Source: Selaginella moellendorffii (taxonomy: Eukaryota > Plantae > Lycopodiophyta). From it: 64,000 nt of DNA. This document shows positions 1 to 64,000 of the stretch, piece after piece; position 1 is the first letter of the stretch, and each line of letters starts with the position of its first letter. The notes below the pieces were generated by a model. That model was not told where the DNA came from. It searched no databases and was given only the letters and a program-made list of their open reading frames with translations. The stretch is taken from contig NW_003314274.1 of the NCBI RefSeq assembly GCF_000143415.4, forward strand, positions 2,090,623-2,154,622. Reading direction: 5' to 3'. Both the position numbers and the translations under genes were made by a program.

Positions 1-3000
1 AACAGCCTGCTTCTGAACACCCAAGCAAGGCCTTTTTCATGTCCTCGGAGCTCCTAAACGTATTCGGATTTCTGTAAACGAAAGATTCCTGAGTAATAAA
101 ATCAAATGTAAACGTATACCTTCGAAGGGGCTCAAGGAGCTCTTCCCACAGAGAATTTCTTTGTAAGTTGGATGCACTTCCAATTATGAGAAGATGATGT
201 CTAGCTCGAGTAAGAGCAACATTTAGTCTCTGCTTGGATGCCAGAAATCCCAAACCAGCCGTCCGGCAACAAGATCTGTCACAGCTAGATAAAAACAAGT
301 TTCCGCGAAGTTAAACTTACAGGATGATCACGTCTTTCTCTAGGCCTTGAAATGCGTCAACTGTTGACACTTTAACATTTTCCACTTCACTATGAGCGGT
401 TTCTTTCTTCCTTCCAAAACCAACACACGCATCTTTGGGGTACAGCATTTGACGTATCAAACTTTCCTGCAGAAGATAAATGAGTAAATTAAACTGGAAA
501 ACATGCTAACAACCTGTGATTTGTACAGAGCGATCACTCCAATTTGCGACCCCGAAATCATCTTCGAAATTAGAAGTTTGACAAAGGAACACACCGTCTC
601 TGCTTCATAAGGATTTGAATAGCTTCCTGTCAAGAAATCCTTCTTTTCTTTTCCTTCCTTGCATGTGTCGCAGAACACCAAAGGTGGTATACTAAGAAGC
701 AAAGCCGATCGCTCCATCTCACTAAAACCACAACACACGAGCACTTAAAACATTGATACAAAGGTCATACATGAAGTACCTGCACCCGTCGACAAGTCGT
801 CCTTCGTAAAACAAACGATTGGGGACTCTTGATAATCTGCTGCCATTATTTAGTCGATTGAAAACTTGAAGTGAATATTATCAACCTTGGATGACAACGA
901 TACTGCGTCTGAAGGGGTACAGGACGGTGTCCAAGAGCCGCTAACCTTTCAAAGAGAGTCCTAGAGAAAACAAACAGGAAACTTCCACAATAGCAAAAAG
1001 AAGGATAAAAATGACACCTTGAAAGATCTGCAGACTTCGCAAAACTGTTTGTTTCAGTTGGTGAAAGAACTGGAGGAAGTTGCTGTGGATCACCGACAGC
1101 GACAAGTCTTAAGTGTAAAGAATACCGTCAGTCTTAAGTGTAAAGAATATAGTCGACGAAATACCTTTCACATCGAAATTGGGATATAGGCAACAAACTC
1201 AATGGCTCCACTATTTGCGAACATTCATCCAGAAAACATATCTTGAAAGATTTTTCAAAATTCAATAACGAGAACAGAAAGAATAAGACTCAGTACCTTG
1301 AACGTATTGCCATGCAAAACCTCATTGATTGTAGAACAGCAGGTGACCCCAACAGCGCGTACTTTTTGTAACCTCGTCTTGCGGTGCTTTAGTTTTCCAT
1401 CTTTTATTGCTTTCAGTTCGTTTTCAATCCTCTGCAAGGTACGAAGTTAGAACTTGCATTCGGTACGACGAGGATTACCATACCGCTCTCTCCTTTCCAA
1501 CCGCATCTTTCAACAGCTCTTTTAAGTCTTTTTCGGCATCATCTTCCTCCTTGCAGTTTTTTGAGGTTGCGTGCACAGAATAGCTACACAAACTGTTAGG
1601 CAAAAATAAAATCGTAACAGTGTTCTTACGGAAGAATATTGCTAGCAATTTTGCCAAGAGAACCCACGCGTAGAAAGTCATCAAATCCATGCTCTAAGAG
1701 CCCTGTTAACACCCTGAAATCTTATAGTCAGGCCTGTACCCAACTATCTCTAAAACTACCTGTCAACGGCGCTATTAGTTGCACTTGCAATGATAAACCT
1801 GGTAGAGAGGTCATTTTGTTTCTGTATTGATAATGTTAGGCAGTGTAGAAAACTTGAATACTAAAGTAGTTTACGTTCAAAATCTCTGAAAGAAAAATAA
1901 CCAACGCCACTAGAAGGTGACCTGGAATGAGACTTGTCAAATCTCAAAACTACAGAGAGACGGTAAGCTTACTTTTCCCCGATCCAAATGGTCCATGTAC
2001 GAGACAGACACGGGGCATAGTGATATCTTCTGATGTAAACCATCCGCCCACTGTAAACAAAACTTTTGCCTAGAATATTTGTCTTGGTGTGAAAGGTAGC
2101 CACGAGAATAGAGTGACTACCTGGTCACTGTTCAGGTTGTATTTGAAGATTGCCTCTTTAGCTACGCGGTCCATACTCGTCGGAACTACAGCCTGTCTAG
2201 GCACATACGTATCCGATCCCATAAGAAGAGGTAACAACGGCGTACTGGAGGATTGGATCTTTCTAAAAGCAGCACGCTATAATAATAGAAGAAGAAACAC
2301 GTAAACAGGACGTTACCTTATACAATCGAGCATCGTCAGTTCCGATTGAAGACTAGGCCCTTGTAAGACATATATTTTCTTTCCTTCTCTTATTGGTACT
2401 GGTTGTCCATGTAGCCGTAACTGCGAACAATATCAGCTCTTCAATTATCATGTCGATATACCATCTTTTTCCATTTTTACCTCTACGGCTGCATTTCTAG
2501 AAGAGCCAAACGATTCACTTGTGGCCACAACAGTAAACTCCTCGCTTCAAAAAAACCATTCAGTGCCTTGCCGTTTGTCACAATTACGATACCTGTTTTT
2601 CTCCGGGAAGTTTGAACTGGAACTAATGACCATCAAATCTCCCCTGTAAAATAGACTTATTAGTAGCCGTCAACAGGTAGCAATGATGATATATACTTCG
2701 CATAGTTCAAGGGAACAGTTCTTCCCAAATGGATGTTTATGTATCCGGGCCTTGAAGATCTGAAAAGCAAAAGAATTAAGTCAGACTAAATTCGACAGTC
2801 ATACCTTCTCACTAAGTGACAGTGCGCATAGAGGTTAATGTCATAAGAAGCATAAAGTCTTTCGAGTTCGTCCGCAGATAGTTGGGCGCTCTTACCACCT
2901 ACAAAGAAAAGTGAGGCTATGAACACCAGCCATGACACTTACTTGCAGTGTCTGCCCAGGACTTCATACAAGGCGGATTTCTTGAACAAGTATAAAACCA

Positions 3001-4057
3001 ACGCCCTTTAAAGTTTCCATCCTAAGACGAGAACACAGAAGAAGCTTTAATACAACCTGCAAGCAAATACCTCGTCATTTCGGCGTAGCTCGCACTCTCC
3101 GTGGCTGCAAGAGGGCATAATAGCAGCTTGGATCTTTTCTTTTGCAGAGTTGAAACGCCTGGCAAAGTCGGAAATCTGATATAGTAGTTAGTGAAAGTAC
3201 ATGTTGTTAAGTTGAAGCACTTACCATCAAGGAAATCTCTTCGATCAGTGCTGAAGACATAACTTCCTTGTACTCGGAGCAATCCTTGAACTTGTCTGGA
3301 ATGGCGACGTTTCTTTGTAACTGTCCAGCAGCTTGGAAGTAAAACTGAACTGGAGGAGTGACATCGGGCACAATGTTCAGCCTGCATACATTTTCGTGTA
3401 AATACAATACAAAAGTAATCAAATAAATTCACCGACCTCAAACACAGAGACGCATTTTTCCCATTCTCGTCGCAAACAAAAACTTGAGAGGCTTGAGCAT
3501 CCTGAGAGCTCCTTTCTTGAGAAAATCCATTCGGCATTCGGAGTCTATCAAGAATCTCATTGGCTGCATTCAAGTTGTCAGCGAGGAAAAAATTCGAATC
3601 AAAATAACTAAGGAGCATACTTGTTCTTCGTTCGATGCTCGGCTTTAGTTTCTTCTTGAGCGGGAAGTAGAGAGCCTTGGTTTTTGTCTGAGACAAATCC
3701 TCCTTCTCTGCAGCCAAATCTTGTTTCGTGGAGCTCGATCCGCCGGTAGCATCGGTACCACCAACCCGACTATCCACTTGCACGATGTATCGATCAAACT
3801 CTAGGTCGCTCCCTTGCATCACAACATCCCTTTGCCCTCTAAATTTCTCGTCCAGCGGATTTTCTCCTTCATCCAGCAGCACGAGCTGATCAAGCGCGCG
3901 GCAATCAATCAGCCATTGCTCCAAAAAAAAAAAAAACGAAGCGATCGAAGGAAGAACAACGCACCTTGTTCGCCTTAACGACAAGGAATCCATCCTGGAA
4001 GCTTTTGTTCTTCTTGGCGGTGCGCTTCGCGTATAGAGCTGCCCATTTCCCTTCCAT
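1..4057 (-). CDS. ZGRF1: ZGRF1/MTE1-like protein: N-terminal DUF2439 plus C-terminal UPF1/DNA2-like SF1 helicase; multi-exon, 3' end runs off the window
   Basis: ATG at 4057 gives MEGKWAALYAKRTAKKNKSFQDGFLVV (DUF2439-like Y..KK.K..QDG). Later exons carry SF1 motifs: HGPFGSGK, VVGVTCCS-like, FLDECSQ, LQTQYRCHP-like, NPYEAE..V, IGVIALYKSQV, STVDAFQGLEKDVII, RLNVALTRARHHLLIIG. Confidence 0.85.
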
Positions 4058-4610
4058 CTCCCCTAGCAAGCCCTAACAAAACCCCTAAAAATGCAGAATT
4101 TTCGGCGGGAAAATTATAAAATGTTAATCAAAGAACTTCTATCAAAGGGGAGATTTTCGTTTTCTTCGTCACTAGAACGAAGAGCGACGATGTCAGCGCA
4201 CATTCTTCTCGGAAGGTACAAACTCGTGAAGAGTTTTTTCTTTTCTTTTCGTTTTCGAATCTGGGGGCTATGGATTGAAGTAAAGCTCGACTTGTATCAC
4301 TATACAGAGTGGCTTCTTTTGTTTATCGAGACTTCACGGGCTGGAATGCTCTCTGGTTGTTCCTCTGGGAGTACGGGAAATAGAACACGGCAAGACTGAA
4401 TCGAGCCGAAGCTCAGAGTTTTGTTCTCTTCCTCGGGTGAAAAGAAACGCATTGATGACGCATTTTTGGATTTCTGTTGGACCTTTTTTTTTTTTGTACT
4501 GAAACTCGAAATGCCTTGATCCCAGAGGAGACGCTGATTTGATCAAGTCAAGGCAACTACTCGACGAAATAAAGAGCTCGCAAGATGAAGCCTGTTACAT
4601 TGCAACATAT

Positions 4611-5600
4611 ATGGCTGTTTGGTTCATTGTTTGCATAATGCAAATGAAATACTGCATATTGTTTGCTTTCCTCGCGGTTGCTTGCTCTCAGGTGGTTGAC
4701 TTCACTAAACGTTTCGATTTTCTTGCTTGACCTTTATGCTCTTTGAGCAGAAGGCGATTATATTGTGTGTCGGGATCCTTGGATTCAACACTAAACCCGC
4801 ACCAGTGATGGGATTATTCTCTTCGCAGGGCCCCAATCCTGTCACCCCGACATTCTCAAGGTATGTAAGAATTAACTTGCATGATTTATTTATTTATTTG
4901 TTTATTCTTTTTTCTTCTAGCCTGATATGGTGGCTGCTTTCGCAAACAATACGCAATATGGTATTATGAACTTCCATGTCTTTTCCGCATGTCTCCGGGA
5001 TCGATGACACTGCTCAATGCATACCGTCCCGAATGGAGTCCAGCGGCTATCAACTCGGCAATCGTAACTACAGGTAACACTCTGTGCTTTCCAGAAGAAA
5101 ACAATCGATTCTTTTCTCTTGTTTTGCAACAGGTTTTGTCACTGTAGAGAGCCGATCAAAGACGCAGCATTGCTCCCCGCCACCCCTTTCAACTTCGGTG
5201 GAGGCCACGTCAATCCAAACGCGGCTGCTCACCCGGGCCTCGTCTACGATAGGCGCCCGACTTCACGGACTTTCTGTGTGGATTGAGGCAGGAAAGACGA
5301 AACGTCCACTTTCGCGAACTTGTTCCATACGACGACGCATGGCTTCCAGAAATCTCAACTATCCCTCCATCGCGATCTCTTCGCTCAAAGGCAAGAGAAC
5401 CATCCACCGGCGAGTGACAAACGTAGACGACGACGCTACCACGTACCGAGCAAGCGTGGAGTCTCCGGACGGTGTTTTGGTATCGGTGGTTCCTTCAGTT
5501 CTGTAGAGGAGAGACAATAATAGCTTTTAAAGTTCCTCCATGCAGTCTTTTGGAGCTCTCGTTGGAGCAATGGAAAGTACAGCCCAATGGCTGTGCGGAT
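4611..5600 (+). pseudogene. Internally deleted tandem copy of the subtilase gene
   Basis: Signal-peptide exon (MAVWFIVC...LAVACSQ) joins via ~4772-4786 directly to sequence matching 8004-8890 (PAPVMGLFSSQGPNP, TPFNFGGGHVNP, NLNYPSIA). The catalytic Asp/His region is absent and there are frameshifts. Upstream 4140-4610 matches 5650-6116. Confidence 0.85.
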
Positions 5601-6116
5601 AGAGAGCTAGCGATATAGGAGGGTTTATGGCTAGAGATTTCTAGGGTTTATCAAAGGCGATTTACGTTTTCTCGAAGAGCGACGATGTCAACGCACATTC
5701 TTCTCGGAAGGTACGAATTCGTGATCTCTTCTTTGTTTCTTTTTCGAATCTGGGGGCAATGGATTGAAGAATGTATCACTATAGAATGGCTTCTTTGTCG
5801 AGAAAAGCTATCAGAGTGCTCTGGTTATTCCTGGGAGTACCGAAGTAGCCAAACACGGCAAGACTGAATCAACCCAAAGCTCGGAGTTTTGTTCTCTTCC
5901 CCAGGTGAAAAGAAACGCATTGATGATGCACTGATCATTAGCCAACCTTGACATTTTTAGAGATTTCTGGTGATGGTTTTGTACAGAAACTCGAAAATCC
6001 TTGATCCAGTTTCCAGACGAGACGCTGATTTGATCAAGTCAAGGCGGTAACTAATCGACGAATTCCATTCATTCTATAAGAGCTCCAAAGATGAAGCCTG
6101 TTGCATTGCAACATAT

Positions 6117-8900
6117 ATGGCTGTTTGGTTCACCTTTTGCATGTCGCTTGCTTTCCTCGCGGTTGCTTGCTCCCAGGTGGATGACTGCACTAAACTTCTC
6201 GATTTTCTTGCTTGACAATATGATCTTTGAGCAGAAGGCGATTCATATTGTCTATCTCGGAGATTTGGACGCGACTCTTCACTCCGATCCCGATGCTGTC
6301 TCCGACTCGCATTACCAGCTGCTAGAAAACATCCTTGGAAGGTATAATTTTCATTCTCGGAGACGTTCCATAACAGCTTTGTTTTTGTTTTCTCTTGTGA
6401 ATGTATGCAACTCTGACGCTGCAAAGGCGTCTTTAACTTACAGCTATCGCCATGGATTCAATGGCTTTGCCGCATCACTTACAAGCGAAGAAGCCGCTCA
6501 CATCTCTCGTAAGCTTCAGTTCAAGAATTGCTCAGTTCTCGTTTTGATATGTTCCGCCACAGGGATACCAAATGTTATATCCGTTTTTCCTACTCAGAAT
6601 CTCAAACTGCACACGACCAACTCGTGGAGCTTCTTGGGCTTTGACGAGGACGGTGGCAAGAATGTCCAGTCGTTATTTGGTGATTCTGAAAGCAAGTCAC
6701 TGCGGCGAAAGGCAAACTACGGTGAAGACATTATAGTCGGAGTGATTGACACGGGTACGTAGTTTGCGTCTCACAAACAAGTGCTATGCTCTTCTTGAAA
6801 GTTTTCACTTCCATCGCTTCTATCGCAGGAATATCGCCAGAGTCCAAGAGCTTTGCGGACGATTCAATGGGTCCAATATCGCCGAGATGGAAGGGCACTT
6901 GCGAGCAAGGAGAGAACTTCACTTCCTCGCATTGCAACAGGTGAATTCGGTCAAACCAAAAGTTGGTAAACTTTCGGCTCTTTGCAGGAAGCTCATCGGT
7001 GCAAGGTTTTTCGAGCCGGAAGGAAGAACCAACACGGAGATATCTTCTCCAGAGACGCGAATGGCCACGGGACACACGCAGCTTCCATAGCCGGGGGCCG
7101 GTTTGTGGAAAACGTGAGCTGGTCCGGCTACGCAAGTAGCACCTTGAGCGGTGGCGCATCAAACTCTCGCATTGCAGCGTACAAAGTTTGCTGGGCTCGC
7201 CAGCAAGCTTTCGACTGCACAAGCGAGAGCGTCTTGGCAGCTTTCGAGGCGGGAATACACGACCGCGTGGGTGCTTTCTCCGTCTCGCTTGGCACAAATT
7301 CCAGCGACTACTTCTCGGATCCTATCGCCATCGGTTGCATCGTCGTGGTGGCCGCGGCAGGGAACAATTATTCCTTCGGCACTGTTGCAAACGCGGCACC
7401 TTGGATCATCACCGTCGCCGCCAGCACCATCTCTCGCAGTTTTACGTCGCGAGGCTCTCTCGGCAACAACCAGAGCTTTGCAGTGAGTAAAACTCTGATT
7501 CTATATCAGTAGTCTCGTTTTCTCTTCTCTTATGTTTTGATTACAGGGCTTGAGCCTGACTCGCCACACTCTCGGCAGGCGATGGTATCCCCTTGTGTTG
7601 AGTCTGGACGCTGGCATTCCAAACTCAAGCTTTACTACAAGGTACGCTGATGCCAAGCATGAACACATTCACAATACACCTTTTACATTACAGTGAGCTA
7701 GAGCGATGCGTTTCGGGATCCCTGGATCCAAAGAAAGTCCGGGGCAAAATAGTGACATGTCTTGATACGCTACCTCTTGGAGGAGGAGCTCGTCAAGCTG
7801 GGATAATTTTCTGCAACCGCGGCCCCCAAAGTGCTCGTCCTTTTGAACACGCACTTCCTGCGTCTCATGTCAACAGAGCCGAGGCAAATGCCATACAATC
7901 GTACATAAACTCCACAAGGTTTACTTTTTTGCTCGCGTAGAAACATGCTTGTGTTGCTTCATCTTGTAGATCTCTTGTGGCACAAATATCTCCAGCCCGC
8001 TACTCAACACTAAACCCGCACCAATGATGGGAGTATTCTCTTCGCAGGGCCCCAATCCCGTCACCCCCGACATTTTCAAGGTATGTAAGAATTAATTTTC
8101 AAGTTCTAAAAAAAAGACTTAGTCTCTCTCTTCTTCTTCTTCTTCTTCTTCTTTTCTAGCCCGATATCACAACTCCAGGAGTGGACATTCTAGCTGCATA
8201 CAGCCCTTTTGCAAACAATAGGGGAATATCGTATTGTGTCTGGAACTTCCATGGCTTGTCAGCATGTCTCCAGGATCGTTGCACTGCTCAAGGCATACCG
8301 TCCCGAATGGAGTCCAGCGGCTATCAAATCGGCAATCATAACTACAGGTAAGCACTATGTGCTCTCAGGAGAAAATCGGATTTTTTCTCTCGTTTGCAAA
8401 AGGTTTTCTCACTGATAACTCTGGAGAGCCGATCAAAGACGCGGCATTGCTTCCCGCCACCCCTTTCAACTTCGGTGGAGGCCACGTCAATCCAAGCGCG
8501 GCTGCTCATCCGGGCCTCGTCTACGATGCCAAGGCGCCCGACTTCACGGACTTTCGGATTGAGGCAAGAGAGACGATACATCTCGACTTTCGCGAACTGT
8601 GCCACACGACGACGCATGGCTTCCAGCGATCTCAACTATCCCTCCATCGCGACCTCGTCGCTCAGAGGCAAGAGAATCGTCCACCGGCGAGTGACGAACG
8701 TAGACGACGACGCTACCACGTACCGATCAAGCGTGGAGGCTCCAGACGGTGTTTTGGTATCGGTGGTTCCTCCAGTTCTAGAATTCGAGCGTAGAGGAGA
8801 GACCATAGCTTTTAAAGTTCGCTTCCAGGCAGTGAAAGCTTCCAACCAGAGCTACGCTTTTGGAACTTTGGAGCAATGGAAAGTACAAAGTGAGGAGTTT
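6117..8900 (+). pseudogene. Subtilisin-like serine protease (S8A, I9 prodomain, PA domain), frameshifted
   Basis: Signal peptide MAVWFTFCMSLAFLAVACSQ; motifs HIVYLG, YSYRHGFNGFAA, LHTTNSWSFLG, VGVIDTG (Asp), DANGHGTH (His), [12 protein letters not shown] (Ser; P>Q and G>R versus consensus). A 1-nt loss at ~7050 (SSP/RDANG), with further indels near 8000, 8550 and 8870. Confidence 0.85.
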
Positions 8901-9053
8901 ATAACGGCCATGCATATAAATAGTTTTTCAAAACAAAATAGTGGGGGTCTCCTAGGGTTTATGGGCGATGGCGTCTGGCGCTGGATTTTGGAGGGATTGA
9001 GTGGGATTCCACCTACATTTTGTGGGAATCGCTAGGGTTGCTTGATTCCGGCC

Positions 9054-10879
9054 ATGAGCGCCATGGCTTTCGCGTCTCCAGGGCTGCGATTTCATTCAAG
9101 AGATGGAATGTTTGCTAAGCTAGATCCCTCCTGCCGGATTTTGCCGCCCTTCTCGCTTGTCTCTAGCAGGTGTCGCGCATTCCCTAGAAAATTGGCACTG
9201 GCGATGTGTAGCTCTCAGCAACAGTCGCGGGTCTCGGGTTTGTGGAATTTGGGGCAGATCGAGAGGTGTCTGGAGGCGATTCATTGCGCGCTCGACCCCA
9301 AGCTCGCCGCGGTTTTGGTAGTGGTCGCGTGTTCTTCGTTTAGAAGGTCTGGTAAGAAGAAACTTGCTTATCGCAATCTTTCTTGGTGATTTATTTTTTG
9401 ATGTTTTGTTTGTAGAGAAGGACATTCTTACACCAGCCAAGCTCCAGTTTTTTGCTCAATAGCAAGCGAACAGGTGATAAAAAAAAACTTGTGTTAAATT
9501 CAAGCCCTGTGATCGTGTTTTTTTATTTTTATTTTTTTTCCATCTCTCAGCCAGCTATTAGAGCACAGATTCACGTCAAAATCAATCAAATTCCAGTAGA
9601 AATGTCGACGCCAGAGTCCGATATCAGTGCTTGGCTCGAAGATCTCAAAGAGGAGGCAATTCAGCGAGGCGTCGGCAAAGACACGGTGCTGGAAGCATTC
9701 GACGGTGTCAAAATTTCGCCAAAGATTATGGAGAAGGATCAAACTCAGCCAGAGAAAACGCTCACTGCGGAAGACTATATAAAAACGTAAGGCAACTTTT
9801 TGTTTTCTAGCTTTTAACACATTCTCTGCATTTTTGCTAGTATGGTGAGCCAGAGCAGGGTCTCGAGAGGTGTCCAGGCGTTTGTTGATAACAAAGCGTT
9901 GCTGGAAGAAATCTCTGCGGAGTATGGAGTTCCCGCGTCACTTTTGGTGTCCATCTGGGGGATCGAGTCCAAGTAAGATCCGCGTTCATAGATTTTGTCT
10001 CTTAATTGCTCTTTGCAGCTACGGTTCCTACACGGGTTCGTGGAATGTCATTCAAGCGCTTGTTACTCTTGCGTTTGATTCCCCAGAGGTTGGCGTAAAT
10101 CTATGATACTGAGTCGAGTTTACAGTGATTTGTTTTCTCGCAGGCAAGACGTAGAGCATTCTTCAGGGATGAAGTTTTCCATGCTTTGTTTATCCTTGAC
10201 AAGGCCGAGGGCCCGTCTAATGCAGCTGGCTTGAAAGGTTCCTGGGCCGGTGCCATGGGACAATGCCAATTCATGCCGTCTAGTTTCAGGAACTACGCAG
10301 TTGATTTCGACAGAGATGGACGCAAAGGTACTCAAAGGTTTCTTCTTTAGTGTCCATCCCTAAAATGTTATTCCCAGATATCTGGTCTTCAAAGGCCGAC
10401 ATATTTGCATCCATTGCAAACTATCTCGCTGAACATGGATGGGAGATTGGCGGAAAATACGCACAGAAGGTTTGCCTTCACTTTTCTCTCCTTAACCTGA
10501 TCGATTGGTGTTTCTGCAAGGTCAAAATTCCATCCGACATGGATAAATCTGTCTACGGTTTGGATATCAAGAAAAATGTGAACAGATGGTTAGAAGAAAA
10601 TACGATCACCGCCGCCGATGGAAGTCAGCTATCTGGTGACGAACCAGTCAGTCTGGTATGTAAGAATTCTCCATTTGCTGATTCTCACTCTTTCTCTCGC
10701 CAATAAATTCTTAACAGGTTGCTCCGGACGGGCCTTCGGGAGTAGCTTATCTTGTCTGGGAGAACTTTCGTGTTGTTATGCGATACAACATATCCATTCT
10801 ATATAGTCTTGCAGTTTACGAGCTTGCTGAAGAGATCACTGCCGGAATGACGGCCTTAGAATCAAAGGCAAACGAGTAA
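9054..10879 (+). CDS. MltB: Lytic murein transglycosylase, MltB/SLT_2 family, with N-terminal transit-peptide-like extension; ~9 exons, exon-2 junction ambiguous
   Basis: Spliced translation: WLEDLKEEAIQRGV..., YGVPASLLVSIWGIESNYG (catalytic Glu), ALVTLAFD, GSWAGAMGQCQFMPSSF, AVDFDRDGRKDIW (EF-hand-like loop), ASIANYLAEHGW, NFRVVMRYNISILYSLAV. GT-AG introns; stop TAA at 10877-10879. Confidence 0.93.
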
Positions 10880-11026
10880 ACCTTGTGAATTCCTTTTAAG
10901 TTTATTTAAGTGTGCTATCAGAAATATATTCCATTTCAATTATCATATGGTTAAGAATAGCATCGAATGTTAATATTAGTGAAACAATATCGGTATATAT
11001 AGGACTTTATATCATTGCAATCAGCA

Positions 11027-12738
11027 ATGGAATTGAAGTGTTTGGCTCTGGCTGCCTTCCTCTTCATCGCTTATGTTGCTGCAGATGGTTAGTCATGTAG
11101 TTTCCAAGGTTTTCCGTGTAAACTCATGTTTTTAAACCTTTTTCACAGATTTTCCATTCCCTCTTAGCGAGGCACACCAAGCGCCTGACTTGATTAAAGA
11201 TTTGGATTACATTGTTGTGGGTGGCGGAGCTGCAGGGTGTGCATTGGCTACAACACTTTCACAGAATTTCACTGTTCTTCTGCTTGAGCGAGGTGGCTCC
11301 CCTTACAATAACCCGCTGTTTATGAGAGAGGAGAATTTTATGCTTGGTTTACTTGATGAAGGAACACAAGGCTTTGTCAGCACAGATGGTTCTTGGAGTC
11401 GAGGTAAGCTTCGGGTGGGGGGTCATCGATCAATGGGGGATTTTGGGACCGTGCATCAGCCCAAGAAATCAAACAGATCGGACTTGACCCTGTTAAAGCC
11501 AATGCTTCCTACATTTGGGCCGAGAATGTGATTGTTTCCCTACCAACTTTAGGACCTTTCCAGACAGCTTTCCACAAGGGGCTGGTTGAAGCCGGAGTGA
11601 CACCGGATCTCGGTGCTACATACGAGCACTCTGTGGGGACCAAGACCGGAGGAACCTTGTTTGATGAGAATGGCCAGCGCCGACCGTCTTCCAACTTGAT
11701 CGCCGCTTATGCTAACCCGCAAAACCTTCAGGTCCTGCTGAATGCTCAAGCCGTGAAGATCCATTTCGATGTGTCTGGTAAGAATCAATCTTGGTTACAT
11801 AGTTATATAGTGACTGTTCTGCAGATTCTGGAGCTCCAAGGGCGATGGAAGTTGATTTCATCGACCGAAATGGAGGTCTTCATACTGCTTTTCTCAAACA
11901 AGATTCGGCCAGTGAGATTATCCTCTCCGCCAGCGCAATCGGAACTCCTCATCTTCTTATGTTGAGCGGTGTTGGGCCGGCTGATCACCTCAAGCAGTTC
12001 AACATCAATGTCGTCCTCGCCTTGCCTGTTGGCAAGAACATTGCAGACAATCCAGCCACAAGAGTCTACGTGCCATCGCCTCTGCCTGTTGAGTCTGCGC
12101 TCGTAAAGGTGGCGGGTATCACCCCCTTCGGCAGCTATATCGAGTCCCTCAGTGGAGTCCAGAACCTTCAGGGCAGCGTCATCTTCCAAAAGGTGGCAGG
12201 CCCAAAATCCACCGGAGAAGTGCTCCTTAGTAACGACAGCTTGGACATTACCAACAATCCCGTCATCACTTTCAACTATTACAACAACTCAGATGATCTA
12301 GCAACCTGCATTGGCGGTCTTAACATCATGGAGAAGTTCCTGCTGTCCAAGACAATGACCCCTTTTGTGAGCGGCATGCAAGCTATGCCATCGGGCAACG
12401 TGCTTGGCTTGCCGATCCGCAAGTTTACGTCACAGGAGGTTATCAACGCGACACTGAGTGCATACTGCAAGGTTAATGTTGGTACAATGTGGCATTACCA
12501 TGGTAGCTGCCGGGTTGGCCAGGTGGTAGACTCCCAGTACAAGGTGTTGGGTGCGGAGAGGCTCAGGATTGTCGATGGATCTGTGTTTGACTTCTGCCCA
12601 GGTACGGCAACATTTGTAATGATGGGAAGGTATGTGCAGAATTCTTATCCGTAGTTTTTACAATCTTTTTGTTTGCGAATGGACAGGTACATGGGATTGG
12701 AGATTATAGGTGCGCGGCTCAATAGCACATCCGCCTGA
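11027..12738 (+). pseudogene. GMC oxidoreductase (HOTHEAD/mandelonitrile-lyase-like), copy 1, disrupted
   Basis: Signal peptide, DYIVVGGGAAG, LLLERGG, WHYHGSC, LRIVDGS. Net 4-nt loss at ~11385-11422 causes a frameshift, and NPQ is deleted in frame from the GTNPQAT motif (~12606). Confidence 0.85.
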
Positions 12739-13099
12739 AAAAAGCTTAATGCAAACTTTTTCATGTTTCATCAAACCTTTAATTTAGAAAACGCGGGTAA
12801 AATGTTATCTTCTGGCATCACAAATTCGAACGTCAAAGTTCAGCTCAAAAAGATCGATGTCATCTACTCAATGATCGACTAGCTTGGCACCATTCTACAT
12901 TGCCGCTCAACTCTTTTTCTCTTTCTACAGGAACCTGCAAGAGTTCTGGGAACAGATTGTGCAACACGGGGCAAACAGATTCTCTCGTGCATTGACACCA
13001 CCGATCCAAAGGTGTGGCTGCCTGGACCATGCCCACGGCGTATTCTACATCTTCTCACATACACGGGATTTGCTTTAAGAAATAGCGAGCGATGTGACG

Positions 13100-13460
13100 G
13101 AAATGCGCTGGTGAACGTTTTGGCACAAGATGGACAGCTTGTACTGGTATGGTCTGCTGGAATTCCATTTGAGACGATGTGTCTTATTTTTATTTCACCA
13201 TATTCCGTGACGGGTATATTGGGTATTTGGCATGACTTGTTTGATTTGATGCCGCAGCGCGAAGAGGTCACTTGGAACGCACTGGTGTCTCGATTATCTG
13301 ATATTTAAGGTCCTTTGAGTATGCCAAAGCATTCACTGGAATGTTGCGGCAACGACGACAGCAAATGCCCAGATGGAAAATCTAGAGGTTGCTGCTTAAA
13401 CTTCCGAGAGGATGCCGCGGCAGAACGTGATCTCTTGCTTGATGCATATACTTACAAGCG
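13100..13460 (+). pseudogene. Degraded PPR (PLS-class-like) fragments
   Basis: FETM..., LFDLMPQREEVTWNALV and related PPR-type segments, interrupted by stops and frameshifts. Confidence 0.6.
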
Positions 13461-13938
13461 GGGCCTAATATTATTTGGACATTACCAACAATCCCGTCAT
13501 CACTTTCAACTATTAGATGATCTATTAACCTGCATTGGCGGTCTTAACATCATGGCCATCCTAACTGCAAGGATTTACGCAATCACGAAGCAAAGCTCTA
13601 CTTCAACAGCATGCCTCAACAAAACGAGAGCTTTCACAACCACGATCAAGCTCTGGAAATCTTCCAGAGAATGCCCCGCGATATATATGTTGTGTCCTGG
13701 ATGACAAGCTTTCAAGAAGTTTCTTCGAAGAGATGACGTAGAATTTTTTTATAAAAAAAAGTGGAAAGAGGCTGTTATAGCATACATATAAAATCCAATG
13801 CTTAGTTCTTTTTTGGCATGCAAGTTACATGCATTATTAGCACTTTTTCTTTATTAATAGGTTGGGAAGTAATTAAGGTTTTTTTTTACGTATTATAAAA
13901 TAATGCCCAAAAGAACACAAAGCTTGTGAATCACAGGA

Positions 13939-15664
13939 ATGGGGATCCTTGGCTTGTTCTTCGCAGTTTTCATTGCTTGTGCTGCTGCAGCGGGTAATTA
14001 TTTTAAAGTTATTTCTTATTTCTTGTTTACTGACAGTTTCTTTGCTGAAAACTAAATGCAGAATTCCCCTTTCCTCTCCAAGAAGCTCACAATGTCGAGT
14101 TGACGCAAGACTACGATTACATCATTGTGGGAGGCGGTGCCACAGGATGCGCACTGGCCGCAACACTGTCAGAGAACTTCCGCGTCCTATTGCTCGAGCG
14201 AGGAGGCTCCCCTTACAACAACCCACTGCTCATGAGGGTGGAGAATTTCTTCCTGGGGTTCCTGGATGATGGAGCTCAGAACTTCGTCACCACTGAAGGC
14301 GTTGCCAATGCTCGGGGGCGCGTTTTGGGTGGTGGATCATCGATTAACGCCGGTTTCTGGGACCGTGCCCCGGCTTCGGAGATCGCGCAGCTCGGACTCG
14401 ATCCCGTCAAGGCTAATACCTCGTACACCTGGGCAGAGAATGCGATTGTCTCGCTCCCTGTATTGGGACCTTTCCAGAGCGCTTTCCACAAGGGGCTTGT
14501 CGAGGTTGGAGTGACACCGGATCTTGGTGCCACTTACGAGCACTTCGTGGGAACCAAGACTGGGGGCTCGCTGTATGACAGCAATGGCCAGCGCCGGCCG
14601 TCTTCCAACTTGATTGCCGCATATGCCAATGCGACCAACCTTCAAGTTGTGCTCCATGCAACAGTTACAAAGGTCCAGTTCGATGGTAAGTTGTTTTCAA
14701 ACTCTTTTCTTGCTTTGAAATCACAAAATTCTTGTTCTTTTGAATCGAAGATGGTCTTTCCAAGCCCACGGCCATTGGAGTTGAATTCGTCGACGAGCTC
14801 GGACAAATCCACGCCGCGTTCCTCAAGGCTGACGAAAGGAGTGAAGTGATACTTTCCGCCAGTGCCATCGGAACTCCCCACCTCCTGATGATGAGCGGCG
14901 TTGGGCCGGCGGAGCACCTCAAGCAGAAGGGCATTCCCGTCATTCTTGATCTTCCAGTCGGCAAGAACATTGCGGACAATCCCGCCACCCGACTGTACGT
15001 CCCCTCTATGTCGCCTGTGGAGCCGGCTCTCGTACAGGTGGCCGGAATCACGCCCTTTGGCAGCTACATCGAGGCCCTCAGCGGTGTCCAGAACCTCCAG
15101 GGCAGCGTCATATTCCAAAAGGTGGTAGGACCAAAATCCACGGGAGAGGTTCTCATTGACAGCATGGATATCAGGCAGAACCCCTCCGTCACCTTCAACT
15201 ATTACAAGGATCCCGAGGACTTGCAGATCTGTGTGGGCGGCCTGAATGTGATCGAGGAGCTCCTTTTGTCCAAGAGCATGACGCCGTTTGTCAATGGTAT
15301 GCAAGCAATGCCATCTGGTAACATTCTTGGCCTCCCGATCCGTAAATTCTACCCCAAGGAGATGATTGATATGGCCCTGGGTGCGTATTGCAAGGCCAAC
15401 GTTGGTACCATGTGGCATTACCATGGTAGCTGCCGGGTTGGCCAGGTGGTGGACGCCCAATTCAAGGTTTTGGGCACAGAGCAGCTCCGGATTGTGGATG
15501 GTTCCGTGTTCGACTTCTGCCCGGGGACCAACCCACAGGCAACTTTCATAATGACGGGAAGGTATGCAAAACTGATTTCATTTAGGCAATGCTTCATTGC
15601 TGCATTTGTTTTGTTTCGTAGATACATGGGAGTGGAGATTACTTCCCGGCGTTTGACTTCATGA
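13939..15664 (+). CDS. GMC oxidoreductase (HOTHEAD/mandelonitrile-lyase-like), copy 2, apparently intact, 4 exons
   Basis: Signal MGILGLFFAVFIACAAA; DYIIVGGGATG, RGRVLGGGSSINAGF, ILSASAIGTPHLLMMSGVGP, WHYHGSCRVG, VDGSVFDFCPGTNPQAT. Canonical introns. Confidence 0.92.
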
Positions 15665-16029
15665 GCTACTCGTACTTTCCAGCCGCCGCACCGCCAAGTA
15701 GTTATATTGTAGATACGTTGTCCAATTTTCACTGCTACAACCTATAATTAACTAACATTTCATTTCATTTCGAAGATGATGATGTGGGTATTTGTGTTGG
15801 ATGAAAGCTGATCATATGGAGATGCCAGGAGTTGAACCAGGGTAAACAAGCTGCTGCGCATTTGATTAACCACCACATTAAAAGAATATTGATTCTTTTA
15901 ATCGAATTATCCTTTCTCCAACCAAAGTCAACGCTTAGTCTACCACGACTACAAATTTTCAACCGTTTACTTTACACACCACATTCCACGAGGATAGAAA
16001 CTCTAGTCTCGGACGATACGATTCACAGT

Positions 16030-17276
16030 TCAGTTGATCCTGCTACAATCCCTTCTGATTTCCCCGCTCGTCCCTGTCTTGACGCCGATGCTGCCCATTT
16101 TGTCCATGGCGTCAGCAAACGCATTAAAGAAGCGCTGGCGCTTCTTTGAAAACAAGCGGACAAGCTTCCTGGTCCGCCTGTCCGAGTAAAGTTCCTGGTC
16201 CGAGGTTACCAACCCTCTGCCCGCCAACAGATTCTTGTAGTACGCGTTGTCAAACTCGAAAGGGGTCACTGGATCAAACGGTTCCACCAGGTTTGGATTT
16301 CCGCCCCGGATGGGGCACGATTTCTTGAGGTCCGACGCGAAGCTGGAGCTCATTGTTGGATCCATCCTGTTACTGCTGCTGAAGTTGTAGAGCCGGCTGC
16401 TGAATTGATCGCAGTGTGCAAAGCCAAATGTGTGAGCTCCTGGAGTTTTTTGTTTGTGTAGTTTGGATCATGGAAGAAGAAAAGTGAGTGATTGATGTTT
16501 TTGTGACTTCTGTGCATACCTGAGAGTGACACCAGGTCGACGAGATTGAGACCCTTGGTCGCAAAGTTTTTGAGAAGTTGGTTTACGGAGAATTCCGCGC
16601 CGGGGAGATTGGCGGTGGCGGCTTCCGCTCTGGAGATTCTCCCGTCGCGTCTTCCTTTCTTCACTTGCCATGTTGGTCCTCCAGTCTGACCAACATAAAA
16701 AAAAACGCATTTTGTTTTTGAGTCCCCTTTCGTTTTGGAGCTTTGGGCATGAATGGAAGACCTCCAAAAGGCTTTAAAGAAGGGAAGTTTCGCTTACCAG
16801 GCCAACAAAGTCGCGCGTTAGTATGGCGAGAACATCGGCGCAAGAGACCACTCCCGGGCACTCGGCTTCCACGGCTTTCTTGGCTTTCATCACCGAATCA
16901 AACGCGTCTCCGGCCAGGGATTTGTTGATGTCCGCGTCCTTCTCGGCTCTGTTTGCCGGCGTGGATGCTAAGGTCACGGAAGCATCACACCCCTGGATGG
17001 AGGAATTCATGGAAATCCGGACAAGTTTATCAGGGATGAGAGAAAAAAACACTAGATTTTTTTCTCTCGACTTGCCTCGACGAAGCAGTCGTGGAAGAAG
17101 AGACGGACTGTGGCAGCGGCAGATGTTGGTGCTTGCTTAAATTTGTCGAGAGCTACTCGCTTGACGATGGATTCCACTCGCGGGCAGGTCCTGCCGTAGA
17201 AGCCAACCGAGAGTTGGGCCGAGGAAGAGAAAACGCAAACTGTAATCACTAGCAAAAGTAGCAATGTTTTATCCAT
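16030..17276 (-). CDS. Class III secretory peroxidase, 4 exons (17276-17076, 16992-16798, 16685-16520, 16439-16030)
   Basis: Signal peptide plus QLSVGFY, RLFFHDCFV (distal His), GCDAS, CPGVVSCAD, GRRDG, LSGAHTFG (proximal His), TPFEFDNAYY, GEIRRDC. First intron is GC-AG. Confidence 0.96.
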
Positions 17277-17754
17277 GAAATCGTAGCGAAACATGGAAGC
17301 TGCACGGGATACGAGAAATCAGATGTTTAGAAATGATATGTGACTTTAAAAACCAACCTGGGGATCACTGAAGAACGCGGCTGAGCTCTAGAAAGAAGGA
17401 AGGACGGACAGTTTCATTTCCGGAAAGAAGTATAGGGAAAAGAAGCTGTCCCAAAGTTATAACGCTGCTGGAAGTCTCCAAAACAAAAAAGAAAAGAAAA
17501 GAGAGATTTGGCAAAGTTTAGGGGAATGTTGCTGGACAGCACAGACTTTGCTTTCAAGCCCACACATGAAACCTCCCGAAGAGCCACGAGCTGGCACACT
17601 ACAACACAGGCTAGAAGCTGAGTAGGAAGAAGCCGATAGATTGACAAAAGAGAAACAAGGAATAAAATATCGGGTTTTGATCCCTGCTAAGTATGTATAC
17701 AAACGAAGCAGACAAACCAGGATAATACTTGTAGAATACGATATTCTCCTTGTG

Positions 17755-17787
17755 ATCGATCCCCTTACCGAATCGTGCAAAAGCGAT
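17755..17787 (-). pseudogene. tRNA-Ala fragment
   Basis: ATCGATCCCCTTACC is identical to 19975-19989 and is followed by TGCAAAAGCGAT, resembling the anticodon arm of the tRNA at 19961-20033. Confidence 0.6.
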
Positions 17788-17849
17788 TCTGAACATAAGA
17801 GAGAGATATTTAACTTAATGCAGTTCCAATTTTCCAATCTTGTTCAATC

Positions 17850-18010
17850 TATGGACAAGATGGTGCACAATCCAATGACTTTGCAATGTCTACTTCCGGA
17901 ACATTATCACCAGCGTGTATGCCCACAATGTGTTTCCTGGAATTCTATGGTGACGGCGTATGCCCAGGCCGGATATATGGAGGGTGCTCAAGCAAATGCC
18001 AGCCCAGGAC
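17850..18010 (+). pseudogene. PPR fragment
   Basis: VSWNSMVTAYAQAGYMEGA is a typical plant PPR motif; no complete gene around it. Confidence 0.65.
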
Positions 18011-18389
18011 ACTCGACTTCACGCTCTGCCTGCTCGAGCCCAGTGCTTTCTCTGAAGAACGGACGGCCAAATCCCATCTTGGTCGTGGGAAGCTCTCTCA
18101 TCAACATTTCCAATCACCTGGTATCAAATATAAAGAATAAAATTTACCTTGATCTTGCTATTACTTCTCATGAGCAGGGCAACAAAAATACGGCTTCTCA
18201 GCTCCCCGCTTGAAACGGTTGCATCTGTTTGTATTGACAAACCCAGAACACGGAACTGCTTTCTCAAGAGCTAATTCCTCAGGCTCAGGAAGCCTCAATT
18301 TATCAACAAATGCCAACGAGTTCTGCAAAGTTACTGACACTCACATTTGCTGCAGAAACAGTGAATGAAATTAGCACGGATAAACACCT

Positions 18390-18863
18390 TTAGATCGAAG
18401 AATGCTTACCACCCACAACGTCTAGGTGTGGCAAAACGTAGGTACTAGGACATCCCAACAGCTCCTCAAACATCATGAACCGAGGAAGGATCTCATCTTT
18501 CCATGCAATATGGCTCGCTTCCGTTTGGTTGATGACACTGAGATCTGTACTCCAGCCCGTATTGCTCGTCACACCTGGCCGCACTAAATCAACGGCCTTT
18601 TCGTTACAAAACAGAACCCCGGAGAGCAGCTCCTCCATAGTAGTAGCCAACAAAGCTTCCAACTCATAGTCCTTCCAATAGCGGCCGAGTATGCTTCCCT
18701 TTACCTTAACTACATTCACCACCAAAGCCTCCAGCCTCGCGGAGTTGTGGGTTGAGAGAACGGCCGCATCTTGCTGAACGTCAAATGCCCATATCTTCCT
18801 CTCAGGTAACCGCGACAAAGCTTTGGACCTATTCATGACTTCAGCTGCCAGCAAGTCCGCCAA
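18390..18863 (-). pseudogene. Unknown protein-like ORF remnant (157 aa), probably a lineage-specific family
   Basis: Protein-like composition, upstream frames broken by stops, no motif recognised. Confidence 0.3.
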
Positions 18864-19059
18864 TTATCTGGAAATGAGCTTCATGTAATCTCCTCCGAAA
18901 CGTTAAGGTAAGCAGAGGCGATTGTTCCCTCGGTAGCAATCCTCATGGATATGCTGCGTGTTCATGTTCATTCAAGCCAAGAAAATCCATGAGCCGCGCA
19001 TCATCGCCGCCTTCGAGCTCAACGAGGAATGACGCTACCTCTTTCAGGTTGCTACCGGT

Positions 19060-19275
19060 ATGCTGCATTTGAAAAGGATAAGCTGCGGTGCCTTGCTGCT
19101 CTCGGTCAGCTGCTATTTGCTTCTAGTTCTTGTTCTACTAGTCTTTCCGGAGCACAGGATCAGCATTTCGTCCGATCTCAGGCGGCCGCTCTTAAACAAC
19201 CTGGTACGAGACGAGCCCGGTGGCCAAGTCAGTTTCGACAGGTGCTGGGGGAAAAGAGTCTATGTCTACAATAGT
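19060..19275 (+). pseudogene. 5' fragment of an exostosin/GT47-type glycosyltransferase
   Basis: Type II membrane anchor (GALLLSVSCYLLLVLVLLVF), a stem, then RCWGKRVYVYN, which resembles the start of the GT47 domain; truncated immediately after. Confidence 0.5.
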
Positions 19276-19279
19276 ACAA

Positions 19280-19885
19280 TCTTCCAGTCCACTAACGTAC
19301 CTTACTATGTCCATGGTGCAAGATAGGATAAGCATGTCAAACGCAGCTGGTTGCTTGGCCTGGACATACAGCTGAAGCAGCCGTGGAGTGAGCACTGTGT
19401 GGTACACCATTGCCTGTGTGGTGCCGACACCGAACGGAGACTTTGCCAGGCAAGTCTTGAACTCCTCCGCAGTGAAGGGCCCGCTGAACTCCATTCGCCA
19501 GGCTTCTTGTCTGTATAGAGGTATTCCATGAATGATTCAGAAACCTAGACCAGGACATGGAAATAGCTCGCTTCCTCCAAAGCAGACCTCTACTGTGTAA
19601 CTTCGAGATTCACAGCCTTCAAATCCAAACAGTTCCACTTGTCCGCCATTCAGCTTGCCCTTAAAAAAGCCTACCAGACTCGGAAGTGAGTTTGCAGACA
19701 GCACCAGTTCTTGAGTCGACTCCTCGAAGACCACAATGGGAACTGGTGTCCAACAATGTAGACAGACCACCAGGGCCTCCGGACAAGCATGTGTCTGGCA
19801 AGAGAATCCCGTGAAGAGCAGATCGCTGGTGGCAGCGACACAAAACGATTGTACACCTTTCACACCCGAAAGCTGCCATATCCAC
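19280..19885 (-). pseudogene. Frameshifted unknown coding remnant
   Basis: Overlapping protein-like ORFs in successive frames (19885-19661, 19863-19537, 19529-19305, 19494-19192); telo-box near 19907. Confidence 0.3.
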
Positions 19886-19960
19886 AGTTTATTTATAGCA
19901 CCGTTGAAACCCTAAACTTTGCTCTTTAACATTGAAGAAAAAGAAAACTTAAAAAGACTA

Positions 19961-20033
19961 TGGAGTTGAGGGGCATCGATCCCCTTACCTATCGCATGCA
20001 AAGCGATCACTCTACCATCTGAGCTACAACCCC
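19961..20033 (-). tRNA. tRNA-Ala (anticodon UGC)
   Basis: GGGGTTGTAGCTCAGATGGTAGAGTGATCGCTTTGCATGCGATAGGTAAGGGGATCGATGCCCCTCAACTCCA, 73 nt. Cloverleaf with G3:U70 Ala identity pair and eukaryotic GATCGA T-loop; T5 Pol III terminator at 19951-19955. Confidence 0.97.
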
Positions 20034-20183
20034 TCATTTATATTTATCTATGTCTAACACGAATCAGAGATTAATTGATCAATAGTGTATCAAGTCACCC
20101 AACTAGCATAATATAATTTTTTGCATAAGCATGAAAGTCCTTAAATATCAAAGACATCTATTTGAACCCATAACAACTACCTC

Positions 20184-20286
20184 ATCCGTTTTTATTCGCT
20201 AAGTATGTATACAAACGAAGCAAAGGAAAACATTTTCACCAGATGTGGATAAGGTTGAGTAGCACCAAGAGCAACGCAACAACAAC
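20184..20286 (-). repeat. Diverged duplicate of the SYP5 last codons and 3' UTR
   Basis: Aligns to ~20903-21013 (tttttattcgct..gtatacaaacgaag..ttcaccaga.gtggataag.ttgag.agcaccaagagcaacgc). Confidence 0.8.
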
Positions 20287-20963
20287 ACGTATCACATACA
20301 ACCTAATATAAAAGTACTATTTAACAGATAATATTATATTCATCCTAGCTGTTTTGTTAAGGAAACAAGCTGGTATGTGTGGCTTCCTAGTGTCGCAAGG
20401 AACACTATTGTCAATCTCCGTCTGAATGTCGAGAAGGGTGAGCCGGTCTGCCTTGCTAGTTGGAGGGGAAAGCTCTATATGGTGTGGCTCACCGTGGAAG
20501 ACAAGTGCACAATTGTGGAGATTTCTGTGGAGACTGGTGAGGTGATAGCATTTAATCAGTAACTCGTAAACAGAGCTACTTCCGTGGTCAAGCTGGTAAC
20601 TATTTGAATTTTGAAGGATAATGGAAGGGTACGTAAGTTTTTCTCGTATGATCTAGATGCAAGTACTTGGACTGAAAAAGATTACAAGCCTGTCTCAGTT
20701 CCCAGGCTTCTGTAGATTGAATTATAAATTTATAAGAAAATTAAATCCAGACAGAAAAATATGTGGAATGTAGCCTTAAGTGGGTGGTAAATTCCATCTG
20801 TCGAAAACTCGCAGTGCCTCCTCCGGACAATATTAACAGTGTTTATTTACAAAGGATTCTCTTTAAACTTACAGATGCAGATAGAAGTAGGAGCTGTACA
20901 CAATCCCGTTTTTATTCGCTATGTATGTATACAAACGAAGAAAACACGCGAAGGAAAAGACTT

Positions 20964-22002
20964 TCACCAGACGTGGATAAGCTTGAGCAGCACCAAGAGC
21001 AACGCCACAACAACGAGCATCATCAAGCACAGGCATCCCAAGGCTGAGGATCCGGCACGTTTCGACAAAACGACCAAACGCTTGTGCACATTCTGTCGAG
21101 ACGAAGAAAATGAGGAAGAGATTTGCAAGCGCGAAGATGACACGCGTATACTTACTTGTAAAACTGTGTTCGTTCGATCAGCGTGACGATCCATATCGTC
21201 CTGCAGCAAATAGGACATTGGCTTTTGATCACAAAACCACTGGTAAATCGAGCTAGAGCTTACCAGTAAGTGTGCTTGGAGGTCCAGCTCTTCATTCACA
21301 GTCAGTGCGATGTGCTTCGTACTGACCACAGATTTCTCTAAATCTTCAAGGTCGACGTCTTGGTCTGATTGGATAAGAGGTGCACGTAAACAAAAGGAAA
21401 CAAAAGCTTTGACAATGTTCCTCGCTACCTTTCATTGTTTGTCGCTGAAATGCGATCAATCCATAATTGTCCAAACCCGTAGTCTTATCCGTCTCGACGG
21501 GAGGGCCTCTGGTGCCATCAGCTAGCAAATCGTCCCTGGAAGCAGCGTTTAGAACAAGCTTGAAACAAAAGAGAAGAAGAAAGCACAAGGAAAATCTAGT
21601 TTTCAAGGAAAGAAAGACTCAAGAACAACAAGGATTTTTATACCTTGCGTTTTGGGAGCTCTTGTAGCTGGAATCGAGTTGCTTGACGCGGAGTCCTAGA
21701 CTTATAATCGCGTCTTGGCGACGAAAAAATTCCTTTTCTGATCTGGAGCACAGTGTTAGTGCGATCAAACCATTCACGGCGACTGCCACAAACGCTTACA
21801 ATTGGCCGCGCAGCGTTTCGAGAGTACTGGTAAGGCGATTAACCTTGTTGTCCAGAATGAGGATCTTCCTTTTCGTGGTAGACAGCAGCCTAGATCTCTC
21901 GCCTCTAGACATACCGCCGGAATTCGCATTGACGATGCTGCCTTTGACCTCCTCCGCCAAGCGCGTCGCCTCGTCTAGCTCCTTCGCCCAGGCGTCCGCC
22001 AT
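20964..22002 (-). CDS. SYP5: Qc-SNARE syntaxin, SYP5 family (SYP51/52-like), 6 exons
   Basis: MADAWAKELDEATRLA..., TTGLDNYGLIAFQRQTMKDQDVDLEDLEKSVVSTKHIALTVNEELDLQAHLL (SNARE motif), C-terminal TM. Confidence 0.93.
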
Positions 22003-22128
22003 GGCCGAAGAACCCTAATGTTTATTTTTCCCCTATTTTAAGATAACGCAAAAACAGGGGCTCTGTAAAATAATGTATACTCTCTCTCGCTCTCTCTCTC
22101 TTAGGGTTCTTGCGATCGCGCATTGGCG

Positions 22129-25112
22129 ATGGAGACGCCTCCGCCAAAGATCCAGCGCCAGGTATCTTGGATCCGTGCAATGCGGGTGTAAGATTGATGA
22201 GATTTTTTTTCTCTTTTCTAGCCGAGCGAAGTCGAGGCGGAATTGAACCTTGCGCTCCAGGAAGCTGGACTTGACTTCTCATCCAGTCTAGAGGTGAATT
22301 TCTTTCCTTTCACCTGTTGTTCTTTTTTCCTAGCGTATGAAATGCTTGCATTGAAATCCAGGCTTTCTACCGGAGAGTAGATCCTTCTGCGGTGACCGTC
22401 GAGAAGATTACAAGATGGTTTGCGTCAACACGAGCTCTAAGATCTCAGCTCCTTACCAGGAGAGAATCCAAGCTCATTGAGATTCCTGAACAAACGTAAG
22501 CTTCTCATGTTTCTCCTCTCTTCCTTCTTTTGTATAGAATCTATGATTTTTATTTTTTATTTTTTCCTTTTCTTTTGGCTGATACTATTCTCTTTGTGTT
22601 TTCAGCAATCTCGAACCAGCTGCACAAGAATCTAGCACCTTTGAAAGCGTGCACGAGAGGCTACAAAAGGCTGCTGATATAAACATAAATTCCAGTGACT
22701 TTAAGTGGGAGCGTCTTGTGTCCTTGCACACTACGGAGCATGCAAACGACACAGAGGATGAAGAGAAAGAAGCGACGGCTCCAGCGTCTCTCGAGGTAGG
22801 ATAGCTTACTTTCAGATTAGATTTTGAAGTATAGATTCTTCAAAACAGGTGAACGTGAACTCAGGTGGAATTGTCTACTTTGCAGTGTTTCAGCTGGGAA
22901 ACGGCGAGGAGGCCGCAGCTTGCCTCAAGTTTACTCCTTCACGCTTGACAACGCAGTCTGAGCGCTTGGGATACGAACTTGGCAGACACCTGGGAGTATC
23001 GACACCTCAGGTAATTTAGAGCTTCTCTTTGTTTATCCATAGCAGATTTCAATCAGGCTCGAATCGTGAGAAGCGAGTCGCCAGAATGGTCGGAAATTAT
23101 TCGTGCAACTGAAAATGTGAAGCTTCAAAATCCAGATTGCGTGAAAACATGCGACGAGATGCTAGAAGCGCTTGAGATCAACCGCTGCTTGCTGCTCATG
23201 GGGTAAAAACACACTACTCGTAAGCCTGTTAAAAACAATCATACTTTTTGTTTTTGCAGGTATGTAACTGGATGTCCACTGCACAAATACAAACCTCCAG
23301 TCCTCACACAAGCCATAGCGCGAAGAATTGCTGGAAGTTTGGGCCGGGTGCTGCTGCTAGACCTTGTTCTTCGCAATGAAGACCGCCTCCCATGCCAGCA
23401 ACTGGGATGGCGTGGAAACCCGGGGAATCTCTTATGCACCGAGAGGACGCCAATAGGAGAGCCGCTCCAGACGAAGAAACTCGAGTTTAAAGTTACTGGA
23501 CGACGAAGCATCGTGTCCGGCCGGAGCGTTCCACCGATCCCAAAGCACGCAAGAGAGAGGACCACAACGATCACTGTTGGTACCTCCGTCGAAGCGGAGC
23601 AGCCGCAAAGAAATCCACCCGGAGGAAGGGCCCTCCATCTCGTGGCGATCGACTCGGGTGTCCCACGAAGGCCTCCAAGCCAAAAGAGAGAGCTGGATAG
23701 AGCACAGTATCCACGGTTTGTGGAGATGCTCCTCCACGACTTCGACACTTCTTCCGAGGTGGTGAAGGAGATATCGAGTTGCTACCTGGAGACTGTTGCG
23801 GAGGAGACGGAGAAGCTGGATATGGCTGGAGTTACGAATGCTTTTCTGTCTGGTTTCCAAGCCGGACTTAAAGCAATGGTGCCGCTTCGCTCGTTTCTCG
23901 TGAAGCTACAAAGGAGGCTGGACTTTTATCTGAAGCAATTCGTCGCCGATATCAGGGAAAACCTTCCTTCCGACTGGAGTCCAGACAAATCCTCGCCTAG
24001 TGATCGACTGAGTCCCCAGCCCTCTCCTCCGACGCTTTCATCGGCTGATGGCGTGAGTCCTCCGCTGAAACTCGAGAGACGTTTCACACTTCAGCTGAAA
24101 GACTACAATAAACTAGCCAAGGTAAGGAGCGTCTCTCACGCGACAAAGTTGAACGTTACAAACCTTCTTTTGCAGGTGGATGATGGAATTCATGACAGAG
24201 TTGAGCACTGGGACGAGGTGTTGGGTTCCGAAGGCCACAAGCTTTGCCAAACGCACGACTTTTCCACGGGGTTCCTTGAAGGCGGCGGACCGCATAGCGT
24301 CGTCGACAGCTACGAACTCAAGGTAGTATTTCCACTTCGATCGCCAGTGAAAAAAAGCTGTGAATTCAGGTTCGTCTGGAGCACGTACTGGAAAGAATGG
24401 AGTTAATTGCTCAAGGAACCGAAACAGAGAGGCCTTCTCGTGTGCTGGACTGCCTTTACGTCGGAGGAGCACTGGCTGCAAAGTCAGTTAATATCCTCAA
24501 GCACGTTGGCATCACTCACATTTTGTGCCTTTGTCCGATCGAGGTTGGATCCCCAGAGCCGGAAGTTACTGAGCATTTCAAGTACAAGACCTGCCAAGTA
24601 CGTGAAAAAAAGAAGAAGAAACTCCTCTTTCTTGCGCGACTTAATTGTTTGCTTTACAAACAGGTCCTTGATATTGAAGAGGAGGACATCGCCAGCCATT
24701 TCGAAGAAGCTTGCGGATACATCGAAGATTGTGAGAAGAGCGGCGGGAAAGCTCTGGTTCATTGCTTTGAAGGCAAGAGCCGCAGCGCAACGATAGTACT
24801 CGCGTACCTGATGCTGGCAAAGTAAGAAAAACTCGACGTTCCAGTCCGCAAAGTAACGTTGCGTTGTTTCTCAGGGGTTTTACGCTGCTGGACGCATGGA
24901 ACTTGTTGAAAGGCGCTCACCCCCGCGCGCAACCAAACGATGGCTTCATGAAGGCTCTCGGAGAAGTGGACAAGAAGCTCCATGGCGGTAGTAGCTCCAT
25001 GGATTGGCAGCAAAGGAAACCAGCGGCTCGTCTCTGTCCACTGTGCCAGAAGAACGTAGGCCTCAGTAGCAATTCGCTTCAACACCACGTTAACAGGTAC
25101 CACCCTCACTAA
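22129..25112 (+). CDS. PHS1: PHS1-like: atypical (actin-fragmin-type) tubulin kinase domain plus dual-specificity phosphatase
   Basis: SLHTTEH, VNSGGIVYFA, TQSERLGYEL, GRVLLLDLVLRNEDRLPC..LGWRGNPGNL, AIDSGVPRRPP, VVDSYELKVRLEHVLER, VHCFEGKSRSATIVLAYLM, AQPNDGF. Confidence 0.95.
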
Positions 25113-25794
25113 GAAATGGATTATTTTGTCAACTTTATCATTAGCCGTTGAATTGTTCCCGTCAATTTTAACAACTTTACATTATAGTTTATACACTAAT
25201 GTATATATTAATGTATAATTAATGTATATAGTGTATACATCACGTGGGAGCATTTTCACCTTAGATGATCTTGTTAGCGCAATGGACACACCCGCAACTT
25301 AATAGATCGTCCTCTCCCCAACGATGTAAGTGTGCTGTAGTGTTCGAATATACTAAGATCCACATGCGGAGACTTCGCATTCGTCAGGGGCAAATTCAGG
25401 AACAAAATTCTATCTTCAAACTGGTCATGTAATTCGACGCGTGATCGAGGACGTGAGGGTCGGCGACTGCGAAGCTGGCGGCCTGGCGGCTGCAGCTGCA
25501 GCAGCTTAGCATCCGCCTTTACAGAACAGATGGATCCTCCGGAATACTCGTGCTGTTTGCCAGAGGCCTTTGCGGATTGTGGCCTTTGAGGAACTTTGGG
25601 TTTTGCGCGATGGTGACGCGCGACTCGGTGTGGTTCTTCAAGTTGAGCCGGTTGCTAGCTTTCGCCGGCGGCTTGTGGACGCGGATGGTATGGTTTGGCT
25701 GGCTAAGCTCTTGTGTGCACCTCACTTTCGCGAGGCTTCTGTTGTAGTCGAAGATCCTCTCGTAGTCTCACGCTTTGAGTCTAACACTCCATTC

Positions 25795-25820
25795 CAGCCC
25801 CAGCCCCAGCCCCAGCCCCA
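25795..25820 (+). repeat. (CAGCCC)n short tandem repeat
   Basis: About 4 units of cagccc; reads as G4 tracts on the minus strand. Confidence 0.8.
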
Positions 25821-25933
25821 ATGTTTAATTAAATCGTGAAACAAGCACAGAAGGATGATTACATACCAGAAGGGATGAATTTCTGTGCAGCAATTCGAAC
25901 AAAACTAGCTCAAAGTCTCTGGAACCCATGAAG

Positions 25934-28900
25934 TTACGTGAATGAAAAATACAGGCCAGATGCGGCCACAAATAATAAATCGGTTATCAAAAGACCAATC
26001 GCATCAAAAACGTATTTTGGAGCAAATAATCCCCAAACCTGAAGCAGCCGCGTTTGCAATAGAGAAAGCAAAAAAGAGATGCCTACCATCAAGTGTCGTC
26101 TTTGTATTGCTACACAAATCGTCGAGAAAGTAGTGGTGACGCTTCGGATGAGCCCGAAGGAAAGGTAAGCCTGCAAAATATGTGGAAAAGAAGATTATGG
26201 CTTCGGAGTTATCATAAAAGCCTTACCAAAGCAATGTCTAGAGCAAAATGTGTTGAGCGACGTCCGTCTGCCTTCTTTTGCTCGCTATCCTTTTCAGATT
26301 CAGCGACAACAAGAGAAGGCAGGCCGATTATGGGCAAAACATGCGATGCGCCATAAGTGTCAATAATAAGAAGTGCTCCTTGTCGATAGAGGTTAAACTC
26401 GTCAAATCTGTAAACTACGTAATCAGCAGAAGCATGATACTACACCGTGTGAAGATAAGTTACCCGATGAACGCCGCAGGGTAACGAAGACCGTCAAATG
26501 TACATCTAAAACGCAGAGGTGTTAGTCGAAGAAGTTACAATTCTACATGCCTGTGGTTAGTGCAAAAAAATAGCAAAAGTGCTAGAAAATTCCAGTGTGA
26601 AGAAATAAGCTTTCGTTTCTCCAAGCTTTGAAGCTCCAATATACACCACACTGCAGGAAACCAATCACAAAGCTGGCACACAGAACTGTAAGAAGTTTAC
26701 CTTCGAGCATTGCAAGAAAACCGAGAGCCGGAGATGTGCGTCCAAGAAGCAGGAGAATAGAGGCACTCCAAGCTCCGAACAACGCAATCACAGCATCTCT
26801 AAGATGTGATTTACCAGCGGAAAGTTTCCCAGCCAAGTAGACGAGACCCGTGGATAATAAAGTGCCCAGAAATACCACACGAGGTAGTTGTAAACGGGCA
26901 AATTCTCTTATATCGCCAGGTATCGTGATAGTCTTCACTTCGCTCAAATCCAAGATAAGCCAATGAACTGCGATGGCTGCGTACATTACAGGTAGCGCAA
27001 GTGTTGCCACGAGGTAAGCGTTTAGCCGATACAAGTTCCTGGATACGTGCCGGATGGCAAGCCAAGAAAATATTAGCAAGGGAACGCAATATATAGTTGC
27101 ATCAAGCCAGTTAGCGTAAGAGACTTCGTTGCCAGATTCTACCGTGTCTTTGACAATGCTCGTTAAACCCATGCCAGAAAGGACACGATTGACAACAAGA
27201 AACAAGACGGCCTGGAACGGTTTGGTGTCAGTACAAAGAGAAAGAGTAAACGGTGCTTGCCTGAAAGATTTTAGATTGGAACTGCAGAGCAAATCGAAAG
27301 TATATCAATCCAATAGTTGCAAGAAGGTAACTTGCAACATGTCCTTCAGCCACTGTAAGATTAAGTTTAGATAAGTCGTTAGAAGTGACTTACTTACTGA
27401 TGAAACTGTTTGAGAGGAGACTCAAAGCGTGCAGCATTACAAACATAACTCCTGCTATGGCCTTCGAATCACAGGCATAGCTCCAGAAGCGTTTTTCAGA
27501 GCTTTTGGTCTTCGCACTTAATGTATTTTGAAAAAATCCAGAAAGAAGATACGCAAATACTGCAGCAAAGCCCACGGCTCCAAGAATAACATACCAGCTG
27601 AAGCCTTTACCTAGTGTAACAGCTGTAGCCACAGAAATAAGACCTCCCAATGTGCATGCGGAGGCAATAAGTCTTCCAGGAAAGATTAGTTGCAGCTCAT
27701 AAGAATGGTGAGGCCCTCGGAAACGCGACACTCTTAATAACGCCAGTGCATGAACCGGAACAGATAATACTAGAAGGGTCAGGCCTGCAGCCATCTTAGC
27801 ATCTCCAAATTGGGTCCACTGAGATCGGGCTAAAGCGGCAGCTTCCGTAAGAAAAGTGTTGTATGAAGTTATTTGGTCCTTGAGACCGGTGGCAATTCCA
27901 GTTGCGTCTCGAGACAAAGGTTCATAATATGCTTTCAAGCGCATTAAATCGGGAGCTGGAATCCCATTAAGCGAATGCGCTGCATAATGCTCGAGATATC
28001 TCATGACCTGAAGAGGTATGTCGTACAGATACATGAGAAACAAGAAATAACGTGACCTTACCTGCCAGCTATTTATACAAAGAACATTCTGGTAGTGTTC
28101 TGGTGTATTTGAGGATTCATGGTTAGACCAAGCCAATGAAAGCAATTCCAAATTTACTCGTCCAACACTACAACCAGACACGTTACGAACGTAAGCAAGT
28201 ACGTGAGGAAACAGAGCTACCTTCCAAAAGGAATGGGAACTCCTAAAATTGTAGATAACGTAGGAGCAAAATCTAGCTGCATACCGATCATCAATGTTCA
28301 TCTCACAGAATTGATTCTAACCTGTGGAAGCGTGCTTATACCCGGGCTACTGGCGTCCTGGAAACAAATATATGTTAATATTACGCTGGAAATACTCCAG
28401 GAAAAATAAACAAACCATGTGCAATCCACAAGAAGAGGAATGAATATCCTTGCCTTTTCGGCCTCCCAAGACCATAGCAAAAAGTCCAGTGTCAACCTGT
28501 TACTCATATGGGTTCAATGAAAAATGCCAGAAGAACAACGAACCTCTTCAGCTGTTCCACCACCATGATCTCCATTAAGAGTTTGACCATGATCACCCAT
28601 AACAATCAGCATAGTATTTTCGTGGAGACCACCAGGACCTGACTCCTTTTGAAGGATAGAAATGATTTCCTGTAAAGTAACGTATCCCAAAAATGTCTTG
28701 AATAATGGTGGTTTCAAACATTACCTCCAAGACATTGTTATACTGCGTCAGCTTTTCAACCATGAGAGGAGATTCTACCCCGAATATATGTCCAACATGA
28801 TCCTGATGTAGATTAAATCGCATCACGAAAAATGACCAAAGCAAAGGAGCAGCGTGCCTGCTCGCGACAAAAGTACCACGCCAAGAAAGTGGGCAATAAG

Positions 28901-29842
28901 TAAGTCCCAGTTGTTTTGATGCAGCTTGGGAAAGATGTTGCTTATAACACCATTGTCCACCTACAACGTTGCGTGCAGATTAGTTTGCAAGCAAAATTTT
29001 TGAAAATGTTTTACTGTATGCAAATCTTTGACGTTGAATGATGGAAATGGATAAGCTTCGGAAAAATGATTTGGAAATAGCTGCAACCACGTATCGTCTC
29101 CCATCATCACAACGCGCTTGCCATTTCGTGCAAGCTGGAGGAAACCAAATATAAAACTATGACTTCTCATAGAAGATTTCGTATAAGGTCTGACCTGAAG
29201 AATTAAATTGTCTTCGACTATTGCAGGAGCACCAAAACTGTGGCCAACGTCAATAAATGTTGGCAATCCTCCCGTCGTTAGCCCCTGAAAGAAGGAAAAA
29301 GAAAACAGTGAGATACGAGGGATCGAACCCAGAAAAATGTATGCATATAAACTTTGAGCCGCTGCAGTGTTGTCGTGGGTGGATCAGCAACGTACTTAAA
29401 AATTCTAGCGTTTGCTTCGTTCTCTGCTAGATCTTGTAGCACTGTAAGCCTATCCATCCATGGCTTTGATTCTAGAAAGCCGTAAAGTGACGCTGGCTGG
29501 CAAAAATTACGAGCACTCTTACCGGAGAAGAATTCACTCCTTGCAAGGAAATCAAATCTACAGTGACAATAGCTCAGATCCAGATATATTTTACGCGATC
29601 ACCTACCTCAACGCATCGATTATGACAACGATCGCGCGCTTCACTCCACCGGAATCCGTCCAGCAACTGGCATTCGATCCGCTGCCGCGACCGCAAGGGG
29701 CGGCGGCGGCATCCGCGCATTCGCTCACATTCGGCAGCTCCGTGCGCGTGAGGAGGAATCCCGACGTGAAGAGGAAGATCGCGAGGGAGTGGAGCGCCAG
29801 AATGTAGAGCAGCAGCAGAAGCAATCGTGTCTGGATGCCCAT
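25934..29842 (-). CDS. PIGO: GPI ethanolamine phosphate transferase 3 (PIG-O/GPI13-like), multi-exon
   Basis: [110 protein letters not shown]. Confidence 0.94.
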
Positions 29843-29899
29843 TCGCGCTCCTAAAACCCTACGAAATCCCAGGAACCCTAAAAATGTATGTGTGTTTCC

Positions 29900-29933
29900 C
29901 ACGTGTTTGCCAGCTGTCAATTTGCCCACGTCA
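29900..29933. promoter_or_regulatory. G-box (CACGTG) and CCACGTCA ACGT elements in the divergent PIG-O/bZIP promoter
   Basis: CACGTG at 29900-29905 and CCACGTCA at 29926-29933, with telo-box-like AACCCTA/TTAGGGTT motifs nearby. Confidence 0.55.
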
Positions 29934-30208
29934 CGGCCGCCAGAAGTTAGGGTTCTTAAAGCCCTAGGTCCAGTCAGCGCAGGTTTGCCGATGCCAGCGC
30001 GGCGCTTGTGATCCTAGTCCGCGGCACAGTCATCCGCGCGCCATTACACACACAATCGGAGCACAGATCGAAGTTCCAAGCTCTTCTCGCGCCAGCGCTC
30101 GCCAAATGCCTCCTCTTTGATCCATTCCAGGGTTTCTAGAGCTAAAGGGTAAGCGCTTTGGTGTTCTTTCTCGCAGCTTGGGGTGATTTCTCTAGGATTT
30201 CTTCCCAG

Positions 30209-31763
30209 ATGGGTTCTGGCGACGCGCCCCCTTCCAGTGCGAAAGCTTCAAAGGCAGCGCCGCCGCCTCCTGCTCCACCTCTTCCTCCTCCTCCGGCCAC
30301 TTCTTCCCAGGTTTGTTCGTTAAAGCCTTTGTCTTTATCCCATTTTATAGTTGACACAAACGAGTGAGTGCTTAGGAAACTCACACTCCAACCTCGTGGC
30401 CACAAGTAAGAGCATGCTTCTCACTCTGTCGATTTGAGCTTGTGACTAAGTCGAGTTTTTCCTTCCTTTTTCTTCTGTGTAGGGATACTATCCTCCTCCT
30501 CCAGCGCCGGGTGGAGCACCACAAGCTGGCTACTTTCCTGTGTGGCATGGACAAGTACAAAGCTTCCAACTTTCTTGGAACTAAGTAGCTTGGCTGATCT
30601 TTTATTTTTCTTTTTCTTCGCAGCATATGCAGCCTATGATGTATGGACATTACGCAATGTACCCGCATGGAGGCTACCCATACGGTCTCGCTGGAATGGC
30701 GTCTCCTCCCGGCAGTGGAAATGACGGGGTAATGTATCCAGAAAACAAAAGGAAATCTCTAATAAACATTGTTTGCTGTGATTCTCAGGCTGCGGAAGGC
30801 AAGTCATCCAAAAGTAAGAAAAGGAAGACGAAACCAGAAGCTGCTGTTGACAAAGCAATTGCCCCGAGGTTTTTGCTGTGCAATCGGGCTGTTTTTGTTT
30901 TTGGTGGATTAACGTTCTGACTGGCAGAACCGAGGAGAGCGACAGTGATGGTTCTCCCAGTGGAAACAGTGACGAGGACAAGGTATGACACGTTTTGCCT
31001 TTGCTAAGGCTGGCGTTTTGTTGGTCCTACGCAGACGGAGAACAAGAAAAACAGTAGCGAGCAAGGGACAGAGACAACTAATGGGTTTCAGTACACAGGT
31101 TGTTATCAAAACCACTCCTTTTCTTTTAGATTTGATTAGCGAGAACAAGTCCAGGTGTAGATTTCTGGAATGGTGGTCAAGGAAAGCAGCGTGCGTCCGG
31201 AGCTATCGTTCCAGCCGGGGCCCTGGAATCTGACATGATGTTACAAGTACGCATCCTGGCTCGATATGAACCTTTACTAATAAGTTCTTCCTTTAAATCT
31301 CAGGATGAACGCGAACTTAAGCGTCAGCGTAGGAAGCAATCTAACAGGGAATCAGCAAGGCGCTCGAGGCAAAGAAAACAAGTTAGTCTCTTTCTCTTGT
31401 TTTCCTTCTCCCTTTTCACAAGCACGTTTACATTTGGTTTTGACAGAAAGAATGCGAGGAACTGAGCCACAAAGTGGAGGATCTAACCCAAGACAATGAG
31501 AGGCTGAAAGCTCAGCTAGCAGATGTCCAGGAAATAAAGCGGCAACTCGAAGAGGAGCGCGACTCTTACCTGGTAAAAGCTTTCGTTTTCTCTTTTCTTG
31601 TCTAAAGTTCTCTGATTTCTAGGAGCAACTCCAAGCTTTGCAGCAGCACGGGGACTCTCCCAAAGCCGCCGAGCTACACAAAAGCAAGCAAAGGGACCAG
31701 CAAGGCTCTAGCTCGCCCATTGTACAAAACAATCAGCAGCAGCATCTGCCAGAGATTGGATAG
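30209..31763 (+). CDS. GBF: G-box-binding factor-type (group G) bZIP transcription factor, multi-exon
   Basis: MGSGD.. Pro-rich N-terminus, YPVWHGQHMQPMM..YAMYPHGGYP, then QDERELKRQRRKQSNRESARRSRQRKQKECEEL..KVEDLTQDNERLK. Confidence 0.9.
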
Positions 31764-31893
31764 CAACGATCTATAGCGTGTACTATGACAGAACCAAACA
31801 CGTTTAAAAAGCTTCCCTTTTAACATTTTTTAAAAGGGTCCAGTTCAGAGGTTTAGGGCTCCTCGGAGATTTTAGGGCTCTGCAGTAGCGGGA

Positions 31894-34313
31894 ATGGCAT
31901 CAGTGTATCCATCCGGGCGAGCGCCACCAGCAAGGAGCTCACAGCCGCCGCCCCCGCCTCCTCCTTACGGTAGTAGCAGTAGATCGCATTCGTCGCAGCA
32001 TCAGCCTCCTCCTCCCGGATCGCAGCAATATCCGCCAGGGCCTCCGCCCGGCGTGCCACCGTATTCGTCAGGTACGAGCTCGGGCTATGGCGGCCACTAT
32101 TCCGGAGGGGGAGGGCATCACCATCAGCCGCAGCGCCCCAGTCACCACGATAGGCCGCCGGGCGGCGGCGGCGGCGGCTATGGAAATTATCCTCCTCCAC
32201 CACCACCGCCGTCGTCCTCTTCCTATCCGGCTCAAGCGCCAGGGAGGAATCCCAGCTCCAATTCTTCGAGTCATCCCAATTCGGGTGATCACCATCAACA
32301 GCACCAATCTCACCCTGTGAAGAGGGAAACCGAGGAGGAGAGACGCGAGAGGAAGAAGAAGGAGTATGAGATGAGGAAGCAAAGGGACGCTAAGGCCTCG
32401 GCTCACCACTCTCAGCAGAAGCAGCGGATAGAGAAGAAGCCATCCGTTGTGCCGGACAAGGCTGAGAACCGGTTGAAGAGACCATCCACCTTTCTTTGTA
32501 AGATCAAGTAAGTTCGCGGATGTGTGTTGCTCGAATTTCTTACACACTGGGTGTTTTCTTTCTCCAGATTTAGGAATGAGCTGCCGGATCCTGTATCACA
32601 ACCAAAGTTGCTTCGCATATACAATGATAAAGACAGGTACATTTTGGTCTTGATCGATTTGTTCCAGGACGTTGCGCTGATTGTTTCTCCCTGGTTTTAG
32701 ATATTCAAAGTATTCTATTACATCAATGGAGAAAACCTTCAAGCACAAGCTTTACGTGGAACCAGACCTTGGTATCCCATTAGATCTTCTCGACCTCAGT
32801 GTATACAAGTACGTGGCTTTGCATTTCTAGATGTTGGATTTACGTTCAGACTTGCAGTCCGCCAAAGACGAAGGCTCCTCTAGATCCTGCAGACGCAGAG
32901 CTTCTCGTGGACGACGAAGTTGGAGTGAAGCAGAAGGCTGAACTAGCGAGGAGAAAAGAACGGCCTACTGACAAGGGCGTGGCCTGGCTGGTGAAAACTA
33001 CATACATTTCTCCTGTCAGTATGGATCCTGCTAAGCAGGTAAGGCTTACTTTTTTCGTCTTCTTTCTTTACTTCATGTCCGCCTTCATGCTTGTGTTCAG
33101 TCGTTGACGGAAAAACAAGCCAAGGAGCTGAGAGAACAGAAGGAGGGCCGAAAAGGTCCAATCAATGACAGGTGAAGGATCAACGTTGTTGATCAATTTC
33201 ACAGCACTCAATGCTTTTTCTTCTTGGCAGAGACCACCAAATTCAAGCCATTGAGGAAACTTTCAGGGTTTCTAAGATGGAGCCTGTACATCAAACCAAG
33301 CCCGAACTCAAACCTGTGGAAGTTTTACCTTTACTACCAGACTTCTCCAGGTTAAGCATGCAGCTTTCTCGTTTATTATCCTGATTTTGTTTGCTTCTGT
33401 AGGTGTGGCGACCAGTTTGTCCATGTAGTTTTTGACACCGAGCCAACCGGGGACTCGGAGCTCTACAGCAAACTTGATCGGAACACAAGGGACTACCTTG
33501 AATCTCGAGTACGGTTTCCATTTCAAAACGTGCAATTCTTACTGGTAAATTGGGGTGAAACAGGCGGTTGTAAAGAGTTACTCGTTGCCCAAGGAAGACG
33601 GTAAGACGGAAAAGTTTCTGGGCTACATGGTTCCAAAACTAGATGAGGTATTCTTTATTCATTCAGTTATATTTCAAACCTGTGTGTTTTGTACTCAGGC
33701 GCATGACGACGACGATGAAATTCCCTATACCTGGATAAGGGAGTATCAATGGGATGTACGTATAGTTTTCTGGTGCGAAAGTATGTCTCATTCTCTTGAA
33801 ACTCCAGGTCCGTGGAGAAGATGCTCGAAATAACTACGTCTTCTGTTTTGGAAAAGATGCTGTACAATACTTGGTACAAGAAAAATCTGGAGTCGTCTCT
33901 AGTATAACAATCTGAACATTTTATGCAGCCAATCAGCTCGAAGCTCATACTACACAAGAAGAAGGCTAGGGAGGGCCGCTCTAAAGACGACGTTGACAAT
34001 CAATTTTTAGTTCCGTCGAGCGTTACAGTCCGTCGAAGAGACTTGACGGAGGAAGAAGAAGACCAACGAGAGTCCATGCGAAGAATCTTCATGGATGTAA
34101 GTCGAAGGTTATGAGTTTTGGTTTCTAGAGACTGAGAGCGCGGTTTTTTTTTCGCAGGGCCGCCTAACTGAGACAGCGATAGAGGAAGAAGCTCCAACGA
34201 CAAAGAGCAACAAGAGACCCATGGAAATCGAGAGACACTCCACGAAACGAAGACGGCCGTCTTACCAGGAGGAAACAAGAGAGGCTAGCGAAGACGAGGA
34301 CGTCTCTATTTAA
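31894..34313 (+). CDS. PAF1: RNA polymerase II-associated factor 1 (PAF1/ELF7/VIP2 homolog), multi-exon
   Basis: MASVYP.. Pro-rich N-terminus, ENRLKRPSTFLCKIKFRNELPDP..QPKLL, EPDLGIPLDLLDL, RPTDKGVAWLVKTTYISP, VEVLPLLPDF, YTWIREYQWD. Confidence 0.94.
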
Positions 34314-37300
34314 GCGTGCTTTTGGATTTGGACAAGGAAAGCAAACCAAGCTCTGCCAGCGGCGCTTACCAGGTACACAGAGACGCGCTACAGCCATACA
34401 ACAAAGAGAGAGGGGGAGTTTTTTGCTTTTGGTTTTTAAATTCTTTCTCGTGACGCGAAGTCAATCGCGCTACTGACCCGCAAATCGGCAGCAAGGCAGA
34501 GCTCTCGGCTGGCAGAGAACATCACAGAATCGCGAAGATGGTGAACGAAGAAAAGAAGCGACGATGACTTCAGTGGTTCTCGTTCGCGAGAAGACAAGAT
34601 AGAAAGAAGAAAGGAAGGGTTGGCTTGAGTGTACATTATGGCAGTTAGTACTGACTGACAAAATGCCATGGCAATAAAGTTCCAGATTGCAATTGAAATC
34701 GCCCATCTCTCTTGTTATAAGCTTTGTCTTTTTTTTCTTTTTTTTTCCCTTCTTTTCATGTGAGGAACTTTTGTTGTGTTGTGTGTGCGAGTCTGCCTGT
34801 CCTTCGGTGGTGGTGCCAATGTACCACACAGCTCCTCTTGGAAAAGGATATGGTCAATGCGCAAAGCGCGTTATCGGCTGTTAGCCTATCGCCTCTTTCG
34901 AATCTATTCGATTGTAACTCCAAAAGGAGCCTGTCTGTCTATTTCTCTCGTAGCATTTTCTTTCACAGGCGACCATTGGAGCATTTACGGAACTTTAACT
35001 TGGTTTTTTTTTTTTCCTTTGTTTCCTTCCTCTTCAATTTTCTTGCAGTTTTTCTCGTTTCTTCGCCTCGCTCGCTAGCTGTAAACTTGCTTGATTGCAC
35101 TTTGCTCTCCTTTGTCAAAAAGGCATACCTGGCTCCCTGCGAGAATGTCCAATGTCCATGTCTCTCTCGCTTCTAGAATGCAAGGAAGAATTAAAAAAGA
35201 CTTGGAGTTTCCCAGAGGAAGTTCTTTACAGAGAAACGAACTCCTAGTCCGCGTGATGCATAAATTCTCTCCCGTCCGTACCTGTCGTACGAGCTGTTCA
35301 CCATGTGAATCCCCGCGAGGTTTCTCGCAAATCTTGTTTTTCTTTTGTGGCCACCTTTGATTCGCTTCGTATCTTTGCAACAGCGCCGGTGGCGGTTTGG
35401 TGCTTGTCGACGTAGCCAAAATCCCCAAATCTTTCCATCCGTAAGGATCGGCTGCGTGGTTGTCTTTAAAAAACGTAAAATTCCGCGAATCCTTGTCATG
35501 CTCTCAAGGCAAAAGCTCGAGAACCAACACCGGTCAACTGCACTACAAAAACTCCACTGCGGCGATCTCTGCATTACTTCGTTTCACCCAACACAACAAT
35601 GTTGTCACCTTTTGTCAAATTTCTTGTTTTTGTTTAGTTTTCTCACACACACATGTTACACATAGAAAAGGATGCACAAGTCAAACAAAAGTATGATAAG
35701 AGTGTGTAACTTTTGATGGTACCGCCCACATTCATAAGCTCGAGCTTGTGCTGCAGACTAGACTGATCCTTGGAAGAGATGCATTTTGCATTTTGCATTC
35801 TGCATCTCAGGACAAGACCTGTTTGGTGCTCATTTTCAATTTCAAGAAACCAAACAGATTACAAGATCAGGATCAACAGTGTAGTGCACCAACCATGTTC
35901 TGGGTGAACCTTCTTGTAAAGCTTTCGTTTTTTTCGTTGTTTTAAATGCAATTTGTTTGGAGTGACCATGTGAAAGGAGGGCCTGCCCTGCACAGTGACA
36001 AGTTAGAAATGGCTGCGCTCTCATGTGACCGTGGCAGCAACAAGCTGCCGTATCTATCACACCATATGTACCAGAGATATTTTTCTCCTTTCTTAGTCTC
36101 GAGCAGTCGATACTCGAGAGAAGAGAGAATCCAAGAGTTTAACACCACAGGGAGAAACATCACCAGGTTTGACCCCTCGAGAGACTGGAAGGAAAACAAA
36201 CGCGTAATGTCGGTGTTTGCCTCTCAACTCGGTATAAAATTGTTGAAAACAGCACATACATGTAGATATATCCGGAACGAATAGTCAGAAATTAAAACGA
36301 CTGACACAGAGAGAAAGAGAGAGACACGAACAAGACGAAGTTCCCTCATGCTCTTTTCATGTGCTGCTTGTCTGAAATTTTCTTCTGGATCGTCATCTAG
36401 CTAAAGATCTTAGACTTGTTTTTCTTTTTTTTCTTCGCCTCACAATTATATAGGATCCAATCCAATCCAACAAGGCAACAGAAACAAGTTGGATATTCCC
36501 AAGCTCTCTGAGTTGCTGTTTGCTAAATGATTATAATTCCCATGTTGTGCCATGTTAGATCTAGCCTAGGATGGATAGAAGGCATGCATTGCATTCTGAT
36601 CTAGGGTGTGTGTCCTTGTGGGATTTGCTGCTCCAGAGTGGGGCCTGGGCTGCTCCCAGTGACATGACACCATTGCGTGCTCCGTTTTGTGCTCTCCCTT
36701 TGGTGCCTTGCAGATTAAAACCACGTAACGTTCAAACCATCTTCTTCATTTCTTTCCCCTTCCCCAAAGACCTTTTCCCCCTTCAGAAAATACAAAACTT
36801 GAGTAACATGGATATGAAGTTTGGGCATTTGTCTTGCTTGCCTCAAAGTCACCACATCAACAGTGGAGTCACTTGCGAAACAGGAGCGGCGGACCCCAAC
36901 TGGAGATTGAACCGGGGGCTTAGTACTAAAGGATTCGTGGAAACTATGACCCCCCTTTGTACAAATCCCTGGTGTCCGAAGGACTTGCTTGCCCAAGTTG
37001 GCGCTCCACAGTTGCGGAATTAGTTTGGGAGCGGGGCCATGCCCCCACAAGTGGGGGTTAAAAGTAACAAGATATTCCCTTTACCGGGTCCGGGAACTGT
37101 GGCAGCATCGCGGGGGAGTGTTTTTATGATTGTCTTGGCTAGTCTAAGTGGTGGCGGCACATTTGGAAAACATGACGAGGAGCACAATGCCTTTGGCATG
37201 ATCACCACCACCTTTGTGTTTGAACCTGAGCCCGCCCGCCCCCCGCCCGCCATCCAGCTTTTAAATTACATTTCATGAACAACGGCAGACACCAAGCACG

Positions 37301-38240
37301 AATGGGGGCTTGTATTTTATCTGGTTTTGTGCGGCTGGTGGTGGTGCGTGGTGGTGGGTTTTTTTGTTTGATTAGGCCTAATTGATTAGCTTTGGATCAA
37401 CTTTTGATTTGTGGGTGGAATATGCTGTTGTTGGCGGCAGGAGCAGCAGCAGAGCAGCCAGATGGTTATAAATGCCAAGCAGGTGAGCCCTATTTAATAG
37501 TCTTTGACCCATGCCTCTTTTTTTTTTTTTTTTCTTCAGCCATGCAAGCAAGCAAGCAATGCTACTACAAAACAAGACTACACACAAAACTCTCAGGACA
37601 AGTGGACAACACACACAAACGAAGCGCCAAAAAGAGAAAATGAAAATCATCTCATTTCTTGAGCAGAATTAACCAAGACAATGCAGCAGGACACTGACTC
37701 TGACTGTCCTGAATGAATGGGGTCGCAAATTAGAAGGAGAAGAAGAAAGAAGAAGAAGCTGGGAGGAAGATCACTCCCTTGTGTGTGTCTGTCCGTTCGC
37801 CATAGCCAATAAGAACCCTAAAAACTGGACGGGGGGTGGAAGGGAAAGCGCGAGAGAATTCCCTCCGTTGGGTTGCCCGGAAGAGACGACTTTGAGGTTC
37901 TGTTTGTTGAATCCGTCCGACATGCTCAACGGTTGCGGGACCCTCGAATTTTCTCACTCTTCGCGATTTAAATCTCTTTGTTTTTCCTATTTTTTTTTCT
38001 CTCTAGCCAGCCAGCCCAGCTCTGTTCCTGCTAGTAGCCATTTCCCGCTCCTCCTTTTAATTGCTACTCGTCGAAGTGCATAGAAGTAAAGTTTTGCGCT
38101 CATTCCCCTCAGAGCTCCAGACGAAAAGAGTGTTCTTCTCTTCTGTGCTCGTTCTCCACTGTTCCTTCTCCCTTCTTGTTCGTTGTTCTTGAGGTTGCTC
38201 GCTTAATTGGTGCTGGAATTGTATCGCGAATCCATCGAGA

Positions 38241-38393
38241 ATGGGGAGGCCGCAGCGGTACCGGGGCGTGAGGCAACGCCACTGGGGCTCTTGGGTCAGC
38301 GAGATCCGACACCCTCTGCTGTAAGCTCCGCCCAAAATCCAGAGTCTTTTCTCTTGTCGCTCGGGGAAGATAGCTGAAGAACAGAGCTTGCAT

Positions 38394-38427
<34 letters not shown>

Positions 38428-39303
38428 CCCCTCTCGTCTATTTCACGGCGAAAGAAAGAGAGGAGTGCTTGGTCAATTCCCACTTTAAAAGATGGCCTGC
38501 ATTGTCCAAGTTAGAATCTAAGAAGGAACACCTTTTCCCTTACTCTTTACTTGTCGAGAAGTCTGTAGATCAATCCAAAGTCTAGAGCTCCGCAAGTGTT
38601 GATCGATCGGATCTCCATGGTAGACGAGCAGCGGGCAGGATCATCTTAGATTTTTCTTTCCTTGTCTTGCTGTTCTTGGCGAGGATTGATGGGATTCCTT
38701 GAATGCAGGAAGACGAGAGTGTGGCTGGGCACATTCGAGACCGCCGAGGACGCCGCCCGTGCCTACGACGAGGCCGCCAGATTGATGGGAGGCCCCCGGG
38801 CAAGAACGAACTTCCCCTACGATCCCAATGCGCCGCCACATCCATCCTCCTCGACGCTCCTCTCCACGCTCAGCGCCAAGCTCAATCGATGCTTCTCCTC
38901 CTCCTCCTCGTCTTCCTCCTGCTCCACCGATCCCCACAAGAAGGATCCTAGGGTTTCGCAATCCCTGACGTGCTTGCGCCTGGATCCCGAGCAATCCAAC
39001 CTGGGAATCTGGCAGAAGAAATCGGGCAGGCAGCCCGAATCCAACTGGGTGATGAAGGTACACTTTGGAAGCCAGGGCGGCGGTGGCGTGAGCAGCGACA
39101 TTGTTCTTCCCACCGATAATCCCGCGCCGCCACAGCCGATAGAGCACAAGAAGATGAAGAGCGAGGAAGATCTGGCCACCGAGATGATCGAGGAGCTCCT
39201 CAACTTCCCGGATTCCTCTTCGCCGTCGTCGAGCACGAGTTCCTCCGAGGCGAAGAACCCTAATTTTTCTTCCTCCGATCTCCTCCACCATATACTCGTA
39301 TAG
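38241..39303 (+). CDS. SHN: AP2/ERF transcription factor, SHINE/WIN1 (group V) type; exons 38241-38320 and 38709-39303
   Basis: [27 protein letters not shown]|[20 protein letters not shown]; middle motif LSAKLNRC...[18 protein letters not shown]; C-terminal motif [13 protein letters not shown]. Confidence 0.94.
38396..38424 (+). repeat. (CT)n microsatellite in the SHN intron
   Basis: About 14 CT units. Confidence 0.85.
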
Positions 39304-39430
39304 AGGATCGAGCAGCGCTGGGCACACGATCGAGAGAGATCGCCGGGGCTGCTGATCTGGAGAAAATATTTCTTAGATTTAGCTATACTATCGGGGCTAG
39401 AACCCTAATTAATCGTTCTTTGTTCTAGCA

Positions 39431-40089
39431 ATGGAAGCGCGATTCGCGAAGGTTTCTCTCGGATTGTCTGATCTTTTCTTGACCATTTCCTTCGAATCGC
39501 AGCTCCCGAGATTCGTGACAGTGACGATCGAGGTCCCGCGCCGGAGCTTCGTGAAGCGGCGCGTCGATGGATCCGTGGATTTCATCGCGCCGCTGCCCTG
39601 CCCATTCAATTACGGCTCGGTCTCGTCGATCCCAGCTCCCGACGGTAGGGGTAAATCTCCATCGCTTTTGGATCGACTGTTCACGGCAATCCAATCCACA
39701 ATGCAGGTGATCCACTGGACGCCCTTGTTCTTGGCGAAATCCTCCCATACAATGCCGCTACCACGCACCGGGTCGTGGGCGTCGTTCGATTCACCGACGC
39801 TGGATTCACGGACAACAAGCTCGTTTGCGTCCAGGCCGATCGAAATCTCAAGCGCAGGAAGGAGGAGCTCCTCTCAATCTCAATGTGGCGCAAGAAGAAC
39901 TCCAGCGCCGCCGCCAAAGCCATGATCCGAGAATCCATCGACGACGATCATCTCCGGCTCCTCGATTACTGCTCGCTCACCGCCTTCTTCGGAATCTACG
40001 CGATTTTCAAGCGGGGGCTCAATGCAGCCAGGGGCCGTGGCGGCGAGACGGTGTTCCATGGCGTGGAAATCTTCCCTCCATCGCCATAG
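39431..40089 (+). CDS. Atypical family-I inorganic pyrophosphatase-like protein (~181 aa); exons 39431-39451, 39503-39644, 39707-40089
   Basis: TIEVPRRSFVKRR, DFIAPLPCPFNYGSV, D|GDPLDALVLG, RFTDAGFTDNKLVC, FFGIYAIFKRGLN. Exon phases are consistent (546 nt including stop). Confidence 0.85.
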
Positions 40090-40188
40090 CTTCCTCCTCG
40101 CATGACCCGGCACTTGGCGGGATCTCGGCCGTCGGATATTTTAGGGTTTTTCTGTTTTGGTGGCAGCATTCTCTCTGGAGGGGTAGCG

Positions 40189-41186
40189 ATGGCGTCCGCG
40201 ATGACGAGGTTGGGAAGGAGGGGGATTGGCTCCGCGCGATGGAGCTCCATGGCCGTGGCTGGGCAGCAGAGCAGGGCCAGCCACAGCTTCACGCTCCCGG
40301 ATTTGGATTACGACTATGGCGAGCTGGAGCCGGCCATCAGCGGCGAGATTATGAAGCTCCATCACACTAAGCACCACCAGACTTACATCACGAATTTCGT
40401 CAAGGCGCTGGAGCAGCTGGAGCAGGCCGAGAAGGATGGGAATGCCGAGGCAATCGTCAAGCTCCAGGGTGCTATCAATTTCAATGGAGGAGGTAAGCGT
40501 AGCTTCTGGGCACAGGAATCTCACTTTTCCTTACAATCTTCCTTTTGTGTTTTCTTTTTTTTTTTCCTGTCTTTACAGGACATGTGAATCACTCGATCTT
40601 CTGGAAGAACCTGGCGCCCTCAAAAGTAAGCTAGATCTGCTGGGCACAAAACTTTTCTTCTCTTGTGATTTTTAGAGTGGAGGTGGTGAGCCACCAGAGG
40701 GAAAGCTTGCTTCGGCGATCAAGGACGAGTTTGGATCGCTGGAGAAACTTATCGCTAAGATGAATGCGGATGGAGCTGCTCTTCAAGGCTCTGGATGGGT
40801 GGTATGTGTCTTTCTTTTTTCTTTTATCTTTCATGAACTCTATGGCTTGATCAGTGGCTGGGACTGAACAAGGATCTCAAACAGCTTGCTGTGCAGACCA
40901 CTGCGAATCAGGTCTATGACGGCGCGTTGTTTCCAGTCCTAGATTTCTCTAAACTTTTAAAGTTGCAGGACCCTCTTGCGTCGAAAGGTCTTGTGCCTCT
41001 TCTGGGAATTGATGTGTGGGAGCACGCTTATTATCTCCAGGCATGGACTGATGTAAAATCGATTTAGCTTTCTAGCAGTGATGTTTTTTTTTTCAGTACA
41101 AAAATGTCAAGCCGGACTACCTCAAGAACATCTGGAAAGTGATCAACTGGAGCGACGTTTCTAGCAGATACGAGGCAAATTTGTAG
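40189..41186 (+). CDS. MSD1: Mitochondrial Mn superoxide dismutase, 6 exons
   Basis: Arg/Ser-rich presequence, [71 protein letters not shown]. Last intron is GC-AG. Confidence 0.96.
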
Positions 41187-41342
41187 GTTTCTCTTGGTTT
41201 TCCGAGGTTTGTATCATCACACCAAATAAGGAGAGTTTCTTCCACACAAGATGCTAATAGGATATTCGGCGAAGGCTAATTTTTACTTAGTATTCGAACT
41301 CGTGACCTCCTTAGGTACATTTTAGGGTTTTAGAGAGAAGCA

Positions 41343-43022
<1,680 letters not shown>

Positions 43023-43065
43023 GGACATTTTTTTCTTCCTTTATGCTAGCTTTTTCTTACAAAGT

Positions 43066-43440
43066 TTATGTCTCGTCTTGGATAAGCTCCTGGATAAAGC
43101 TAGGATCCACGTCGAGGATTGGGTGAGGTTCGAGCTTACAGCGAGAATAAGATTGGGTGCTGTAGATTGCATCGGAGGGGAAGGAGCGAGCCGTGGGCTG
43201 GCCATTGGGAGCGATAAAGTGGTGTGGAATTTCCTCCAGGCTCCGGCTCTCCAGCTCCAACGCCAGGCGGAGCTCCTTTTGGCGGCGGCGCTCCTCGGCC
43301 ACATCTTTGAGCCTCTGGCGCTGCGCTCGCTCCATGAGCTGTCGCCTCTTTCGCTGCTGCTTTGCCCATTCCCACTTTGTTATGCCGCCAGGAAATGTTC
43401 GAGGGCCCCCGCCCATCATCTCCACCGCCAATGCAGCCAT
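43066..43440 (-). CDS. Small intronless protein homologous to the N-terminal segment of organellar DEAD-box RH33/RH48-type helicases
   Basis: MGGGPRTFPGGITKWEW followed by a charged coiled coil; no helicase domain. Confidence 0.7.
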   Translation of the reverse strand: MAALAVEMMGGGPRTFPGGITKWEWAKQQRKRRQLMERAQRQRLKDVAEERRRQKELRLALELESRSLEEIPHHFIAPNGQPTARSFPSDAIYSTQSYSRCKLEPHPILDVDPSFIQELIQDET

Positions 43441-43629
43441 GGTAGTCAAAACTGGACTTGCTTGTGATTAAGAAATACTAAAAATTTGAATATTCTAACA
43501 AATTTTATCTGGTGTCTAATTAGTGCAACTCTAAGAAATGAAATGAAATATTTAGTTATTTCCTAAAAAACTAAAATAAACTGAATTAATTATTTAAACT
43601 TACTTGGTAAACAATAAAAACAATAATGT

Positions 43630-46400
43630 AATAATAGAGGCTTCTCCCCTTTATTTTATACTTCTTTATGTTTCATTCACTTTTTTCACTTTTGTACCTT
43701 TTTGTCCTTTTATTTTTATCTGTGCTTCCATTACTTTTAGTCCCCCATTATTTCCTCCTATGTTTCTATTGTGTTCTACTTTTCCTTTTTCTAATCCCTC
43801 CGACGATCTTTGTGTTGCAGTGGTGGACTGACTCATGAAGGAGTATTCTGATATTTTTCAATTTGACCTATTGTCTGGGGCCAAGATTGCCACACGTCAT
43901 CCAATTCCAACCGGGGATGCTCGTCTAATCAAAGTTCCCGTTCGTCGTCGGTCACCCAAGGAAATCAAGATTTTACATGCAAATGTCAAGGAGATGTTAG
44001 AGAAGATTGTTATTCAAAAGTCGCAGAGTCCTTGGGCATGTGAACCTCATCTTGTGATGAAGCCTGATAGGAGTATTCGTTTCTGCATCAACTATCATCC
44101 GTTAAACGAAGTGACGATCCTAGATGTGTACCCTCTTTTTCACATTGCTAATCTTTTGGATCGTCTGGGGTAGATTTTGCTTCTGGGTACTGGCAAGTAC
44201 CAATGGCCGAAGACAATATTCCCAAGACTGCTTTTCGTACACCATTTGGTTTGTACAAGTTCTTGGTGATGCCATTTGGTTTGAACAATGCTCTAGCAAC
44301 TTTCCAACGGATGATGGATGAGGTTCTTTGTGATATGCCAGAGGTGACTACTGACTTCATTGATGATGGCTTGATCCACTCAGAAGGGACGTGGGAGGAG
44401 CACGTTTGTGATGTTTGTAAAGTGTTGGATCGGCTACATGACGTTGGTTTAAGCTGAAGCGGTTGAAGTGCGTGTTTGGGTCTAAGGATACAATTTATTT
44501 TGGGTACCGTATTTCTCGTGAGGATTTGCAAGTTGATCTTGACAAACTTATGGCTATTCTAAAGTTCCCTACTCCAAAGTGTGTGAATGATGTGCAATGC
44601 TTCTTGGGCAAGGTGCAGTATCTCGGTCGTTTTGTGGATCATCTTTCTGATCGCACTGCACCATTGCAAGCATTGCTGAAGTCATTAACGTCATCTTTCA
44701 TCTGGTCTCCGGATTGTGAGCGGGTGTTCGGGTCTCAAAGAGCTATTGACAACTCCTCTGGTTTTGGTATATCCTAACTACACTCGACCTTTTATATATG
44801 ATTTTGATGTTGTTAATCGCCTAGGGAGTTCTATGGCTAATGTTGATGCCCTTTCTCGAGCTCTTCTTCCTTCTCCATTCTCTTCTCATGTTTCTGATGA
44901 GCTTATTGTTCCAGCCTCTATGGATTTTCTAGACGAGGATTCTGTGCCGTTGGTGGTTGCTGTACTTGACATTTAGTGTCCATAAGGTGCAGAGCAAGAT
45001 TTACCTTCTCTTGATGAGGTTCGTGAGGCTCAAAAGATTGAGCCGTGGATTCGAAGGCTTCGAGATGGGTTTAAGAATCCTGCATCACTTGCTGATGACT
45101 TGCTTTTCCGGCATTTACATTCTCAATATTGCTTTGAAGATGGCCTTCTTTATTTTGTGGGGATGGATATTAATGATCATTTACGGCCAGTGGTGCCTTT
45201 TATCTTTATTCTGTAGTTTCTCCATGCCTACCATGATTCTCCTATTCTAAGTGGGCATATGGGACATCGTCGTGTAACTGAGAAGCTGCGCAGGTCTTTC
45301 TATTAGCCGGAGATGCGACGTGATATTATTCGGTATATGCGTAGCTGTGTTTGGTGCCAAACTCGTAATACTCCCCCTCGAGCTATGGAAGGACGGTTGG
45401 AGTCAATTGTAGTTTCCCGTCTGTTTGAGTTGGTGGCGTTTGATTTTATGGGACCTTTTCCACGGTCGACTACTGGCAATGAGTATATTATTATTGCTTC
45501 TAACTACTTGACCCGTTGGGTAGAAGTTGGTGCTCTTGCTAGTGCCTCTGCAATTGCTATTGGATACTTCCTCCTTAATCAAGTAGTGTTCCAGCATTCT
45601 TATCAAGAGCGGATTCTTTTGGATAATGGTCCCACATTTATGGCTGAGGCATTTCATGTTTTGACGTCTCGGTTGGGGATACGTCACACTTTCACGAGTG
45701 CTTATCATCCACAATCAGACGGTCTGGTGAAACGGCTCGTTCGGACATTCAAGGGGATGATTGCGAAGTATGTGAACTTTCAGCATTCGGATTGGGATGG
45801 TTATTTGCCGTCTCTTCGGTATGCATATGTCATAGGGGTGCAAAATTCTATTGGTGCTTCACCATATAAACTTCTATATGGTCATGATCCAATATTATCA
45901 ACGGAGTTGGGTTTACCTTCGCGATTGCCATGGGCTGCCGATGCTAGGTCGTGGGATCAGTATTTGGCAAACATCCTTCCACTTGTCCGAGCAGAGTCTG
46001 CCAAACACTTAGGCTGTGTACAAGTGGGACAACAACGGCAGTACAACTCCCATCATCATCCACCTGCGGAGTACAAAGTGGATGATTTGGTATTAGTACA
46101 TTTTCCCCATCTTACGGTACGTGGTTTATCTAAGGGGCTCCTTGTGCAGTGGAAAGGACCGTATTGGGTGTTACGGCAAGTTGGACCACAAGTTTATGAG
46201 GTTTGGCATGACGTCCAGCAGGCAGATCCTCTAGAGATTGTGCATGTGCAGCGGTTGAAACACTTCATAGAAAGGGATCAGGAGTAGTTAATACCACCTA
46301 CAAATCCGCCGATGCCTCCTCTTGACGTTCCTCCATCCCAGCCTATCTATAAGAGAACCCTGATGGTCTTCCATTATTCCGAGAGGAGGGGATGATTATT
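43630..46400 (+). mobile_element. Degenerate Ty3/Gypsy pol: RT, RNase H deleted, zinc finger plus integrase
   Basis: SPWA..LVMKPD..RFCINY, KTAFRTPFGLYKFLVMPFGL, FIDD, GH.GH..C..C, AFDFMGPFP, TSAYHPQSDG, WKGPYWV. PPT-like GAGAGGAGGGGG at ~46381. Confidence 0.92.
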
Positions 46401-46845
46401 CCGATCCCTCCGATGATCTTTGTGTTGCAATGGTGGACCGACTCATGAAGGAGTATGTTGATCTTTTTGAATTTGACCTATCATCTGGGGCTAAAATTGC
46501 CACATATTATCCAATTCTAACCGGGGATGTTCATCCAATCAAGGTTCCCGTTTGTCGTCGGTCACCCGACAAAGAGATCAAGATTTTACGTGCAAATGTC
46601 AAAGAGATGTTGGAGAAGGGTGTTATTCAAAAGTCATGGAGTCCTTGGGCATGTAAACCTCATCTTGTGACAAAGCCTGATAGGAGTCATTTTTGCATTG
46701 ACTATCGTTCGTTAAACAAAGTGACGATCCTATATATATACCCTCTTCCTCATACTGCTGATCTCTTGGATTGTCTAGGGCGAAGTCGTTTGTTCACCAA
46801 GCTAGATCTTGCTTTTGGGTATTGGCAAGTACTGATGGCAAAGAT
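46400..46845 (+). mobile_element. Second, tandem RT 5' fragment of the same Gypsy family
   Basis: Near-copy of 43795-44210; retains SRLFTKLDLAFGYWQV, which is deleted in the first copy. Confidence 0.88.
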
Positions 46846-47689
46846 GATGCAATTGTTGGAAGGCATCATCACAGTTGTTAGCATGTCAGAAGGCGCGTTT
46901 GAAGACATCTGGGAGAACACTCCAATCCTCACGAGTGGCTACGCTCAAACCATTGTACCACTGCAACGTCGTCCCATTGATTGTTTCATGTTTTATATAT
47001 TAAGTGCATGGAATATGGAAATGGAAATTGAGAATTATCTCGAAAACTTTAATTTATATATAGGAGGGAGTGATTCAGATTGAAAACAATCCGACAACTA
47101 TCAAAATCCCACTAGACTAATATTAGTATATGGCATCATAATTATACATTTGGAACTCATATCATCCCCTCATCTTGAAATGATGGAAAATAATTAAAGT
47201 TCTCTAGTGGATATGTTAGGATTTGAAAGAACATCATGAGGAGTTCAATAAAAGGGACTATATTGGGTGTTATAGTAAGTTAAATCACAAGTTTATGAAG
47301 TTTGACATGACGTTTAATAGGTTGATCCTCTAGAAATTATACATATCTAATGGTTAAAATACTTTATTCAAAGGGATTAATAACAACTGACACCATTTAC
47401 AAATCCACTAATGCAGCCCCTTAAACAAATTATATATCGTAAGATTGGGAAAATAGACTAGCACGAAGTCATCCATTTTATACTCTATAGGTAGACAATG
47501 ATAGGAGTTGTAGTGTTGTTGTTGTTTTATTTGTACATGGCCCAAGTGTTTAGTAGATTAATGGAAGAATGTTTGTCAAATATTAATCCCAAAACCTAAC
47601 ATTAGCAACTTATAGCAATTGTGAAGGTAAATTCAACTTTATTAGTAGTATTGGATCATGACTATATAAAAGTTTATATAGTGAAGCAC

Positions 47690-50210
47690 TAATAGAACTC
47701 TACACCCTTATGGTATATACATACTAAAGAGACGGCAAATAACCATCCCAATTCGAATGCTGAAAATTTATGTATTTCGTGATCATCCCTTTGAAGGTTT
47801 GAACAAGTCTTTTCACCTACCTTAACCATAAAAGTGGGACTATTATCTGAAAGAATTCGCTCTAAATAGGAATGTTGGAATACTACTTGTGAAATTGTGG
47901 TGTATCCTCAACCAAGACGTTAAAACGTAAAATGCTTCAACTATAAGAGCGGGACCATTATCTGAAAGAATTCATTCCAGACCAAAATACTAAAGCACCA
48001 CTTGATTAAGGAGGAAGTATTTAATAGCAATTACAAATGCACTGACAAGAGCATTGACTTCCACCTAACGAATCAAGTAATCAGAAGCAATAATGACATA
48101 CTCATTACTAGCAATCAACCGTGGAAAAGGCCCCATTAGATTAAACACCATCAACTTTAACGAACGGGAAATTGCAATTAATATAGCACATGAAGGAGTA
48201 TTACGAGTTTGGCAAATGCAACTATGCACATACCAAATAACATTATGTCACATCTTTGGCCAATGTAAAAACCTTTATAGCTTCTCAGTCACATGACGAT
48301 GTCCCATATGCTTGCCTAGAATAGGAGAATCATGGAAGGCATGGAGAAAACATGAAATAAAGATCAAAGACACCATCAACTATAAATGATCATCAGGATC
48401 AAAACCCACAAAATAAAGAAGATCGTCCTTCAGGCAATTTTGATAATGTAAATGCCAAAATAATAAGTTATTAGTAAGTGATGGAGGATTCTCAAACCTA
48501 TCATAAAGCCCACAACTCAACCTTTTTCAACCTCAAAAGCCTTGTCAAGAGAAGGTAAGTCTTATTTTATATCTTGTGGATACTAAATATCAAGTATAGC
48601 AATTGTCGATAGCACGAAATTCTTGTTAAAAAAATCCACAGATGCTAGAACAATAAGCTTATCAGAAACATGAGAAAAGAATGAAGAAGGAAAAGGAGCT
48701 CGAGAAAGGGCATCAACATTAGCCATATAACTTCCCATATGATAAATAACATTGAAATTATATATCTAAAGTTTCAATGCCCACTGAGCAATATGAACCA
48801 ACCAAGTTCTTTCGCTTCAATAACGAAATAATTATAGTATGATCACCTTTTAATAACATTTGAGAACTATATAGATATGCATGAAGTTTCTCGAAATCCC
48901 AAGTTGCTACTAAGCATTCCTCTATTGTGGAGTAATTCAACTTCGCTGATTGTAATGTGTTGTTGATATATGCAATAAGATAGTGCTAACTAGGCACACT
49001 CGAGCTTGCTTGCATCAACACATTTCCAAGATTGATATTAGAAGCATCTATATGTAAAATGAAAGGTCAAGTGTAATTAAGATATGCCAAAATTAGAAGA
49101 GTTATCAATAGTTCTTTGAGATCTATAAACACCCGCACATAGTCCTTAGACTATATGAAAGACAACATTGACAATTTTAATAATGCTTACCATAGTGCAG
49201 TATGATAAAAAAGATGATCAATGAAATGGCTAAGATATTGCACTTTTCTTAAGAAGCACTACATATCATTCACATATTTGTGAATAGGGAATTTAAGAAC
49301 AGCCATAAGTTTGTCAGGATCAACTTGCAAACCCTTCACGAGAAATATAACACTCAAGATAAATGGTGTCCTTGGATCGAAATGTGTACTTTGATTGCTT
49401 TAGCTTTGAACTTACTTCCCATAACCTATTCAACACCTTACAAATATCACAGATGTGTTCCTCCCACATCCCCTCTAAATGGATCAAGACATTATCAATG
49501 AAATTTAGTAGTCACCTCCAGTATATCGCAAAGAACCTCGTCATCCACTCAAACTAAATGGCATCACTAAAAACTCATACAAATCAAATAGTGTATGAAA
49601 AGTAGTTTGGGAATATTTTCCTCTACCATCAGCACTTGCCAATACTTGGAAGCAAAATCTAACTTGGTGAACTAATGATTTCTCCTGAGATGATCCAAGA
49701 AATTAGTAGTGTGAGGAAGAGGGTACACATCCAAGATAGTTACTTTGTTTGATGGACGATAGTCAATGTAAAAATAAATACTCCCATTAGGTTTACTCAC
49801 AAAATGAGGTTCACATGCCCAAGGACTGTGCAACTTTCAATTTTCCAACATCTCTTTAATGTTTATACGTAAAAATCTTGATCTCTTTTGGTGGCTGACG
49901 ATGAACAAAAACTTTGATTGAATAAGCATCCCCAATTGGAATAGAATGACGTGTTGCAATCTTAGCCCCAAATAATAGGTTAAATTCAAATAGATTGGCA
50001 TACTCTTTCATGAGCTAGTCAACTATTGCAACACAAAGACCATCAAAGGGATCTAAAAAGGGAATAGATTAATAAGATAGAAACATAGGAGGAATAAATG
50101 GGGAGATAAAGGTGATGGAAGTAAAGATAGAAATAAAGGGATAAAGAAAAATAGAAGTGAGAGGAATGGAAAAACTATAAAGAAGTATGAAATAAGAGGG
50201 AGAACCCTTA
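47690..50210 (-). mobile_element. Inverted, more decayed copy of the same Gypsy pol region (retains an RNase H remnant)
   Basis: Reverse complement aligns to ~43630-45850; RNase H remnant NYSTIEECLVATWDFEKLHAYL at 48758-48940. Confidence 0.85.
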
Positions 50211-50484
50211 AAGTCATACTTGGAATGATTGCACCGCAATCAATCTATACCAAGAATGAGGTCAAAAGCTTAACTCGACATTACTCATAATGATTACAAC
50301 TCAAGCTCAAGATCACCTACACACACAACTAGTTCTACCTCATCCTGTGCACATATATGTGCATGGCTGTTACTATAAATAATGAAAACTGACTCTAATA
50401 CATAATACAAATGTAGATGACTATATATGGCAACAAGTTAAGCAATAGGAGATAAACTTGAGCTTATTGTGAGATGTGCCATAT

Positions 50485-50650
50485 TGTAGTGTATCTTATC
50501 TATCTCCCCTTAAGCTAATTGGAAAAAGGGCAATTACTTAATGAGAGAGCCTTTAGTGGCTATTTTATCCCCATTTATCTCCTAAAGTTTCAAAGATCCA
50601 TGGTGACAATATATCCAAATCTCATCCTATGATCATATGCATTACACTCA
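50485..50650 (-). mobile_element. LTR end fragment, family C
   Basis: Matches 59954-60112 and ends ...ACA on the minus strand. Confidence 0.65.
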
Positions 50651-50980
50651 CTCCCCCTTCAGAGATGTCAATGTCCTTATTGACTATTGACTAACAACCC
50701 CTACTGAGCCAAAGGGAACTAACACCTCCATTTCCGCATTAAATCTACCAATCCTTCCATTGTATAGACCATCTATTTTATGTGAGGCAACTAGTCATCC
50801 ACCCGTACTACAATCCTACGGTAGATACCTTTGTCTAGGATGCTCCACAAGAGGAATGACATACTTATGGATACCTAATACGTACAATTTCAAATTTAGG
50901 GGTAGGAATATACCTTGCTTAAGGGTATATTATATTTTTTAAGTAGCCACTAATCAATAGGAATCAAGCCTGTGCCATTT

Positions 50981-52103
50981 GCTCTGATACCATATGTAGC
51001 GCATGTGGTTTTTACCCTTTAACTTATAGTGATTTACCATAGGATAACCACAAAAAAAACTTAAACCCTTTATGTGCCACATGTCACATGCTACGTGTCT
51101 AAAGGATAGTGGTGCAGAACCCAAGTTTCAAGGCCTTGGGCCACTGAATGAAGGAACAAAGCCAAACTCCCAAGTTTGAAGCCAAGGAGCAAAGAAACTG
51201 AAGTATAGAGTGATTCATAAGTGTATACCCCAAGGAGCGAAGGGACAGGAGAATGGAGCAACTTGGAATAGTACTAAAGTATTTAGCATCTCAATGCCAG
51301 GACTAACATGCAAAATGGAGCTAAACGGAGTCTGGCGCTATTCCAGCATATTGATGGCTTAATGTGAGGATATGGGTACTCTACCAACTAGCATGGTATG
51401 AAACTTGGGTTACACCTAAGTTAGACGCAGAACAAGGATAAGTACGCAAGCGAGAGCTACATTATGCCTCAAGTTGGTTGGCCATGCCTAACCTACCCAT
51501 TATCCCTACTATACATTTGGAACCCCCCTCTAAGGAGCACACACTTTGGGCTTTCACCTCAAACCTCCTTTAATATCAGGAGTTAGTTTCTGGGATAAGT
51601 TTAAAACTTATTAAATATGGAATGTCTTTAGATTGCAAATTTGGACATGGGACGAACACTATTGTGTTCAGAAAATCTCTACATTCCGTAGGTATGCAAA
51701 TAAGTAAATCTAGACACTTTCTATAATTAACATTTGGGACCGAAATGAGACTAATACAAAGGGCATGATAACGATGGTGTTTGGCAGACACGGTAAGCTA
51801 TCATCTAGCAATATTAAGAGACCGATCTTAATATGCAAGGGTTCTTGTTAGGCCAGTGCAAGACAGAACAAAAGAGAACTAACAAGCTGGGCCAAATATG
51901 CTTGGCTAAATAGACACTTAAGAATTCCTTCCTTATGCTCGTCTGGCAAAATACAGATGCAAAGTTTAATTTACTAACACTTGAACAGGAGGGACTAATG
52001 GGTCTAGCAATACCGACCTTTTGCTGTCATGGCAGTAAGGAAAGAATATCTGAAAGGACAGACGACAGGTAATTTTCGATACCTGAAGTCATATGTACCA
52101 ACA
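50981..52103 (-). mobile_element. Family A 5' LTR (52103-50995) with tRNA-iMet PBS (TGGTATCAGAGC, 50992-50981)
   Basis: Reverse complement aligns with 52561-53681; TG...CA ends; perfect PBS 2 nt downstream. Confidence 0.85.
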
Positions 52104-52560
52104 TCCCTAAACCGGTGGGCTTAGAAAAGTTTATGAGAGAGCACGGCAATGATCACTTGAATCAATAAACTCATCCCTACTTGATTGATCCACTTATAAT
52201 CATGCATAGAAAGGATCCACTAGTGCTGTGCTAAACAACTATGGACTAGCTTATTTACCACTCATAGCAAACCCAAGGGAAGTTTACTTTCACCCATGGT
52301 ACATGGAATAACTCATGGAACCACTGATAGGCTAATATTAATTCTGTGTGAGACACAAATCCCTAAGCCCAAAGTGGAGCTGAAAGGGTGCCACGTGGTA
52401 GTGGCCGAAGCGAAAGCCAAACGAGCGTAACACGTTTGGACTAAAAGCTCCGACTTGAGGAGTCCAAGATGGAACCAAGATGGAGTTCGAGATGGACCCG
52501 AGATAGAGTCCGAGATGGAGTCCGAGATGGACCGAGATGGAGTCCGAGATGGAGTCCGAG

Positions 52561-53681
52561 TGTCGCGAATGTGACTTCGGGTATCAAAAGTTACCTGTCG
52601 GCTAGTCCTTTCGGATATTCTTTCCTTACTGCCACGATGGCAAGAGGTCGGTATTGCTGGACCCATTATCAGTTTCCCACTTGAGCTAGTTGAGAAACTG
52701 GTCAATGACCGTGTACTTAGATCGGATAAACATAAGGTAGGAACCCTATGTGTTTCTTGCTGAGCATACTCGGCCTGGTTTGAGAAACTCCTGTCATTGG
52801 CTTGCACTTGCTAGTATCAAGAACCCCCGCGATATTGAGCTTGGTCCCTCAATATCGCTAGATGATAGCTTACCGTGTCTGCCAAACACCCTCGCTATCA
52901 TGCCCTTTATGTTAGTCTCAATTCGTCCCAAATGCTATTTATGGAAAGTGTCCAGATTTGCTCATTTGGCATATCTACGGAATGTAGAGATCGGCCTGAA
53001 CACAATGGTGTTCGTCCCGTGTCCAAATTCGCAATCTAAAGACATTCCATATTTAGTAAGTTTCGAGCTTGTCCCAGAGACTAACTCCTGATACTAAGGG
53101 AGGCTTGGGGTGAAAGCCCAAAGCGTGTGTTCCTCAAGGGGGGTGGGGGGGGCTATGGGGGGTTCCAAATGTATAGTAGGGATAGTGGGTAGGTTGGGTA
53201 TGGCCGACCAACCTGAGGCATAGTCTAGCTCCCGCTTGCGTGCCTGTCCTTGTTCTGCGTCCGGTTTGGGTCTAAGCTCAAGTTCCATTCCATGCTAATT
53301 GGTGGAGTACCCATATCCTCACATTAGGCCACCGGTATGCCGAAATAGCACTAGACTCCGTTTGGCTCCGTTTTGCGTGCTGGTCCTGGCATTGGGATGC
53401 TGGTTGCTCCAGGACTATTCCAAGTCGCTTCGGGCTCCTGTCCCTTCGCTCCTTGGGCTGTTTGCTCGGGAGTTGCTCCGTGGTTCGGTTCTATCACTCC
53501 TTGGCTTCATGCTTGGGAGTTTGGCACCATTCTTTCGTTCAGGGCCCAAGGCCCTGAACCTCGGGTTCCTATGGACACGTGGCATGTGACATGTGGCACA
53601 AAGAGGGTTTAGGTTCCGCTTTGTGGTGTTATCCTATGGTAAATCACCATAGGATAAAGGGTCAAAACCACGTGCACTACA
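52561..53681 (+). mobile_element. Family A solo LTR inside the family B 5' LTR
   Basis: TGTCGCGAATG...GCACTACA with flanks CCGAG/CCAAG; no PBS or PPT adjacent. Confidence 0.9.
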
Positions 53682-56600
53682 CCAAGGATACGGTCGTGGG
53701 AGGAGGAAGTCCTAGAGGACTGTAGGACTTAGTGGTTAGGCCTATGGGCCTTGATCCAGTGCTAGTGATAGCGAACACAACCATGGATAGAAAGGGTATT
53801 GGTGAGGACTGGAAAAGAGATATTGGGGAAGGCTATCCCCCATGTCTATGGGCATCCTAAGGATGCTAAAGAGTGGATCCGGGATGATCACTCATGGATG
53901 GATGGCCCAGTCTTTGAGAGACAGAACTGTGATATAGGTGGTGTTAGACCACCGGTGTGACCAAGGTAAAGGGGCATGGCCTTAGCGTAATGGGCTAATA
54001 TGTCAGTGGTACCATGGGGTGTTGGTTATGGGATTGAACATGTGGAGCATTTGGGCCAAGTGCAAAGGTTGAGTGGTAGGGATGCCATTTTCGGGGCTAG
54101 CACGCATAAGTCCGGAATAAGACTTATGGAGGTTGTGAGTGAGACTCCTCCAAGTGGTTGGAGGTGTGGTTAAGTGACTAAAGTAGAATGGAAAAATTAG
54201 TCACTTACAATTTGGTATCGAAGCTGTTCCTTAGTCTGACTTTTATTACTACTTAAGTATATCACCACTGGTGTTGGTATCGGAAGGTCCTAGGAGTGGA
54301 CCTATCCTTGGGGAGTAGCAAGTCAGGAAGATATGCCTCTCCACTACAGTTTATATGTGAACTTGTAGATGAAGTGGTGGATAGAAAAGGGCTAATAAAG
54401 GAATGACTTTGGGATCTTGGGAATAGTGTAAGGTTTTCTTCATTGAGTTGAGGATGTGATCCAGATGAGTGTTTGACCCAACAAACCGGCTAATGTAGTT
54501 GTGGTAAACAACTATATTTGGGATTACGGGGAAGATAGAGACTCCAAAACGATAAAGGAGTCACAAGATTACCCTCTTGAAGTTGAGGCTGGTGCTCATG
54601 AATTTGAGACTAGAATTAATGACTGTGGGAGGTCAAATACGGATGAGGACATAAGTCTTTGAAATGGTAGCCGAGGCTACCTTGAATAAATGCTAGAACA
54701 ACCCCAGGAGTTGGGGGTGTGCTTAGAGGATGATGTTCTCATTATATGAACAGATAGTCCTAACAGGCGAAGGTAGCTCACACGAAACGAAAAATAGTCA
54801 AGTGTTGGAATAACACTTGTAATGGTGGTTTTAGTAAGTAGGACGTGAATACAAAAAGTTGTATTCCAATGAGCTAGCACTTCAAAAGTAAAACCTTATA
54901 GGTCGAAGGATTAGAAAAAGTCCAACAGGCCGATGACTTGAGTGGAGTCAAGGAATGGTCCTAAAGGACTGATAGAAGCATTTGGACTGAGGTGTGTTGT
55001 GCCCCACGAAGGATGGAGAGGATTATAAGATCCAAGTACAAGAACAATGGGTATCTCATGGGTGGCAAAATGTGCCATACTAAAGTCATGGGAAAGGTGT
55101 TCCCAGAAGAAAGCAACTTTGGTGCAGAGTTGTGTGAGAACACTGTGGTGAAGTACTAATAGATAGTTGGCATGAGAAATGACTGTGTTGGTCTTGGCAA
55201 AAGACCTAGACATGAGTGCAAGTGTCTTGAAGGTAAGTTTGTGGAGCCAATGGTGTGGAGACACCAAATGTGTCAACGTGTGATACCTTGAGGTTATGTT
55301 GGTGGGTTCATGAGAACCTTTTGCCAAGGGAATCCCAATGGAAATGAGAATGGCATAGCCTAAGCTGGAAGGCATGTGGTAGAGTGTGGTGACCCAAACA
55401 ATGATGAAGGTGTGGAAGCACCAGCAATAAGTTGTAGGACTTGGCAATTATGAGGCAACTAAGCAAAAGGTGCAAAATAATTGATAAAAATGGTAGAAGG
55501 TAACTACCTAAGATTTCTTATTGGGATAAAGAAGGTAGATATACCCTTATAGAGAATGAATTGCTTATGTTGCGATATAATAAATCAATGTCGTAAAGGG
55601 AATGCTTATTGTCAAGGAGGCCATCATTGGGACACCCAAACACTCTAGAACACCAGGAGTTGATGTTTAAAGTCACGAGGGCAATAGATAAGGCCCAAGG
55701 GACTAAGTCCTTGGATAGAAGGTGCTATCCAAACGTCTAAGGTTGTGAAGACAGGAGAAGTCTATCTACCCAAATTGGACAAAGCAAAAACTGGGATTTT
55801 GGCAAGGTTAGTGATAGGCATATAAATGCCTATAAGTAGCAACGTTAATCTCGGTGTGTGGGATTATAAGGTGAGTATACCCGGATTGAGGAACCACTCC
55901 CTAGGTTATTGGGTAGGTTTATCCCTAAAAATACTTGCTAAAGCATGGTAGAAAGTGCAAAGCTATCCTCCTAATCTAGATGCGAATAACCGAAGGAAAT
56001 GTGTGAGGCCAAAAGCAAGTAGTAAAGGGATAAAACCAAACCATAGGAATTGAAGAGCATAACCAAGGGTGGTTATGTCAGTTAGGAGTGGAGAATCAAA
56101 TGGGTGCTCGAGTATGTTGTTACTAGCAACCATGGTGCCATAGAGAGTCTAAGGCATGGAATTGTCCATGTTAGACCATATGACAATTAGAAGACTTGCG
56201 AAAGGACAAGCCTTAGCAAACTAAGGGACAGAGTTCCTTCAAGGTTCCCAAAGACAATTCTAGATAGCGTATAACCTAGAAAGCCAAGTGTAAATATTTT
56301 ATAGAATGCGCGAAATCAAAATGGTGCAGCAAAAGCGTGGTCTTGAAGTTTGCCATAAGGCAATGCTATCAAGGTTGGGGAAGTAGTTCCCAAGTGTTCA
56401 AAGGGATGACTTTCAACGAAAGTTGATGGTCAAGAACTTTCACGCTTATGCATGAAACCATGTTATATTGGTCGGATGACTTGCTAAGTGAGAGTGGCAA
56501 GTCAGGGGAACAAATCCCCTAGTTGAAGGTGCTAACTTCAAAAGCCATAGGGCCAAGCATGGAGGAGTCCATACATGATCATAGACTTGTCAAGTGAGAG

Positions 56601-58368
56601 GACTTGGCAATTTGGAGGGACTAAGTTCCTAAGCTATGATCCATAGCGCGCTTTGGATATAAATTGGTGCACTGGCGTGGAAATCACACCAGGCATCTAG
56701 GGTGATGCCATCCGTAAATGCATATACAAAGGTTGGGTTCGAGTCCCGACCCTTTAGTGCTTGGGTTCGAGTCCCAAATCACTAGGGTGTGGTGATGGTT
56801 TGGAATATGAGGACACTCATATTTCAGTGGTCATAGACTCTCAGTGAGGAGACTGACTTGGGCACACTGCCAAGCGGGGGATGTTCCGAAGTCATGATGC
56901 ACGGTTAGATTGCTTAGAGCAAAAGCTCAGAATATCTAACTTAAACACTTTGGTGCAAAGGGCACCAAGGACGTGGTGAATGAGATGGGGACACCTAATC
57001 TTAGTTGCTATGGATCCTTGGCCGGAAGGGCTAGCTTGGGTGCACCGCCAAGTGTGGGGGATGCCTCCGGAGTCATAGTCAACAATTTAAAAGGTCTGAA
57101 AGACCTAACTCCTATTGGTAGACTTATTGAGGGGTCAAAATGAGATCACTAGGTAATCTTATGGCTAAATAAGGACAAGGTTTTTGTTTAAGTTAAGGAA
57201 TATGATTCCTAGTTCAAAGTGTTGGTTTGAACTATTAATAATGGTGTGATTTGGTCAAAGTGACCAAGTGGGAAGGACACATAAAAGAAAATTAGTTGTG
57301 TCAATACAATAGTATAGTAAGTCCAAGAAAGTAGTCTCTAGGAGAGACCTATGGAAGGGTCGCAAAGTTGGGCCATGAACGGAGCATATAGCAGAAAATG
57401 CTAAAGAAACCTACTAGGACTGAGCACCCTCTAGACTTAGCAAAGTAGAGCCTTTGCCATGGAACTAAAAGGATACCTCAAGAATGGAGGTAAGGATCCT
57501 ATATTACTTAGTGCAACAATCAATGGATAAAAGTAAAAGACTAATGGCCAAGTATGGGCTATGGAGTTCATTGGAAGGAATCCAAACAGCAAAGTTAGGT
57601 ATGGAACACTAATGTGTTGGATGCTAACGGATTGTGAGAAAAGAAGTGTGCTTCCAAAGATGGATTTCTAAATGCTCTAAGGTGGCAAAAGGTGAAAGCT
57701 CCAAGGGAAGGAGCGGCAAACTAGCCAAATAATAGGGTCATGGACAGCTCTAGCACAATTTATGATAGCTAGAACTTAGTGCCAAAGGTAGTACAAAATA
57801 GAAAGGAGGATGATGGCGCTCTCAAGTGGAGAACTTCCTAAGATGGGGAAGTGAAGTTGCACAATAAGTGCAATGAAAGGTGTCGGAGACACTTAGGAAA
57901 TTGACTTCGAGAAGTCAAAATTAAAAGTTCTAAGGTGAACTGGTTATATCAATAGAAGTTGAGATTACTCGAGAATGAATAGTGGGATTGAGCTAGAGAA
58001 GGTGTCTCTAATGGGTTTAGCGAGAGCTAAACTAATAAAAGGGAGAGAACCACTTAAAGTGGTCAAATGAGTCTTTATGTTGGAAACACTATGCTCCTTA
58101 GAGGTTGGACAAGGCATGACGAGCCTTCGGTGTCAAACCATTGATGAATATGGGCTAGGTGCCAAGGATGGAAAAGGTAATACATGCTAGTGTTACTTTA
58201 TAAAATGGTTTATCGTTTGATGAGGACATCAAACTTCGTCTATGGGTGGTAGAGTTGTGAGACACAAATCCCTAAGCCCCAAAGTGGAGCCGAAAGTGTG
58301 CCACATGGCAGTGGCTGAAGTGAAAGCTAAACGAGCATAACACATTTGGACTAAAAGCTCTGACTTGA

Positions 58369-58720
58369 GGAGTCCGAGATGGACCCGAGATGGAGTCCGA
58401 GATGGACCGAGATGGAGTCCAAGATGGAGTTTGAGATGGACCCAAGATGGAGTCTGAGATGGAGTCCGAGATGGACCCGAGATGGAGTTCGAGATGGACC
58501 CAAGATGGAGTCTGAGAAGGACCCAAGATGGAGTCCAAAGTCAAGACTGAGATCGGGACCGGGACCGAGACCAGGACCGAGACGAGACCGAGACCGGGAC
58601 TGAGATTGAGACCGAAGCCGAGGCTGAGACCGAGACCGAGACTGGGACCGAGACCGAAGCCCAGGCCGAGACCGAGCCCAAGCCCGAGTCCAAGTCTGAG
58701 TCCGAGTTCGAGTCTGAGAG
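58369..58720 (+). repeat. Structured tandem array in the family B LTR: GAGATGGA(GT/C)CC 10-12-mers, then (GAGACC)n, then (GAGTCC)n
   Basis: Directly visible; homologous arrays at 52459-52560, 60311-60570 and 61089-61236/62368-62430. Confidence 0.9.
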
Positions 58721-59940
58721 GGTGAAAGCCCAAAACGTTCGTCTCCCAGACCTTGGGGGGTTTGGTGAGCTCCAAAAGTATAGTAAGGGGAGGACTCTAG
58801 TGGAGCTAGTTTGGCCAAGAAAGGCCAGTTTGGCCCAGGAAGGCTGTACCCAAATGTTGAGTGATGGGATAACAATTGGGAAGTCCAAAGTTAGAGTGAA
58901 TACGAATCGACAAGCGGGGTAGCTTGGTGAAGTATTCAAGAGCCTGCTCTAGTTCCCCCGGGAGATCGAATGGTCGATGCTCCCAGTCCAAGTGTGGGTG
59001 GCACTACCTACTTGGATACCTAGCATGGCTCAATGGAACCTCGCTCTAAGCCCATGGCTAGAGCACCCAAAGGTGGAAGGCAGGGAGAGTACCCACGAGG
59101 CTCGCGTAAGGCCACGGTGTTCCAAAATGTTGTCCTAAAGTCCCAGATTGTGAAAAAAAAGAGGAATAGTCCTCTAGTGCACAGACCAAGGATACGGTCA
59201 TGGGAGGAGGAAGTCCCAGAGGACCGTGGGACTTAGTGGTTGGGCCTGTGGGCCTTGATCCAATGCCAGTGATAGCGAACACAGCCATGGACAGAAAGGG
59301 TATTGGTGAGGACCAAAAAAGGGATATTGGGGAAGGCTATCCCCCATGTCTATGGGCATTCTAAGGATGCTAAGGAGTGGATCCGGGATGATCACTCATG
59401 GATGGATGGCCCAGTCTTTGAGAGACAGGACTATGATATAGGTGGTGTTAGACCACCGGTGTGACCAAGGTAAAGGGGCATGGCCTTAGCGTAATGGGCT
59501 GATATGTCAGTGGTATGTTGGAGTGTCAGTCATGGGATTGGTCACGTGGAGCACTTGGGCCAAGTGCAAAGGTTGAGTGGTGGGGATGCCATTCTCAGCG
59601 CTAGCACACCCAAGTTCAGAATAGGACTTATGAAGGTTGTGAGTGAGACTCCTCCAAGTGGTCGGAGGTGTGGTTAAGTGACTAAAGTAGAATGGAAAAA
59701 TTAATCGCTTACATTCTGCAAATTCAAAGTGTAACCTTGAGTTTCTAATATGCCTCACTCACGAGCCCAAGTGCAAACTCATGCAAAGTGGTACAACAAG
59801 GTAACCAAATCCATACCCAAGGAACAAATGCAAATTCTTAGCACCCAAACATGTACTCACTCGGATCATCGTTTTCATCTCTATATATGCAACAAGACTA
59901 ATTTCCCAATCTCATTAGATAGTACTCGCTGAGACATATC

Positions 59941-60112
59941 CTTTGATACCACATGTAATGCACCTTATCTATCTCCCCTTAAGCCAATTGGAAAAGGGTA
60001 ATTGTTTAATGAGAGAGCCTTTAGTGCTTATTTTATCCCCATTTATCTCCCAAGGTTCCAAGGATTCAGTGATAATATATCCAAATTTCATCCCATAATC
60101 ACATGCATTACA
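59941..60112 (-). mobile_element. Family C LTR end with degenerate Met PBS (TGGTATCAAAG)
   Basis: Minus strand reads ...GCATTACA-TG-TGGTATCAAAG; matches 50485-50650. Confidence 0.7.
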
Positions 60113-63100
60113 CATATAGCAATGGTCAAAATAGAAGTCCAATGAGCATAACACATTAGGACCAAAAACTCTAACTTGGGAAGTCGAGAGTGGGAGTGGA
60201 ACTTCAAACAAAGGGCTCAAGGAATAAGCACAAAGCAATTGATGATTGAGTCTCTAGAAAGGGAGATAAGAGGACTGACACATAGCAGGTGTTGTGACAT
60301 ATGGAAGTGTCGGAGTCTGAGATGGAGTCCAAGAAGGAGTCTGAGATGGAGTCCGTGATGGAGTTTGAGAAGGAGTCCAAGATGAAGCCCAAGGTTAAGA
60401 CTGAGATGAGACCGAGACTCAGACCAAAACTGAGACCGAGACAGAGATCGAGACCGAGATTGAGACTGAGACCGAGACTGAGACTGAGACTGAGACCAAG
60501 ACCGAGTTTGAGTCCAAGTCCAAGTTTGTGTTTGAGTTCGAGTCCAAAGTCCGAGTCCAAGTCCAAGTTAGAGGGTGAAATCCCAAAGTAAAATTGAGAT
60601 AGAGAAGGTGTCTTTAACAGGTTTAGCAAAAGCTAAACAAACAAAGGAAGAGAAGTGACACAAGTGATTTTATGAGTCTCTAAGATGGAGAGGCTACGGG
60701 CAAGACATGGTGAGCCTTTAATGTTGAACCATCGACAAATATTGACTTGGTGCTAATGAAAATGGTAATCTATGATAGGGTTACTTTATAAAATGGTTTA
60801 TTGTTCAATAAGGATATTGAACTTCATCTATGGGTGGTGGAGTTGTGAGACACAAATCCCTAAACCCTAAATTGGAGCCAAAAGTGTGCCATATGGTAGT
60901 GGTCAAAATAGAAGTCTAATGAGCATAACATGTTAGGACCAAAAGCTTCGATCCAGAAAGTTGGGAGCGGGAGTGGAACTCCAAACAAAGGGCTTGAGGA
61001 ATGAGCAGAAAGCAATTGATGAATGAGTCTTTAGAAAGGGGGACAAGAAGGATTGACACATAGTAGGTGTTATGACATGTGGAAGTGTTGGAGTCCAAGA
61101 TAGTGTCCAAGTGGAGTCTGAGAAGCAGTCTGAGAAGTAGTCTGAGATGGAGTTCAAAATAGAGCCTGAGGTCGAGATCGAGACTGAGACCGAGACTAAG
61201 ACTAAAACCGAGACTGAGACCAAGACTAAGACCGAGTGTCGCGAATGTGATTGTGGGTATCGAAAATTACCTGTCAGCTAGTCCTTTTGGATATTCTTTC
61301 CTTACTGCCACGATAGTAGGAGGTTGGTATTGTTAGTCACTTTTTCAGTCTCTACCTAAGCTAATTGAGAAATTAGTCTTCGCATGTGCACTTGACCAAA
61401 TGAGCATAAGGACGAAATTCCTAAGTGCTATTCGTTAAGCATACTTGACTTGGTTAGAGAAACTCATTCGTTGACTTGCACTTACTAGTGTTAAACACCC
61501 CTATGATATTGAGATTGGTCCCTTAATATTTGCTAAATGATAGCTTACCGTGTTTGCCAAACACCCTCACTATCATACACTTTATTTTAGTATTATTTGG
61601 TTCCAATTACTATTTATGGAAAGTGTTAAGATTTGCTAGTTTAGCATATCTACGGAATGTAGAGATTGTCCTGAACACAATAGTGTTTATCTTGTGTCCA
61701 AATTCAAAATCTAAAGACATTCCATATTTAGTAAGTTTTGAGTTAGTTCTAAAGATTAACTCTTGGTACTAAGGGTGGCTAAGGGTGAAAGCCCAAAGAG
61801 TGTGTTCCTCAAGGGGGGGGAAGTCTGTGGGGGGTTCCAAATGTATAATAGAGATAGTGGATAAGTTGGGCATGCTTAACCAACTTGAGGCATAGTTACT
61901 TGTTCTGCATTTGGCTTGGGTCTAACCCCAAGTTCCATACCATGTTAGTTGGTGGAGTACATATATCCTTGCGTTAGGCCACCGGTATGCTAAAATAGTG
62001 CCAAACTATGTTTAGCTCTATTTTGCGTGTTGGTCTTAACATTGGGATGCTTGATGCTCTAGGATTGTTCCAAATTGCTCTATGCTTCTGTCCCTTTGCT
62101 TCTTGGACTGTTCCAAGTTGCTCTGTGCTCCTATCCTTTTGCTCCTTGGGCTATACATTCGGGAGTCATTCCATGCTCCATCCATGCTTGGGAGTTTGGC
62201 ACTATTCTTTTATTCAGTGGCCCAAGGCCCTGAAACTTGGGTTCCACACCACTGTCCTTTGGACATATGGCATGTGACATGTGGCATATGGAGTGTTTTG
62301 CTTCCGTTTTGTGGTTATGCTATGGTAAATCACCATAGGATAAAGGGTATAAACCACATGCGCTACATTGAGATCAAGACCAATTTTGAGTCTGAGTCTA
62401 AATCTGAGTTTGTGTTCAAGTCAAAGTCCTCGGGTGAAAGCCGAAAGTGATTATCTTCCAAACTCTAGGGGTTTTTGTGAGCTCTAAAAGGATAGTAGGA
62501 GTGGAACCAGTTTGGTTAGGAAAGGTTAGTGTGATCAAGGAAAGCTATACCCACATAGTGGGTGATGATACAATCAATAAGGAGTCTAAGGTTAAAGTGA
62601 ATATGGATAGACAAATAGGGTAATTTAGTGAAGTGTTCAAGAGCTAGCTCTAGCTCTCTTGGGAGATCAAATGGTCACTACTCTTAATCTAAGTATGGGT
62701 GGCACTACCTACATAGATATTTGGCATGGCTCATCAGAACCTTGCTCTAGCCACATGGCTAGAGCACCTAAAGGTGGAAAGTGGGGAGAGTACCCATGAG
62801 GCTTGTATTGAGCCACAGTGTTTTGAAATGTCACCTAATATCTTGAACTGTGGAAAAGAAAAAAAGTCCTCTTCTTGTGTAGTGACCAAGGATATAATCA
62901 CATAGCAAGGAAGTCCCAAAGGTCAATAGGATTTAGTGGTCGAGCCTTTAGGCCCTGACTTAGTAGTGGTGTTAACGAGCATGATTGTGGACAGAAAAAG
63001 ATTTAGTGGGGACTGAAGGAGGGATATTAAGGAAAGATGTTCCCCATGTCTCCAGACATCCTAAAGATGCTAAGGTGTGGTCATGGGATGATTACTCATG

Positions 63101-64000
63101 GATAGATGGCTTAGTCTTTAGGAGACAAGACTATGGTATGGGTGGTTTTAGACTACTCATAAGACAAAGATGAATGGACATAACCTTAGCATAACAGCCT
63201 AATATATCAATGGTACCTTTGGGTAATTCTTGGGGGATCAAACACGTGGAGCACTTGGATCAAATGCAAAGGTTGAGGGGTATAGATGCCCTTTACAGGG
63301 GCAGCATATCCCCAGGTCGGGAATAAGACTTATGGAGGTTGTGAATGAGACTCCCCCAAGTTATCAAAGGTGTGGTTAAATCACTTACAATTTAGTATAA
63401 GAGTTGTTCCTTAGTTTAATTTTTATTGGTGGTCAAGCATATCACCACTTGATATTTATATCAGAAGGTCCCATGAATGGACCTATCATCAAAGAGTAGT
63501 ATATCAAGAGGGCAGACTCTCCACTTGAGTTCATACGTGAACATATAGTCAATAGAAAGGGGCCAATACGAGAACGACTTTGGGATTTTAAGAATAATAG
63601 AAAGAGTTGAGAATGTGATTTAATAAGTATTTGACTAAGCAAAATAGCTAATGTGGTTGTGGTAAACAATTATACTTGGGATTACAAGAAAGATATAGAT
63701 TTCGAGACAATAAAGAAGTCATAAAATTATCCTTATATAGTTGAAGAACTGTGAGAGGTTAAATACAAATTAGGATATATGTCCTTAAAATGTAACTAGG
63801 GCTACTTTTAATAAAGGTTGGAACAACAGAGGGTGTGCTTAAAGGATGAGTCAGTGTTTTTATCATATGGAAGGATAACTTTAAGGGGCAAAGGTAGCCT
63901 ATGTGAAATAAAGGATAATCAAGTGTCGAAGCATGGTCTTTTTGAATATGACATAAATATACGAAGTTGTATTGTAACGAGGTTGCACCCCAAAAGGAGC
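60112..64000 (+). mobile_element. Older family B pieces: LTR fragment (60112-60590), 3' internal plus PPT (60590-60843), LTR 60844-63389, degenerate PBS and internal region to the window end
   Basis: Segments align to 58300-58735, 57990-58255, 58256-59713 and 54210-54870 respectively. Confidence 0.85.
61237..62367 (+). mobile_element. Family A solo LTR inserted in the hexamer array of a family B LTR
   Basis: TGTCGCGAATG...GCGCTACA with flanks CCGAG/TTGAG (TSD with C>T decay); the host array resumes afterwards. Confidence 0.9.

Follow-up and report, generated by a model that had tools for sequence, protein, structure and literature searches.

A 64,000-nucleotide stretch of DNA from the lycophyte Selaginella moellendorffii (hereafter the window) holds a gene with introns and the motifs of a bacterial lytic transglycosylase of the MltB type, which raises the questions of whether this gene truly belongs to the plant, where it came from and what it may do there. 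Plastid peptidoglycan is established in moss, where it sits between the two membranes of the envelope, and inferred in lycophytes. Attention has so far gone almost entirely to the genes of its synthesis. On the side of degradation, a 2021 study by Utsunomiya and colleagues is reported to have tied chloroplast division to PpMltB, an MltB of the moss Physcomitrium (Physcomitrella) patens. The full set of Mur genes is reported to be kept in Selaginella, and chloroplast division in Selaginella nipponica is impaired by inhibitors of peptidoglycan synthesis. A sequence-only reading of this locus had named both the retained Mur genes and the moss link as background. The first agrees with the published reports, and the second was traced to passages of two papers (PMC12681378 and PMC13075712) where Utsunomiya et al. 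2021 (Plant Mol Biol 107:405; pmid 33078277) is cited for moss MltB and VanY in chloroplast division. The review PMC10784329 makes no mention of hydrolases, and no open paper on an MltB of lycophytes turned up in our literature searches.

An expressed nuclear gene with nine exons

The gene lies on the + strand at window positions 9054-10879, from the start codon ATG at 9054 to the stop codon at 10877-10879. Its nine exons contain 1362 nt of coding sequence for a protein of 453 residues, and its eight introns, of 46-77 nt each, all begin with GT and end with AG. The features are the following:

8942..9053, + strand: 5' UTR; the transcript contigs start at 8942-8981
9054..9346, + strand: exon 1; start codon, Ser/Arg-rich and acid-poor N-terminus (residues 1-60), hydrophobic segment (residues 75-93)
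9416..9473, + strand: exon 2; mini-exon of 58 nt that keeps the frame, linker residues 98-117; joint 9346/9416, with 57-58 letters between contig pieces
9551..9786, + strand: exon 3; linker, then the start of SLT_2
9841..9972, + strand: exon 4; IWGIES at its end, with the catalytic Glu238
10019..10088, + strand: exon 5; the NYGSYTG... segment of SLT_2
10144..10327, + strand: exon 6; GSWAGAMGQCQFMPSSF motif and DFDRDGRK acidic loop; the best part of the domain, 80 bits alone
10378..10469, + strand: exon 7; SLT_2 domain
10521..10655, + strand: exon 8; variable part of the domain, with no Pfam match alone, aligning within full-length homologs
10718..10879, + strand: exon 9; end of SLT_2 and stop codon, with no domain after it
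10880..10924, + strand: 3' UTR; the contigs end at 10890-10924

The present analysis establishes both the structure and the expression of this gene. Seven of the eight splice junctions are directly visible in transcript contigs of 1472-1538 nt (four runs, four studies), which also revealed the 58-nt exon at 9416-9473. We infer the remaining junction, 9473/9551, which adjoins a repeat that the contigs skip. Two other ways of leaving exon 1 were rejected: joining donor 9351 to acceptor 9551 is out of frame, and joining exon 1 to acceptor 9597, which is in frame, is contradicted by the transcript contigs. The alternative donor at 9351, 5 nt downstream of the one in the model, is used in one transcript contig (run X3), where it shifts the frame. 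The longest contigs include a short upstream open reading frame in the 5' UTR, with an ATG near 8947 and a TAG near 9033.

The locus is the S. moellendorffii nuclear gene LOC9649294: the protein of our model is identical at 450 of 453 positions (99.3%) to the NCBI entry 'uncharacterized protein LOC9649294 isoform X1 [Selaginella moellendorffii]'. An exhaustive representative search with the 61-residue peptide of exon 6 as the query retrieved a full-length Selaginella protein (P0002) that has the same length as the model and differs from it at 3 residues. Its upstream neighbour is a plant-type subtilase with Inhibitor_I9, Peptidase_S8 and fn3_6 domains, and downstream lie two tandem GMC oxidoreductases, also plant-type. 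Most of what had been read from the letters is thus upheld. The start and stop coordinates agree with the gene limits proposed there, the three motifs of the MltB/SLT_2 set fall in one frame-consistent spliced open reading frame on the + strand, the flanking genes are plant genes, and the spliced transcript on which that reading had staked its case exists. The introns it described are real; it overlooked the mini-exon, with which their total comes to eight.

A complete catalytic domain of the MltB_2/SltB3 type

The protein matches the Pfam family SLT_2 (PF13406) with 333.8 bits, against a cut-off of 24.3, over residues 143-438 and profile positions 3-292 of 292. The exons are collinear on this profile (positions 3-55, 57-99, 101-121, 122-179, 181-209 and 256-292). 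The three motifs are IWGIES|NYG at residues 234-242, with an intron directly after Glu-Ser, GAMGQCQFMPSS at residues 299-310, and DFDRDGRK|D at residues 317-325, also split by an intron. In 17 streptophyte sequences E238, D317, D319, D321 and D325 do not vary, and E238 remains nearly invariant once bacterial sequences are added to the alignment. The conserved DFDRDGRKD corresponds to the acidic loop that makes up an EF-hand-like calcium site in Slt35. The Pfam search of the full protein found neither PG_binding_1 nor any other domain besides SLT_2, and the protein ends 15 residues past this domain, as expected from the earlier observation that no C-terminal peptidoglycan-binding domain was visible.

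Family models and structures agree on the subfamily. P0002 scores 311.8 bits on the NCBIfam model TIGR02283 (MltB_2), above the cut-off of 248.45, and the orthologs of Marchantia, Ceratodon, Klebsormidium and Mesostigma score 304-314 bits on the same model. The cut-offs of the E. coli-type MltB equivalog are not reached (230.7 bits against 281.4 for TIGR02282 and 168.1 against 449 for PRK10760), so that a classification as an equivalog of E. coli MltB would be wrong. The name MltB that had been given to it is refined in this respect, the enzyme being a member of the MltB_2/SltB3 subfamily. The AF2 model has pLDDT >90 over most of residues 138-452. Its only significant fold matches in the PDB are SltB3, SltB2, SltB1 and Slt35 (TM on the target 0.72-0.87), with 5ao8 first in Foldseek (E 1.9e-25), followed by SltB2, SltB1 and Slt35. 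In the protein atlas, the matches are to generic Pseudomonadota SLT_2 clusters only.

The nearest solved structure is the MltB_2-type SltB3 of Pseudomonas aeruginosa (PDB 5ANZ, 5AO7, 5AO8; E 1.7e-62, 39% identity over 303 columns). Its catalytic WG-x-ES and GSWAGAMGQxQF motifs align with the Selaginella protein, E238 of IWGIES being aligned with WGMES of SltB3 (PDB 5anz). SltB3 carries a signal peptide of the bacterial kind and, at its C-terminus, a peptidoglycan-binding domain, whereas the Selaginella protein has a eukaryotic N-terminal extension instead. The alignment to an MltB_2-type enzyme of Sinorhizobium (326 aligned positions, 35% of them identical) ends where the C-terminal domain of that enzyme begins. 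E. coli MltB/Slt35 (PDB 1QUS, 1D0K) has the same SLT_2/GH103 fold (E 1.8e-31, Foldseek E about 1e-19), with an identity of just 27-28%. Residues 138-452 thus form a complete SLT_2 (CAZy GH103) catalytic domain of the MltB_2/SltB3 type, with Glu238 and the D-x-D-x-D-G-x-x-D loop intact, an assignment that the profile and fold comparisons establish. The locus is no contamination but a true nuclear gene with introns that encodes a complete lytic transglycosylase of the MltB type (SLT_2). The Selaginella protein would cut peptidoglycan.

An ancient family of streptophytes

Orthologs were named in Marchantia, Riccia, Diphasiastrum, Ceratodon, Sphagnum, Klebsormidium, Mesostigma, Chlorokybus and Closterium, and they range over streptophyte algae, liverworts, mosses and lycophytes. 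No seed plant is named among the matches that score above the bacteria. In the phylogeny, 17 streptophyte sequences form one clade (100/100 support) with an order like that of the species tree, and the streptophytes still form one set when Chlorokybus and Closterium are added. The trees exclude three chimeric or duplicated gene models (P0001, P0003 and P0016) and one sequence with the catalytic exon missing (P0044). P. aeruginosa MltB, included as an outgroup, attached inside the plant group by a branch of 6 units, and we removed it from the careful tree because this is a long-branch artefact. A roughly cut segment of P0265, a multidomain protein, gave a very long branch (5.2) inside the clade and was disregarded.

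Gene structure gives additional information on the age of the family. Six introns of the catalytic domain coincide in alignment column and phase between Selaginella, Marchantia (L083) and Ceratodon (L084). Two small insertions common to all streptophyte sequences are missing from the short alphaproteobacterial proteins described below. Since the clade resembles the species tree and the intron positions are common to its members, the gene is old and has come down by vertical descent rather than by a recent transfer. The transfer occurred at or before the base of Streptophyta and is not specific to lycophytes. Orthology and age are in this way shown by the present analysis.

By the tree and the intron positions common to both, the Selaginella protein is assigned as the ortholog of the moss sequences. 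PpMltB belongs to the same orthologous family, the comparison being made via Ceratodon and Sphagnum. The mosses of this family fall in the same 100/100 clade as the Selaginella protein, with the six intron positions in common, and have the same architecture, i.e., an N-terminal extension with a hydrophobic segment and a single SLT_2 domain. The Selaginella extension is shorter (about 135 residues versus about 200), its introns are much shorter (46-77 nt), and its host is a vascular plant.

Bacterial relatives and the origin of the gene

The best 80 of 185,579 species genomes, in a scan that covered 600 matching stretches, include 47 Alphaproteobacteria, 13 Gammaproteobacteria and no cyanobacteria, which are thus absent among the near relatives at this depth; more distant cyanobacterial homologs may exist. 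The nearest bacterial sequences are short alphaproteobacterial MltB_2 proteins of 320-345 residues (e.g., Pelagibius litoralis L002, Rhodocista pekingensis L024, Azospirillum L027 and Geminicoccaceae L009), which are 40-45% identical to the plant protein across the entire domain. They resemble it in having a single domain and no peptidoglycan-binding domain, and many of them share with it the GAMGQCQF variant; they differ from it in their bacterial signal peptides and in their lack of introns. The bacterial sister group of the streptophyte clade is a polytomy, with no single bacterial group as sister. We propose that the gene came from a non-cyanobacterial bacterium whose nearest living relatives would be these short alphaproteobacterial proteins, and that its acquisition, at or before the origin of streptophytes, would have been followed by vertical inheritance.

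Two other origins have to be weighed against this one. The identity to bacterial enzymes and a plant annotation that says merely 'uncharacterized' could suggest a recent, lycophyte-specific transfer or bacterial contamination of the assembly. This is refuted, and its probability is close to nil, given eight GT..AG introns of which seven are seen removed in transcripts from four studies, the plant genes on both sides, the single clade with orthologs from Mesostigma to mosses, and the six intron positions common to liverwort and moss. Endosymbiotic transfer from the cyanobacterial ancestor of the plastid, rather than horizontal transfer from another bacterium, would fit a presumed target structure that was inherited from the cyanobacterial endosymbiont, and the plastid peptidoglycan proteins MurA, MraY and DipM are reported to be cyanobacterial-related. 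It is nevertheless improbable in view of the lack of cyanobacteria among the best genomes above, a CAZy survey of 2011 that found GH103 in none of 42 cyanobacterial genomes (PMC3541169), and the reports that most enzymes of plastid peptidoglycan synthesis are non-cyanobacterial. The non-cyanobacterial origin that the sequence-only reading had advanced as a possibility is therefore supported.

The N-terminal extension and the putative location

The first 60 residues contain 2 acidic residues, 10 Ser and 7 Arg. This Ser/Arg-rich, acid-poor N-terminus resembles, by its composition, a plastid transit peptide. Of 14 full-length orthologs, 13 have a hydrophobic 19-mer (Kyte-Doolittle >= 1.6) at a distance of 45-165 residues from the N-terminus. 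In Selaginella this stretch is short, with about 13 strongly hydrophobic residues and a model confidence of 58-71, and a disordered linker separates the hydrophobic helix (about residues 75-94) from the catalytic domain. A lipobox-like VVAC is found at residues 90-93, after an extension of ~75 residues; its Cys is not conserved in all orthologs. The conserved succession of a Ser/Arg-rich N-terminus and a hydrophobic segment suggests a plastid enzyme anchored at the envelope.

A plastid enzyme or an alternative role

We infer a plastid location, a membrane topology, an enzymatic activity and a role in division along the following lines. After import into the plastid, the protein would be kept at the envelope through its hydrophobic segment. 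The catalytic domain would then cleave MurNAc-GlcNAc bonds in the thin peptidoglycan that the plastid has between its two envelope membranes; this would release 1,6-anhydro-muropeptides and let the wall be remodelled and split in plastid growth and division. The orthology to the moss sequences supports this putative wall-remodelling role.

Some eukaryotes use acquired lysozyme-like genes against bacteria, and the enzyme might likewise be secreted or stored for defence against invading or surface bacteria. The catalytic domain is intact, an enzyme of the SLT_2 family would cut bacterial walls, and the peptidoglycan-binding domain found in some bacterial housekeeping relatives is absent. We consider this unlikely, because there is no hydrophobic signal peptide at the extreme N-terminus, where the first hydrophobic stretch starts only near residue 75, and because all named orthologs come from groups reported to have plastid peptidoglycan genes, with no seed plant named among those scoring above bacteria. 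The family is also single-copy, conserved and species-tree-like, unlike typical expanding defence families, and the citing passages mentioned above connect its moss ortholog with chloroplast division. Repurposing, in which the protein would bind or cut another glycan or play a structural part, as proposed for some seed-plant Mur homologs, has precedents in several plant Mur homologs reported to have taken on other roles, e.g., AtMurE. We give it little credence, since the catalytic Glu and the whole set of substrate-groove motifs are invariant over roughly a billion years of streptophyte divergence, and the gene is found where the full peptidoglycan pathway is kept, not in the angiosperms, where repurposing is described. 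Overall, LOC9649294 is the lycophyte ortholog of the streptophyte 'MltB' family and probably a plastid wall-remodelling enzyme of ancient, non-cyanobacterial bacterial origin.

A broader reading, which we offer tentatively and hold to be rather doubtful, joins these elements. E. coli MltB is an outer-membrane lipoprotein. In all streptophyte MltB proteins, by comparison, a module built by the eukaryote (the transit-peptide-like N-terminus and one hydrophobic anchor) might have replaced the bacterial signal peptide and the peptidoglycan-binding domain, so that the enzyme would be tethered at the inner membrane of the envelope and have access to the plastid wall from beneath, unlike its E. coli namesake. 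The donor at 9351 might also give an untargeted form of 319 residues starting from Met135. The gene would also record a single ancient transfer of alphaproteobacterial type at the base of Streptophyta, distinct from the reported GH103 gene of Micromonas.

Implications for the plastid wall

These results do not overturn current views: the gene was already in RefSeq as 'uncharacterized', its moss ortholog has already been studied, and, with that counterpart linked to chloroplast division, its membership in a known family of plant genes is largely expected. This family goes back as far as the streptophytes themselves, has conserved introns, and is of the MltB_2/SltB3 type without a peptidoglycan-binding domain. 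Its conserved hydrophobic anchor gives a testable topology. The alphaproteobacterial-like, non-cyanobacterial nearest relatives fit the reports of mixed bacterial origins of the plastid wall machinery. Because no seed-plant ortholog is named, the gene is a candidate for marking lineages whose plastid wall is complete, and in Selaginella a vascular plant keeps and expresses the gene of a putative wall-cutting partner to the synthesis enzymes.

A spliced and expressed nine-exon gene

The six-frame ORF pieces at 9054-10879 on the + strand make up one bacterial-type enzyme, broken by short AT-rich gaps. When translated separately, they match the Pfam SLT_2 profile collinearly (profile positions 3-55, 57-99, 101-121, 122-179, 181-209, and 256-292 of 292), and this order shows that they are not chance ORFs. 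NCBIfam agrees on the same pieces, with TIGR02283 (MltB_2) as the top model for most. We fixed the 5' end and the exon borders by aligning public transcript contigs to 8800-11100. Four runs from four different studies provided one contig each (1042-1538 nt, spanning ~8942-10924). These contigs omit seven GT..AG-bordered stretches and reveal a 58-nt mini-exon between exon 1 and the exon beginning at 9551; the joint 9473/9551, which adjoins an omitted low-complexity stretch, was inferred from the reading frame and the contig coordinates. The nine exons total 1362 nt, or 453 codons.

Exons of the final model
9054-9346, +, exon 1
9416-9473, +, exon 2 (58-nt mini-exon)
9551-9786, +, exon 3
9841-9972, +, exon 4
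10019-10088, +, exon 5
10144-10327, +, exon 6
10378-10469, +, exon 7
10521-10655, +, exon 8
10718-10879, +, exon 9

Introns are 46-77 nt long with 27-43% G+C, and exons have 49% G+C. Because intronless contigs arise only from spliced RNA, the gene is expressed. The MltB-type gene noticed in the sequence-only reading, which had named the absence of a spliced transcript as grounds for rejection, is thus confirmed by collinear SLT_2 exons and spliced contigs. Exon 1 can end at either of two 5' splice sites separated by 5 nt: the donor is 9346 in three runs, in frame, and 9351 in the fourth (X3). The latter shifts the frame and leads to a TAG at 9460-9462 within the mini-exon; translation from the next in-frame ATG, at 9603 (Met135), would yield an enzyme of 319 aa that lacks the N-terminal extension. 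The donor-9351 form may be either a second isoform or NMD noise. The 5' UTR holds a short upstream ORF at 8947-9035 (ATG near 8947, TAG near 9033), present only in the longest contigs, whose starts range over 8942-8981.

The neighbours are plant-type genes, and the intergenic region upstream is very compact, the MltB transcript beginning within ~100 nt of the subtilase end.

Neighbouring genes
6091-9035, +, plant-type subtilase (Inhibitor_I9, Peptidase_S8, and fn3_6 pieces), upstream
11024-12654 and 14100-15661, +, tandem pair of GMC oxidoreductase (HOTHEAD-like) genes, directly downstream; introns short

An exhaustive representative protein search with the 61-residue exon-6 peptide returned as second match a 453-residue protein (P0002), 100% identical across the query. 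A word search identified it as NCBI 'uncharacterized protein LOC9649294 isoform X1 [Selaginella moellendorffii]', so RefSeq already contains this gene model, with no functional name attached. Our model differs from it at three residues (A7S, M51R, and A387C), the window representing an allele or another assembly. Contigs of different studies show single-base differences from the window (9072 G>T, 9205 T>G, 9931 T>A, and 9037 G>A). Since G9072T and T9205G, found in some contigs, correspond to A7S and M51R of the RefSeq protein, at least two alleles are expressed.

A predicted SltB3-like lytic transglycosylase

SLT_2 is the only Pfam domain found in the full-length protein (residues 143-438, 333.8 bits). 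The protein passes the cut-off of TIGR02283 MltB_2 (311.8 versus 248.45) and falls below those of the E. coli-type equivalogs (TIGR02282, 230.7 < 281.4; PRK10760, 168.1 < 449). Profile scores thus place it in the MltB_2/SltB3-like subfamily and not among the E. coli MltB equivalogs. Its top match among solved structures is Pseudomonas aeruginosa SltB3 (5ANZ/5AO8, E 1.7e-62), in which IWGMES pairs with IWGIES and GSWAGAMGQTQF with GSWAGAMGQCQF; SltB2, SltB1, and E. coli Slt35 follow. The AlphaFold2 model, computed from a 38-sequence alignment, has pLDDT >90 over most of 138-452, helices of moderate confidence at 66-79 and 82-94, and disorder at 1-64 and 96-135. Significant Foldseek matches are SltB/Slt35 structures only (E 1.9e-25 to 1.5e-19). 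Across 17 streptophyte sequences, the catalytic Glu238 and the acidic-loop residues D317, D319, D321, and D325 do not vary; in Slt35 this loop makes up an EF-hand-like calcium site. The sequence-only reading had seen no C-terminal peptidoglycan-binding domain, and the Pfam search agrees. A Sinorhizobium enzyme has such a domain, and its alignment with the Selaginella protein stops where the domain starts. The closest bacterial relatives, at 320-345 aa, are short as well.

An old streptophyte family

The named matches scoring above bacteria are exclusively from streptophytes: Marchantia polymorpha (already annotated 'membrane-bound lytic murein transglycosylase B'), two species of Riccia, Diphasiastrum complanatum, Ceratodon purpureus, Sphagnum fallax, Klebsormidium nitens, and Mesostigma viride. 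Several orthologs come from transcript assemblies, and the Physcomitrium patens sequence was not identified among the matches. A streptophyte profile also found Chlorokybus (430 bits) and Closterium (406 bits); the profile's source sequences and the database protein P0118 scored 517-751 bits, and the top bacterial proteins ~415. No chlorophyte, glaucophyte, or seed plant was named among its best 120 matches. The database gene models P0001 and P0003 are G+C-rich and alga-like, contain two to three tandem copies of the GAMGQCQFMPSSF...DGDGRR block, and probably represent a streptophyte-alga ortholog that was mis-assembled or mis-called. P0268 (Closterium sp. Yama58-4, 981 aa), an ortholog annotated as fused to ABC-transporter/RLI-like domains, is most likely a merged gene model and not a true fusion.

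We inferred a careful maximum likelihood tree (73 rows, 335 columns, LG+C20 PMSF). The phylogeny that the sequence-only reading had called for is clear on the plant side, where one 100/100 branch splits off the 17 streptophyte rows as a clade (bootstrap convergence was incomplete, correlation 0.959), but not on the bacterial side, where this clade attaches to the sample in a polytomy. Mesostigma, Klebsormidium, and one transcript row precede the land plants (99/96), which comprise mosses, liverworts, and a group with both lycophytes. The clade persists when Chlorokybus and Closterium are added, Chlorokybus being sister to Mesostigma.

For the intron comparison, we worked out the exact exon structures of the corresponding genes from Marchantia and Ceratodon. 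Six catalytic-domain introns occupy the same alignment column and phase in Selaginella, Marchantia, and Ceratodon, with corresponding exon lengths of 132, 70, 184 (Ceratodon 199), 92, and 135-141 nt. All streptophyte sequences have in common two small insertions relative to bacteria (alignment A3). The six common introns and the single clade of orthologs from Mesostigma to mosses exclude a recent transfer into lycophytes. Bacterial contamination, already discounted from the sequence, is excluded by the spliced introns, the presence of six of them in a liverwort and a moss, and the plant-type neighbours.

Bacterial relatives and origin

We scanned one genome per species (185,579 species) and retained the best 80 loci, which are 38-45% identical to the Selaginella protein. 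They include 47 from Alphaproteobacteria (Pelagibius, Azospirillum, Rhodocista, Stella, Sneathiella, Geminicoccaceae, Rickettsiales MAGs, and others), 13 from Gammaproteobacteria, 7 filed under Bdellovibrionota (mostly Micavibrio), and scattered other phyla. In CAZy, MltB is classed as GH103. A cyanobacterial origin of the gene is not supported, as none of these 80 loci is cyanobacterial and GH103 was absent from all 42 cyanobacterial genomes of a CAZy survey, which among 42 eukaryotes found it in Micromonas only (PMC3541169). Most plastid peptidoglycan-synthesis enzymes are likewise reported to be non-cyanobacterial in origin (PMC8227023). Given the bacterial polytomy, the donor can be named no more closely than a proteobacterium-like lineage, probably an alphaproteobacterial one.

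A putative role in the plastid wall

Moss chloroplasts are reported to be ringed by peptidoglycan between the two envelope membranes, and knockouts of peptidoglycan-synthesis genes to have giant chloroplasts. For moss, a citing paper names MltB and VanY as reported to act in chloroplast division. All ten Mur genes are reported for S. moellendorffii, and in Selaginella nipponica inhibitors of peptidoglycan synthesis are reported to impair chloroplast division. The Selaginella protein is orthologous to the MltB proteins of mosses and retains all catalytic features. Its most likely role is the same as theirs: cutting the glycan strands of the plastid wall for growth and division.

Residues 1-60 contain 10 Ser, 7 Arg, and 2 acidic residues. 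A Ser/Arg-rich, acid-poor N-terminus is the usual composition of a plastid transit peptide. The extreme N-terminus lacks a hydrophobic signal peptide. Of 14 full-length orthologs, 13 have a hydrophobic 19-mer that exceeds the classical Kyte-Doolittle threshold and is located 45-165 residues from the N-terminus; that of Selaginella (residues 75-93, score 1.82) is short. From these two features we propose envelope anchoring. The transit-peptide-like N-terminus would direct the protein to the plastid, and the mature enzyme may be anchored in the envelope, most simply in the inner membrane, with its catalytic domain in the intermembrane space. There it would cut the glycan strands, making the wall able to grow and be divided.

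A role in defence is possible in principle for an MltB-type enzyme, but the N-terminus fits it poorly, as do the family's single-copy history, which resembles the species tree, and its confinement to lineages retaining the plastid wall. Repurposing to a function unrelated to peptidoglycan is unlikely because the catalytic residues are invariant. The interpretation proposed from the sequence, a putative plastid wall-remodelling enzyme, is essentially right.

The family is not new: there is earlier work on the moss ortholog, the Marchantia protein already carries the name MltB, and RefSeq lists the Selaginella gene as 'uncharacterized'. To this our analysis adds the nine-exon model verified by transcripts, the subfamily assignment, the lack of cyanobacterial near-relatives among the best 80 loci, the distribution across streptophytes with conserved introns, and a conserved hydrophobic segment as putative anchor.
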